DNA of 49,373 nt from a virus (Duplodnaviria > Caudoviricetes). The stretch lies in IMG/VR virus record IMGVR_UViG_3300033067_000841, positions 1 through 49,373 of that record; one strand, given 5' to 3'. The position numbers and the translations under genes are program-made. Below are positions 1-49,373 of the stretch, piece by piece. How positions within the stretch are numbered: position 1 is the stretch's first letter; each line of letters begins with the position of its first letter. The notes under the pieces were generated by a model, which saw nothing but the letters and a program-made list of their open reading frames with translations, made no database searches and had not been told where the DNA came from.

Positions 1-1442
1 AGGACGCCGTTCATGTACCGAATTCCACGCTGCTGCGTGTTGTTCCAGCCGAGACTTCCGTGCGACCCAAGCTGCGCACCATCGACGATGATACGGGTCG
101 CGTCCGAGCCGGTCGTCTTCACATGCAAGCCGCTCTGCACGGAGTAGAGACCACCACGCAGGATGACCGTGTGCGGACCGGAGATGTGGTCCAGCGGATG
201 CGTCATGTAGTCGCCAGCGTCATACGCCGAGAAGTAGAAGTTATCCAGCGTCAGGTCGCGGGAACTGATATCGCCAATTCGGTAGATGCCTTCGCCGTAC
301 GAGTCGCGGATAGTGATCGATCCCGACCAGCCACCGTTGTTATGGCTGAACATCTGGTAGCCATACGACGCATGGATGTTTTCATACGATCCATGCATGT
401 TCGCATTCTGCGTCGTGCCGCCCTGGTTGCTGATCGCCGTGTGGAACGACTTGATGTCGAAGTCACGGAAGGCGACGTTGCGGCACTGGCTGTGGCCGAT
501 GTTCAGGCCGATGGGGCATCCGTTGATGGTCCCACGCTCGAACCGGACGAACTCGCCGTTTCCGTCGCCATGGACGCGACCGTACCCGACAACGAAATTC
601 CGAATGGATACGTCTTCAAGAAGAATATCCGAGGACCCGCCCGTCCCGTTACTTGTCGTGCCCCCGCCGAAATAGGACGGGAGGATGCGGCTCGGATAAG
701 CCGCTGCCGACGTAGAGTTGGAATAGGGATCGATTGCGATACCTATGTTGACAGCCCCACCGCCAAGCCAGTTGACGGTCGGAAGCGCAGGGTCCTTGAA
801 CGTTGCGATGTCCCACACGTTCGCGCTGTTTAGGAACGCGCTGTTGCTCGTGCAATAGGAGTAGCCACCATTGAAAGTGATGCCACGGATCTCGGTCATC
901 ACCCCTTTGTTGATCGCGACACCAACGTCGTTCGTGTAGCTGAACTGGAGCGTCGTCCCGTTCATGCCGTTGCCGGAGGGGTCGTACTGCTGACCCTCAC
1001 CGATCAGGCGAACGGACGTGTAGCCGTTACCGTTCAGGTTGCCTGGGCCTGTAGCCATCGAACCGTAACCGAGCTGCAGAGGATGATTGCAGTCGAACAG
1101 TCCAGCTGGGATATGGAGCGTCCTGGCCGTATTCTTTCGACTCGCGCTACCAAGCGCGCCGTAACTCAGAAAATCGACAGCCGTCTGCAGCAGAACCCAA
1201 TCGACCTTGTCCGTCCCGCTCTGAACGATGGGATAGACAGCCTGGACCGCCGCAAGGTTGGCGAAGACGCCATCGGAGATCCAGTTGGAAACCCTATAGC
1301 CGGTGCCGTTCCCGAACCCGTCGAAACGGCTCGACGTGGTCAGTGCAGCAAAATCGGCAAGGTGCATGCCGAACTTGTTGACGGCTCGTAGCGCCTTGGC
1401 GTTCGCGTCTGAGACGCTAATGGCTGTGATTAAGGTGCTCAT
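1..1442 (-). CDS. Tailspike / beta-helix receptor-binding protein, N-terminal part (runs off left edge)
   Basis: Manual translation from ATG at 1442 (MSTLITAISVSDANAK...) is open to base 1, so the ORF track missed it. It contains 'LLQTAVDF...RTLHIPAGLF...SVRLIGEG', typical of pectate-lyase-like tailspike starts, and is G/N/S/T-rich. It probably continues as the ORF ending at 48940. Confidence 0.75.
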   Translation of the reverse strand, partial: MSTLITAISVSDANAKALRAVNKFGMHLADFAALTTSSRFDGFGNGTGYRVSNWISDGVFANLAAVQAVYPIVQSGTDKVDWVLLQTAVDFLSYGALGSASRKNTARTLHIPAGLFDCNHPLQLGYGSMATGPGNLNGNGYTSVRLIGEGQQYDPSGNGMNGTTLQFSYTNDVGVAINKGVMTEIRGITFNGGYSYCTSNSAFLNSANVWDIATFKDPALPTVNWLGGGAVNIGIAIDPYSNSTSAAAYPSRILPSYFGGGTTSNGTGGSSDILLEDVSIRNFVVGYGRVHGDGNGEFVRFERGTINGCPIGLNIGHSQCRNVAFRDFDIKSFHTAISNQGGTTQNANMHGSYENIHASYGYQMFSHNNGGWSGSITIRDSYGEGIYRIGDISSRDLTLDNFYFSAYDAGDYMTHPLDHISGPHTVILRGGLYSVQSGLHVKTTGSDATRIIVDGAQLGSHGSLGWNNTQQRGIRYMNGV

Positions 1443-1445
1443 GCG

Positions 1446-2069
1446 TCAGCCCCAGGCTGAGAAGCCGGAGGGAACGGCGCCGGTAAACGCAGACCCGCCG
1501 AGATTGATCGTGCAGTTTCCTGATTCGGTGTTCTCGGCGTAGATCGTCGCGCCCCAGCTAGTCGGTGAGGCTCCTGAAAAATCGAGGCCGTTCGTGCCCG
1601 CTGCCGGGTCAGCGCCCGTGGATGACCCAATCCAGCCACCGGCACCCGTCACGTCGCGTGCCCATGCCAGTTTGGCTGTGAGGTCGAATGCCAGCGCACC
1701 AATGTGGTTTGCTGCGGCGAGAGAGCCAGCACTGACCGCGCCGCCAAACGAATAGAACAGTCGCCCGTCTCTGACGATCCCTACAGATGTACTGTCGCCG
1801 CCAAGAAGTGCGCCAGGAGGAGACGTTCCCTGCCCGGTGATGCCAACGCACTGGCTGACGCTTGCCGAGACAGTGCCGAATGAGAATTCGAAATAATACT
1901 TTCCGCTGGACCGAAGCGTCAGCGACCGAACCATAGACCTCGCCGCAGCGAACGTTGCTGTCTTGTCCCCGTTCGACAGGGTCATGTTCGTATTGTCGGC
2001 CGGGTTCAGCGTATAGCCTGCGGCTGGTGGAGCTGCTCCGTAGATCGCAAAGGTCTGGTGGATGAACAT
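1446..2069 (-). CDS. SPRY/concanavalin-like beta-sandwich virion protein
   Basis: 'LSNGDKTA...SSGKYYFEF...CVGI...IGALAFDLTAKLAW...INLGGSAF...VPSGFSAW' matches the SPRY/B30.2-like pattern of phage fibre proteins. Confidence 0.65.
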   Translation of the reverse strand: MFIHQTFAIYGAAPPAAGYTLNPADNTNMTLSNGDKTATFAAARSMVRSLTLRSSGKYYFEFSFGTVSASVSQCVGITGQGTSPPGALLGGDSTSVGIVRDGRLFYSFGGAVSAGSLAAANHIGALAFDLTAKLAWARDVTGAGGWIGSSTGADPAAGTNGLDFSGASPTSWGATIYAENTESGNCTINLGGSAFTGAVPSGFSAWG

Positions 2070-2518
2070 TAGGTGAGACCTGTCCCACTAATGATCCACT
2101 TGGTGCTCGTAATCTTTAGAGCGGTGGCAATGCCATTGGCTGCCAGGGTTCTTGACCCGGTCGTGCCCGCGCTTGCGAGGACCATCGTGTCGGTCGTGAT
2201 CGCGATCGTGACCGTGTTGACCTCGTTCACGAACGTGACAGCCGTCCCGACGGGATAGGCCACCGACCCGTTGGCCGGGATCGTGAACGTCCTGTTGTTG
2301 GTGTCTGCCGCTGGATGCAGGATGTGCTTGCCAGCATCAGCCAGGACAAGGGTGTAGTCAGCCGACTTGCTGTTTTGCGGACAGCCGTATTGAGCCGCTC
2401 TAAGAGAAATGTCATCAATAGTTGACTTCACCGTAGAACCGCCCTGGACGGCTGGTACAACTTCTGTACCCGCTAGGGCTGTTCCTGCACTAAGTGCTGA
2501 AATTTTGGTATCTGCCAT
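2069..2518 (-). CDS. Short fibre protein (paralogue of 2845-3495)
   Basis: N-terminal 'MADTKISALSAGTALAGTE' and C-terminal 'YTLVLADAGKHI...TIPANGSVAYPVGT...WIISGTGLT' domain. Confidence 0.65.
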   Translation of the reverse strand: MADTKISALSAGTALAGTEVVPAVQGGSTVKSTIDDISLRAAQYGCPQNSKSADYTLVLADAGKHILHPAADTNNRTFTIPANGSVAYPVGTAVTFVNEVNTVTIAITTDTMVLASAGTTGSRTLAANGIATALKITSTKWIISGTGLT

Positions 2519-2526
2519 ATCTCACC

Positions 2527-2844
2527 TTAAATAACTGAAAGAAATGCCTGCCCATTGACGTCGAGAAGCTCTCCGCCAAACACGTCGAGCAGTGCTGAAG
2601 TAGATACCGGAGGGCCAGGCGGATCACCGGATTCATCGAAAAGAAGAAGATCCCCGTTCTCTAGTAGTAGTCTGTCCCCTGTCTCCATCTGGAGAGCGTT
2701 GGTAGACAGAACGACAACGTCCTGGAGGAGTAGATCCCCACTCTCGAGGAGGAGCTTGTCTCCACCTTCTGTGAGGAGTGCCAGACCACTGGCTGAACTG
2801 GGATTGAATGTATTGAGGGTTAGTAGTACCGCAGCGACGGACAT
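2527..2844 (-). CDS. Virion adaptor-like protein with three LLxExGxxLL repeats
   Basis: Repeats LLTEGGDKLLLESGDLLL, LQMETGDRLLLENGDLLL and LLDVFGGELLDVNG; tightly packed in the operon. Confidence 0.55.
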   Translation of the reverse strand: MSVAAVLLTLNTFNPSSASGLALLTEGGDKLLLESGDLLLQDVVVLSTNALQMETGDRLLLENGDLLLFDESGDPPGPPVSTSALLDVFGGELLDVNGQAFLSVI

Positions 2845-3495
2845 TTAGGTCAGTCCAGCGCCGTTGATCATCCATTCGGTTGATGCGATCTTGATTGCGG
2901 TAGCAATACCGTTAGCGGTCAGGGTCCTGGAGCCCGCGGTACCAGCTCCTGCCAGGCGCATGGTGTCGGTGGTGATGGCGATCGTCAGGGTGCCTGCAGC
3001 GTTCTGGTTGATGAACGTGAGGGTGCTGCCAATGGGGAACGCTACCGAGCTGTTGGCAGGGATCGTCCAGGTCCTGGGGGTGGTGTCAGCCGATGGATGA
3101 AGAAAATGCTTGCCACCATCGCTGAGAACAAACGTATAGGCTGTATTCTTGGAGACTTGGGGGATACGTGGGTTCTCCCACGCTGGTCTGTCCGTCTGAT
3201 CTGAGATGACCAGGTTCTGGTGGATTTCACCAACAGGGATCGTCCCCATGGTGGCTCCAGAGCCGACAAGCATCGATCCTGAGCCAAGGGCTGTCAGGCC
3301 GGTACCACCGTAGAGAACACCGATGGGACTCCCTTGCCAGGTACCTGTGGTGATGGTGTCCAGGTTGGCTTTGACGTAGGTGGTGAATTGAGCGGGGGTC
3401 CAACGGTAGGCGACACTCCCGGTCATGCCTGGGAATGCTTCTGTACCTGTTAGTGCTGACCCTGCTGGTAGGGCATCAATACGTACGCCACTCAT
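2845..3495 (-). CDS. Fibre protein (paralogue of 2069-2518)
   Basis: Fibre-shaft motif 'TITTGTWQGSPIGVLYGGTG'; same N- and C-terminal domains as 2069-2518. Confidence 0.65.
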   Translation of the reverse strand: MSGVRIDALPAGSALTGTEAFPGMTGSVAYRWTPAQFTTYVKANLDTITTGTWQGSPIGVLYGGTGLTALGSGSMLVGSGATMGTIPVGEIHQNLVISDQTDRPAWENPRIPQVSKNTAYTFVLSDGGKHFLHPSADTTPRTWTIPANSSVAFPIGSTLTFINQNAAGTLTIAITTDTMRLAGAGTAGSRTLTANGIATAIKIASTEWMINGAGLT

Positions 3496-3842
3496 TCCAA
3501 AAGCAATCCTGAACCGTCTTCCATAAGAAGCTTTGAAGTACCGTCTTCCAGTAGTATCCTTGAGCCCGTAGCTAGTGATCCTGAAACAACTGATACAAAA
3601 ACTGGTCCGTTGTTTGTGGAGCTTTCCACCACGTACATGGATCCATCAGGAGCGTGGTGGCCCATGGTGGTGCTGGTGCCTACGGTGACGTAGAGAGCCC
3701 CGCAGGGATGGTAGGCGCCTACGAAGCTTGTGCCTGGGGCTACAATGACGTTTAGAGACCCGTCAGCGGCATAGAGCCCTGTCCAGGTACTCCCACTCAC
3801 GACGGTTACCCGAATGGCCCCTGAGGCCGCGTAGAGGCCCAT
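3492..3842 (-). CDS. Hypothetical virion protein with four GxYAxDGS-like repeats and a C-terminal LLxEDG motif
   Basis: ATG at 3842 overlaps the TerS stop (TAATG). Repeats GLYAASGA, GLYAADGS, GAYHPCGA, GHHAPDGS; ends ILLEDGTSKLLMEDGSGLLLE. Confidence 0.6.
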   Translation of the reverse strand: MGLYAASGAIRVTVVSGSTWTGLYAADGSLNVIVAPGTSFVGAYHPCGALYVTVGTSTTMGHHAPDGSMYVVESSTNNGPVFVSVVSGSLATGSRILLEDGTSKLLMEDGSGLLLE

Positions 3843-4372
3843 TAGTTGGTCCTCTGGAGGGTAATGCGTTCGAAGTCGTCGTCGAGCCTGGTGAGGTGCT
3901 GGGCCTGCTCCTTGGCGGCCTGGGCGATCTCCTGCTTGGAGGGTCTGCCCCGCTTGTTCTGGCCGTCCTTGGGTTCCCACCCCTTCTCAAGGAGGTACTT
4001 GTTGGCGGCGAAGCTTTCTTTTCCACTGGTCTTGCTCTCGGCCATGATTCGAGCGAGAGCTTTGCTTTTCATACGGAGCTCCAGCTCCTTACGCCACCTC
4101 TGGACGTAGGGCTGGAAGAAAGGAGACTCACAAAGCCTCTCCCAGTGGTCCCAACCATCTACGTACTTCTGGGCAAACTCCCATTCCGTAGGATCGTTGG
4201 TCTCCATATACAAACGATAGAGACTAGGGTAGCCTACGTGATCGTGGTCCTTTAGTGTGTAGACAACGTACTGCTTATCAGGCCCTGCCGTTTCAAAGAA
4301 CAGGGACCGCATAAGGCGAACGTTGTTCGCGGCGACACGAAATGGAGATGGGTTTTCTATATAGTTCGACAA
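3842..4372 (-). CDS. Putative terminase small subunit
   Basis: First gene of the structural arm; TTG start after AAGGA. 'YPSLYRLYME.NDPTEWEFA...GWDHWERL...WRKELELR...KRGRPSK' resembles the TerS of this podovirus group. Confidence 0.65.
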   Translation of the reverse strand: MSNYIENPSPFRVAANNVRLMRSLFFETAGPDKQYVVYTLKDHDHVGYPSLYRLYMETNDPTEWEFAQKYVDGWDHWERLCESPFFQPYVQRWRKELELRMKSKALARIMAESKTSGKESFAANKYLLEKGWEPKDGQNKRGRPSKQEIAQAAKEQAQHLTRLDDDFERITLQRTN

Positions 4373-4379
4373 AGACAGA

Positions 4380-4900
4380 AATGTCCTTAAGTATATCTTT
4401 AGTATTGCTAATGCAAAAATAGCTTACTAACGTAAGCTAATCATTAGAAAAGAAAGAATAGAACGACAATAACCACTAAAATAATAATACTAAAAATACT
4501 ACTACAACAAATATATATATATATTATATATAAATATATCTTAAGGAGCCTTATGCTCTACTAAAGATATACTCTCTAGTATCTTTAGATATTATATAGG
4601 AGTATGTATTGCTTTGTCAATACTTAGGGAGCCACTTTAGGGTAAACCTGGAATTTCTACGAGATAAATTTGAGGTGGAATTCAATCAAAAAGACTCACC
4701 CTACCCCCCTACATACCCCCTCTAAAGATATCGCATGTGTAGAATCATATGCTTATGCTCTAGATGAGCATAAGGGTAGAGGGTGGGTGGGTATTGCACT
4801 AGCTCTCAGCCATCCAATACGCTACACCCTAAGCATTTGCTTATGAAACTGCCAATGTAAGCTGGTATTGATATGGTATTATAATACCCTACGTTATAGT
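4380..4900. other. AT-rich, palindrome-rich divergent intergenic region; likely genome termini / packaging or origin region
   Basis: No ORFs; (TA)n run ~4511-4540; CTAAAGATA motif in both orientations (~4394, 4561, 4580, 4722); palindromes at 4421-4438, 4752-4774 and 4875-4888; lies between TerS and the early genes. Confidence 0.5.
4591..4620 (-). promoter_or_regulatory. Sigma70-type promoter for the structural arm
   Basis: Minus strand reads TTGACA-N18-TATAAT (perfect hexamers) and points at TerS. Confidence 0.8.
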
Positions 4901-4926
4901 ATTACGTAAGCAATAGCATGTGGTGC

Positions 4927-5534
4927 GTCCTTCGGACCGGGCTACTCATGAACAGAGCCACCTGAACCGGTGTCTCTGCCCTTCGGGTGAGTATCCCTCG
5001 CACAAGAGGTTAGGTGCCTTTGGCGAGCTTGTCGTTCGGTGCTCCCTTTGGTCGCAAAAGTCCATAGGCATATCGAATGCCTATGTCCTTTGGTCGTTCT
5101 CCGGTCGCACCTACGAACTCTCCCGAACGACCTCACCTAGCTCTACTACTACACAGTAGTTGCTGGCCATTCCCTTCAGGATGGCACTCAGAGCTACAGC
5201 CCTGTCAATGGCTTCGTCTCCGGTGCATATGGTCACGCCTTCGGCGTGTGGTCCTAAGCGAAAAGAAACCGCAGACGCTAGAGGCGTCTGCTACGACCGA
5301 GGTATCGGTCGTTTTCTTTTCAACTGTGGATGCAGTTCCAGAACCTGTGCGCGACTCGTAGTCCTGCATCAGTGCACCTTCAGACTCAACTGTTGTCGTC
5401 GTGCTCGGTTCTTCCACTGCCCCACAGCAGTTCCCTCCGACTCGTGAACGAAAGCCAAGTGGCTTTCGCCATTGACAGAACTGGCTCTGACCGGCCAGGC
5501 GTCCGGGAATCAGCAGCAACTGCTGTGTAGTAGT
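4927..5534 (+). ncRNA. Large structured non-coding element (candidate ncRNA or structured leader)
   Basis: Long-range stems 5145-5165/5514-5534, 5188-5195/5483-5490 and 5202-5212/5468-5478 enclose many nested hairpins; mismatches are G-U-type on the + strand. Confidence 0.65.
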
Positions 5535-5559
5535 TCGTCCCCAGCAAAAGGAGTCCAGC

Positions 5560-5682
5560 ATGTTCATGCACATCGCCCTTTACTACCTACACCAGTCGTA
5601 CGAGTGCAAGCTCTACGATCTACCAGGTGAGTATCAGTACTACTGCATTGCCATGCGTTACTACAACCGGATGGAGGGCTAA
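5560..5682 (+). CDS. Early micro-ORF 1 (40 aa, Tyr-rich)
   Basis: AAGGAG RBS then MFMHIALYYLHQSYECKLYDLPGEYQYYCIAMRYYNRMEG*. Confidence 0.65.
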   Translation: MFMHIALYYLHQSYECKLYDLPGEYQYYCIAMRYYNRMEG

Positions 5683-5684
5683 CC

Positions 5685-5822
5685 ATGCTGCGCACATACA
5701 CCTTCACGACATCCATCGGATACATCGTCATCCTCGCCTATTCACTGGCGTATGCATATCGCCAAGTGGAACAGCACTATCCAGCTGGTATCACAATCTC
5801 GAATGTGGAGATCTCGCTGTGA
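5685..5822 (+). CDS. Early micro-ORF 2 (45 aa)
   Basis: GGAGG RBS then MLRTYTFTTSIGYIVILAYSLAYAYRQVEQHYPAGITISNVEISL*. Confidence 0.6.
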   Translation: MLRTYTFTTSIGYIVILAYSLAYAYRQVEQHYPAGITISNVEISL

Positions 5823-5896
5823 TGTTCCTCGCTCTTCCTATCATCACACTGGTGATGCCCATCATCCTCTGCATCTACACACTCAGGAGAGCCTGA
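5822..5896 (+). CDS. Early micro-ORF 3 (24 aa, single hydrophobic helix)
   Basis: TGATG coupling and GGAG RBS; MFLALPIITLVMPIILCIYTLRRA*. Confidence 0.55.
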   Translation: MFLALPIITLVMPIILCIYTLRRA

Positions 5897-5897
5897 C

Positions 5898-6008
5898 ATG
5901 TACCAGCACATCGTTATGTACCATCTGTGGCATGCCAACCAGCGCAAGCCCACATATCACTTCCACGAGTACTTCGCGTACTACTACACCAAGCTCATGG
6001 AGGCCTGA
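5898..6008 (+). CDS. Early micro-ORF 4 (36 aa, Tyr/His-rich; resembles micro-ORF 1)
   Basis: AGGAG RBS; MYQHIVMYHLWHANQRKPTYHFHEYFAYYYTKLMEA*. Confidence 0.6.
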   Translation: MYQHIVMYHLWHANQRKPTYHFHEYFAYYYTKLMEA

Positions 6009-6009
6009 C

Positions 6010-6117
6010 ATGACCGATGACTTCATACTTCCTATCATCATCGCCGTTGTATTCACCCTCTGTGCTCACGCCATCTACGTGTTCATCGAGGTCTGCACTC
6101 TCGCTCTTGGAGGCTGA
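6010..6117 (+). CDS. Early micro-ORF 5 (35 aa, membrane peptide)
   Basis: GGAGG RBS; MTDDFILPIIIAVVFTLCAHAIYVFIEVCTLALGG*. Confidence 0.6.
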   Translation: MTDDFILPIIIAVVFTLCAHAIYVFIEVCTLALGG

Positions 6118-6118
6118 G

Positions 6119-6322
6119 ATGACTGTGATCCAACAACTACTGATCGATGCTCACAAGCCACTGTATCAGCACGCAACACTCGTGGCACTGGGCAACAGCT
6201 ACCACAAGTCGCTCTTCAAGTCCCGCATGGAACTTCTGAATTCTCCTGACCCAATCAAAGTTGGTGTCGGTCTCGACATCATCGAGCTTATTCTCAACGA
6301 ACTCAAGGAGAGCCAGCCATGA
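6119..6322 (+). CDS. Early hypothetical protein (67 aa)
   Basis: GGAGG RBS; MTVIQQLLIDAHKPLY...LNELKESQP*. Confidence 0.6.
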   Translation: MTVIQQLLIDAHKPLYQHATLVALGNSYHKSLFKSRMELLNSPDPIKVGVGLDIIELILNELKESQP

Positions 6323-6420
6323 TCGATGATGAGCATTACGAGATCGAGATCTTCAACCTCGCGGGTGTCCTGACTATTGTCGGACTTGCCCTCATCCTCC
6401 TCTACAACCTCTTCCGGTAA
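6319..6420 (+). CDS. Early micro-ORF (33 aa, membrane peptide)
   Basis: AAGGAG RBS and ATGA overlap; MIDDEHYEIEIFNLAGVLTIVGLALILLYNLFR*. Confidence 0.6.
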   Translation: MIDDEHYEIEIFNLAGVLTIVGLALILLYNLFR

Positions 6421-6431
6421 AGGAACAGACC

Positions 6432-6665
6432 ATGAACGGCTTCTGTCAGTGCCACTGTCCCAAGTGCGATCCAATCATCAGCGTGCGCATCACCAAGCGC
6501 ATCTCCAACCTGCACAACGCTATCAACTTCATCTGTACCGAATTGATACATGCTGAAGCTGAGCAGTCACATGCTGCAATGCAGTATCGTGCAGATAAAT
6601 ACGCTCGGGAGATTGACAACCTCCAATGTGAGCTTCAACATCACAACAATAAGAACACGTTGTAG
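6432..6665 (+). CDS. Early hypothetical protein with N-terminal CxCxCxxC and coiled coil
   Basis: AAGGA RBS; MNGFCQCHCPKCDP... Confidence 0.6.
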   Translation: MNGFCQCHCPKCDPIISVRITKRISNLHNAINFICTELIHAEAEQSHAAMQYRADKYAREIDNLQCELQHHNNKNTL

Positions 6666-6674
6666 ATGTTGTAT

Positions 6675-6762
6675 AGGTCTCCCATGTGCTCGGTTGTCAA
6701 GCGCAAGCGCTCGCGCCCCTGGCGCGCCCTGCGGGTGACAACCTGCGGCTCCTGGGAGACCT
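6675..6762. other. Cloverleaf inverted-repeat element
   Basis: AGGTCTCCCA/TGGGAGACCT and GGTTGTCA/TGACAACC stems closing three mini-hairpins. Confidence 0.6.
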
Positions 6763-6819
6763 TCCGGGGGCAAAGAAAAACAATACGAAGTTCAACATCC
6801 ACAAACAGGAACAGCAATC

Positions 6820-7410
6820 ATGGCTAAGTCCAAGACGATCCGTCAGCCTGACTCTCCGCTCGTCGAAGCTCTCCTCGTCGCGATCGAACCTTTCCTCGCT
6901 CTCGCAAACGAAGATCCTCTCCGCGTCAGCACAGCATCCACTGATACAGGGCATGAGGCCCCGGCCCTGCGAGACAAGACGTTCGCATTCCTGCTCTCGA
7001 CCTTCGCCAACAACTGCCACACACAGCTGTACGGTACGCCCTCGGCAGCTGATGGTCGGACCTTCGACAATGCCAAGACGTGGCACCAGAAGGCGAAGGA
7101 TCGCGAGAAGGACGTCATCAAGAACATCTGGGACACCGACAAGAGCGACATCGAGAACAAGCTCAACGTGGTCTCCAACTCCGACTGGCTGCGAGCCAAC
7201 CACTACGTCCGCATGAACGAGGCCAAGTGCCAGACTCTGGAGGAGCTCATCACCTCCTGTGCCATCGTCTACAAGGTCCTGACCAAGGAAGACTGGAAGC
7301 CGCGTATTCAGGCGCAGCAGCCCGTCACCAAAATCACGGCCACCGACGAGGAACAGGCACGTCTCGTCCAGCTGCTCGACAAGACCATGGGTAAGCAGGC
7401 TACCGCATAG
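6820..7410 (+). CDS. Hypothetical protein (196 aa)
   Basis: ATG with AGGA RBS and phage-like codon usage; no motif recognised. Confidence 0.75.
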   Translation: MAKSKTIRQPDSPLVEALLVAIEPFLALANEDPLRVSTASTDTGHEAPALRDKTFAFLLSTFANNCHTQLYGTPSAADGRTFDNAKTWHQKAKDREKDVIKNIWDTDKSDIENKLNVVSNSDWLRANHYVRMNEAKCQTLEELITSCAIVYKVLTKEDWKPRIQAQQPVTKITATDEEQARLVQLLDKTMGKQATA

Positions 7411-7420
7411 AGCTACACGG

Positions 7421-7451
7421 AGGACCTGAGCACGTCCTGATAAACTGCTCA
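7421..7451 (+). ncRNA. H-type pseudoknot, copy 1
   Basis: AGGAC-CUGAGCA-C-GUCCU-gau-AAAC-UGCUCA. Confidence 0.65.
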
Positions 7452-7586
7452 CCTTCCGACTAAAGATGCGGTTTACACGAGGAGGCAAAGTGGAGACTAA
7501 GCGACAGAATGAGCGCGAAAGATCCACACCTCAGAAGACCGCGATAAGCGCGTGTCAGTAAGCTAACCACCAGCTTTGCAGTTACG

Positions 7587-7624
7587 GAGCCCTCGGGGCT
7601 AACCCTCCGGGGGTTCACCCTTTA
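7587..7624 (+). terminator. Possible intrinsic terminator
   Basis: GAGCCCTCGG/CCGGGGGTTC stem followed by only a short T run. Confidence 0.4.
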
Positions 7625-7652
7625 TAAACATCGCAAGTGGGACCAGGTACCA

Positions 7653-7709
7653 AAGGTCACAGACAAGGGCTTCCTATCATCAAGGTCACAGACACGGCCT
7701 TCCTATCAT
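7653..7709. repeat. Tandem direct repeat, 2 x 28 bp (period 29)
   Basis: AAGGTCACAGACAAGGGCTTCCTATCAT and AAGGTCACAGACACGGCCTTCCTATCAT, 2 mismatches. Confidence 0.85.
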
Positions 7710-7740
7710 AATTTGTCCTTAATAACCCCATTCAAACCTC

Positions 7741-7854
7741 CAGCCTGAGCAAGCTGAATCGATCCTGGGAGATTCGTAGCCGCCTTAGTATACAGCCGTA
7801 AGGCTGTAAAAAACGCCCTACCATAGTACCAGAGATGGACTGCCAAAACTGCTC
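7741..7854 (+). ncRNA. H-type pseudoknot, copy 2, with ~90-nt structured insertion
   Basis: CAGC-CUGAGCA-A-GCUG-[insert including UACAGCC-GUAA-GGCUGUA GNRA hairpin]-AAAC-UGCUC. Confidence 0.55.
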
Positions 7855-7898
7855 GCTTCGCTCGCATCGCAGACTTCGTCTGCTCCTGCTCTTTGTTT

Positions 7899-7943
7899 GG
7901 GGACCTGGGTATGTCCCCGCTTTGTTAGCGAACAAACTACCCA
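7899..7943 (+). ncRNA. H-type pseudoknot, copy 3
   Basis: GGGGAC-CUGGGUA-U-GUCCCC-...-AAAC-UACCCA, just upstream of the RBS of the 7964 gene. Confidence 0.65.
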
Positions 7944-7963
7944 ACACTTTCAATGGAGGTACC

Positions 7964-8272
7964 ATGGATTGCACCTTTCAGGTAGGCGATGTCGTTGTAT
8001 GCATCAATGACAAATATAGTCCAACGTTTGATGCAGTTCATAAGCCAAAGCTCAATCAAGTTTTGACTATCCGAGCAATGCGAATAAGTGAAAGCCCAAG
8101 TACAAAAGGCAAAGCTTCTCTAACTTTCAATGAAATTCGTAATCCACTGCATATTCCAACACAACAGGAATATGCATTTGTTTACACACGCTTCCGACCA
8201 GCACGGAAAACTGACATCTCGTGCTTCACAGCACTGCTCAACACTAAGGAGCTAGTCGATGCAACCCGATGA
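7964..8272 (+). CDS. Hypothetical protein, SH3-like N-terminus
   Basis: GGAGGT RBS; ATG at 7964; 'FQVGDVVVCIND...LTIRAM'. Confidence 0.7.
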   Translation: MDCTFQVGDVVVCINDKYSPTFDAVHKPKLNQVLTIRAMRISESPSTKGKASLTFNEIRNPLHIPTQQEYAFVYTRFRPARKTDISCFTALLNTKELVDATR

Positions 8273-8357
8273 CGATGACGATCTGATCGATCCCGATTGG
8301 GACGATGACGAGGACTACGACATCGATGACTTCGAACCACTGGAGGATGAATACTAA
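8259..8357 (+). CDS. Hyper-acidic 32-aa peptide
   Basis: TAAGGAG RBS; MQPDDDDDLIDPDWDDDEDYDIDDFEPLEDEY*; fills the gap before the ATP-grasp gene. Confidence 0.65.
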   Translation: MQPDDDDDLIDPDWDDDEDYDIDDFEPLEDEY

Positions 8358-8360
8358 TCT

Positions 8361-9161
8361 TTGAGATACGTCGTTCGACCACCATCCATTTACACGACCC
8401 CAAGTCTTATCAAGCGTACTTTAGGTTGTGTCCGTACTGTCACTGCTGGCAACAGCTATCGCCCCATTGATTGGCGACGTGACTTCTTCCTCCACTATCC
8501 AGACCCTAGCGAGGTGCTCAACACCGATGCCCGATATGAGGATATCAGATCTTTTACAGGTTCCACCAAGCTCGAACAACGAAGAGCTCTCACGAGTGCA
8601 GGAATCCCTACGCCAGCTTCGTATTCGTCCTATGACGATCTCTTGGAACACCTGGGTCGAGCAGACGTTTCCATCCTCGAATCCGTTAGTACCCCGCTCG
8701 TTAGGCGACCCCTCAGACACAGCCAGGGCGTCGGATACGCCATCATCCACGACCCCTACGACTGGGACCCCACGAAAGAGTACGTATCGGAGCTTTATCC
8801 GAAAGCACACGAGTACCGGATAATCTTCTGTCTCGGTACTCCAGTCATCACACTCTACAAGAGAGTTCCTGATGACGTGGATCCTAACGGACCATGGAAC
8901 CATGCGTGTGGTTCCTCATTCGTCACCGTCAACAACCCTGAACTCAACAGACTAAGACACACGGACGCTTACGATCGTCTGTCGTCGATGGCTGTCATCA
9001 AGCACGCTCATCTTTGCGCAGCAGACATCATGCTCGCAAAGAAAGGACAATACGTGGTTTCTGAACTGAACTTCTGCCCTGCACTGACCATCCCAAGCAA
9101 TCTTGAAAGGATCAAACTGCATGTTCAAGCTCATTCAGAGCTTCGACGACTCGCTGCCTGA
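8361..9161 (+). CDS. ATP-grasp ligase
   Basis: 'KLEQRRALTSAGIPTP', 'RRPLRHSQGVG', 'EYRI', 'WNHACG', 'AADIM', 'SELNFCPAL' are ATP-grasp motifs (E-x-N metal ligands). Confidence 0.8.
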   Translation: MRYVVRPPSIYTTPSLIKRTLGCVRTVTAGNSYRPIDWRRDFFLHYPDPSEVLNTDARYEDIRSFTGSTKLEQRRALTSAGIPTPASYSSYDDLLEHLGRADVSILESVSTPLVRRPLRHSQGVGYAIIHDPYDWDPTKEYVSELYPKAHEYRIIFCLGTPVITLYKRVPDDVDPNGPWNHACGSSFVTVNNPELNRLRHTDAYDRLSSMAVIKHAHLCAADIMLAKKGQYVVSELNFCPALTIPSNLERIKLHVQAHSELRRLAA

Positions 9162-10995
9162 GATCGAACTGCCAATCGAGCATCTCTTCAACCCTGCCCT
9201 CAATAAGCTTTGGCAGTCGGGATTCTCTCGACAGCTGGCAGGAAACAACAGCTATCCCCGTATCTGCGACATGTTCAAGCTGCTGAAGAGTCTCTATACC
9301 AAGAACAATATCCTCTATCAGCCCTACCTGATGATCGATTGCCTGGCCGCTGTCGATACTTCCAACCGCAACACCTTCAACGAGTTTGTCAGCTTCTTCG
9401 TCAATGCTATTCCCGAAGAGGACCTGTGGACCCTGGCGTTCATGCGCTTCAACGGATACATCCGAGAGAATGTCGCCTGGCAATCGTATGGTCCTCACGA
9501 CATTCGAGAAGTCTCGACCACGCATACGGGCTGGCGTCTAAGCAGCATCAGCCCAAACCTCGTTACGCAGGTGTGGCCGGCTACCACCTTCACTGGTTCT
9601 GGTCTCGAAGCTACGTATAAAGAACACATCCTCAAGCACGTCAAGAAGATCAAGGACAAGTTCGAAGCGTCGGGCCTGATGACCTGCGAGCGTCAGTTCT
9701 ACCCCGCCCAGGGTAGCTTCTGTCTTGCGCATCTGATGCCTCCGCTGCTGAACTACGTCACCAACGAGAAGATGTTCACTCGCAGTGCTTCTCGCACCAC
9801 CGAATCTCCTTCTACCATCTTTGGTCGCCTGGAGCTGGCCAGCAGCGATGATGTCCGCTCCTTCGTCAAGGCCAGTGTCGAACGCCACCACCACTTCACT
9901 GACCTGGTGGTCGGCATCATGAGCTTCAAGTATGACCCGCCCATCACCAAGGCGGATCGTACGGCACTGCACACCGTGTTCTCCTACTCCACTTCACCGT
10001 GTGACATGCTGAAATGGCCGATCACCCTCAAGGGAGAGGTCAAGCCTGTCCTCTATGGCGTGGAGCTGGAGGTCTCCACCAACTACACCATGAAGCGGCT
10101 CATCGAGGCATGCAACGAGCTGTTCCTGATCGGCAAGCAGGACGGCAGCATCACCGGATCCATGGGCAACAGGGTCGAGCTCGTCACTGTTCCATGTTCC
10201 TTGCGTGCCCAGAAGCGAGAGTGGGCACACTTCTTCTCCAAGCTGGACTACGAGCAGTTCGACACCAGCAAGGACACCAATAACGGCATGCATGTCCACA
10301 TCGACAGGACTGCCTTCGTCGATGAGAAGCACATCCGCAACCTGGCATGGCTGGTCAACAACCCTGCCAACTATGACTTCTGGCTGGCTGTGTCGGAGCG
10401 CAACGATCACTCGATGCGCAACTATGCAACCACTGCCAACTTCGGCACTTCATCCAAGGTCCGCAGCTTCCGCAACACCACGCAGGTTGTCTCGCAGATC
10501 CGTGGTGCCATCAACGTACGCACCAACAAGCCCACCATCGAGGTGCGTCTGTTCCGCGGCATCGTCTCGTACGCCAGTGTCCTCAAGAACCTGGAGTGCG
10601 TTGATGCCATGTACAACTACACCATGAGCCGCAACATCACCGAGCTTACGCTCAAGGCATTCCTTGCCTGGCTCGACAGCACACCGTCCAACAAGTACCC
10701 AGTGTTCAAGAAGTTCGTTGCTGCCATTCCCAACATGAAGAAGATCATCGCTCGCAGCGAGGTACGAGAGATCATCTTCAACGCCAAGACACCCGAGAAG
10801 ATCATTCAGATCCTCGACAAGTCCAAGTTCAAGATCACGCAGGAGCACATCCTCGCCCTCAACAAGACCATGAAGAAGCGGTCATTCCGTCTCAACAAAG
10901 CAACAGGAAAGGTAGAAGCAATCTTCACGAACGAATCACCCGTCGCCCATCTCAACCGCGAGCTTGAGAAGCGCTTCATCAACATGGCCGGTTGA
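9121..10995 (+). CDS. Putative amidoligase (glutamine-synthetase-like COOH-NH2 ligase) with ~300-aa unknown N-terminal region
   Basis: 'YGVELEV', 'DGSI', 'VELVT', 'GMHVH', 'TIEVRLFRG'. Confidence 0.8.
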   Translation: MFKLIQSFDDSLPEIELPIEHLFNPALNKLWQSGFSRQLAGNNSYPRICDMFKLLKSLYTKNNILYQPYLMIDCLAAVDTSNRNTFNEFVSFFVNAIPEEDLWTLAFMRFNGYIRENVAWQSYGPHDIREVSTTHTGWRLSSISPNLVTQVWPATTFTGSGLEATYKEHILKHVKKIKDKFEASGLMTCERQFYPAQGSFCLAHLMPPLLNYVTNEKMFTRSASRTTESPSTIFGRLELASSDDVRSFVKASVERHHHFTDLVVGIMSFKYDPPITKADRTALHTVFSYSTSPCDMLKWPITLKGEVKPVLYGVELEVSTNYTMKRLIEACNELFLIGKQDGSITGSMGNRVELVTVPCSLRAQKREWAHFFSKLDYEQFDTSKDTNNGMHVHIDRTAFVDEKHIRNLAWLVNNPANYDFWLAVSERNDHSMRNYATTANFGTSSKVRSFRNTTQVVSQIRGAINVRTNKPTIEVRLFRGIVSYASVLKNLECVDAMYNYTMSRNITELTLKAFLAWLDSTPSNKYPVFKKFVAAIPNMKKIIARSEVREIIFNAKTPEKIIQILDKSKFKITQEHILALNKTMKKRSFRLNKATGKVEAIFTNESPVAHLNRELEKRFINMAG

Positions 10996-11003
10996 GGTAT
11001 AAT

Positions 11004-12077
11004 ATGTGTGTCATCATCCAGAGGGATCCGGGCATTATCCTCCCGGAGGACAAGATCTGGTCAGCGTGCAAGGTCAACTCTGACGGATACGGTATCAGCG
11101 TCATCGATCGTGGCAAGATCGAGACCATCAGGGAGTTCGACCCCAAGGGCAACGACTCCAAACTGGTGATGAAGCGACTTGAGGATGCCAAGGATCACCC
11201 GGTGTTCCTGCATCTGCGCTTCAAGACGGGTGGTGTGAAGGGCGTGGACAACTGCCATCCCTTCACCGTGCTGAACAGGGAGCAGGACAAGCTCGACCTC
11301 CAGTTCATGCACAACGGTACGCTGTTCAAGTTCAATACCGACAAGCACTTCTCCGATACCTACGTCTTCAACGAGAAGATCCTCAAGCCTCTCATCCGCA
11401 AGATGAAGCCATTCTACGATATGCAGGAGGACAAGAACATCCTGGGCGATGCCACCATCTACGCCATCCTCCAGGAATACGCAGGTGCTGGCAGCATCTT
11501 CACGCTGTACGATGCCAACGGCAACAGCATGATCATCAACCGGGACAAGGGATTCGAACACGAGGATCCCGAGACCAAGAAGAAGTGGTGGTCGTCCAAC
11601 AACTACAGCTTCAACCAGTACCATCGTGACGACAGCAAGCGCTACGAGAGCTACTGGCAGGGGCGACACAATGCTTCCGCGTATGGCTACGGATCCTACG
11701 ACGGAAGCGCAGATGAGTGGGAAGGAGACAACGTCAACGACCTCCCTTTCGAACCGACAACGGAAACGTCTCGAAAGGCTCTACCACCGCCGGATACGCA
11801 GGAGTCGGAGGAACAAAAGGACCTGAAGATCCTGGTCGAGACCTCCAACGCAGCAGCCAAGCACATCGCTCCCACCATCATCCCACCCCAGCAGCGGGAC
11901 ACCTTCGTTTCACTCGCCGGGATCTCCAGCCTCTCACAACTTCAATGTTTGGAGGCGGAGGACATCAACGACATCGTCAACAACTACCCGGAGGCAGCCA
12001 GCATCCTGATCATGGACCTGCTGTACGAACTGTACCTGAAGGACACGGCAATCAAGGGAGTCAAGCGTGGTGGCTGA
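11004..12077 (+). CDS. Class II (Ntn) glutamine amidotransferase
   Basis: Start Met-Cys at 11004 after GAGGT; 'NSDGYG', 'HLRFKT', 'NCHPF', 'FMHNG', 'SDT'. Confidence 0.85.
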   Translation: MCVIIQRDPGIILPEDKIWSACKVNSDGYGISVIDRGKIETIREFDPKGNDSKLVMKRLEDAKDHPVFLHLRFKTGGVKGVDNCHPFTVLNREQDKLDLQFMHNGTLFKFNTDKHFSDTYVFNEKILKPLIRKMKPFYDMQEDKNILGDATIYAILQEYAGAGSIFTLYDANGNSMIINRDKGFEHEDPETKKKWWSSNNYSFNQYHRDDSKRYESYWQGRHNASAYGYGSYDGSADEWEGDNVNDLPFEPTTETSRKALPPPDTQESEEQKDLKILVETSNAAAKHIAPTIIPPQQRDTFVSLAGISSLSQLQCLEAEDINDIVNNYPEAASILIMDLLYELYLKDTAIKGVKRGG

Positions 12078-12711
12078 AAGGACTGACTTCATCGACCTAC
12101 TGGAACTGGATCAAAACGGAAGGAAAAACTACGTTCGATCCCTCTCGATTGACGTGGGTCATAATGTTGATGAGCACTACTATTCTCCTGATGGCGCTGC
12201 ACTGAACCGCTACCTCTACCACGACATCTTCGTCTTCGGTCGAATGAAGCAGGGCTTCGGGCTGCACGAGAAGCTGCGTGTCCCCGAGCAGGAGCACAAG
12301 ACCCTGTGCCTAGGCTTCGGTGTCACGGCCTCCACGGCCCTTCGGCTGTGGCGTCAGGATTCACCCCGTGGTGCTGCTGTGCTGCTGCCTGAGCCCGACA
12401 AGAAGCTGCAGGGACGCATCTGCGGGGAGGTATGGCGTGTCCCTGTGTCGATCATCTACAACCTCGACTTCTACGAGAGCAACAACACCTACACCAAGCG
12501 GATGAAGATGCCCATCCGCCTGGAGAGGGGTGGCAAGTACATCTACCATCCAGCCTGGGCCTATGTCGGCATGCCCACCTACTGGAAGGATACCAGCAAG
12601 AAGAAGGCTATCCCCCTTGTACCGTGCGAGACCTCGCTGCTGACCGAGGACAAGCACATCAAGCATTATCTCTACAAGTACAATTATGAAAAAGGTGAAT
12701 CACTGCATTGA
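12067..12711 (+). CDS. Gamma-glutamylcyclotransferase (AIG2-like)
   Basis: 'IFVFGRMKQG', 'ICGEVWRV', 'LDFYE', 'AWAY'. Confidence 0.75.
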   Translation: MVAERTDFIDLLELDQNGRKNYVRSLSIDVGHNVDEHYYSPDGAALNRYLYHDIFVFGRMKQGFGLHEKLRVPEQEHKTLCLGFGVTASTALRLWRQDSPRGAAVLLPEPDKKLQGRICGEVWRVPVSIIYNLDFYESNNTYTKRMKMPIRLERGGKYIYHPAWAYVGMPTYWKDTSKKKAIPLVPCETSLLTEDKHIKHYLYKYNYEKGESLH

Positions 12712-12965
12712 ACAGTTCACTAAACAGATGTGCCATTTGTGATTACGTAAGTGGTTTCGGTTCAGACTACATACTGAAGGGTGTCGGACACAACGCCGTA
12801 CACTACAGACCCAAGCTCAACGAGTACCTGTGTACCGATTGCATGAGGGAGGTACTACATCAGAAACAATACTTCAAGGACGTGGACAACGGATTCCAGA
12901 GAGGATTTGCCCAAAGCAAGGCTCCTGAAGGCACACCTGCCGTGCCCGTGCGGGGAAAGCAGTGA
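12708..12965 (+). CDS. Small zinc-finger protein
   Basis: CAIC...CTDC. Confidence 0.55.
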   Translation: MNSSLNRCAICDYVSGFGSDYILKGVGHNAVHYRPKLNEYLCTDCMREVLHQKQYFKDVDNGFQRGFAQSKAPEGTPAVPVRGKQ

Positions 12966-14502
12966 TGCCTTCGCCACCTACGATGATGGCCATGGCTTCT
13001 GCTTCTCTTGCAGCCAGCACTTCAAGGAAACAGAGGACGTGAGCGCAGCCATCTCAACCTCTTCGAGCAGTTCTTCGAGTGTTCCTATCATCAATTCAGG
13101 TCCACCAGCTACGTATGAATACCTGCCTCATCGTGGCCTCACCAAGGAGACTATGCAGCACTATGGCATACGAACTCGCGTCGCCATTGATGGTCGTCCT
13201 ACTGCTCTTGGTTTTGACTATGGCCCCCTTGCTACAAAGGTAAGATCGCTCGACAAGAAGGAGTTCTTCAGTGTTGGAGACATGTCAAGTGCAACCCTCT
13301 TCGGAAAGGACAAGTTCTCCGCAGGATCAAGCAAGGCCATCACCATCACAGAAGGAGAACTGGACGCTGCCAGCGTATACCAAATGCTTGGGTCCAAGTA
13401 TCCTGCTGTCTCAGTCCGTTCTAGCTCTTCTGCAAGAGCAGATTGCGAAAAGGAGCGAGCATACCTAAACAGCTTTGAGCAAATCTACCTCTGCTTTGAC
13501 AATGATGAGAAAGGTCAGGCCGCCGTAAAGAAGGTTGCCCAGCTTTTCGACTTCAACAAGGTCTACCATGTCCAGATGTCGTTGCACAAGGATGCCAACG
13601 AATATCTGACCAACGGCAAGATCGATGAATTCAAGCGGCTCTGGTACAACGCCAGGCGCTTCCTCCCAGAGGGGATCCTCTCGTCCTACCGTGAGTTCGA
13701 CGAGATCATTGACAGCTCCCAGACCAAGGAGGGGGCTGCATTCCCCTTCGCTGACCTACAGGAGATGACATTTGGGATCCGAACTGGAGAAGTTGTTCTT
13801 ATCACCGCAATGGAGGGAATTGGAAAAACGGAGGTTGTTCGGGCTATTGAATTTCAGTTGCTCAACAATACAGATGCAAATATTGGAGTTATCCACCTTG
13901 AGGAGTCGAAAGATCGCCTTCTTAAGGGACTTGCGGGATACCAACTCGGAACTCCGGTTCATCTCCCAACAACTAACACAAGTAATGAACAGGTCAAGGA
14001 AGCACTCAGGACCCTAACCAAGAGGGACGAACGTCTGCATGTCTACTCTCACTTCGGTAGTAGCGACCCTGACGTTATTCTTGATACGATCAGGTTTCTG
14101 GCTACTTCGTGCAACTGTAAGTATATTAGCCTTGATCACATCACTATGGTGGTGTCGGGTCTTTCAGATTCCGAAGAACGGAAGCAACTAGACTACATCT
14201 CCACACGCTTGGCAATGATGGTAGAGGAGCTAGACTTTGCACTTATCCTTGTCTCTCACATTAACGACGAAGGACAGACGCGAGGCTCTCGCAATATATC
14301 GAAAATTGCGGACCTCTGGATTCAGCTCGACCGAGATTACCTTGCAGGATCTGAGCTCGAACGCAATACTACTCGTCTTAGCGTCCGCAAGAATCGCTTC
14401 GGATCAAGAACGGGAAGCGCTGGTAACGTCTATTTCGACCTGGAAACGTTCAAGGTCACAGACAAGCCCCCTGTTCACCTGATGCTACCACCTACGGGGT
14501 AA
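12907..14502 (+). CDS. DNA primase-helicase (T7 gp4-like)
   Basis: Zn-binding 'CPCGESSDA...FCFSC', TOPRIM 'ITEGELDA' and 'FDNDEKG', Walker A 'AMEGIGKT', 'LDHIT', 'KNRF'. Confidence 0.95.
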   Translation: MPKARLLKAHLPCPCGESSDAFATYDDGHGFCFSCSQHFKETEDVSAAISTSSSSSSSVPIINSGPPATYEYLPHRGLTKETMQHYGIRTRVAIDGRPTALGFDYGPLATKVRSLDKKEFFSVGDMSSATLFGKDKFSAGSSKAITITEGELDAASVYQMLGSKYPAVSVRSSSSARADCEKERAYLNSFEQIYLCFDNDEKGQAAVKKVAQLFDFNKVYHVQMSLHKDANEYLTNGKIDEFKRLWYNARRFLPEGILSSYREFDEIIDSSQTKEGAAFPFADLQEMTFGIRTGEVVLITAMEGIGKTEVVRAIEFQLLNNTDANIGVIHLEESKDRLLKGLAGYQLGTPVHLPTTNTSNEQVKEALRTLTKRDERLHVYSHFGSSDPDVILDTIRFLATSCNCKYISLDHITMVVSGLSDSEERKQLDYISTRLAMMVEELDFALILVSHINDEGQTRGSRNISKIADLWIQLDRDYLAGSELERNTTRLSVRKNRFGSRTGSAGNVYFDLETFKVTDKPPVHLMLPPTG

Positions 14503-14505
14503 ATC

Positions 14506-14772
14506 GTGAATTTTTTGCAGAAAATTTTAGGCCAAATCCGCAGAGACGAATTCTCAGACAGTCATCTGCTGAATCTCACCCTACCAAACGGGCAACTGGT
14601 CCGTGATGTGGTTGAAGAGATCAAGAAGCGCACAGATCTCTCCAAGAAAGAACGCCATATGCGCATCAATACATTGTTTGAAGTGGTGAGGCTTCGTGAA
14701 CGTCAGCGAGAAGCTGCTATCGGCGGCGACCTCGATAGCTCAGAGGAGTTCTGGGGTTGGTCGACGCGCTAG
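14506..14772 (+). CDS. Hypothetical protein
   Basis: ORF packed between helicase and deaminase. Confidence 0.5.
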   Translation: MNFLQKILGQIRRDEFSDSHLLNLTLPNGQLVRDVVEEIKKRTDLSKKERHMRINTLFEVVRLRERQREAAIGGDLDSSEEFWGWSTR

Positions 14773-15079
14773 TTTTAAAGTTGGTGCTATTCTGTTTGAT
14801 CGGAGCCATCGTATCATCCAGCGTCGCTGTAACAGCTACAAGACACATCCTAAACTTGTTGCTTACAGCAAGTGGCCTTTCCTCCACGCAGAATCGAGCT
14901 GCCTTATACATCATGGCTTGGATCACTGCCACGGCCTTAACCTTCTTGTCACTCGTATTGATGCTCGGCATCGTCCTACCATGGCTCGACCATGTCCTAC
15001 TTGTAGAGCATTGATCCACGACGCTGGTATTCGTAACGTCTACTATACTAACTGGAACGGAGAGATCGAACAACTATGA
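14696..15079 (+). CDS. Zn-dependent cytidine/dCMP deaminase-family protein
   Basis: 'KVGAIL', 'HAE', 'PCPTC', 'AGIRNVYY'. Confidence 0.85.
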   Translation: MNVSEKLLSAATSIAQRSSGVGRRASFKVGAILFDRSHRIIQRRCNSYKTHPKLVAYSKWPFLHAESSCLIHHGLDHCHGLNLLVTRIDARHRPTMARPCPTCRALIHDAGIRNVYYTNWNGEIEQL

Positions 15080-15351
15080 GAATGCTTTGTTATGCTGCTG
15101 CTTTTCTAATCCTCTGTGTCGGCCTGGCTCACGCCCACTCCTGGTATGACCCAGCATGCTGCTCCGAACGGGACTGCGAACCCTACAAGGGAGAGCTGAA
15201 GGAGATGGCTGACGGCTACCACCTGGAAGACGGTACCGTGATCCTTTACTCCGACAAGCGCATCCGTCTCAGTGCCGACAACGAGTATCACATCTGCAAG
15301 TACCCGAGTGGGCAGATCATCTGCTTCTATATCCCTGCTGGAGGCGTCTAA
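15076..15351 (+). CDS. Secreted Cys-rich hypothetical protein
   Basis: Signal peptide ending AHA, then 'HSWYDPACCSERDC...YHIC...ICFY'. Confidence 0.7.
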   Translation: MRMLCYAAAFLILCVGLAHAHSWYDPACCSERDCEPYKGELKEMADGYHLEDGTVILYSDKRIRLSADNEYHICKYPSGQIICFYIPAGGV

Positions 15352-15355
15352 TTAA

Positions 15356-16183
15356 TTGATTGTCCAAGCGTTGTGGGAATCCTACTATGAGTCAGTCAAG
15401 CACAAGCCTAGCGGAAAGGTCCGGCAGTACTACTGGAATAAGCTTCAACCATTCTTCGGCCAACATAAAGTGTCGGAAATTAACGAACAACTCTGTCGAA
15501 GTTACTATGAAGATCGCATACGATCCGTCTCTCCCTCAACCATTTGGGGAGAACTATCTCTTCTTCGGACTTGCCTCAACTTCGGCAGGCGTAAGCGCCT
15601 CATCGAACCCTACTCTTTTGATGTATGGCTACCAACGCCTAACCGACCTCGTGATCGACGACTAACCAAGGAGCAAGTAAAGAAGGTTCTGGATAAGTGT
15701 ATCGCTCCTCACACGAAGCTGTTCGTACTGCTTCTGATCTCGACCGCCTGTCGAGCATCGGCTGCCCTCGACCTGACATGGGACCGTGTTGATTTCAACA
15801 GTGGCCTGATCGACCTACGGAAGCCCGTAGACGGCCAGCCTGAGGGCAAAGGTAGGGCGGTAGTACCCATGACACAGAGCCTGCGTACGGCCCTCCTAGA
15901 GGCCAAGGAAAAGGCCACCACTCCCTATGTCATCGAGTATGCTGGACAGAGGATCAAGGACGGGTACAACGGATTCAAGAGGGCATGCGTGGAGGCAGGT
16001 GTACCGTGGGCTCACCCCCACATCCTGCGACACAGTGCTGCAACTTGGATGGCAGAGGATGGTATCCCCATGCCGGAAATCGCTAGGTTCCTGGGACATA
16101 GTGACTCCATCATAACAGAACGGATCTATGCTAAGTATAGGCCCAACTATCTACGCAACGCTGCTTCATCGTTGGAGATTTAA
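15356..16183 (+). CDS. int: Tyrosine recombinase / integrase
   Basis: Catalytic R (TACRASA), K (GKGR), HILRH, LGH and Y (IYAKY). Confidence 0.9.
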   Translation: MIVQALWESYYESVKHKPSGKVRQYYWNKLQPFFGQHKVSEINEQLCRSYYEDRIRSVSPSTIWGELSLLRTCLNFGRRKRLIEPYSFDVWLPTPNRPRDRRLTKEQVKKVLDKCIAPHTKLFVLLLISTACRASAALDLTWDRVDFNSGLIDLRKPVDGQPEGKGRAVVPMTQSLRTALLEAKEKATTPYVIEYAGQRIKDGYNGFKRACVEAGVPWAHPHILRHSAATWMAEDGIPMPEIARFLGHSDSIITERIYAKYRPNYLRNAASSLEI

Positions 16184-16308
16184 TACATGACAATGGTCTA
16201 TTTGCACACGATACCCGACAAACCAGAAAAAACAAAGGGTTAATTGTATGTTTTTGAATCATTTTCTGAGTTGCATTTATGCCACAGGTAGGGTAGGTTA
16301 TCAGGTAG

Positions 16309-16515
16309 GTGGAGGTTGCACTGGACACAAAGCTACGACCGATCCTTGAGCGGGCAAACGTTCCCCTCAAGCTGCGAGAGATCCGAAAGAACCTGCAAGA
16401 GCTGAAAGAGAAGTCTCCAAAGACACCGAAGGATGCCCTTAGGATCCAAAGGCTGGAGACATTGCTGCAGGACATGAAGGATGAATTTATATTTCTAGTT
16501 GTCGACAATAAATGA
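16309..16515 (+). CDS. Hypothetical protein
   Basis: ORF coupled (ATGA) to the polymerase. Confidence 0.5.
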   Translation: MEVALDTKLRPILERANVPLKLREIRKNLQELKEKSPKTPKDALRIQRLETLLQDMKDEFIFLVVDNK

Positions 16516-18371
16516 TTGTAGTATGCGATATCGAAACGGAAAGACTAGACGACCCACAGACTATCTGGTTGATCGTATGTAAAGAAGTCGACACAGGAAA
16601 AGTCCATGTCTTCCGACGACCCCAACAAAACCCCAAACCATTTCTTGACTTTGCTTCAAGGTGTACTGGGTTTGTTGGTCACAATTTCATTTCCTTTGAT
16701 CTTCGCGTACTTCGCAGGCTCCTGGACCTTAAGGTTCCTGACGAGTCTATTCTCGACACCCTAGTCGTCAGCCGTCTGCTCAACACCAACATCGAGGGTG
16801 GTCATAGCCTTGAGGCTTGGGGCCAGAGGCTTGGCTATCCTAAGATATCCTTTAATAACTTCTCTGAGTTCACTCAAGAGATGGAAGACTACTGTCTACA
16901 GGACGTAGAAACCAACTACCAATTATTCCTTAAGTTCAAACCTTACATCTATTCCAACATATGGAAGAAAGCACTACGACTAGAACATAACATGGCTTTC
17001 GTATGTGAGGATATGAAGGCTAATGGATTCTCTTTCAACACCACAAAAGCGGAAGAGCTATCTAAAGATATATATCTTAAGGTGCAGGCACTGGAGAACG
17101 AACTCCAGGCTGCATTTCCACCCCGCTCCCGATTGATCCGGGAGGTCACGCCAAGGGCCACCAAGCACGGCACGCTCCACCGTCAGGATTTCCGATGGCT
17201 GGAGTCAGGCGACCTCACTCCGTTTTCTGTCGGCTCGTCGTTCTCGCTTATCGAGTTCGTACCGTTCAATCCCAGGTCTCCCACCCAGGTGGTCGAGCGG
17301 ATGAACGAGGCGGGGTGGAAACCATTCGAAAAGACCAAGGGACATATTGTCGCAGAGAGGGAAGCAGACTTCGAAAAGCTCAAACACTACGAGGAATATG
17401 GGTGGCGAGTGACGGAGGCCAACCTCAACACCCTTCCTAAAGATGCTCCAGAAGCCTCTAGGAAGCTCGTAGAGTACCTAACTCTGTCGAACAGGTACTC
17501 CGTCCTTACCGAGTGGCTCAATGCCGTTGTACGGCCTTCTAATCGCATCCACGGTACCTTCAATGCGATCGGTGCGTGGACACACAGGATGTCACACGCA
17601 AGCCCTAACATGGCAAACATCCCCTCGGGGGATAGCCTGTACGCTCATGAGTTCCGATCCTTATGGACCGTTCCTGATGACCGGCTCCTGGTCGGAGTGG
17701 ACGCAGACGGTATCCAGCTACGGGTGCTCGCTCACTACATCAATGACGAGCGCTTCACCGCATCGCTGGTGTCGGGTGACAAGGCCCTAGGAACAGATCC
17801 CCATACCCTTAATATGAAGGCTCTTGGCTACGTATGCAAGGACAGGGATACTGCTAAGACGTTCATCTACGCCTGGCTCCTGGGTGCCGCTGCTCCCAAG
17901 ATCGCACAGATCCTGAGGTGCTCGGTGTCCGAAGCCAAGCAGGCAATGGCCAACTTCCTGGAGGCTTACCCTGGGCTCAAGCAGTTGAAGAAGAAGCAGA
18001 TTCCTCGGGATGCCAAGCGGGGTTACTTCGAGGGATTCGACGGACGCCTCGTCCTCTGCGACAGTGAGCACCTGATGCTCGCCGGTTACCTTCAGAACGG
18101 TGAAGCTACGATCATGAAGACTGCTAATTTGATCTGGCGAAAAAAGTTAAGGGACTTGGGTATCCCGTTTCGCCAGGTCAACTTCGTTCATGACGAATGG
18201 CAAACGGAGGTCCCAAATGATATGGCTCTAGCTGAGCAGGTAGCTGCTATCCAGGCAGACGCGATCAGAGAAGCGGGGGAGGTGCTGAACCTACGCTGCC
18301 CCATGGCGGGGAGCATCATGAACACCCACAAGAAGCTGGCCATCGGCCGCACATGGAGTGAAACGCACTAA
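16512..18371 (+). CDS. DNA polymerase family A with 3'-5' exonuclease (T7 gp5-like)
   Basis: Exo motifs 'DIET', 'GHNFISFD', 'YCLQDV'; motif A 'DADGIQLR', motif B 'RDTAKTFIY', motif C 'VHDE'. Confidence 0.95.
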   Translation: MIVVCDIETERLDDPQTIWLIVCKEVDTGKVHVFRRPQQNPKPFLDFASRCTGFVGHNFISFDLRVLRRLLDLKVPDESILDTLVVSRLLNTNIEGGHSLEAWGQRLGYPKISFNNFSEFTQEMEDYCLQDVETNYQLFLKFKPYIYSNIWKKALRLEHNMAFVCEDMKANGFSFNTTKAEELSKDIYLKVQALENELQAAFPPRSRLIREVTPRATKHGTLHRQDFRWLESGDLTPFSVGSSFSLIEFVPFNPRSPTQVVERMNEAGWKPFEKTKGHIVAEREADFEKLKHYEEYGWRVTEANLNTLPKDAPEASRKLVEYLTLSNRYSVLTEWLNAVVRPSNRIHGTFNAIGAWTHRMSHASPNMANIPSGDSLYAHEFRSLWTVPDDRLLVGVDADGIQLRVLAHYINDERFTASLVSGDKALGTDPHTLNMKALGYVCKDRDTAKTFIYAWLLGAAAPKIAQILRCSVSEAKQAMANFLEAYPGLKQLKKKQIPRDAKRGYFEGFDGRLVLCDSEHLMLAGYLQNGEATIMKTANLIWRKKLRDLGIPFRQVNFVHDEWQTEVPNDMALAEQVAAIQADAIREAGEVLNLRCPMAGSIMNTHKKLAIGRTWSETH

Positions 18372-18580
18372 TGAAAGTATACCAAGTCATCATCCAATAC
18401 CTGGAGCCAGTCGATGCAGCAGTGACACTGTATGCCAACTCCGAAGAGGAGGCTGTCAATCTCATCCGCAAGCAGTGGGCTGAGAACAACATTGAAGTGA
18501 AGATCATCGGTGTCGAGGAACTGGAGGATATCCCAACCATCGATGCCCATGACATTTCCAACGACCGAAAGATTAACTGA
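18371..18580 (+). CDS. Hypothetical protein
   Basis: TAATG-coupled ORF. Confidence 0.6.
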   Translation: MKVYQVIIQYLEPVDAAVTLYANSEEEAVNLIRKQWAENNIEVKIIGVEELEDIPTIDAHDISNDRKIN

Positions 18581-18589
18581 GGAATATTT

Positions 18590-19075
18590 ATGACTAAGGA
18601 AGTTTACGTCTCTGGTGTGGCTGAGTGGGCTCAGGTCAAGCGTCCCAACAAGTTCAACAACTGGTCGATCAACGTCTACACGGACAAGGCGACACGCAAG
18701 AGCTTGAAGGAGCTTGGCCTGCGAGCCAACCCCAAGGAAGGCAACGAGGAGTTCGGGGACGGTTGGTTCCTGACGTTCCGTCGTCCTACCCAGGCCACGT
18801 GGAAGGGCAAGTTGACGGAGCTCGATCCACCCAAGGTGGTGATGGCTGACGGTACCGTGTTCGATGGGCTCATCGGCAACGGCTCCAAGGTCACCGTGAA
18901 GCTGGAGATCTACGAGTACAACGGTGGCATCGATGCAGCAGGCAACCGCTACGAGGGTGGCAAGGCAGCCCGCCTCATCGGCGTCCGCATCGACGAGCTG
19001 GTGGAGTACGTTGCTCCTCAGGAGAACGAAACGGAAACACCAAAGGCCCTGGCAGTGGGTGGCATTCCCTTCTGA
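18590..19075 (+). CDS. Putative single-stranded DNA-binding protein (gp2.5-like)
   Basis: 'IGNGSKVTVKL', acidic tail ending in PF, position after the polymerase. Confidence 0.7.
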   Translation: MTKEVYVSGVAEWAQVKRPNKFNNWSINVYTDKATRKSLKELGLRANPKEGNEEFGDGWFLTFRRPTQATWKGKLTELDPPKVVMADGTVFDGLIGNGSKVTVKLEIYEYNGGIDAAGNRYEGGKAARLIGVRIDELVEYVAPQENETETPKALAVGGIPF

Positions 19076-19524
19076 TGGTTCTCCCGGCTCAGACCATCAG
19101 GCAGCTTGGCCTCGTCGAGCCCTTCATTGAGCGTACCAAGGTTAACGGCATGTCCGCTGGCCTTAGCTGCGCAGGGTACGACATCAGGATCGCCAACAAT
19201 GTGACCCTGGCCAGAGGTGAGTTCGCTCTGGGATCCACGATCGAACGCTTCAAGATGCCCAACAACGTGATCGGCATCGTCCACGACAAGAGCACATGGG
19301 CGAGGAGAGGACTGTCGGTCTTCAATACGGTCATTGAACCTGGGTGGGAAGGCTACCTCACCCTGGAGCTCGTCAGCCACTACCAATACGGACGCCTGGC
19401 CATCCGAGAAGGATCTCCTATAGCCCAGGTCGTGTTCCATTTCCTCTACGCACCTACTGAAAGTCCTTACCGAGGAAAGTACAACAATCAGGAGGCGGGG
19501 CCGCAACCTGCAAGGTTTGAATAA
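19075..19524 (+). CDS. dcd: dCTP deaminase / dUTPase family
   Basis: 'AGYDIR', 'DKSTWARRGL', 'IEPGWEGYLTLE', 'IAQVVF', 'YRGKY'. Confidence 0.85.
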   Translation: MVLPAQTIRQLGLVEPFIERTKVNGMSAGLSCAGYDIRIANNVTLARGEFALGSTIERFKMPNNVIGIVHDKSTWARRGLSVFNTVIEPGWEGYLTLELVSHYQYGRLAIREGSPIAQVVFHFLYAPTESPYRGKYNNQEAGPQPARFE

Positions 19525-19919
19525 TGACTTACAAACGTGCAAAACCTCGAACAAAATATGCCGGTGTCTATGGTATTGTTTGTAACGCAACTGGCTATGT
19601 CTATATCGGTTCTTCAAACGACATGACCAGTCGTTTCACACACCATCGCTTCTGCCTCCGACGAGGTTTACATAAGAACCGAAACCTCCAAAGCGCTTGG
19701 AACGTCTACGGTGAAGATGCTTTTTCATTTGTCCAACTAGAGCAATGCTCTAACTATCGAGAACGAGAAGACCAGCTGATCGCCGCCACGGACAAATGCT
19801 TTAATATCGGACAATTCCGTGGCCCTTCCATCAACAGTAAGTTCGCTGCTATCAAGCGGTGGGCTAGCCCAGAATACAGGATGAAACAGCAACTTGCTCG
19901 ACAAGCCTCAACCCACTAA
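19524..19919 (+). CDS. GIY-YIG homing-type endonuclease
   Basis: 'GVYGI...VYIGSS...SRFTHH...LQSAWNVYG'. Confidence 0.85.
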   Translation: MTYKRAKPRTKYAGVYGIVCNATGYVYIGSSNDMTSRFTHHRFCLRRGLHKNRNLQSAWNVYGEDAFSFVQLEQCSNYREREDQLIAATDKCFNIGQFRGPSINSKFAAIKRWASPEYRMKQQLARQASTH

Positions 19920-20784
19920 ATCAATCGACACACTAGTTTCTGATATTTATGACCTATTTCAAACTCCTAAACAGTTCGACTCAGCTAACGTGGAAGCTTT
20001 TGGTAAGCGACTAGCTGAACATATTACTAATCGAATCTCTGAAGAGCGAGGCGTACCAACACTACGTCTCTCTAACCTAGGTACCCCATGTGAGCGCAAA
20101 CTTTGGTACACTATTAATACCCCCTATGATGGTGAGAAGCTTCCTCCAGAAGCTCGCATCAAATTTTTGTACGGTGATGTCCTCGAAGAACTCCTACTGT
20201 TCCTGGCTAAGGAAGCAGGGCATACCGTCACTGGCCAACAAGACGAGGTAGAGATCAATGGGGTCATCGGCCATAGGGATGCTGTCGTCGACGGTCGGGT
20301 TGTGGATGTCAAGTCTGCTAGTAGCTACAGCTTTAAAAAGTTTCAGGACAACGGGCTCCGAAGTGACGACCCGTTCGGTTATCTCACTCAGCTTGGGACT
20401 TACCTTGCTGCAAGTAAACACGATAACTCTGTTACTGAGACTGATGTCGCCTCCTTCCTAGTCATCGACAAGCAACTAGGCAAGATCACTCTTGACACAT
20501 ATGCGTTTGGTGATGTAGATTACCAGACGATGGTAGAGCAGAAGCGAGAGATGCTTGCTCAACCAGAGCCCCCTCCCCGTACATACGATGATGAACCTGA
20601 GGGCAAGAGCGGCAATCGTGCTCTATGCGTCCAGTGTTCCTACTGCCCCTTCAAGCACAAGTGCTGGCCTGGGGTGCGTACGTTCCTCTACTCCAACGGT
20701 CCTACATTCCTGACCAAGGTGGAGAGGCAGCCTCGTGTCGTCGAGGTGGGCAAGGACGGCAAGATTGTAAACGAGATTTCATGA
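19894..20784 (+). CDS. PD-(D/E)XK / Cas4-like exonuclease
   Basis: 'LRLSNLGTPCERKLWY', 'GHRD...VDVKS', 'QLGTY', 'CSYCPFKHKCW'. Confidence 0.85.
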   Translation: MLDKPQPTKSIDTLVSDIYDLFQTPKQFDSANVEAFGKRLAEHITNRISEERGVPTLRLSNLGTPCERKLWYTINTPYDGEKLPPEARIKFLYGDVLEELLLFLAKEAGHTVTGQQDEVEINGVIGHRDAVVDGRVVDVKSASSYSFKKFQDNGLRSDDPFGYLTQLGTYLAASKHDNSVTETDVASFLVIDKQLGKITLDTYAFGDVDYQTMVEQKREMLAQPEPPPRTYDDEPEGKSGNRALCVQCSYCPFKHKCWPGVRTFLYSNGPTFLTKVERQPRVVEVGKDGKIVNEIS

Positions 20785-21182
20785 CACGTTTCAATATTAA
20801 TAGCATTCCAGAATCCAGAGGCAAGTTCGAGAGGGAGGTAGCCAAGGCTTTCCTCCACATGCAGACGGAGTTCAAGTTTGATTTCGACTATGAGAGTGAT
20901 CGTCTCTCTTATTACACTACTCATTATTATACTCCTGATTGGAGTGTCACTCTTCCAAGCGGCAAATCTTTTTACGTCGAATCGAAGGGATATCTCGATA
21001 GCCACGATCGTCGGGTACTTCGTGCAGTCAAGTCCCAGCATCCCGACCTTGATCTGCGGCTCCTCTTCCAACGGAACAATGCCCTCTACAAGGGCAGCCC
21101 CAGCAAGTACAGCGACTGGGCAGAACGGCTAGGATTCCCCTGGTGTGTCGGTGCCATTCCCAAGGAGTGGCTCAGTGAGTAA
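20781..21182 (+). CDS. Endonuclease I / Holliday junction resolvase (T7 gp3-like)
   Basis: 'RGKFE', 'YTPDW', 'YVESKG', 'YSDWAERLGF'; ATG at 20781. Confidence 0.85.
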   Translation: MTRFNINSIPESRGKFEREVAKAFLHMQTEFKFDFDYESDRLSYYTTHYYTPDWSVTLPSGKSFYVESKGYLDSHDRRVLRAVKSQHPDLDLRLLFQRNNALYKGSPSKYSDWAERLGFPWCVGAIPKEWLSE

Positions 21183-21942
21183 GGTTCACCTTGTTATCCC
21201 AGATAGTCATTCTCATCCACAACATAACAATAGCCGCGCTGATTGGCTGTCTCGTCTTATTATTGATATACGGCCTGATGTGGTTATTCATATTGGCGAT
21301 TCTGCTGACCTCCCCTCCCTAAGCAGCTACGACAAAGGCAAGAGATCTTTTCATGGACGAACCTACCGAGCAGACATCGACTCCCACCTTGAGTTTCAAG
21401 ATCGAGTCTGGGACCCTGTGGTTAGACGAAAGAAACGGCTTCCGCATCGAGTGTTCTGTATCGGGAATCATGAACAACGAATCGAGAAAGCTCTCGATCT
21501 CAGTCCCGAACTATCTGGAACTATCGGCATGGAAGACCTATGTCTTTCCCGGTGGTACGATCAAGTTGTCCCCTACGTCGGATCTACCCCAGGAGTAATT
21601 GAAATCGATGGTGTCCATTACGCTCACTATTTCGTCTCTGGTGTTATGGGGCGGCCTATTGGTGGCGAACATCCTGCTTTTAGTCTTGTCACTAAGCAGC
21701 TGGTATCATGTACCGCTGGCCACCTACATCTTAGTGACCAGTGCATCCGTACTACTGTTACTGGTCGAAAGGTTATGGGTGCCATTGTGGGCTGCTATCA
21801 AGACTATGATTCACCCTGGGCTGGGGAAGTGAACAAGCTCTGGTGGCGTGGTGTCCTCGTCAAGAGGAACGTGGAGAACGGTACCTATGATCCAGAATGG
21901 ATTTCGATAGATCAGTTGAGGAGGGCGTATGGATCCAATTGA
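21175..21942 (+). CDS. Calcineurin-like metallophosphoesterase
   Basis: 'IPDSH', 'IGDSAD', 'GNHE', 'GHLH'; GTG at 21175 after AAGGAG. Confidence 0.85.
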   Translation: MSKVHLVIPDSHSHPQHNNSRADWLSRLIIDIRPDVVIHIGDSADLPSLSSYDKGKRSFHGRTYRADIDSHLEFQDRVWDPVVRRKKRLPHRVFCIGNHEQRIEKALDLSPELSGTIGMEDLCLSRWYDQVVPYVGSTPGVIEIDGVHYAHYFVSGVMGRPIGGEHPAFSLVTKQLVSCTAGHLHLSDQCIRTTVTGRKVMGAIVGCYQDYDSPWAGEVNKLWWRGVLVKRNVENGTYDPEWISIDQLRRAYGSN

Positions 21943-22090
21943 CGAGTGGTTGATTGAACGAGTGACAAGATATTTCGATCGATACGATTTCAACGACCTC
22001 CTTGAGTTCAATGAGTTTGAAGACGTAAAAGATCTAGTGATTGAATTGGTGAAGGATGGGTACCTCCTACTCCCAGAAGACCTGGAATGA
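21929..22090 (+). CDS. Small acidic hypothetical protein (53 aa)
   Basis: GAGGAGG RBS; MDPIDEWLIERV...LPEDLE*; not in the ORF track. Confidence 0.6.
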   Translation: MDPIDEWLIERVTRYFDRYDFNDLLEFNEFEDVKDLVIELVKDGYLLLPEDLE

Positions 22091-22259
22091 GCGCAAGCGC
22101 TCCCGGAACGACATAGCCCGACACCTCAATGAGGAACGAGATGGTCTCTACCGTCTCCGTGTCGAAGAACTGAAGACCAAGAGACCCCGCAAGCGGCTAC
22201 GTCCAACGGATCTTCAGAATCTCTCTCCAGAAGAAATGGACGAACTAGCTGATGAATGA
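22056..22259 (+). CDS. Small basic hypothetical protein
   Basis: ORF track; 'RNDIARHL...YRLRV'. Confidence 0.5.
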   Translation: MGTSYSQKTWNERKRSRNDIARHLNEERDGLYRLRVEELKTKRPRKRLRPTDLQNLSPEEMDELADE

Positions 22260-22455
22260 CAAAGTTACAACCAAGACCATCCGCATGAGCTACGACAACT
22301 TCGAAGCAGCGATCACCTCCTTCCTCTACTCTGTCGGTGCTCTTCACGACGACGAGGAAGTCCTCGCGAGCGACTTCGGAGTTGAGCTCTTCGGGGACGA
22401 GGACGACCCCATGGTGGAGTTCGAACTCGATATCATGAAAGTCCAGGGCAATTGA
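22252..22455 (+). CDS. Small acidic hypothetical protein
   Basis: Coupled ORF in the operon. Confidence 0.6.
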   Translation: MNDKVTTKTIRMSYDNFEAAITSFLYSVGALHDDEEVLASDFGVELFGDEDDPMVEFELDIMKVQGN

Positions 22456-23159
22456 TCACAGCCACACTAACTCACCACATGGGGGATGACCTCACTGTGG
22501 TCGATGCTGCAAGGGTAAGCTTCGATAAAGAAAGTGAATGGGCTATCGATGAATACGACGGTTGTTTTATCAGGGGTAAACTCTCCGACAAAGATACCAA
22601 GCTCATCCACTACCTTGCCAAGCACAACCACTGGTCACCCTTCGCGCATGCCACTGCGCAGTTCCGAGTGTCCGCTCCTGTTTTCGTGGCCCGCCAGTTG
22701 CAGAAGCACACTGTTGGTCTTGCATGGAATGAGGTTTCTCGACGCTACGTTGATTCAGAGCCTACGTTTTACACGCCTGAGACGTGGCGCAAACGTGCGG
22801 AGAATGTGAAGCAGGGGAGTAGTGAGGAGGCTGTACCTGAAGAGATTGTAGGAGAAGACGAACACGGTCGCTACACATATCATGTTAAAGACTCCTACAA
22901 TAATTGTATAGCGGTTGCTCTAAATTATTACAATGCAATGTTAGAGCATGGTGTCTGCCCTGAGCAGGCCCGCATGATCCTACCCCAGTCGATGATGACC
23001 GAGTGGATCTGGACAGGCTCCCTCTACGCCTTCGCCAGGGTGTGCAAGCTACGCCTAGATTCCCATACACAAAAGGAGACGCAACTGGTAGCTCAGCAGA
23101 TCTCTGAGCAGATGAAGAAATTGTTCCCTGTATCTTGGAGTGCTTTGATTGATGGATAG
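22452..23159 (+). CDS. thyX: Flavin-dependent thymidylate synthase
   Basis: 'VVDAARVSF', 'HWSPFAH', 'ARQLQKH...NEVSRRY', 'EQARMILP'. Confidence 0.95.
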   Translation: MITATLTHHMGDDLTVVDAARVSFDKESEWAIDEYDGCFIRGKLSDKDTKLIHYLAKHNHWSPFAHATAQFRVSAPVFVARQLQKHTVGLAWNEVSRRYVDSEPTFYTPETWRKRAENVKQGSSEEAVPEEIVGEDEHGRYTYHVKDSYNNCIAVALNYYNAMLEHGVCPEQARMILPQSMMTEWIWTGSLYAFARVCKLRLDSHTQKETQLVAQQISEQMKKLFPVSWSALIDG

Positions 23160-23607
23160 ACTTAACAATTATGTTTTACCAGTTCTGCTTTCTCTTTTTC
23201 TATTTTTTGGTAGTGTATTTTTTGCTACGAAAAGCTTCGGTGCTACCCCTGGGCAAGCCATCGCGGCTATCGCCGCTCCACCCCCTGGCTCTTTCAACGG
23301 AATCCTTTCTCAGAACTTTCAATGCACGCACGAGAAGGAAACTGACGTTGTCGCCGCGTTGGGTGAAGGCATTGTCTTTCGGGGTCCTGCTCTCCGCGCT
23401 TTCCTTAATTCTCTACGTGACATTAGCGGCCAGGAAGCTCCCGATATGACCCACATGCGGGTCTACAAGCCAGAGCCGGAGAAGTACGGCAACAAGACCT
23501 GGCTGCTGGTGGCCTTCAAGGATGGCTGTGTCCAGGGTGCTGCCCATCTCCCCGATGAAATGATGAACCAGTTGCTGCGGAGGGCAAAGAACGATGCCTC
23601 CTCGTAA
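23152..23607 (+). CDS. Exported / membrane-anchored hypothetical protein
   Basis: N-terminal hydrophobic stretch. Confidence 0.6.
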   Translation: MDRLNNYVLPVLLSLFLFFGSVFFATKSFGATPGQAIAAIAAPPPGSFNGILSQNFQCTHEKETDVVAALGEGIVFRGPALRAFLNSLRDISGQEAPDMTHMRVYKPEPEKYGNKTWLLVAFKDGCVQGAAHLPDEMMNQLLRRAKNDASS

Positions 23608-23848
23608 GCGAGACTACAAGAAGGAGTACGCCGACTACCAGGGTACGCCAGAGCAGATCAAGCGGCGTACAGAGCGCAACAAGGATCGCAGGGCAGCCGA
23701 GAGGCGCCTGGGCAAGGCTGCTCTCAAGGGCAAGGAGGTCGATCATCTGGGTTCCCACAGGACCGGAAGCCTCGCTGGCGTTCCAACTAAGGTTGTGTCT
23801 AAGCGCGCCAACAGGATTCGCCAACCGGATCGGGGTAAGAAAGGCTGA
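23594..23848 (+). CDS. Small basic HNH-like protein
   Basis: 'RDYKKEY...KEVDH...SKRANR'. Confidence 0.6.
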   Translation: MPPRKRDYKKEYADYQGTPEQIKRRTERNKDRRAAERRLGKAALKGKEVDHLGSHRTGSLAGVPTKVVSKRANRIRQPDRGKKG

Positions 23849-24060
23849 TGCCTCTTCGTGCTATACGTGAAGACCCGCTTTTAGCTTTCAATGTCTGGAG
23901 GTCGATGCACAAACGCTGCAAAGATCCTAAGACAAATGGCTATAGCCGGTACGGAGCAAAGGGGATCACCGTCGATGAACGGTGGTCCTCATATGAACAA
24001 TTCATTGCAGACATGGGACCTACCGGACCTAAGCGTAGTAGAGGTAATTTATTTGTATAA
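23848..24060 (+). pseudogene. Truncated HNH homing endonuclease
   Basis: 'WRSMHKRC...YSRYGAKGITVDERWSSYEQFIADMG' is the N-terminal half; the LDRIDN...N catalytic part is missing. Confidence 0.65.
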
Positions 24061-24076
24061 TTCGTCTCTCGGGAAG

Positions 24077-25768
24077 ATGTTCCGATCCAAACTGTCGGAA
24101 GACATTTTCTCATATAAATACAAGCAGCCCGGCGCCGAGACATGGGAAGATCTCTGTACTACCTTGGTAAACAAGGTGTGTGGTGACACTCTTCAAGACG
24201 GTCTACCCGTCATGTCGAAAGACGATCGAGACACACTCATTCGATATATGCAGCGTGGTCTCTTTATCCCGGGCGGTCGCTATCTCTACTACTCCAATAG
24301 GCCAGTTCGATACTGGAACAATTGCTTTCTACTAAAGGCTGAAGAGGACACACGTGAGGACTGGGCTAATCTCAGCTGGAAGTCTGAGTCTTGTCTTATT
24401 ACTGGCGGTGGGATCGGTATTGATTATTCCACATACCGACCGGAAGGGTCCCCAATTCGGCGCACTGGAGGCGTGGCCAGTGGCCCTATTCCCAAGATGC
24501 AGATGGTCAATGAAATTGGTAGACGGGTCATGCAGGGTGGAGCTCGACGCTCTGCCATCTATGCCAGCCTCAACTGGCAGCACCCCGACATTCAAAAGTT
24601 CCTCACCGCGAAGGACTGGCACAACCAGGTCATTGCCGGAGCCCGTAAGGAAGACGGATCCGTATTCACGGTGGCAGATGCCAAGCTACAATCCTTTGAC
24701 TATCCCGCTCCCCTAGACATGACCAACATCTCAGCCAACTACGACACCGAGTGGCTGATGCAGTACATGAAGACAGGCAAGCCTGGCGAGGTGTTCCTCA
24801 AGAACGTTGAGCAGGCTCTGCGCACAGGGGAACCTGGCTTCTCGTTCAACTTCTTCGACAAGGAAAATGAGACACTACGTAACGCTTGCACTGAAGTTAC
24901 CAGTGCTGATGATTCTGATGTTTGTAACCTTGGCTCTGTCAATCTTAGCCGCATTGAGTCTGTCGGTGAGCTGGCTGCTGTTGTGGAGCTGGGAACAAAG
25001 TTCCTTCTTTACGGAACGCTGCGTGCGGAACTCCCTTACGATAAGATCTACACTGTTCGGCAAAAGAATAGGCGACTTGGTCTGGGGCTCATGGGAATCC
25101 ATGAATGGCTTATCCGTCGTGGTCATCGCTACGAGGTGGTGCCGGAACTCCACCAATGGTTGTCTGTCTACAAGGGGGTAAGTGATCATGTCAGCAAAGA
25201 CACAGCAGATAAGCTTGGAGTATCGCGACCTGTTGCGAATCGAGCAATCGCTCCTACTGGAACTATTGGGATGCTTGCTGGCACGACAACCGGAATCGAG
25301 CCCGTATACGCAGTCAGTTACAAACGTCGATATCTCGTGGAAGGTAAGCGATGGAAGTACCAGTACGCTGTCGATAGCGTGGCCCAGGACCTCATCAAGG
25401 ATGGAGTCAAGCCCGAAGCAATTGAATCTGCCATTGATCTAGCAAAAGATTATGAACGACGAATCAAGTTTCAAGCCGACGTACAGGATTACGTGGACAT
25501 GGCCATCAGTTCTACCATCAACCTACCAGCGTTCGGAACCAAAGAAAACAACCCCGACACCGTGGGTAATTTCGCTACCGTACTTGCTCGATACGCCTCA
25601 CGGCTACGCGGCTTTACATGCTACCCAGACGGAGCCCGAGGTGGACAACCCCTTACTTCAGTCCCCTACACAGAAGCCGTTACGCGACTCGGAACTGAGT
25701 TCGAGGAACATATCGAAGGAAACGACGTCTGCGACATCACCGGAAAGGGTGGCTCATGTGGGATCTGA
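24077..25768 (+). CDS. nrdJ: Class II (adenosylcobalamin-dependent) ribonucleotide reductase
   Basis: 'PGGRYL', 'NNCF', 'NACTE', 'CNLGSVNL', 'IAPTGT' and a C-terminal Cys pair; no beta subunit seen; start may be slightly upstream. Confidence 0.85.
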   Translation: MFRSKLSEDIFSYKYKQPGAETWEDLCTTLVNKVCGDTLQDGLPVMSKDDRDTLIRYMQRGLFIPGGRYLYYSNRPVRYWNNCFLLKAEEDTREDWANLSWKSESCLITGGGIGIDYSTYRPEGSPIRRTGGVASGPIPKMQMVNEIGRRVMQGGARRSAIYASLNWQHPDIQKFLTAKDWHNQVIAGARKEDGSVFTVADAKLQSFDYPAPLDMTNISANYDTEWLMQYMKTGKPGEVFLKNVEQALRTGEPGFSFNFFDKENETLRNACTEVTSADDSDVCNLGSVNLSRIESVGELAAVVELGTKFLLYGTLRAELPYDKIYTVRQKNRRLGLGLMGIHEWLIRRGHRYEVVPELHQWLSVYKGVSDHVSKDTADKLGVSRPVANRAIAPTGTIGMLAGTTTGIEPVYAVSYKRRYLVEGKRWKYQYAVDSVAQDLIKDGVKPEAIESAIDLAKDYERRIKFQADVQDYVDMAISSTINLPAFGTKENNPDTVGNFATVLARYASRLRGFTCYPDGARGGQPLTSVPYTEAVTRLGTEFEEHIEGNDVCDITGKGGSCGI

Positions 25769-25952
25769 TCCTATTGTCGATCGTGTTCTTGACCGGATAT
25801 CTAGTCGGTCGGAAGCGGGCCTAAAGAAATATGGCGTAACCATGCTACGGGACGATGTGTCCACAATAGAATGGCTACGCCATGCACAGGAAGAAGCGCT
25901 CGACTTTGCAGTTTATATCGAGCGTGTCATTTATGATTTGGAGAATAAGTAA
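25758..25952 (+). CDS. Small helical protein, possibly MazG-like
   Basis: 'GLKKYGVTM...WLRHAQEEALDFAVY'. Confidence 0.5.
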   Translation: MGSDPIVDRVLDRISSRSEAGLKKYGVTMLRDDVSTIEWLRHAQEEALDFAVYIERVIYDLENK

Positions 25953-26131
25953 TGAAGTATATTCTAGTCGCTATGATTGCCCTTGGCCTTGGTGCCTGCG
26001 CACAGGGTGTCACCATCCGTCCAGGCAACGGTGCTACCGGCAGCATCACCATCAAGCCCCACAACCCTGTGATCAAGGAACAGAAGGGGGATGGGGAACG
26101 AGGTCAGGTACAGACTGACGGTTTCATCTAA
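25952..26131 (+). CDS. Small lipoprotein (59 aa)
   Basis: MKYILVAMIALGLGA-C lipobox; TAATG coupling; not in the ORF track. Confidence 0.7.
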   Translation: MKYILVAMIALGLGACAQGVTIRPGNGATGSITIKPHNPVIKEQKGDGERGQVQTDGFI

Positions 26132-26136
26132 GAGTT

Positions 26137-26168
26137 AAAAAGAAAGGCCCCGTGAGGGGCCTTTTTCT
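26137..26168. terminator. Bidirectional intrinsic terminator between the arms
   Basis: AAAAAGAAAGGCCCC-GTGA-GGGGCCTTTTTCTT between convergent stops. Confidence 0.9.
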
Positions 26169-28831
26169 TATGCTGTCTGTGTGTCCATCTGTTGGACAAT
26201 CTCTGCCATCTGCTCGGCCTTGGGAGGTTTCCTAGCCCCCAGGAATCTAGAGGCTGGGTAGGTACCGACACCAACCTTGTTCCCCTGGTTGCCTCCGAGG
26301 ACAAGATAGTTCCCGTTCTCATCCATCCCTACGAAGAACCCTACGTGTCCCTTGTTGGGATCGCTACCACGGGAGAACACTACGATGTCACCCTTCTTCG
26401 GGTTGTCGGTAGGTGTACCCCAATCAAGGAAGCTGCGAGCTCCTAGGGAGCCTGTGCCCTTACCACCTGTGCTCTGAATCACAGCGTTAGCGAATGCTGC
26501 ACACCAGGGTGTCAGGGCTGGATCCACATCCTTACCCAGGCTCTGGGCAAACATGGCCTTGAGAGCTCCACGGCCGTCTGTCTCATCCACATCGATGTAG
26601 CGCATGGCTACGGTGACGGGATCCTGACCACGGTTGACCGCATCGATCATGTGGTCGCTGTCACCAGCCGATACCAGGCGTACCGGAGGTGGAGCGCTGA
26701 GGTCGATCAGGCTTGACTGACGCTGCGGTGTCTGTGGCTGCTGCTTCTTGAACCTCTCGGCTCCCAGCTGCTGGGCATCCTTCTCGCTCTGAGCGGAAGA
26801 GCTACCGCCGATACCATCCCATAGCTTCTGGAAGAAACCCTTCTGGGTTGGACGGCTACCATCGATCTTGAACTGGTACTGGTCCATGAACTGCTGCAGG
26901 GACTGGGTTGGATCCTTGCCCAAAGCCTTCATGGCTGGAGCCCAGGACTGTAGGCCCTTGTTGATCTGCTCCAGGTTGTCGAACTCTGGACCCATGATGT
27001 TCTTGAAGTTGGGGACACTACCGGGGAGGTAGAGACCCAGCTGCTCAAGCTTCTTCTCAGAGCCAGGTACGATCTGGGGAACAAACCGACCAACAGCAGG
27101 ATCCCAGGCGGTGGTCCATAGACCGTTGGTGTTCGACTCCTTCGCCATACCACGCAGGTGAGTACCAAAGACGGTATTCAGACCTGAGTCCATCCACTTG
27201 AGATAGTTGGCTGTCACCTCTGGATCGTTCAGCTGCTTGACAGCTGCTGCTACCTGAGGTCCACCCATCTGTAGATAGACGTTGACCCTGTCTTTCTCTG
27301 TGAACTTGTCGAGGATGTTCAGACCCTCGTTCTCCTTGAACACAGCCTGCATGAGAGCCTTGACACCATCAGGAGGTACCTGACCACTGGTGACCAATCG
27401 CCTCCAATCGTCCATGTACTTCTTGTAGTCAGCACCACTGGCTGATGGATCCTTCTTGATCCGATCGAAGCCTTCGGTGAACTTGGCCTCTGGATCCGTA
27501 ACGATCCTGCTGACGTTGTCGGTGAGGATGGCTCCCATGAGGGTCTTCCTCTGCTTCTCATCCGCCAGGATGATGCTCATGCCAACGTCACCGATCTTGT
27601 CCTTGATGACCGACAGACGACGGATGGCATCGCTACCCAGGATCTGACGTCCAGTCTCCTGCTGCATCGCTGTGCTGAGGCGTAGGTTGGCAGCAGCCGT
27701 GGAGAAGTCACCCGTGGAGATTGCCTTCTTCAGGGTGGTGATCTGCTCCATGCCCTGGTCGATGATGTCCTGGACCTTCTTGGGATCATTGATGTGCTGA
27801 GCCAGGGAGATGCCATTGCGGTCAGGCGTAAAGAGCCTCTGACGTAGTCCCAGGGCTGTCTGTGTCTCCAGCTGGTTGAGAGCCACGATCATGGACTCGG
27901 TGTCCTTGGGAGATACCGCGGTACCCTTCCCTGCCATGTCGATGACCATCTGGGTGATGCTGCCCTTGCCTCCGGTGATGGAGGTGTTGGCATCGGAGAG
28001 GACCTTGGTGACGGTGTTGGTCACCATACCCGTAGCCACCTGACGAGCCCTCTCGGAGGTGTTCTCGTTGTTGGCCTTGGCCTCTGCCAGGTCACCCATA
28101 CGGATGTCGTGCTCCAGCTTGTCACGCTCCTGGCGTTGGACGTACTGGTAGATGTAGGTCTCGCTGTAGGCATTGGCTGTGCCGTACTTGTTCCAGAAGT
28201 CTGGAGGCAGATACTCGGCCTTCTGCTTGGCGAATGTCTCGAAGCTGTTGGCTCTGGTGGCTGCCGAGTGAGCCTGCTTCTCCAGCTGCTGGTCGATCTC
28301 ACGACGCAGAGCATTGGCTGGTACGACACCTGTGATGGACTGGAACTTCTGGTCGATGACGTCACGGTAGCCGGGATACCTGGCCTTCAGCTGACGTGAG
28401 AGAGCCTCCAGCTTGGTGTAGTAGGAGGTGTCCCCGATCTGTCCCTGAGCCCTGGCCTCTGCCAGACGCTGCATCTGCTTCTCAACCTCGGGAGCATTGG
28501 GTGGTACGTTGAGACGTGTCAGAGGGAACCTCTCGGCTCCCGTCACTGTCTCCCTTTGTCCCCCTGTCTTACCGAACAGACCACCGTCCGTGTCGAGAGC
28601 TGCCTGGACTCCCTGCTCACTGGTGAGCTTCTCGTTGCCCTTGCGGATCTCGTTGTCGATCGAGGACTGGTTGTAGTTGTCGACAGCCGTGACCACACCG
28701 TCAGCAGCCTGACCGATGCCCTCGAAGAGGGTGCCCAACGATTGGTTGGGACGGATGCGATCAGGTTCCCTCGACAGCCCAATGTAGCTGGGGTCGTTGG
28801 TTGGACGGACTTCCTGGGTAATCCTTGCCAT
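26168..28831 (-). CDS. Internal virion (ejection) protein with C-terminal NlpC/P60-type peptidoglycan hydrolase
   Basis: 'TPWCAAFAN...ARSFLDWG...GDIVVF...GHVGF...LGGNQ'. Confidence 0.8.
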   Translation of the reverse strand: MARITQEVRPTNDPSYIGLSREPDRIRPNQSLGTLFEGIGQAADGVVTAVDNYNQSSIDNEIRKGNEKLTSEQGVQAALDTDGGLFGKTGGQRETVTGAERFPLTRLNVPPNAPEVEKQMQRLAEARAQGQIGDTSYYTKLEALSRQLKARYPGYRDVIDQKFQSITGVVPANALRREIDQQLEKQAHSAATRANSFETFAKQKAEYLPPDFWNKYGTANAYSETYIYQYVQRQERDKLEHDIRMGDLAEAKANNENTSERARQVATGMVTNTVTKVLSDANTSITGGKGSITQMVIDMAGKGTAVSPKDTESMIVALNQLETQTALGLRQRLFTPDRNGISLAQHINDPKKVQDIIDQGMEQITTLKKAISTGDFSTAAANLRLSTAMQQETGRQILGSDAIRRLSVIKDKIGDVGMSIILADEKQRKTLMGAILTDNVSRIVTDPEAKFTEGFDRIKKDPSASGADYKKYMDDWRRLVTSGQVPPDGVKALMQAVFKENEGLNILDKFTEKDRVNVYLQMGGPQVAAAVKQLNDPEVTANYLKWMDSGLNTVFGTHLRGMAKESNTNGLWTTAWDPAVGRFVPQIVPGSEKKLEQLGLYLPGSVPNFKNIMGPEFDNLEQINKGLQSWAPAMKALGKDPTQSLQQFMDQYQFKIDGSRPTQKGFFQKLWDGIGGSSSAQSEKDAQQLGAERFKKQQPQTPQRQSSLIDLSAPPPVRLVSAGDSDHMIDAVNRGQDPVTVAMRYIDVDETDGRGALKAMFAQSLGKDVDPALTPWCAAFANAVIQSTGGKGTGSLGARSFLDWGTPTDNPKKGDIVVFSRGSDPNKGHVGFFVGMDENGNYLVLGGNQGNKVGVGTYPASRFLGARKPPKAEQMAEIVQQMDTQTA

Positions 28832-31800
28832 TAGTTCTTAGTTCCCATATATGCTTTCATACGCTCTTCATGGAATTTCATTGGACCCTTGAGGAACCAG
28901 TCCATGTCGATCTTCTTGTCTAGATCCAGATGTGGTTGCATGGCCTTGCTGAATACGTCGTAGTACTGGTCTGGACGGAACTGTCCAACAGCCATCCACA
29001 TATTCACCTGACGCATGTAGGTCTCGTAGGTCGCATCGTCCTTGTTGATCAGAGCCTGCATGGCCCTGTTGTAGGCGACGTTGATCTGCTTCTGTGACTC
29101 AGCCTGTAGGTTCTTGACATCCTTCATGTTCTTCATCTTGAGGAACGTGTCGGAGACATTGCGAGGCTGGGTACCCGTGATGCCAGTGAACAGTGCATCG
29201 AACGTGTCGACATCACTAGTGACCTGGACACCGTTCTTGGTCATCCACAGACCCAGGTGCATGGCAGCCATGGTGCGGACACCAAGGTTGACCGTCGAGA
29301 TGGACTGCAGGGTCTGGATCACATCCTGGGATGTGGGAGCAAACCTCTGCTCCTCCGGACGGAACGGAGAGGTCAGGGCATAGACCAGAGGACTGGCGTT
29401 CTTGTAGGCATCGGAGATGATCTTACCCGATGGACCAGCGATGAAGTCGAAGGATGTCTCGCTCTCAAGAAAGCTCTTGAGGGGAGCAAACTGACCAGGA
29501 CCATAGCGCTCGTTGATGTTGTAGTCCTTGCCCATGACATGAGCGATTGTTGTCGGTATGCCGTTCATGAACAGACCGATCATCCCATCGTCGGGAGCGA
29601 TACCCCTCTGCAGGAGCTCGGTACGAGCATCACCATACCAGTTGAAGGCAGGCACACCGGCCGTAAGACCGATAGGCACACCATACATGGCTGAGTAGGT
29701 GGCAAAGAGCCTGGCCTTCTCGGCACCTGTGAGACGGCTACCCATGAACTGCTCCATCAGTCGGGCGCTGTAGCTGCCGAACTGGGTGGGGATCGAGTAG
29801 ATGCCGTTGTTCCACTGGGCGTTGGAAGCCCTGGTCATGTTGACCGACATGAGGTCAGCACGGTTGAGGATGTCAGCCATCGCCCTGTTGTCGACAGCCT
29901 TGCCTGGGTTCTTGGCTTTCCATTCTGCAAAGGCAGCTGCCCAGGAGCCGATACGGGACACACGCTCACCCTCCTTGAAGAAGGTGTTGGCAGCATCCAG
30001 TGTCGCTCCTACCTTGTTCTGGAACAGCTTGGGTTCAAGCATGTCGTCAGACCATGCAGCCTCACCCTCCACCCGATGGAAACCAGACAGCTTGAGCGTC
30101 TGGTACATCTCGATGAAGTCCTGCTTGTTCCAACCAAGAGCCTTGGCGATGTTGGAGAAGTGCTCCACCATCTGTGGCTTGTCGTTCAACAGCAGAGCCC
30201 TGATGGGCATATAGGCTGCGGTACCCAGGTAGCCATTCTTGAGACCGGCAATGCCGATCATGTGGGTCATGGAGTTGGCCTGGGCGAAGAACTGGGTAGG
30301 ATTGAACATGCCCATGGTCAGGTGGAATGCAAACTTGCGAGCGTACCTGAATGGGTCTGTCTCTGTCGGCAGATGCTCGGCAGCAAAGCTACCCCACTTC
30401 TGACCAGCCATGCCGTAGACACCGTTGGCCACCTTCTCCATGAGGTAGTTCATCTCACGCTTCATCGGTGTCTGTTCACCAAGGAATGCCTGGATGGCCT
30501 TACGGGACTGCTTGGCAGCGTTAAGGGTAGCCACATCTGGATTGGATGTGTCCCACGTGTCCTTGTAGAAGTAGTTGAGAGGGTTGGCCCTCACCTCTTC
30601 GATGGAGTCAGCTCCCTTGATCAGGTGTCCGAACTGGGCAATCCAGTTGTCGATAGCCTGGATCTTGTAGTCGGTCATGAACCTGTTGCGCATGACGTTG
30701 GCCATGCTGCCGGAGATGGAGGTCAGGGGATCCACCATGTCGGCACTCTCGATATGGAATACCGGGTTGTCCTCTGAGCCAGCCTCGCGGATGGTCCACA
30801 GGTCAGGGTCCCTTTCACCAGCGAACTTCTTGTCGATCTGGTTGTAGAGGTTGTAGGGGTTACGGATGTTGTCTTCGAAGTTGGCGTACTGAGACGAGAG
30901 ATCCGGATAGTCATCGGTCATACGACGACCAGACTTCAGGTAGATGAATGGATCATCCTCGCTGAAGTGAGCCTTCTCGTAGTACAGCCTGCCATTGGCT
31001 GACTCTTTCCATTCTCCCTGGAACAGCTTCTGGAAGCCCTTGGCCGTGTATGGCAGGTTCTTTTCCAGGTACTTCTCCAGCTCATCCATCTTGCCAGCCT
31101 TCATCAGCTGGCGTGCCTGCTCCATACGCTCGGTATACTTGCGGGCCTCAGCCTCCGTGTGGAACCCGAACGCTGCCTTCTCACCCTCGTAGCTGTGCAT
31201 GGTCTGTGGGTTGCCGGCAGGATCGTAGTCATCGGCTACGCGACGGATGACCGGCTGCTTGACGAAATGCTCTACGGCGTAGTCCTTGTGGCCACCAGCC
31301 CGATAGGGGATCTGTGTCCACGGCAGCTGCTCGGCCTGGTAGCTCTTGGTCAGGACGAAGTGGATCGGCTTGTCCGTCTTGGCCAGGCCCATCAGCGGAA
31401 GAGATGAAGGGTTGGCCACCTGGATCAGCTTGAAGCCAGCCTTGACCAGGTCCTGGATCTCAGCCTGGTCCCCCTTGTCGAGGACCTTGAGACGACGGAA
31501 CTCACCAGGGCTGTCGGTGGTGATGGCAGTATGAATGAACAGACCAGCATCCTTGTCGAAGCCACTGGGGAACTTGTCGAGCTCCTTACCCTCGAAGGGT
31601 AACCCCTTGGTGGTCCCCGTGTAGAGGGAGAACTCCCTGATACCCAGCCGTGACTTCTCCTTGTAGAGGTTCATGTTACGGATGGTGTAGTCAAGATCGT
31701 TCAGGGCTACGTAGCTGTAGTAGGCTTGGATCTCTTCAGTTGTCGGTAGACGCCCTAGGGACTTCTGGAAATCCTGATCAAGTTCCGAGATGCTCTGGGC

Positions 31801-33699
31801 AAACCTGCCGTACTCTGGCCTCTCTGGAGTGCCACCTACGTGGGAGCGATGCTCCTCAAGGATCTTGGAGAGATCCTTCTTGGACTGGTTGGGGAGAGCC
31901 TTGATGTCCTTGGCAATGTCCTGAGCCAGGGCATGCAGACGAATGGACCCGTGCTGGGCCATCTTCCTCTGCTTGTTCTGGTTGGGGGAGAGGATATCCT
32001 CAGCCGACCGTAGCCACCCCAGGAAGATGTCCTTGGTGCGTACGGGTGCCTTGTCGGTAGCGATGGCTGCCCGATAGGCTGGTGTGGTTTCGTCGAAGTC
32101 TCGGGAGACACGGATAGCCCAACCACTGCCAACCTGCTCAATGTTGTTGTCACCTCTAGCGACACCATAGAACTGCTCAGCGTAGAGCCTAGCCATCCCT
32201 TCGTTCTCGAAGAGCTCACCTGTGGGCTTGCCGAAGTAGACAGACACACTGCCGACATTGGCTACAGACTCATCCGGTCGTGTAACCTTTGGAGCGATAT
32301 CCACGATGGACTGGTTGATGTGCTTGTAGTCTCGTAGAATTGTCTCGAAAGATTCCTTGGTTGCAATAGCCAGTGCCTGCTCCGGTCCTCTGGCTACCTT
32401 GGGGTCCTTGAAGGCATTGGAGATCGTCAGGGCATTCTGCTGCATACGGGTGATGAGACGATCGGTGATCTCAGCTGCGAAGCGAGACCCATCAGCAAAG
32501 AGCTGCTTTGGGTTGTAGAGCGTCGGCATCATCCTGCGCAGGTACTCATTGTCCATACGAGGATCGATGTCCTTGAACCCTGTCTCCACGGCCTTTACCG
32601 CATTGATGCGAGCAGCTGTGGCTGTGTCGCCTAGCTGGGATGCTGCACGACCAGCGTCGATGACCTCTCCATCAGCACTGCGGAACAGCTGCTTCAGGAA
32701 GCCCTTCACAGAGCCCGTAGGAGACGCCTGGAGGGCCTTCTCTGCTATGCCCGCTACCCCACTACCTGCCTTGCGTCCGATGGCCCCTGCGATGCCTCTG
32801 ACGCCCTTGGAGATGCTAGCCACTGGTACAGAGGCAGCAACGTTGATGATCTCCATAGCATTGTCGAACGCTGCATCGCTCTTGGAGTAGGACTCCAGGG
32901 CAATGGCAAAGCGTGTGGCATCTGTCTGGGATCCAGACCTTAGCTGGTCGTAGACCTGATAGACGTACTTGTAGTATTCCTTGGGTGAGAGGCTGTTGGC
33001 ATGACTGACAATCTCAAACAGGGTCTGACCCGGTAGGGCGATGCCTGCTGGGAGATCCTTGGCTGCCTTCTCGATACGGTACCACGACACACCTGGAACG
33101 AATGCCTCGAAGAACTCGTAGGTCTTCTGCATGAGACCCGTGTTCTCCTGGTTGACCCTGTCCTCCTCGATGAGGTTTTGAGAGACCTTGCGCTTGGCGA
33201 TGGCGTCCCTCGTGGCGTTAGTCATGTCGAGGGCTTCATCACCACCCAGGCCAAAGCCGTCCTTGAGGACCTTGGCAGCTCCGTCGAAGACCTTCATGCC
33301 AAGGCCGATCATCGAGTCAGCGAACTTGGTCTCTAGGATCGTGTCTGGGTCCTGCTCGTCCACCTGGGCTGCAATGCCAGCGGCGATGTGGGGATCGTCT
33401 GGATGGGGTACCTGCTTCTTGGCCAGGTCCTTGATGGCCTCTGCCCGCATACGGGAGTTGGCAAGAGCCTCCGAGGCCGCTGTGGCCTGGCGGATGTCCT
33501 TGTCCCCTTCCCCCGACAGATAACGGTTCTTCAATACGTCGAGCCCCGGAGATTGCTCCCCGAGGCCAACGTGCGCTTCTGTTGCCCGCCTGCCCGCTGC
33601 GTTGAGATCCAGGGGTGGGGCGCCTACGTCAAGAGAGAGGAGATCTTCCTGTGGCTCCGCTCCTGGAGTGTCGAGCGAGAGGAGTTCGGTATCTTCCAT
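28831..33699 (-). CDS. Large internal virion (ejection) protein
   Basis: 1622 aa, predominantly helical composition, canonical podovirus position. Confidence 0.7.
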   Translation of the reverse strand: MEDTELLSLDTPGAEPQEDLLSLDVGAPPLDLNAAGRRATEAHVGLGEQSPGLDVLKNRYLSGEGDKDIRQATAASEALANSRMRAEAIKDLAKKQVPHPDDPHIAAGIAAQVDEQDPDTILETKFADSMIGLGMKVFDGAAKVLKDGFGLGGDEALDMTNATRDAIAKRKVSQNLIEEDRVNQENTGLMQKTYEFFEAFVPGVSWYRIEKAAKDLPAGIALPGQTLFEIVSHANSLSPKEYYKYVYQVYDQLRSGSQTDATRFAIALESYSKSDAAFDNAMEIINVAASVPVASISKGVRGIAGAIGRKAGSGVAGIAEKALQASPTGSVKGFLKQLFRSADGEVIDAGRAASQLGDTATAARINAVKAVETGFKDIDPRMDNEYLRRMMPTLYNPKQLFADGSRFAAEITDRLITRMQQNALTISNAFKDPKVARGPEQALAIATKESFETILRDYKHINQSIVDIAPKVTRPDESVANVGSVSVYFGKPTGELFENEGMARLYAEQFYGVARGDNNIEQVGSGWAIRVSRDFDETTPAYRAAIATDKAPVRTKDIFLGWLRSAEDILSPNQNKQRKMAQHGSIRLHALAQDIAKDIKALPNQSKKDLSKILEEHRSHVGGTPERPEYGRFAQSISELDQDFQKSLGRLPTTEEIQAYYSYVALNDLDYTIRNMNLYKEKSRLGIREFSLYTGTTKGLPFEGKELDKFPSGFDKDAGLFIHTAITTDSPGEFRRLKVLDKGDQAEIQDLVKAGFKLIQVANPSSLPLMGLAKTDKPIHFVLTKSYQAEQLPWTQIPYRAGGHKDYAVEHFVKQPVIRRVADDYDPAGNPQTMHSYEGEKAAFGFHTEAEARKYTERMEQARQLMKAGKMDELEKYLEKNLPYTAKGFQKLFQGEWKESANGRLYYEKAHFSEDDPFIYLKSGRRMTDDYPDLSSQYANFEDNIRNPYNLYNQIDKKFAGERDPDLWTIREAGSEDNPVFHIESADMVDPLTSISGSMANVMRNRFMTDYKIQAIDNWIAQFGHLIKGADSIEEVRANPLNYFYKDTWDTSNPDVATLNAAKQSRKAIQAFLGEQTPMKREMNYLMEKVANGVYGMAGQKWGSFAAEHLPTETDPFRYARKFAFHLTMGMFNPTQFFAQANSMTHMIGIAGLKNGYLGTAAYMPIRALLLNDKPQMVEHFSNIAKALGWNKQDFIEMYQTLKLSGFHRVEGEAAWSDDMLEPKLFQNKVGATLDAANTFFKEGERVSRIGSWAAAFAEWKAKNPGKAVDNRAMADILNRADLMSVNMTRASNAQWNNGIYSIPTQFGSYSARLMEQFMGSRLTGAEKARLFATYSAMYGVPIGLTAGVPAFNWYGDARTELLQRGIAPDDGMIGLFMNGIPTTIAHVMGKDYNINERYGPGQFAPLKSFLESETSFDFIAGPSGKIISDAYKNASPLVYALTSPFRPEEQRFAPTSQDVIQTLQSISTVNLGVRTMAAMHLGLWMTKNGVQVTSDVDTFDALFTGITGTQPRNVSDTFLKMKNMKDVKNLQAESQKQINVAYNRAMQALINKDDATYETYMRQVNMWMAVGQFRPDQYYDVFSKAMQPHLDLDKKIDMDWFLKGPMKFHEERMKAYMGTKN

Positions 33700-34196
33700 T
33701 AGGTGTATCCACCGATCCTTGCGATAGTCCCGGAGTTCTTGATCAGGGCTCCACCGAGGGAGCTGATGCCTGAGCCGGTAGCGACCATGCCACCACCGTC
33801 TGCCTCGCTAGCCCTAGCCCTGCCAGCCATGGCGTTGGCGTCGAAGATCTGGTTGCCGAGCTGCTGGTTCTGGTTGACACCAGCGAGGTTGACACCTGTC
33901 TGGCCCTCGATGCCACCAATGGCTCCACCCAGTGCCGAGCTGTCTCCAGCTCCCTGAGCGTTGGCTGTGGCTACTGCAGCGGCTCGTGCCAGCTGTGCCT
34001 GACGCACGATCTCCCGCTTCTTGCGGGTAGCGTCGAGGTTCATCTGCTGCTTGCGTGAGTCTTCTGCGACCTGCTGGGCTGCGATGAGCTGCTTCTGGGC
34101 CTTGGCCTGCTGCTGCTGACCCTTGTAGGCTACGGCCGTACCAGCAACGCTGGCAGCAATGCCGATAGCAGCAATGATTGTACTAACTGCAGCCAT
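33699..34196 (-). CDS. Internal virion protein (T7 gp14-like)
   Basis: Ala/Gly/Gln-rich with hydrophobic N-terminus; position. Confidence 0.65.
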   Translation of the reverse strand: MAAVSTIIAAIGIAASVAGTAVAYKGQQQQAKAQKQLIAAQQVAEDSRKQQMNLDATRKKREIVRQAQLARAAAVATANAQGAGDSSALGGAIGGIEGQTGVNLAGVNQNQQLGNQIFDANAMAGRARASEADGGGMVATGSGISSLGGALIKNSGTIARIGGYT

Positions 34197-34648
34197 TATA
34201 TCTCCTTAAGAAATGCTCGTTCAGTTGGCTTGTAGCCAAACTTGGTATACATCTTTTCTACTTTTGGTGCGTGTTCAGTCTCGACAAGAGACATTTGGAC
34301 TTGCTTGCAACCAACCTTCTTTGCCCAGAACTCAAAAGCCTTGAACAGTTCTATGGCTGCCCTGCCACCACGGTGCTCTGGTTCGATCCACCATATGAGC
34401 TCATGGGCCAGCTTGTCGTAGTTGAGGGTCATCTCAGCTGTGATGCCAGCCAGCATTCCTATAGGCTTGTCGTTCTTGAGGTAGAGAAGGATGATGGCCT
34501 TGGCCTTGTCACCGTTGAGGATGTTCTCTACGACGCTGTTCAGCTTGTTGATATCGAGCTGTATGTCTGTGTAGGGGCTGTGTTCTGCGAAGTTCTTGCA
34601 CATGTCCTGGATGTCGAAGTAGTCATCCCAGGTAGCGATCTTTAACAT
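34196..34648 (-). CDS. GNAT acetyltransferase
   Basis: 'WWIEPEHRGGRAAIELFKAFEFWAK', 'YTKFGY'; ATG at 34648. Confidence 0.8.
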   Translation of the reverse strand: MLKIATWDDYFDIQDMCKNFAEHSPYTDIQLDINKLNSVVENILNGDKAKAIILLYLKNDKPIGMLAGITAEMTLNYDKLAHELIWWIEPEHRGGRAAIELFKAFEFWAKKVGCKQVQMSLVETEHAPKVEKMYTKFGYKPTERAFLKEI

Positions 34649-36759
34649 TAGATTCCTGAGTTTGCTGTTTCGAATACCGACCAACCAATGACATCGAAGG
34701 GTTGACCATCCACGGATGTGACAAGGAACTGTACTGCCAGTCCTGATCCTCGTAGCTTGATCCTCTTCTTGTCGTACTTCTTGTGGCCTGTGTTAAAGTT
34801 TAGCTTCTGTCGAGATGTGTAGTCACCCAGGTCGCCATCTGTGGCGTAGTCCCAAATACCCTGTAGATAAAGCTGGGTTGGGTTGTCGTTACCAGCAAAC
34901 AGATAAATGTAGTTGCTGTTAAACTTCTTCTGAGCGTCACCTCGTACCTTGTAGCCACTGCGTACGTAGCTGTCGTAATTCACACCAGTGCTGTCGTAGG
35001 TGTACCAGTCCAGATACCTCTCGTCGGACTCCTCAGCGAATGTCAGCGCATAAGATCCCCCTGAGGGGTAGCTGACGATGTACTTGAAGAAGGAGGCCAG
35101 GGAAGAGGTGGTCAGTTCGTCCACGGTGACAGCTGCGCTGCCCAGGTCCGTAACGACGTTGCCGTCAGCGTCCACGACCGTCTCCTGCTCGAAGGTACTG
35201 CCGGTACCCTGGATGGCGACAAGGCCGTTGATGCCCACTGGAGAGCTGTCTATGGACCACGGGTAGAAGGCTCCCGTGACGGTGTTGAAATTGAGGATGC
35301 GATCGAAGGTGTACCGCTCGGTGAGAGTGGTTGCCTCTGTCGATCGGTAGGCCCACTGCACCACCTTGGTCAGGCTGTTGAAAAAGCCCTTGGCGTAGGG
35401 CTTGGAGTCGCTGGGAATCTCCTCGTTAAAGAAGGACTTGATCTTCTTCTCGGAGATGGACACCACGCCTACGTCACCCAGCTGGTTGGTGGGAGCCACG
35501 GTGTAAATGCCATCTGAGTTCCACCACGCTGGTGCTCCACCCATGTCCACAAAGGAGCTGGCGCTCAGGCATGGGGTGGACGACAGACGACGGACGGTGA
35601 AGTCCTGGGCTGTGAACCCTGTGCCGGTGCTGCCGCTGATGGACCATACGCCATTGCTGGCGAAGATCACGAGGGAGCTCTGGAGGGACACGAGCTTGAT
35701 GACGGTACCGCAGTCGAGGATGTTGACCACACCACCATCGGTGGCGAGGAGATCGAACTGGACCTCGGAGGCTGGGTCGTTCTCCTGGTGACACAGACCG
35801 AACTGCCGTGGGGTCTCGATGACCTGGCTGTAGTAGATCTTGTTGGAGAAGCCCTGGGCCTGGGTACCGGCGTAGAACACACGGCTGGCGAAGAACGCTA
35901 CGGTGCTGGGGCGGTAGTAGCCGCTGCTGACCACGGGGATGCCACTGACGCCTGATGTCCCCGAGCGGTCCTGGTAGAAGGCTTCGAGAATGAAGGAGCC
36001 CTTGGGAGCCGGGCTGTTGCCCCGGTAGATCTGGTTGGCCAGGGACGGGGTGAAGACCTCGCTGGCGTCCTTGTAGAGCCACCACACATCAGCGTTGCTG
36101 GGATAGGCGCCTACGGTCGAAGCGAACTGGACGTTGAGGCTGTTGTTCCAGCCCTGGTTGTAGAGGTTGTAGATGTGGGCGTTGGAGCCACCACCACCTG
36201 GCCTTGTGGTCACTGCCAGGCCATCGTCCACCCCTTCGAAATCCCGCATGTAGATGGTGATCTCGGTGGCTGTGAAATCCTCTGTGTCGGGGTTGTACTC
36301 GACATAGAAGGGTTCGCAGGTGGGATGGGTCACAAACAAATAACCCTGGCCATAGGCAAACTGTGCCTCGGTCAGGGCTGGGCTCGGAGAGCCGGATACG
36401 GCAAAGTCTGTCAACAGGATGGTGTCGGACATACGGTCCCCCGACAGGGCACCAGATGCATTGACACGATAGAACGACAGGGTGCTGCCGACCTGGATCA
36501 CTACGAAGTTGTAGTTACCGTTGCCAGCAGCGTTCTGCCATAGGAATGAGTTGACGACGACATCAGCCCTGTTCTCTGTGTGGGTGGTGTACCCACTCTC
36601 AAAGTCAATCCCTAGTCGTCTTGTGAAGTTCGCCTTTGGCCAGAAGACGCAGTTGTCCGTGTCGCTAGCGGCGTTCTCTGGGAAATTAAGAGCAGTGGCT
36701 TCCGTCACCAATCCGTTGACGAAATTATTTTCAATAGATGTGGCGACATTGCGGCTCAT
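34648..36759 (-). CDS. Tail tubular protein B / nozzle
   Basis: 703 aa, beta-rich, 'NNFVNGLVTEA'; position. Confidence 0.75.
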   Translation of the reverse strand: MSRNVATSIENNFVNGLVTEATALNFPENAASDTDNCVFWPKANFTRRLGIDFESGYTTHTENRADVVVNSFLWQNAAGNGNYNFVVIQVGSTLSFYRVNASGALSGDRMSDTILLTDFAVSGSPSPALTEAQFAYGQGYLFVTHPTCEPFYVEYNPDTEDFTATEITIYMRDFEGVDDGLAVTTRPGGGGSNAHIYNLYNQGWNNSLNVQFASTVGAYPSNADVWWLYKDASEVFTPSLANQIYRGNSPAPKGSFILEAFYQDRSGTSGVSGIPVVSSGYYRPSTVAFFASRVFYAGTQAQGFSNKIYYSQVIETPRQFGLCHQENDPASEVQFDLLATDGGVVNILDCGTVIKLVSLQSSLVIFASNGVWSISGSTGTGFTAQDFTVRRLSSTPCLSASSFVDMGGAPAWWNSDGIYTVAPTNQLGDVGVVSISEKKIKSFFNEEIPSDSKPYAKGFFNSLTKVVQWAYRSTEATTLTERYTFDRILNFNTVTGAFYPWSIDSSPVGINGLVAIQGTGSTFEQETVVDADGNVVTDLGSAAVTVDELTTSSLASFFKYIVSYPSGGSYALTFAEESDERYLDWYTYDSTGVNYDSYVRSGYKVRGDAQKKFNSNYIYLFAGNDNPTQLYLQGIWDYATDGDLGDYTSRQKLNFNTGHKKYDKKRIKLRGSGLAVQFLVTSVDGQPFDVIGWSVFETANSGI

Positions 36760-36768
36760 TAAAATTCC

Positions 36769-37011
36769 TTACTTGGAAACTTCCTTCACTTCTCGTCCCT
36801 TCTCATTGAGGTAGTGCATGATTGCTTTCTCTGCCTCAGTGAAGGACGTGTAGTGTCCCTTTAGCTTGTGTGGGATCTGTCCCCTCTCCATCGAGATCGA
36901 CCAGAACCCATATGGATCTGACTTACGGATATGAACTGTGTTGTTGTCGAGCTTGAGAGTCCGGTCGTTGCTTAGGTCTTTGTCAGACTGGGTGTTAAAA
37001 ATATCGAACAT
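36769..37011 (-). CDS. Hypothetical protein
   Basis: 'LKGHYTSFTEAEKAI'; packed in the operon. Confidence 0.6.
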   Translation of the reverse strand: MFDIFNTQSDKDLSNDRTLKLDNNTVHIRKSDPYGFWSISMERGQIPHKLKGHYTSFTEAEKAIMHYLNEKGREVKEVSK

Positions 37012-37769
37012 TATTTCCTTCCGTAATTCGGCAGCTGTTCAAAAAGGGTCAACCCCTTGACGTTCTGTGCCGTCAGTTGAGATTTGATCCAATGCTTCTT
37101 TGCCTTGCGTTCGGCGTTGGCATTCTGAGATTGCTTTATCTCAGCAAATGCCGTGGACTTGGCTTCGTTGAGAAGCAGTGGGAACAGGTTCGCATCCAGG
37201 TCAGGGACGAAGCTGTTGGACTTGGTGAAGGTCGGCATCTTGGTGCCGTAGCACTGGGTCTTGGACGTCTGCAGTGTGGAGTCGACAGCAGAGTCATAGG
37301 CATCAAATACAATGTACCTGTCGTCCAGGGATGTGTAATATTTGGGAGCCCTGTCGTTGTAGCACAGCAATAGGTTGCCATCGGGGGCTGTGTAGCTGAT
37401 GACGTTGGTCGCTGACTCCTGGAGTCCTAGGACGTAGTCCATGAACTCTAGGGGTTCCATCCAATGGATGTCTGTAAACTTGGGATCTGTATCCCCGCTT
37501 TCTATGGTATTGTACTTCACCCATAGAACAGAATCAACAGTACTAGGTACCGACATAGTCACAGGCTTGGCTGTATTGCCAGAAGCTGTGAGCTGAAAGA
37601 CACCATACATCTCGGGTAGGTTGAGACGTGCTACGATGTCGTAGTAGGTGTCCTGAATGACCTCCACTACCTGCATGCTCTCGACGGTATCATTGATGGA
37701 GTTGACCTCATCACCGTCGATGGACGAAAGGATCTTTTGAGTTAGCTCAAGTAGCGTTAGTTTGCTCAT
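37011..37769 (-). CDS. Tail tubular protein A / adaptor
   Basis: 'TLLELTQKILSSIDGDEVNSI.DT.ES.QV'. Confidence 0.8.
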   Translation of the reverse strand: MSKLTLLELTQKILSSIDGDEVNSINDTVESMQVVEVIQDTYYDIVARLNLPEMYGVFQLTASGNTAKPVTMSVPSTVDSVLWVKYNTIESGDTDPKFTDIHWMEPLEFMDYVLGLQESATNVISYTAPDGNLLLCYNDRAPKYYTSLDDRYIVFDAYDSAVDSTLQTSKTQCYGTKMPTFTKSNSFVPDLDANLFPLLLNEAKSTAFAEIKQSQNANAERKAKKHWIKSQLTAQNVKGLTLFEQLPNYGRK

Positions 37770-37984
37770 TCAATTACATCTTGCTTCTGGTAGAACTTTT
37801 CCAATTTAACAGTCCACATACAAGCTTTCAGATCCTTCTTACACGCACCACCTAGAGCCTCAATAACACTGAAGGGTGGTGGATCAAGGTGAGGATTTAT
37901 AACCTGCCTTGGTAGATCTCTTACGCAACCCACTAATGGCATCATCAAAATCACTAGGGGTACGATCAATCTCTTTCCACTCAT
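37766..37984 (-). CDS. o-spanin (Rz1-like lipoprotein)
   Basis: MSGKRLIVPLVILMMPLVG-C lipobox, Pro-rich, overlapping the i-spanin in another frame. Confidence 0.7.
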   Translation of the reverse strand: MSGKRLIVPLVILMMPLVGCVRDLPRQVINPHLDPPPFSVIEALGGACKKDLKACMWTVKLEKFYQKQDVIE

Positions 37985-38156
37985 TCTGGATTCTTTCGTT
38001 TCTTTTGTCGATCTCCCTACGTATGGTGAGACTACCGTCCCTACGTCCACTTAGATATGCTTTTAGGATAAGAAGACCAAAACCAATAACAGCAGCTCCA
38101 TATATATATAGCTTATATCTTAAGGAGCTTAGGAGAGCCAGAAGGCTAGATACCAT
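37884..38156 (-). CDS. i-spanin (Rz-like)
   Basis: N-terminal TM plus coiled coil, directly after the endolysin. Confidence 0.7.
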   Translation of the reverse strand: MVSSLLALLSSLRYKLYIYGAAVIGFGLLILKAYLSGRRDGSLTIRREIDKRNERIQNEWKEIDRTPSDFDDAISGLRKRSTKAGYKSSP

Positions 38157-38907
38157 TCTCGTACTTTTCCTTTTGTCGGTGGGTGAAGTAGTAGGTCAGG
38201 CAGGCCAGGGCTGTGACACCCAGGATGCTGACGATTGCTACCCCTTCCCATCCCTCGACATAGGACATGACATAACCAAGTGCCCCTGAGGAGGCCACAG
38301 AGCCCGCTACAGTGCGTACGGAGGTATCCTCCAGTAGGGGTGTAGCCAGACGCTCATGATCGCCGTCCTGGGGCTCCTCTGTGGCTTCTGAAGCCCTTGC
38401 AGCGTTGATGCTGTCGAGGAAGTTCTGATGGTACCCGGCGATGAGCCTCGCCTTGTCCATCTTGTTGATAATGCGCCTGGCTCCCTGGGGATCGTCTATC
38501 CGGTCGTTGAAGTACTGGTTGAGCTTCTTGCCGGTGAAGATGCCCTCGGTCATGCCCTTAAACATGATGTCAAGAGCCTTGCCCCATTCGAGGGCCTGCT
38601 CTGGACGCCTCAGGCCAAACTTCTTGTAGTTCTCTTCCCAGGTGATTTGTACCAGACCACGTCCGTACCATGGATAATAGGGCTTGGACTTGAGATATGC
38701 ACGACCACCCTTCTCCTCGACAGGTTGCATGGTGGCTGCTGTTTCGTGGAAGACCGTAGCCAGCATGTAAGCCAGCCAACGATCATCGTCGTAACCTTCT
38801 TCATCCCAGCGGTCGAGAATACGGTCCAGGCCATCCTTCTGGGCAGGGGTAAGCCTACCACCGAAGGGAGCCCTTCTGACGTATTCGTAGAACTTCTGGC
38901 GATTCAT
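38146..38907 (-). CDS. Endolysin, glycoside hydrolase family 19-like
   Basis: 'LAYMLATVFHET', 'YGRGLVQITWEENY', 'ARRIIN'; hydrophobic C-terminus. Confidence 0.85.
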   Translation of the reverse strand: MNRQKFYEYVRRAPFGGRLTPAQKDGLDRILDRWDEEGYDDDRWLAYMLATVFHETAATMQPVEEKGGRAYLKSKPYYPWYGRGLVQITWEENYKKFGLRRPEQALEWGKALDIMFKGMTEGIFTGKKLNQYFNDRIDDPQGARRIINKMDKARLIAGYHQNFLDSINAARASEATEEPQDGDHERLATPLLEDTSVRTVAGSVASSGALGYVMSYVEGWEGVAIVSILGVTALACLTYYFTHRQKEKYENGI

Positions 38908-38916
38908 AAAGCACCT

Positions 38917-40122
38917 TTAAGTCTTGATGCAGAACATTACTGCGTAGTTGCGGACCCTGTTCTCTGTACCGCTGTTGTTATTCACGGTGGTGGAGACCGA
39001 CACTGTGTGGGTGTGGGCACCACTGGAGGAGGTCGTAGCCGATACGGCTGGGCTGCCACCCGTGTTGGCTGTCTGTGGGACGAGAGAGCCGCCAGCGCTG
39101 TCGTAGACACTGACAGTGTGGGTATGTGCTCCATCGCTGCTGGTAGAGCCTGAGGAGCTCGCTGTGTGGCTATGAGGCCCGATCATCTCGCTCTGGGAGC
39201 TGGCGAAGGTACGACCGCTGTCGGTCCCCTTGCCGTGGTCCCAGCCACGAAGGAATTCACCACGAAGATCGGGTACGTTGAATGTGGTGGAACCATTACC
39301 AGCTCCCCATGTGGTTCCGACAACGGCGAAGAGGGCTGAGTAGGTGCTGCGGGATACCGCGGAACCATCGCACTCCAGGTAGCCGGTAGGCGCTGCATCG
39401 TCTGCAAAGGCAATGATGGTGCCGGTGGGGTTGGCTGCGGGGGTGACCCAGCTGGGATCAGCTCCCGCTCCGTTGGTCTGGAGAACCTGGCCAGCCGTAC
39501 CAGGGCCTAGACCCAACCAGGAGGACGATCCCCTGTAGAAGATCGACCCACGGGTGACTGTCAGGAAGTCGAGCACCTGGCTAAGCGTGCAGTCCTCTGG
39601 GACACCTGTGGAGGCTGTCTTGCGAGCCTTGATCAGGTTGTTGCCCATATCGGCCAGCTTGGCGTTGGTAACAGCGCCATTGACGATCTCGGCCGTGTTG
39701 ACGGCGTTGTCTGCCATCTTGGCGTTGGTCACAGCGTTGTCAGCAATGGTCCCTTCCTGGGATTGCGATGCCGCCAGTTCCGCTGCTGCCTGGGCTGCCT
39801 CTGCGGCTGCCTGTGCGGCTTCTGCAGCTGCCTGTGCTGCCTCGGCGTCTGCTACGGCGTCTGAGAGATCTGCCAGCTCTGATGTGGCTGCGTCGAACTC
39901 TGCCTTGCGTACGGGCTCGGTAGAGCCGACAGCTGCCGGTAGGTTGAGGATCCGGTTGCTGTTCATGTCGAGAGAGGCACCCATCGTGTTGGGAGAAGTT
40001 CCGTCTCGCGAGAGTGTGTTCTCCAGAGCTGTCTCGATCAGAGCACTGTTGGCATTGATCGTCGCTACTGCTGTAGTCTCGTTCTCTAGATTAGTGACGT
40101 CTGAAAGAGTTAGCTTAGCCAT
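38917..40122 (-). CDS. Tail fibre with tail-collar domain
   Basis: 'PTGTIIAFA...APTGYLECDGSAVSRSTYSALF...TFNVPDLRGEFLRG', HxH repeats, 'ENRVRNYAVMFCIK'. Confidence 0.85.
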   Translation of the reverse strand: MAKLTLSDVTNLENETTAVATINANSALIETALENTLSRDGTSPNTMGASLDMNSNRILNLPAAVGSTEPVRKAEFDAATSELADLSDAVADAEAAQAAAEAAQAAAEAAQAAAELAASQSQEGTIADNAVTNAKMADNAVNTAEIVNGAVTNAKLADMGNNLIKARKTASTGVPEDCTLSQVLDFLTVTRGSIFYRGSSSWLGLGPGTAGQVLQTNGAGADPSWVTPAANPTGTIIAFADDAAPTGYLECDGSAVSRSTYSALFAVVGTTWGAGNGSTTFNVPDLRGEFLRGWDHGKGTDSGRTFASSQSEMIGPHSHTASSSGSTSSDGAHTHTVSVYDSAGGSLVPQTANTGGSPAVSATTSSSGAHTHTVSVSTTVNNNSGTENRVRNYAVMFCIKT

Positions 40123-41711
40123 TATGCCTGAACCATAAGCTTACGGACAGTACCACCGGAGTCTTTTACAGTAATGTATCCGGTGCTGTCGGTGGCTGCC
40201 CCAGCCGTGTAGGTACCAAACTTGAGGTTGCCGGTACCCTTTGGTGTGATTGCAATATCGATGTTGGAATCAGATCCTGAAGCCCCGAGGGATACCGCAT
40301 TACCTGTGGTAGACCCTGTAGCTGCCAGCTTGTTTACACCACTGGCTGTGGGGATAACGACAAGACCAGCTTCCGCTGTGCTAGAACCACCGAGGTAGAC
40401 ACCTGTAGCACTATGAGCTGATCTGGTTACCGTGACCCAACGAGATGAGGATGTCCCGTCATCGCTGAGGAGACGGCCACGCAGTTCGTTACTTTCAGCA
40501 TCGAGACGCCAGCGTTTGGCGTTGCTAGAGGCGTCTGTCTCGTATAGTTCAATAATGGGGTTAGCGTTACGCATGATCTGATTCTTGACCATCCGGGCGT
40601 CCAGGTAGGGATCACCAACCACCATGAGATCCGTCTCATCATTGGTCAGGTCGGTAAGCCAGGGTTCGCTGCTGGCTGCGACACTCTCGTATGAATTGAA
40701 AGCGTACAGGACGTTTGTTGTGGTTCCGGACGTTTCGATAATGTACTTCGGGTTATTGCCGCTCGAACGCTGGAAGTGGCACATGATGATGCCGACACCA
40801 CCGACCGAGTCAGTAATCTTGATGTTAGAGGAGGTATTGGTCGTACCGTTGCTGTTCTCGTAGAAGACAGTGTTGGCTAGCTTGAACCCACGGATTGCCG
40901 TAGCGCTACCAGCACCAGTGACAAGAACCCCGTGGGAGGAGTTACGGTCAATGGAACCACCCTGCCAAAAGACCTCCTGTGCAGAGGACTGCACATTGAG
41001 TCCAACGCTTCCGTTGGAGTAGGAGAAGCAATTGTCAAAGAACATTGCGTAAGAAGCAATGAGGTTTACGCCGTAGCGCCCGTTGGCTCCAAACGAACAA
41101 CCATTGACACGGAAGTCACCTGACGTCTGAACATAGAGACCATCAAGGGTATTCTCGCGCAGACCACAGTTGTAGATGCCACCAGCATTACGGTTCGACT
41201 GGATTTCTACACCATGCTCCTTGCAGTTCTTGACAATCATGAACCGCATATACATGGCCTGGCCATAACCCGACCCAAGAGTGGGCAGGTAGATACCGGA
41301 GCCCTGGGACTGGTTGGCGTCGTTACCATCGACAGTGAAGTCTGAGAACTCAATCCATAGGGGATCGGACTGGTCAACGGCAGTAATGGTGATGTTGTCA
41401 GTGTTGCTGTTGTCTGCGAGAATAAGCCTCGTCAGGTCTCGACCAGCTCCACGAATAACAATGGGGCCGGTAACAGTCAGTCCGGTGTGGACGATATCTC
41501 CTGCCGGAAGGGTCAGCTCACCACCACCAGCCGCCTCGATAGCCTCGATGGCTGCCTGGAGGGTCGTGGTGTTGTCGGTTACACCGTCTGTGATAAGGGA
41601 CTGGGTATTTTCGGCATAGGCTTCATGAACTTGGCCTTTGTCGAGATTAACTGTCGCCTCTTCCCTTGCGAAACGAATACGCAGACCATCTGCGTTAGTC
41701 CAAGTTGTCAT
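40122..41711 (-). CDS. Beta-helix (pectate-lyase-like) spike / depolymerase
   Basis: 'DGVTDNTTTLQAAI...GGGELTLPAG...IRGAG' followed by N/G-ladder repeats. Confidence 0.8.
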   Translation of the reverse strand: MTTWTNADGLRIRFAREEATVNLDKGQVHEAYAENTQSLITDGVTDNTTTLQAAIEAIEAAGGGELTLPAGDIVHTGLTVTGPIVIRGAGRDLTRLILADNSNTDNITITAVDQSDPLWIEFSDFTVDGNDANQSQGSGIYLPTLGSGYGQAMYMRFMIVKNCKEHGVEIQSNRNAGGIYNCGLRENTLDGLYVQTSGDFRVNGCSFGANGRYGVNLIASYAMFFDNCFSYSNGSVGLNVQSSAQEVFWQGGSIDRNSSHGVLVTGAGSATAIRGFKLANTVFYENSNGTTNTSSNIKITDSVGGVGIIMCHFQRSSGNNPKYIIETSGTTTNVLYAFNSYESVAASSEPWLTDLTNDETDLMVVGDPYLDARMVKNQIMRNANPIIELYETDASSNAKRWRLDAESNELRGRLLSDDGTSSSRWVTVTRSAHSATGVYLGGSSTAEAGLVVIPTASGVNKLAATGSTTGNAVSLGASGSDSNIDIAITPKGTGNLKFGTYTAGAATDSTGYITVKDSGGTVRKLMVQA

Positions 41712-41720
41712 TGAAAACCC

Positions 41721-42212
41721 TTACGTCAGTGTAAGTTCAATAAGAAAAGTAATTGTTGCTGTCGTGGAGCTACCACCGTCTGTGGCAATCTTGAACCACT
41801 GGCCTGCTGTAAATGTGTTGTTGGAAGCTGGGGTCAGTTCATCGATGTCGCCTTCGGCAGAACCGCTGTAGGCGATGGTCATGGTCCCGGCTACGCCACC
41901 ACCGACCTTGGTCACCGTAATGGTGCTATTGGCGCTTGTGATGGTGTTGCTGATGATGCTGGTGACCTTGGAGAGGGTACACGCACGGGGAACTGGGATG
42001 TAGACGGAGCTGGCTGTGGATACGTCAGCAAGGACAGCTGTGAGCCAGATCTTGTTGCTGTTGTAGATATCGGAGCCGATGCTGTTGGCTCCTACCTTCT
42101 GCCACGTCCCTGAACCGGAGCCATTGGCGACGTAGACGGTATTGGCAGAGGCTGAATCAGCACCCTTGGGTTCGTGCAGATTGGCTCCGGTCAGAGAAGC
42201 GTGGCTTGGCAT
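41721..42212 (-). CDS. Virion structural protein
   Basis: 'HASLTGANLHEPKG...VYVANGSGSGTW'; S/T-rich. Confidence 0.6.
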   Translation of the reverse strand: MPSHASLTGANLHEPKGADSASANTVYVANGSGSGTWQKVGANSIGSDIYNSNKIWLTAVLADVSTASSVYIPVPRACTLSKVTSIISNTITSANSTITVTKVGGGVAGTMTIAYSGSAEGDIDELTPASNNTFTAGQWFKIATDGGSSTTATITFLIELTLT

Positions 42213-42520
42213 TAGGCTACTGGAGCCTCATCAGCGGGAGCCTCCGTGGAGGGATCCTCTGGTACGGGGTTGTCCAGGACACCATCGGCAGCGTCCTCAC
42301 GGACCTGGGCGATGATGGTGGCGAGAGATGCGGCGGCAGCCTGGGAACGGGAGAGAGCCTCCTCCAGAGCCTTGGAACGGTTCACAGCTGCGTCACGCTC
42401 AGCTGCGACGGCGGCTACGTCGACAGCTACGGCCTCTAGGGCCTTCACTGCGTCGGAGTCACCAGCGAGCCAACGGAGGGCATCTGCGGTCTTCTGAATA
42501 TCGGTCAATGTGTCCTCCAA
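42212..42520 (-). CDS. Hypothetical coiled-coil protein
   Basis: Ala-rich; true start may be TTG ~42508 after GGAGG. Confidence 0.55.
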   Translation of the reverse strand: MEDTLTDIQKTADALRWLAGDSDAVKALEAVAVDVAAVAAERDAAVNRSKALEEALSRSQAAAASLATIIAQVREDAADGVLDNPVPEDPSTEAPADEAPVA

Positions 42521-42551
42521 AGGAAAAGAGGGGCTCCGAAGAGCCCCCTAA
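42519..42551 (-). terminator. Intrinsic terminator after capsid genes
   Basis: Minus strand GGGGCTC-TTCG-GAGCCCC-TCTTTTCCTTT (UUCG loop). Confidence 0.85.
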
Positions 42552-42554
42552 GTA

Positions 42555-43040
42555 TTAGGGCTTGTACCAGAAGATCTGGACACGGATCTTGCCCGTGTCG
42601 AACGCTGCCGTGTCATAGTCGGCAGTCAGATATCCGGTGTAGGCGAGAGTCGTACCGACAAGAGCACCTACGGTGGAAGTGCCAACCGAGTACTCCTTGG
42701 TTTCACCAGCTGCGTTGTAGTCAGCCACGACAGCTGCAGCGAGCAGGCCGTCGTAGTCGAGCTCGGTCGAGCGATCGAGTCGCTGGAAGCCGACGTTGAG
42801 GGTTGCACCTGAGCCGGTAGCAGCCACCTCGTTGATGACCTTCACCTTGGTGATGCGAGCACCAGCGGGGATGGTTACATGCTCGTCGAGACGTGCAGCG
42901 GCAGAGGCGAGGCTCGTGAGGGTAATCACCACTTCGGTGATACGCTCCAGACCGGGAGTGCGGTATTCACCAGCAGTCCCTACGGTGGCCTCTTCCTTGC
43001 CGAACTTGACGTATAGGCCGTCTGAATTAGTCCATGCCAT
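42555..43040 (-). CDS. Capsid decoration / minor capsid protein
   Basis: Directly after the MCP and before the terminator; 'TIPAGARIT.V.V...A.TGSGATLNVG' beta-sandwich pattern. Confidence 0.65.
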   Translation of the reverse strand: MAWTNSDGLYVKFGKEEATVGTAGEYRTPGLERITEVVITLTSLASAAARLDEHVTIPAGARITKVKVINEVAATGSGATLNVGFQRLDRSTELDYDGLLAAAVVADYNAAGETKEYSVGTSTVGALVGTTLAYTGYLTADYDTAAFDTGKIRVQIFWYKP

Positions 43041-43063
43041 TGTTATATACTCCTAGCTATAAA

Positions 43064-44017
43064 TTAGACCTGGTCCGTGTCGGAGATGACAACGACCATG
43101 TTCTCGGGACGGAATAGCTTGAAGCCATAACGGCAGGTGGTGACGTACTCTTCGCGCTGGAGGTCCTTGTTGAACTCCGAGTCAACCTTCGGAGGCTGAC
43201 GGATGCTGCCGACGAAGGGCAGGACATCAGGGGCAGCGGAGAAGAAGAGGTTGGCAACGCCAGCGGCCGCTGTGGGGCCTGTGGCATCGACCTGCTCCGA
43301 GAGACCGGACTTGAGGTTCTGAGAGACGTAGACGTCGAAGCCGTACACGTTCATGACGAACTTCATGCCGGTACCGATACCGTCACGGATGACGCCTTCC
43401 CAACGTGGGTTGTTGGAAACGGTGACCAGGTTGGAGATCGTGGACAGCGCGTACTCCACCGAGGGGTCGACAATGGCAACGAGGTTGACCATTGGGACGT
43501 TGGCCTTCTGGAGGGCGTAGCGAGCCTTGGCGAAGTCCTGGGGAGCAATGACCTCGTTGGTGCCGGAGGCAATCCAGCGGTGCTTGGCACCGTTGATCTG
43601 GTTGGAGCTCGTGGCAGTCTGGGCCTCTGGGCCTAGAGCGAGGATGTCCACTTCCATCGACTTGGCAATCGCACGGGACTGCTTCGGTACGAACGAGGAC
43701 ACAAGACGGCTCATATAGAAGCTGTCCTGCTTCATCTTCTCGGTGATATAAGTAGCGGAGCTCTTATACTTGTTGATCGAGAAGGTGAAGTTGCCGGTAT
43801 CCATCGCAGTGTAGCGGATGGACTGACCCTCATCGTAGTCGAGCACTTCGGCCTGACCGATCGAGGGGATGTTGAGCGTGTCGCCATCGGGGAAGTCGCT
43901 GATCATATCAACGTATCCCATGGCCATGAGCTGATCCTCAAGGACTTCCTTGAGCTGGGTGGACCAGATATTTGAACGAATTAGGTGCTCGTTCGAGGCA
44001 GCAGAAAAACCAGCCAT
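43064..44017 (-). CDS. Major capsid protein
   Basis: 317 aa after the scaffold; 'LIRSNIWS', 'GDTLNIPSIG', 'YGFDVYVS', 'YGFKLFRPE'. Confidence 0.9.
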   Translation of the reverse strand: MAGFSAASNEHLIRSNIWSTQLKEVLEDQLMAMGYVDMISDFPDGDTLNIPSIGQAEVLDYDEGQSIRYTAMDTGNFTFSINKYKSSATYITEKMKQDSFYMSRLVSSFVPKQSRAIAKSMEVDILALGPEAQTATSSNQINGAKHRWIASGTNEVIAPQDFAKARYALQKANVPMVNLVAIVDPSVEYALSTISNLVTVSNNPRWEGVIRDGIGTGMKFVMNVYGFDVYVSQNLKSGLSEQVDATGPTAAAGVANLFFSAAPDVLPFVGSIRQPPKVDSEFNKDLQREEYVTTCRYGFKLFRPENMVVVISDTDQV

Positions 44018-44036
44018 ATGTGGTTACTCCAAATTA

Positions 44037-44762
44037 TTAGGTGAAAAATGCCTCCCCTTGACGCATGGCTTCGCGATGCATTTCATTCTGAACGGCTGGG
44101 GACCAATATGCTTTGGGGTCCTGTGCCTTCAACTTGTTGTAGTACGTCTGATTACGAGAAGTACCGCTGGACTGAGTAGAACCTGTGTTCTGGCTCGTGG
44201 GTGGAGTAAAGATGTCCCCATCCGTCCTGGTGACTGTCGTGTCGACACCAACCAGCCGTAGAAAGGCGTTTGGTGACGTAGCTGCCATGTTGTTCAGAAA
44301 GTCCCGGCTAACGCCGAGTTTCTTCGCTTCCGCATCAAGGCGAGTTGCGTAATTGCTGCCGAATGTTTCGGCTAGCTTCTGCTTCACAGAACTAAGGTTC
44401 TGCTTGGCAGTGTTTACCTGTTCACGCTTCTGTAGTTCCTCATCGAGGAGCTTACGAATTGTGTCCGGGCTTAACGCGGTGTCATCTCCACCTCTACGGT
44501 CTTGGTTATCCCCGCTTGGTTGGCTCTGTTGTGGCGAAGTGTTCTTAAATTGGTCCATGAACTCTTCTAGTTTAATCCGCGTATTCAGCTCTTCCCGTAG
44601 TCCGCCTAGTTCACTTTTGAGTTGCTCGATGAAGCGGTCTGCTTCCAGCTTTCCTCGGATAGCGTCTTCTACGGTCTTGAACTTCTTTCCTTCTCCGACA
44701 AGATCTTCAATCTTGACGTCTGCAATCCCCTGGTCTGGGTTCTCTTCGAATAGATCGGTCAT
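44037..44762 (-). CDS. Capsid scaffolding protein
   Basis: Coiled coil, 'LVGEGKKFKTVE', position between portal and MCP. Confidence 0.75.
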   Translation of the reverse strand: MTDLFEENPDQGIADVKIEDLVGEGKKFKTVEDAIRGKLEADRFIEQLKSELGGLREELNTRIKLEEFMDQFKNTSPQQSQPSGDNQDRRGGDDTALSPDTIRKLLDEELQKREQVNTAKQNLSSVKQKLAETFGSNYATRLDAEAKKLGVSRDFLNNMAATSPNAFLRLVGVDTTVTRTDGDIFTPPTSQNTGSTQSSGTSRNQTYYNKLKAQDPKAYWSPAVQNEMHREAMRQGEAFFT

Positions 44763-44770
44763 CTATGTCC

Positions 44771-45028
44771 TTAAATGAAATCTAGTAGCTGTCTTAGCTC
44801 TCTGTAGCCTGCCCTCTGTCCATTCTTGTAAGCCTGCTTGTAAGACCAGTTAGGATCTTCAAAATCCTTGATACTTGTCTCGGAGGCCAGGAGATCTCGT
44901 TCTTTTTCGTCGATGATCTCTCGTAGGCGGGTAATGGCTGTCTTGCTTGACCTAAGTGTTGCTTCTAGCTGTTGCTGTTGTTCACTGTCCTGGAGGTGCT
45001 TGGTCCACACCATCGGCAGTCGTTTCAT
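44771..45028 (-). CDS. Hypothetical protein
   Basis: 'WTKHL...DFEDPNWSYKQAYKNG'; overlaps the portal 3' end. Confidence 0.6.
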   Translation of the reverse strand: MKRLPMVWTKHLQDSEQQQQLEATLRSSKTAITRLREIIDEKERDLLASETSIKDFEDPNWSYKQAYKNGQRAGYRELRQLLDFI

Positions 45029-46826
45029 CGGGTGCTCCCATCGAAAGTAGGTCTTCGTCCGTGTCATCCGGTGTCAGACCGTGGGGAGTCTGGGACTCCA
45101 TGGCGACCTGTTCCTGGTGGCTGTTGGCGAAGCGCTGAGCGTCGGCCTGCTCGTCCAGTCGGACGTAGGGGACAACGATCTGGTAGTCTTCGACCTCAAG
45201 GACTTCCTCCATCATCTTGGAGATCTTCACTGAGGACCAATGCATCTTGACTTCTGGATCCTGGCCTAGTGGCGAGGTGAAGAACCCGTTGATGTCCTGT
45301 AGGAGCTGGGCCTTCTCCGCGAAGTGGCGGGCTGCAATGGGTTTGATACGACCAGTCCCTGTGATGTCGTCCACCGACAGCTCCTGGAATGTGTTGAACT
45401 TGAACTCGTCGTCGAAGACCCGGACACTGGTCGTGGTCATCTTGCGACGGGCGAGCTCCAGCATGGCGTTGAGGAGAGGCTCAATGAGCTGCTCCTCGAA
45501 TTGGGAGATCTTGTTTTGAAAGACGCGTGATGCCGCATTCTCGAGGCGCTGTACTTCGTACTTGGTCTTCTCTCCGGGAGTACGGAACCCTAGGGCCTCC
45601 TTTGGCGCCCCGGCCATCTCTTCCATGATCTTCTCAAGGTTTTGTATCTCGATGTTGGCGTTGAGGGCGTTGATGTCGGGAGACATGATCTCCACGTCAC
45701 CATCGTCGCCTACGACGATCTTCTCCATCGGTCCCCAGGTGAAAGCCTCGACATAGCCCTTGATCTTGAGGGGCGGGAATGCCGTGAGGTCGAACACGTC
45801 GGCCTTGAGGTTCTCGATGTGGTCGATGCGGTACTGCATGCCGACCAGGTTATCGAGAGGACCCATGGCCCAGAGGTTGTCCTGCCTCGGCCGCCATCCA
45901 ACGTGGTAGATGGGAGCCCGACCAAAGAAGCTGGGGTTTGGAGCCTTGTGGATGACCTTGTGACGGTCTGCTACGACGATGACCTGGTTCCGGAGGAACG
46001 TGTCCTTGTCGTAGTCGTAGATGTCTCCGTAGAAGGTCAGGAGCTCGACGTAGTCCCCTGTGAGGTACTCACGCCATCCTGTGAAGCCATCGACCTGGAG
46101 ATAGTCGTCCTTGACCTTGACATCCCCGGCGTGCTGCCGAGCGGTGTAGCGAAGTCCCTTGACGTAGTTCCAGAGGGCTTCGGCCTCCTCGTTCTCCTCC
46201 ATCTTGGAGAGACGGGTGATCAGCTCCTTGACCTCCCCGATCTGGACGATCGAGCGGACGATCTTGGGGCTGTCCTCGAAGCTAGGGGCGATGGGATTGA
46301 AAACGATGTCTACGGGAGAGATACGCTTTGGTACCGGCCCTACGTAGCCTGTCTGGACTCGATCTTCCAACTCTACGGTGTTGTCGCGCCAGTCTGGCAT
46401 GACGAACGCATTCCCGTAGTCGATGTAGTCGAGGATAAGCTTCTGAACTTCCTTCTTGAACTGATCCGGGGAAATCATCCATGCCGAATAGTTGACGATG
46501 GCTTCCTTCTTGTCCCGGATGTTCGATTGCTTGTCGTCCGCCTCCCAGGTCAGCCATTTCCTCTTTGGGAACATGCTGGCCATATAGTTGGCGAAAAGAT
46601 TGTCTCGAATCTGACAGAGCTTGGGAATTGTGGTCTTGTTTTTCCACGGCAGCTTGCTATTGGTGGTTACGCTTGTATCAGTGGCGTAGACATAGCGGCG
46701 TACCTCGTCCCAAGCATCGATCTTGTTCTGACGAAGAGTGTTCCAGGTCATCCAGTGCTGCGCAATGGAGCAGCCTAGCTGATCTGGAATTATGATACTT
46801 TGGAGATCGAGGACTCTACCGGCCAT
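44982..46826 (-). CDS. Portal protein
   Basis: 614 aa after TerL; 'DYIDYGNAF', 'RISPVDIVFNP', 'RTPGEKTKYEV'. Confidence 0.9.
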   Translation of the reverse strand: MAGRVLDLQSIIIPDQLGCSIAQHWMTWNTLRQNKIDAWDEVRRYVYATDTSVTTNSKLPWKNKTTIPKLCQIRDNLFANYMASMFPKRKWLTWEADDKQSNIRDKKEAIVNYSAWMISPDQFKKEVQKLILDYIDYGNAFVMPDWRDNTVELEDRVQTGYVGPVPKRISPVDIVFNPIAPSFEDSPKIVRSIVQIGEVKELITRLSKMEENEEAEALWNYVKGLRYTARQHAGDVKVKDDYLQVDGFTGWREYLTGDYVELLTFYGDIYDYDKDTFLRNQVIVVADRHKVIHKAPNPSFFGRAPIYHVGWRPRQDNLWAMGPLDNLVGMQYRIDHIENLKADVFDLTAFPPLKIKGYVEAFTWGPMEKIVVGDDGDVEIMSPDINALNANIEIQNLEKIMEEMAGAPKEALGFRTPGEKTKYEVQRLENAASRVFQNKISQFEEQLIEPLLNAMLELARRKMTTTSVRVFDDEFKFNTFQELSVDDITGTGRIKPIAARHFAEKAQLLQDINGFFTSPLGQDPEVKMHWSSVKISKMMEEVLEVEDYQIVVPYVRLDEQADAQRFANSHQEQVAMESQTPHGLTPDDTDEDLLSMGAPDETTADGVDQAPPGQ

Positions 46827-47011
46827 TAGAATACGATATCATCTGGATTGTCTGAATACCCACCTTGCGTGTTACTCTTTTTCTTAAGAAGCTTTTTTAT
46901 TTCTGGCATGTTTCCACGCCCTGAATCGATCTTCTCGTAGAGCTTTGGCTCAAATGGGTTCATCTTTCGCAATACTTGACGTTCAGAGATTTTCTTTGAT
47001 TCATCACCCAT
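46826..47011 (-). CDS. Small hypothetical protein
   Basis: Fills the TerL-portal gap with TAATG coupling. Confidence 0.5.
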   Translation of the reverse strand: MGDESKKISERQVLRKMNPFEPKLYEKIDSGRGNMPEIKKLLKKKSNTQGGYSDNPDDIVF

Positions 47012-47013
47012 TC

Positions 47014-48567
47014 TTAATAAATGCCTCCGAACTTGCTATGTGTGTATTGCTGTAGTTGATTACGCTGGGAGAGGTGGATGACGTTGCTGGGAGCTATGCA
47101 GCTGTCGACACAGCTGGCCAGGCAGTCCTTGACGTCGTCGTGGGGAGGGTTCACCAGGACCAGTTCCTCTTCCAGGATCTGGCAATTGCCACCGAGGTAG
47201 TGCCACATCTGGCGATTGTGGTAGCGGGGCTGGAGGATGGCCTCTACGCGCTCTTCCTTGGTGCCCTGGGTCCTTGTGGGCCTGAATTCCTCGACTATGA
47301 GGGCTAGGCCGTGTGGTCTGATGTAGTTCTGCTTGAGATCGGTAACGATCACCTGCTGGGCTACCGAGACCTCTGCCCGGATCTTCCGGAAGTCCCATTT
47401 CTGGTGGAGGCTAAGGATCTTGGAGAAATATTCCGAGATCTTGTCGGTTTTGAACCTCTCGATGTCCAGAACGTAGTAATTCTTGTCTGCGTCTACTCCG
47501 ACAACGACGATAGCAGTGTAGTCAGCTTTTCTCGATCGGCTAAAGGCAAAGTCGACGGCAGCAAAGACGTTAAGTCGTCTCGATTTGTAGAACCAGAACC
47601 CACCACTCCTGTTAAGATGCTGTCTATCGTAATACTGGAAATATTCTCTTTGGATAGCAGCTGACTCAGAATCGTTTGGATCATTATAGTACTGAGCTCG
47701 GAACTGGATGCGGTCAAGGTACTGTGCCCTCTTCTTGGCCAGGATCTTTTGGTCAAATCCAAACCACTTGCCATCAAAACGCTGCTGACGGGGCCACAGG
47801 AACTCTCCTGTGCCGTCGCCGCGGTTCTCCACCTGGCGTTCGAACACCTCGTAGAGGGCCTCGCTGCCGGTGATCTCTCCGTCGTCGTCATACTCGTCAA
47901 CGGCCATCTGGATGATGTCGTTGTAGAGGTCCTTGGGGTGGTACCTGGTCCCGACAACCCACTCTCGGGCGTCTGTGGACTCGATCGAGGCTAGCAGGCT
48001 GTATTGCTGCTTGGTCTTCTCTCGACCGTCTTCGGTGTATGCGTTTTCACGCACTACCACGTCATCAAGTACTGCAATATCGAAATGGAGGCCAGTAATA
48101 GAAGTTGTGAGGCCAGCAGTGAAGACGCTGGGGTCTCGCACAGTTTCTCTCTTACGAGTGGGATGATCGACTGCAATTTCATTTTCGGTCCACTTTTCTC
48201 TTTTAGCCTCATCCAGATTGACCATCTCAGGCCAATAGAAGCGATAAATGTCGCTGGTGAGGATATCCTTGATGAACTTCAGCTGCTTGATCGCCAAGTT
48301 CGCCGTGGAGGAGATATACAGGACCCGGAGGGCTGGATTGCGAGTAAGCTCCCAGACCACCCTGTAGGCGACCATAGCGCTCTTGCCATGATCTCGGGGT
48401 AGCAGGACCACCTGATGGGTCTTTGCATCCTCCCTGGTCCACCATTGGATCAGTTCACTATGGATGCCTCCCATGACGCGGAGGGGGTGTACAAGACGAA
48501 TGAAGCTTTCTAGATCGCGTTCAGCAGCCTCCCTGATAAGGTCTTTCTTGCTTTGCTCTTTTCTCAC
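47014..48567 (-). CDS. terL: Terminase large subunit
   Basis: Walker A 'LPRDHGKS', Walker B 'IAVLDD', 'VGTRYH'; nuclease 'AVDFA...DYTAI', 'HDDVKD'. Confidence 0.95.
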   Translation of the reverse strand: MRKEQSKKDLIREAAERDLESFIRLVHPLRVMGGIHSELIQWWTREDAKTHQVVLLPRDHGKSAMVAYRVVWELTRNPALRVLYISSTANLAIKQLKFIKDILTSDIYRFYWPEMVNLDEAKREKWTENEIAVDHPTRKRETVRDPSVFTAGLTTSITGLHFDIAVLDDVVVRENAYTEDGREKTKQQYSLLASIESTDAREWVVGTRYHPKDLYNDIIQMAVDEYDDDGEITGSEALYEVFERQVENRGDGTGEFLWPRQQRFDGKWFGFDQKILAKKRAQYLDRIQFRAQYYNDPNDSESAAIQREYFQYYDRQHLNRSGGFWFYKSRRLNVFAAVDFAFSRSRKADYTAIVVVGVDADKNYYVLDIERFKTDKISEYFSKILSLHQKWDFRKIRAEVSVAQQVIVTDLKQNYIRPHGLALIVEEFRPTRTQGTKEERVEAILQPRYHNRQMWHYLGGNCQILEEELVLVNPPHDDVKDCLASCVDSCIAPSNVIHLSQRNQLQQYTHSKFGGIY

Positions 48568-48728
48568 TTATGCCAGCCGTTGGTTTGCAGGATAAAATAC
48601 ACCAGCGCCCCTAGTCCCAGAAGGGTCAAGGTACGTACAGACCACCAACCAACGTCGGCCACCCGCTCATCAAGCCATTCCTTGAGAGCGTCCTTGAGGG
48701 CTTGTTTTGTATCGGGATCTACAGGCAT
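48564..48728 (-). CDS. Small single-TM protein, holin candidate (54 aa)
   Basis: GAGGAG RBS; MPVDPDTKQALKDALKEWLDERVADVGWWSVRTLTLLGLGALVYFILQTNGWHK*; not in the ORF track. Confidence 0.55.
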   Translation of the reverse strand: MPVDPDTKQALKDALKEWLDERVADVGWWSVRTLTLLGLGALVYFILQTNGWHK

Positions 48729-48736
48729 CTCACTCC

Positions 48737-48943
48737 TCAGATATACAATCGACCAGTTGGAATAAGGATCTCGTCGTCGTTAGAGCCGACAAGGTAGTTG
48801 ACTTCTTCGATCTGACCATAAACGGGGGGTGGTGTCCCTGGTGGATTTGGAACGTCTGGGTAGGGGTATGGAACAACCCGAGGATCATCCACACCCCTCT
48901 TCATAAGCTCCTTGATATCCGGCCGCTTACGATGACGCCTCAT
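48737..48943 (-). CDS. Pro-rich hypothetical protein
   Basis: ATGA-coupled ORF. Confidence 0.5.
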   Translation of the reverse strand: MRRHRKRPDIKELMKRGVDDPRVVPYPYPDVPNPPGTPPPVYGQIEEVNYLVGSNDDEILIPTGRLYI

Positions 48944-49373
48944 GTGTTGTGAACCTTGACGTAGAACACAACAGGATAGTGGGGGTCTGATATATTGAAG
49001 TTATTCGCAAGAGTAATAGTTCTGGCTGTCGTGTCGATGGCAGTTATCGGATTCAAAGCACTTAGACCAGACCCGCCGACATTTGTTCGTTCAATTTCTG
49101 GATGGATGAACAAGTCACCAACACCCATAGTTAGCCAGGAGTAAGGGTATGTAGTCCCTGTGTCTAGGGTGTCACCAGTACCGAAAGCCCACTTGAGTTT
49201 GGTAATGACATTTGACCCGCTGGTCACGGATCCCATGATCAAGCCAGGATTTCGATTGATGCGGCAGCAGGTGTAGATAGCCACATAGCTGTTGCCAGGT
49301 GTAAGCTGCGTGCGTCCGCTGGTGGCGTAACTGCCGGCTGTAAAGCCCGCGTAGTAGTCATTCAACTGGCGCA
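48940..49373 (-). CDS. C-terminal part of a tailspike (runs off right edge)
   Basis: Frame is open to the window edge; 'ITAIDTTARTITL'; likely continuation of 1-1442. Confidence 0.6.
   Translation of the reverse strand, partial: RQLNDYYAGFTAGSYATSGRTQLTPGNSYVAIYTCCRINRNPGLIMGSVTSGSNVITKLKWAFGTGDTLDTGTTYPYSWLTMGVGDLFIHPEIERTNVGGSGLSALNPITAIDTTARTITLANNFNISDPHYPVVFYVKVHNT

What the first reader, a model, noticed from the sequence alone, without database searches (positions are those of the whole stretch)
4927..5534. ~600-nt multi-branched structured element at the head of the early region: candidate undescribed large phage ncRNA
Seen: a 21-bp stem (5145-5165/5514-5534) continues into 5188-5195/5483-5490 and a perfect 11-bp stem (5202-5212/5468-5478). 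It encloses GGTGCA/TGCACC, CACGCC-TTC-GGCGTG, a three-way junction (GAAAAGAAA/TTTCTTTTC with GCAGACGC/GCGTCTGC and ACGACCGA/TCGGTCGT), GATGCAG/CTGCATC, AACTGTTGT/ACAGCAGTT and CGAAAGCC/GGCTTTCG. A second 5' domain (4927-5143) has GTCGTTCGG/CCGAACGAC (5031-5039/5123-5131), CATAGGCAT/ATGCCTATG and further hairpins. Three separate stem mismatches are T-G on the + strand (A-C on the - strand), which points to folding of the + strand. No credible ORF lies here, and the stem closes ~25 nt before the first start codon. I do not recognise it as a tRNA, tmRNA, intron or other known family. Inference: a very early transcript that could act as a decoy or scaffold against host defences, or as a processed leader. 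Several C-TTC-G triloops (cGAAg on the - strand) leave a folded-ssDNA role open.
Basis: partly seen in the sequence, partly recalled or inferred. Interest (0 to 1): 0.85.

Follow-up and report, generated by a model that had tools for sequence, protein, structure and literature searches.

The report
Plasmid-style ssDNA promoter in a phage
The 600-base folded stretch ahead of this phage's early genes is real and shares a small structured module with the first-transferred region of conjugative plasmids; it likely folds as single-stranded DNA into a predicted promoter for the host RNA polymerase rather than acting as an RNA, which would be unexpected in a double-stranded DNA phage.

Summary
The fold is real (z -7.6 to -10.5 on both strands, no Rfam match, sequence reproduced in two other assemblies). 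It lies about 250 bases inside the inferred left end of a Zobellviridae-like podovirus. The plus-strand ncRNA reading is not favoured. Its 5' part (4924-5010) is a covarying three-way-junction module found in other phages and in 4,086 of 72,556 plasmids, including just upstream of both Frpo ssDNA promoters of F. In 44 related phage leaders, DNA-stable cGNAg loops (46 vs 9) and wobble mismatches (47 vs 12) favour the template (minus) strand, and TTGAC is the most frequent 5-mer in the basal inverted repeat (11 of 44; next 6). In the window, the fold pairs TTGACA on both arms with a weak -10 at an effective 17 bases. A second small element (6670-6762) repeats the -35 pairing. Best reading (0.5): an ssDNA promoter or primer site for host RNA polymerase. 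Against it: a second set of 20 module-bearing loci showed no strand bias and only 1-2 paired -35 boxes; the main domain has no homologue; no transcript data exist; no source of ssDNA is shown.

The parts
3842..4372 (-). First gene of the late arm, probable terminase small subunit (name inferred from synteny; the family itself is unannotated)
   Evidence: phrog_8035, E 7.6e-41; homologues directly upstream of the large terminase in PA11, ICP2, CVT22, CW02, Pecta
4591..4620 (-). Consensus sigma-70 promoter pointing left to the late arm
   Evidence: 12 of 12 consensus match, 18-nt spacer
4651..4720 (+). Conserved genome-end motif; left terminus inferred near 4677 (+/-5), start of a direct terminal repeat of unknown length
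   Evidence: Motif in 35 of 77 upstream regions; in ICBM1 the annotated 172-bp terminal repeat starts 28 nt after the start of the same motif
4868..4895 (+). Weak candidate conventional promoter pointing into the element (TTGATA, 16 nt, TACGTT; a TATAAT at 4880)
   Evidence: My own scan; below the threshold of the promoter tool
4924..5010 (-). Three-way-junction module (P1 4939-4948/4988-4997, 4-nt junction 4949-4952, P2 4953-4957/4974-4978, triloop hairpin 4979-4987), shared with other phages and with plasmid leading regions; folding strand inferred
5005..5144 (-). 5' branched domain with a 9-bp hairpin (5063-5085) flanked by a tandem G-A pair on the minus strand
   Evidence: no homologue found
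5145..5534 (-). Main domain: long basal stem enclosing a multibranched cap of about 255 nt; predicted fold-reconstituted promoter
   Evidence: no homologue
5203..5208 (-). Consensus -35 hexamer on the predicted non-template arm, paired in the fold with 5472-5477
   Evidence: Pair probabilities near 1
5178..5183 (-). Weak -10-like hexamer CATCCT, 19 nt from the -35 in linear DNA and 17 once the 5195-5196 bulge is looped out; start site predicted near 5505-5509
   Evidence: the start site is inference
5472..5477 (+). Second consensus -35 hexamer; no -10 follows it in linear duplex DNA
5560..6665 (+). Eight small early ORFs (25-77 aa) with ribosome-binding sites, function unknown
   Evidence: the 77-aa ORF has no PHROG or Pfam match
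6670..6762 (-). Second, smaller folded element: consensus -35 (6695-6700, minus) paired with 6735-6740, TATACA 19 nt on, 85 nt before the ATG at 6820
   Evidence: DNA z -4.6 (minus), -4.1 (plus), 0 of 200 shuffles

Best explanation
The element likely works as folded single-stranded DNA on the template (minus) strand, where its basal stem is predicted to rebuild a sigma-70 promoter that is incomplete in duplex DNA and would let host RNA polymerase start near 5505-5509, making early mRNA or a primer for plus-strand synthesis. Shown: the fold, the two paired -35 hexamers, the module shared with plasmid leading regions. Inferred: folding strand, DNA rather than RNA, polymerase use. Not shown: how the strand becomes single. 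My guess is 5'-to-3' resection or strand displacement at the left end, which would spare exactly this 3'-ended strand; fill-in would switch the promoter off, as duplex conversion does for Frpo. The upstream module would be a separate host-factor or roadblock site.
For: (1) The module at 4930-5005 matches 131 plasmids; its plasmid form matches 4,086 of 72,556, 3,176 of them predicted conjugative. In 7 of 8 plasmid regions opened it lies ahead of leading-type genes on the same strand, in F about 470 nt before ssb and ygeA, the genes under Frpo2 and Frpo1. No Rfam family lies at the F copies. (2) In 44 non-redundant phage leaders, cGNAg triloop hairpins with stems of 3 or more bp: minus 70, plus 10, shuffled 8.7 and 6.4; 46 vs 9 with the first 130 nt of the 19 module-anchored leaders removed; cUUCGg on plus: 1. 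Only GNA triloops form such hairpins in DNA, and the RNA octamer is far less stable (PMC13037366, passages). (3) Single mismatches in helices shared by both strands: A-C on plus 47, G-T on plus 12 (p 3e-4 against downstream composition); tandem G-A 7 on minus, 0 on plus. (4) TTGAC ranks first of 1,024 5-mers in an inverted repeat 40-135 nt before the first ATG: 11 of 44, next 6. The -10 score on the minus arm peaks at 19 nt (permutation p 0.011, 15 cases). (5) The window has a second element with a paired -35. (6) Three cultured relatives (ICBM1, PA11, Vibrio 1.264) lack the paired -35; the Vibrio phage has two ordinary promoters.
Against: A second set collected afterwards (33 hits, 20 non-redundant) failed my predictions: paired -35 in 1 of 20 by rule and 2 of 20 by fold; cGNAg 12 minus vs 13 plus; A-C 12 vs G-T 8; minus strand folding better in 11 of 20. 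There the module also stands alone or as inverted pairs (L280, L285, L299), so it does not imply a promoter. A scan of 69 early arms found no convincing further paired elements, and two shuffled words scored higher than TTGAC. Best -10 scores do not exceed random positions (p 0.11), the window's -10 matches 3 of 6, and the 19-nt peak was noticed before it was tested. z-scores do not pick a strand (-7.8 minus vs -8.5 plus), and the whole early arm is C-rich on plus. A candidate ordinary promoter lies upstream. F carries a GAA triloop on the plus strand within the module. The main domain has no homologue, so no covariation test. No relaxase or other ssDNA-transfer gene was found among the proteins scanned.
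Confidence: 0.5

Rival explanations
1. Plus-strand structured RNA: a leader or ncRNA started near 4900, cut at the 21-bp stem (RNase III-like, recalled from T7) or stopped at the terminator-like site at 5293-5321, acting as decoy or scaffold.
For: Candidate promoter at 4868-4895; RNA z -7.6; one robust G-U at 5157/5522; terminator-like site; the module's P3 can also be read as a 2-bp cUNCGg hairpin in 68 of 71 copies (most fixed by my search patterns).
Against: cUUCGg in register is not enriched; mismatch bias favours minus in the first set; F's P3 loop is not UNCG; leader sequences diverge completely apart from the module and the -35; no Rfam match.
Confidence: 0.2
2. Folded minus-strand ssDNA used in replication or packaging without RNA polymerase: a primase or helicase loading site, an end protector, or a polymerase roadblock; the -35 match is incidental.
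For: Same loop and mismatch evidence; mini-hairpins mark G4 and ssiA priming sites and resist exonuclease (PMC13037366, passages); an F ssDNA promoter stalls complementary-strand synthesis (10.64898/2026.01.09.698686, passages); 250 nt from the inferred terminus.
Against: TTGAC stands out among 1,024 5-mers at a fixed distance from the first ATG; the second element sits ahead of a gene 2 kb inside; the phage has its own primase-helicase.
Confidence: 0.15
3. A leftward duplex promoter with a 19-nt spacer makes a minus-strand antisense RNA of about 250 nt carrying the 5' domain and the module.
For: TTGACA-19-CATCCT is contiguous on the minus strand; the 19-nt spacing recurs in relatives.
Against: It does not explain the complementary -35 copy 264 nt away or the main-domain fold, which would not be transcribed; spacings of 15 and 22 also occur.
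Confidence: 0.07
4. Inert baggage: a mobile palindromic element plus a decayed plasmid-derived hairpin with no role in the phage.
For: The module occurs alone, in both orientations and in pairs in temperate-looking phages; only 5 of 78 terminase-anchored loci, many truncated, carry it.
Against: Pairing is kept through changes on both sides (33 of 33); it sits a few hundred bases past the end motif in unrelated phages; the main stem is nearly perfect and unlike any plasmid.
Confidence: 0.08

Closest known systems
Frpo1/Frpo2 of plasmid F and ssi1-3 of ColIb-P9 (class 1 ssDNA promoters)
   Same: Large template-strand stem-loop ahead of the first-expressed genes with -35/-10 rebuilt by folding (PMC9849209 passages; PMC12672017 section 17); the same three-way-junction module lies upstream in F.
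   Different: No sequence match of the phage main domain to any plasmid; it lies in a tailed dsDNA phage with no known ssDNA stage; -35 is full consensus; activity untested.
[quoted passage not shown]
   Same: Unrelated sequences that rebuild a promoter by folding (PMC12672017 section 17); the module precedes an antirestriction gene in L240.
   Different: Plasmid-borne; the F spacer before its antirestriction gene has no module.
Phage N4 early hairpin promoters
   Same: Template-strand mini-hairpins at the start of a dsDNA podovirus genome (PMC13037366 figure legend; details recalled).
   Different: Read by an injected phage polymerase of about 3,500 aa (abstract); none found here; this element is about 400-600 nt and carries sigma-70 boxes.
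T7 left end (terminal repeat, A promoters, RNase III-cut leader; recalled)
   Same: Non-coding stretch between terminal repeat and first early genes; a long stem just before the first gene.
   Different: No strong duplex early promoter; no phage RNA polymerase found; minus-strand folding signature in relatives.
Large phage ncRNAs such as GOLLD and ROOL (recalled)
   Same: Size and multibranched fold.
   Different: No Rfam match; no conserved full-length homologues.

Membership tests
Class 1 ssDNA promoters (Frpo/ssi) | Sequence homology of the promoter stem to Frpo/ssi | tested here: not met
   5001-5560 and 6655-6820 have no match in 72,556 plasmids at E 1
Class 1 ssDNA promoters (Frpo/ssi) | Large stem-loop on the template strand directly ahead of the first gene | tested here: met
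   (prediction; both strands can fold)
Class 1 ssDNA promoters (Frpo/ssi) | -35 box rebuilt as duplex in the stem | tested here: met
   5203-5208 with 5472-5477
Class 1 ssDNA promoters (Frpo/ssi) | -10 box at promoter spacing on the non-template arm | tested here: inconclusive
   3 of 6 match in the window; peak at 19 nt p 0.011 but p 0.11 against random positions
Class 1 ssDNA promoters (Frpo/ssi) | Lies in the leading region of an element transferred as ssDNA | tested here: not met
   Complete podovirus; no relaxase or transfer gene among 48 proteins scanned with PHROGs and 28 with Pfam, not all ORFs
Class 1 ssDNA promoters (Frpo/ssi) | Transcribed from ssDNA, silent as dsDNA | not testable with these tools
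   Needs in vitro transcription
N4-type hairpin promoters | Virion-carried giant RNA polymerase | tested here: not met
   Largest ORF 1,622 aa, matches an internal virion protein family; no polymerase hit
Described structured RNA families (Rfam 15) | Covariance-model match | tested here: not met
Large phage ncRNA | Discrete transcript | not testable with these tools
   No RNA run listed
Large phage ncRNA | Full-length covarying homologues | tested here: inconclusive
   Only the 5' module has homologues; no close relatives were retrievable

The most novel reading that the evidence does not exclude
Several lineages of tailed dsDNA phages expose their left end as a single 3'-ended strand inside the host and use plasmid-type, fold-built promoters to fire their first genes or prime replication only in that state; the three-way-junction module is an undescribed ssDNA signal shared by these phages and thousands of conjugative plasmids, including F.
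Probability: 0.3. Interest if true: 0.9.

Novelty: new variant of a known kind. Interest (0 to 1): 0.7.

Why it matters
Host-polymerase ssDNA promoters are known from elements that enter cells as single strands. One in a tailed dsDNA phage would imply an unrecognised single-stranded stage at the first-injected end and a shared early-expression trick between phages and plasmids. The module beside both Frpo copies of F can be deleted and assayed in laboratory E. coli now, without the uncultured phage.

Tried and rejected
Rfam at gathering score and E up to 10: nothing. blastn of 4400-5700 and of the module against cultured phages: no meaningful match. nhmmer of 5011-5560 against 233 fetched loci: none. 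Single-protein scans of viral contigs with the terS-like and the 196-aa gene: no relatives; the latter has two homologues without retrievable DNA and no family in the Atlas. Sequencing runs: no RNA holder listed. Folding z-scores as a strand test: rejected, the sign changes with the shuffle. Raw inverted-repeat mismatch census: noisy (G-T 22, A-C 39), replaced by helices shared by both strands. The smaller p (0.0002) for the 19-nt peak came after dropping 3 of 15 related sequences that lacked the signal, so I do not rely on it. The second set and the early-arm scan gave no support. The motif descriptor was faulty and was redone. DNA polymerase A search in five module-bearing fragments: 0 of 5, uninformative. 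Earlier scan notes: none by sequence or place. Literature searches for a prior description of phage Frpo-like elements or of the module listed none; subscription papers are missing from that library, figures showing Frpo boxes could not be seen, and bioRxiv supplements are closed.

Full report
Context. The window is a complete 49,373-base virus record. Its large terminase is 63-68% identical to those of cobaviruses and about 50% to other Zobellviridae, and it has the two-arm layout with primase-helicase, DNA polymerase A, ribonucleotide reductase and an integrase on the plus strand and virion genes on the minus strand. The element lies between the arms. A conserved end motif at 4651-4720 occurs in 35 of 77 upstream regions examined. 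In ICBM1 the annotated terminal repeat begins right after that motif, so I infer the left end near 4677, about 250 bases before the element. The cobavirus paper reports short terminal repeats with a G+C-rich start (PMC6775973, passages).

The observation. All quoted stems are present and the fold is far beyond shuffles on both strands as RNA and as DNA. Rfam has nothing. Contigs from two runs agree with the sequence.

A shared module. Two related phages matched only the 5' part. A 17-base pattern gave 14 viral hits, 13 with the whole three-way junction; a metagenome scan gave 55. Flanking genes show these include unrelated phages. In an alignment of 36 phage and plasmid copies, 88% of cells pair and 10 of 18 pairs change on both sides, above all 500 shuffles and against 34-45% pairing for slid controls. 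In a later scan whose pattern left four of five P2 bases free, P2 was complementary in 33 of 33 hits, 29 perfectly. Over 71 distinct copies there are 13 P2 sequences, and the P3 loop reads GAA, GCA, GTA or GCCA on the minus strand (the GAA majority is fixed by my patterns). The module matches 131 plasmids directly and its plasmid form 4,086 of 72,556. I opened eight plasmid regions: in seven it precedes leading-type genes on the same strand (antirestriction gene beside traM, DUF905-parB-psiB, ssb, a zincin-parB pair, ygeA-like genes), and in one it ends an ssb cluster. In F it lies about 470 bases before ssb and ygeA, the operons driven by Frpo2 and Frpo1 (PMC9849209, passages). A profile built from phage copies alone finds the F copies weakly (E 0.04, 0.11) and other plasmid copies strongly (E about 1e-7). 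Part of the module closes one published Frpo candidate sequence (PMC11541004, supplement 7 read whole; passages), but I found no description of it.

Which strand, and DNA or RNA. From 52 leaders I kept 44 non-redundant ones, 19 anchored on the module and 25 on the terminase gene. cGNAg triloops were 70 on minus and 10 on plus against 8.7 and 6.4 shuffled; 25 and 4 for stems of four or more; cUUCGg on plus occurred once. With the first 130 nt of the 19 module-anchored leaders removed the counts are 46 and 9. GNA is the only triloop class forming DNA mini-hairpins, and the RNA counterpart tested melts far lower (PMC13037366, passages). Mismatches in helices predicted on both strands were A-C 47, G-T 12, C-T 61, A-G 18 on plus, with tandem G-A 7 to 0 for minus; minus folded better in 19 of 19 and 17 of 25. 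The early arm is C-rich on plus, which helps the minus strand on energy; the A-C excess survives a composition correction.

A promoter built by folding. The window's stem pairs two consensus -35 hexamers, both pointing to the base of the stem and the first gene. On the minus arm a weak -10 follows at 19 bases, 17 after a two-base bulge; on the plus arm no -10 follows. Across the 44 leaders TTGAC is the commonest 5-mer in such an inverted repeat, 11 against 6 for the overlapping runner-up, and 9 of 19 by fold. The -10 score is higher on the minus arm in 9 and lower in 3 of 15 cases, and peaks at 19 bases, but it is not above random positions (p 0.11). A second element at 6670-6762 has a paired -35 with TATACA 19 bases on. 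This is the arrangement described for plasmid ssDNA promoters, which are silent as duplex and can prime DNA synthesis (PMC12672017, section 17 and passages; 10.64898/2026.01.09.698686, passages and section 10). ICBM1, PA11 and Vibrio phage 1.264 lack the paired -35.

Results against. The second set of 20 non-redundant loci gave a paired -35 in 1 by rule and 2 by fold, cGNAg 12 against 13, A-C 12 against G-T 8. In several of these the module stands alone or in inverted pairs, so module and promoter are separable and the module may be mobile. A scan of 69 early arms added no clear new element. The module was found in 5 of 78 terminase-anchored loci, many truncated. A weak ordinary promoter lies upstream on plus, so the plus strand may be transcribed whatever the DNA does. 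The main domain has no homologue in phages, plasmids or fetched loci. No RNA data were available.

Mechanism. I commit, at 0.5, to a template-strand ssDNA fold that recruits host RNA polymerase. The strand that folds is the one with its 3' end at the left terminus, which is the one left single by 5'-to-3' resection or by strand displacement; resection before terminal-repeat joining is recalled from T7 and was not tested. Transcripts from about 5505 would serve the small early genes or prime plus-strand synthesis, and fill-in would end the activity. None of these steps is shown. The element works like a Frpo-type promoter but is not a member of that family: it fails the homology and context tests.

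Verdict. Real feature; probably not a large ncRNA; a new variant of a known kind. Interest 0.7: the module's sharing between phage ends and plasmid leading regions is solid and testable, while the ssDNA-promoter role in a dsDNA phage is plausible but rests on one of two comparative sets.

Noticed in passing
window 5835, 6029, 7671, 7700, 13082: TTCCTATCA occurs five times, all on plus and four in the early region; 0.31 expected. The same word is visible in early regions of several relatives.
   Followed up: partly
window 7422-7452: H-type pseudoknot-like pairing seen by eye just after the 196-aa gene; no Rfam match.
   Followed up: partly
window 5260-5321: The inner three-way junction scores as a terminator-like site on both strands.
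   Followed up: no
window 9103-12711: Amidoligase-like, class II glutamine amidotransferase and gamma-glutamyl cyclotransferase genes in a row in the early-middle arm.
   Followed up: no
window 15356-16183: Tyrosine integrase among the replication genes, so the phage may be temperate.
   Followed up: no
window 7820-7900: Further small hairpins, including a 6-bp cGNAg hairpin on minus at 7874, ahead of the ORF at 7964.
   Followed up: no
L280 1480-1559 and 2128-2208; L285; L299; L292: The module occurs as inverted pairs around small genes in temperate-looking phages, one copy apparently inside a reading frame.
   Followed up: partly
L259 9096-9180 and 14484-14568: Plasmid F carries the module upstream of both Frpo copies, outside the listed F ssiD sequence.
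   Followed up: yes
L164, L167, L181, L182, L187, L206: A clade of leaders from other phages shares further conserved structured blocks and a paired -35 but no -10 at 15-22 nt; closely enough related for a full covariation study.
   Followed up: partly
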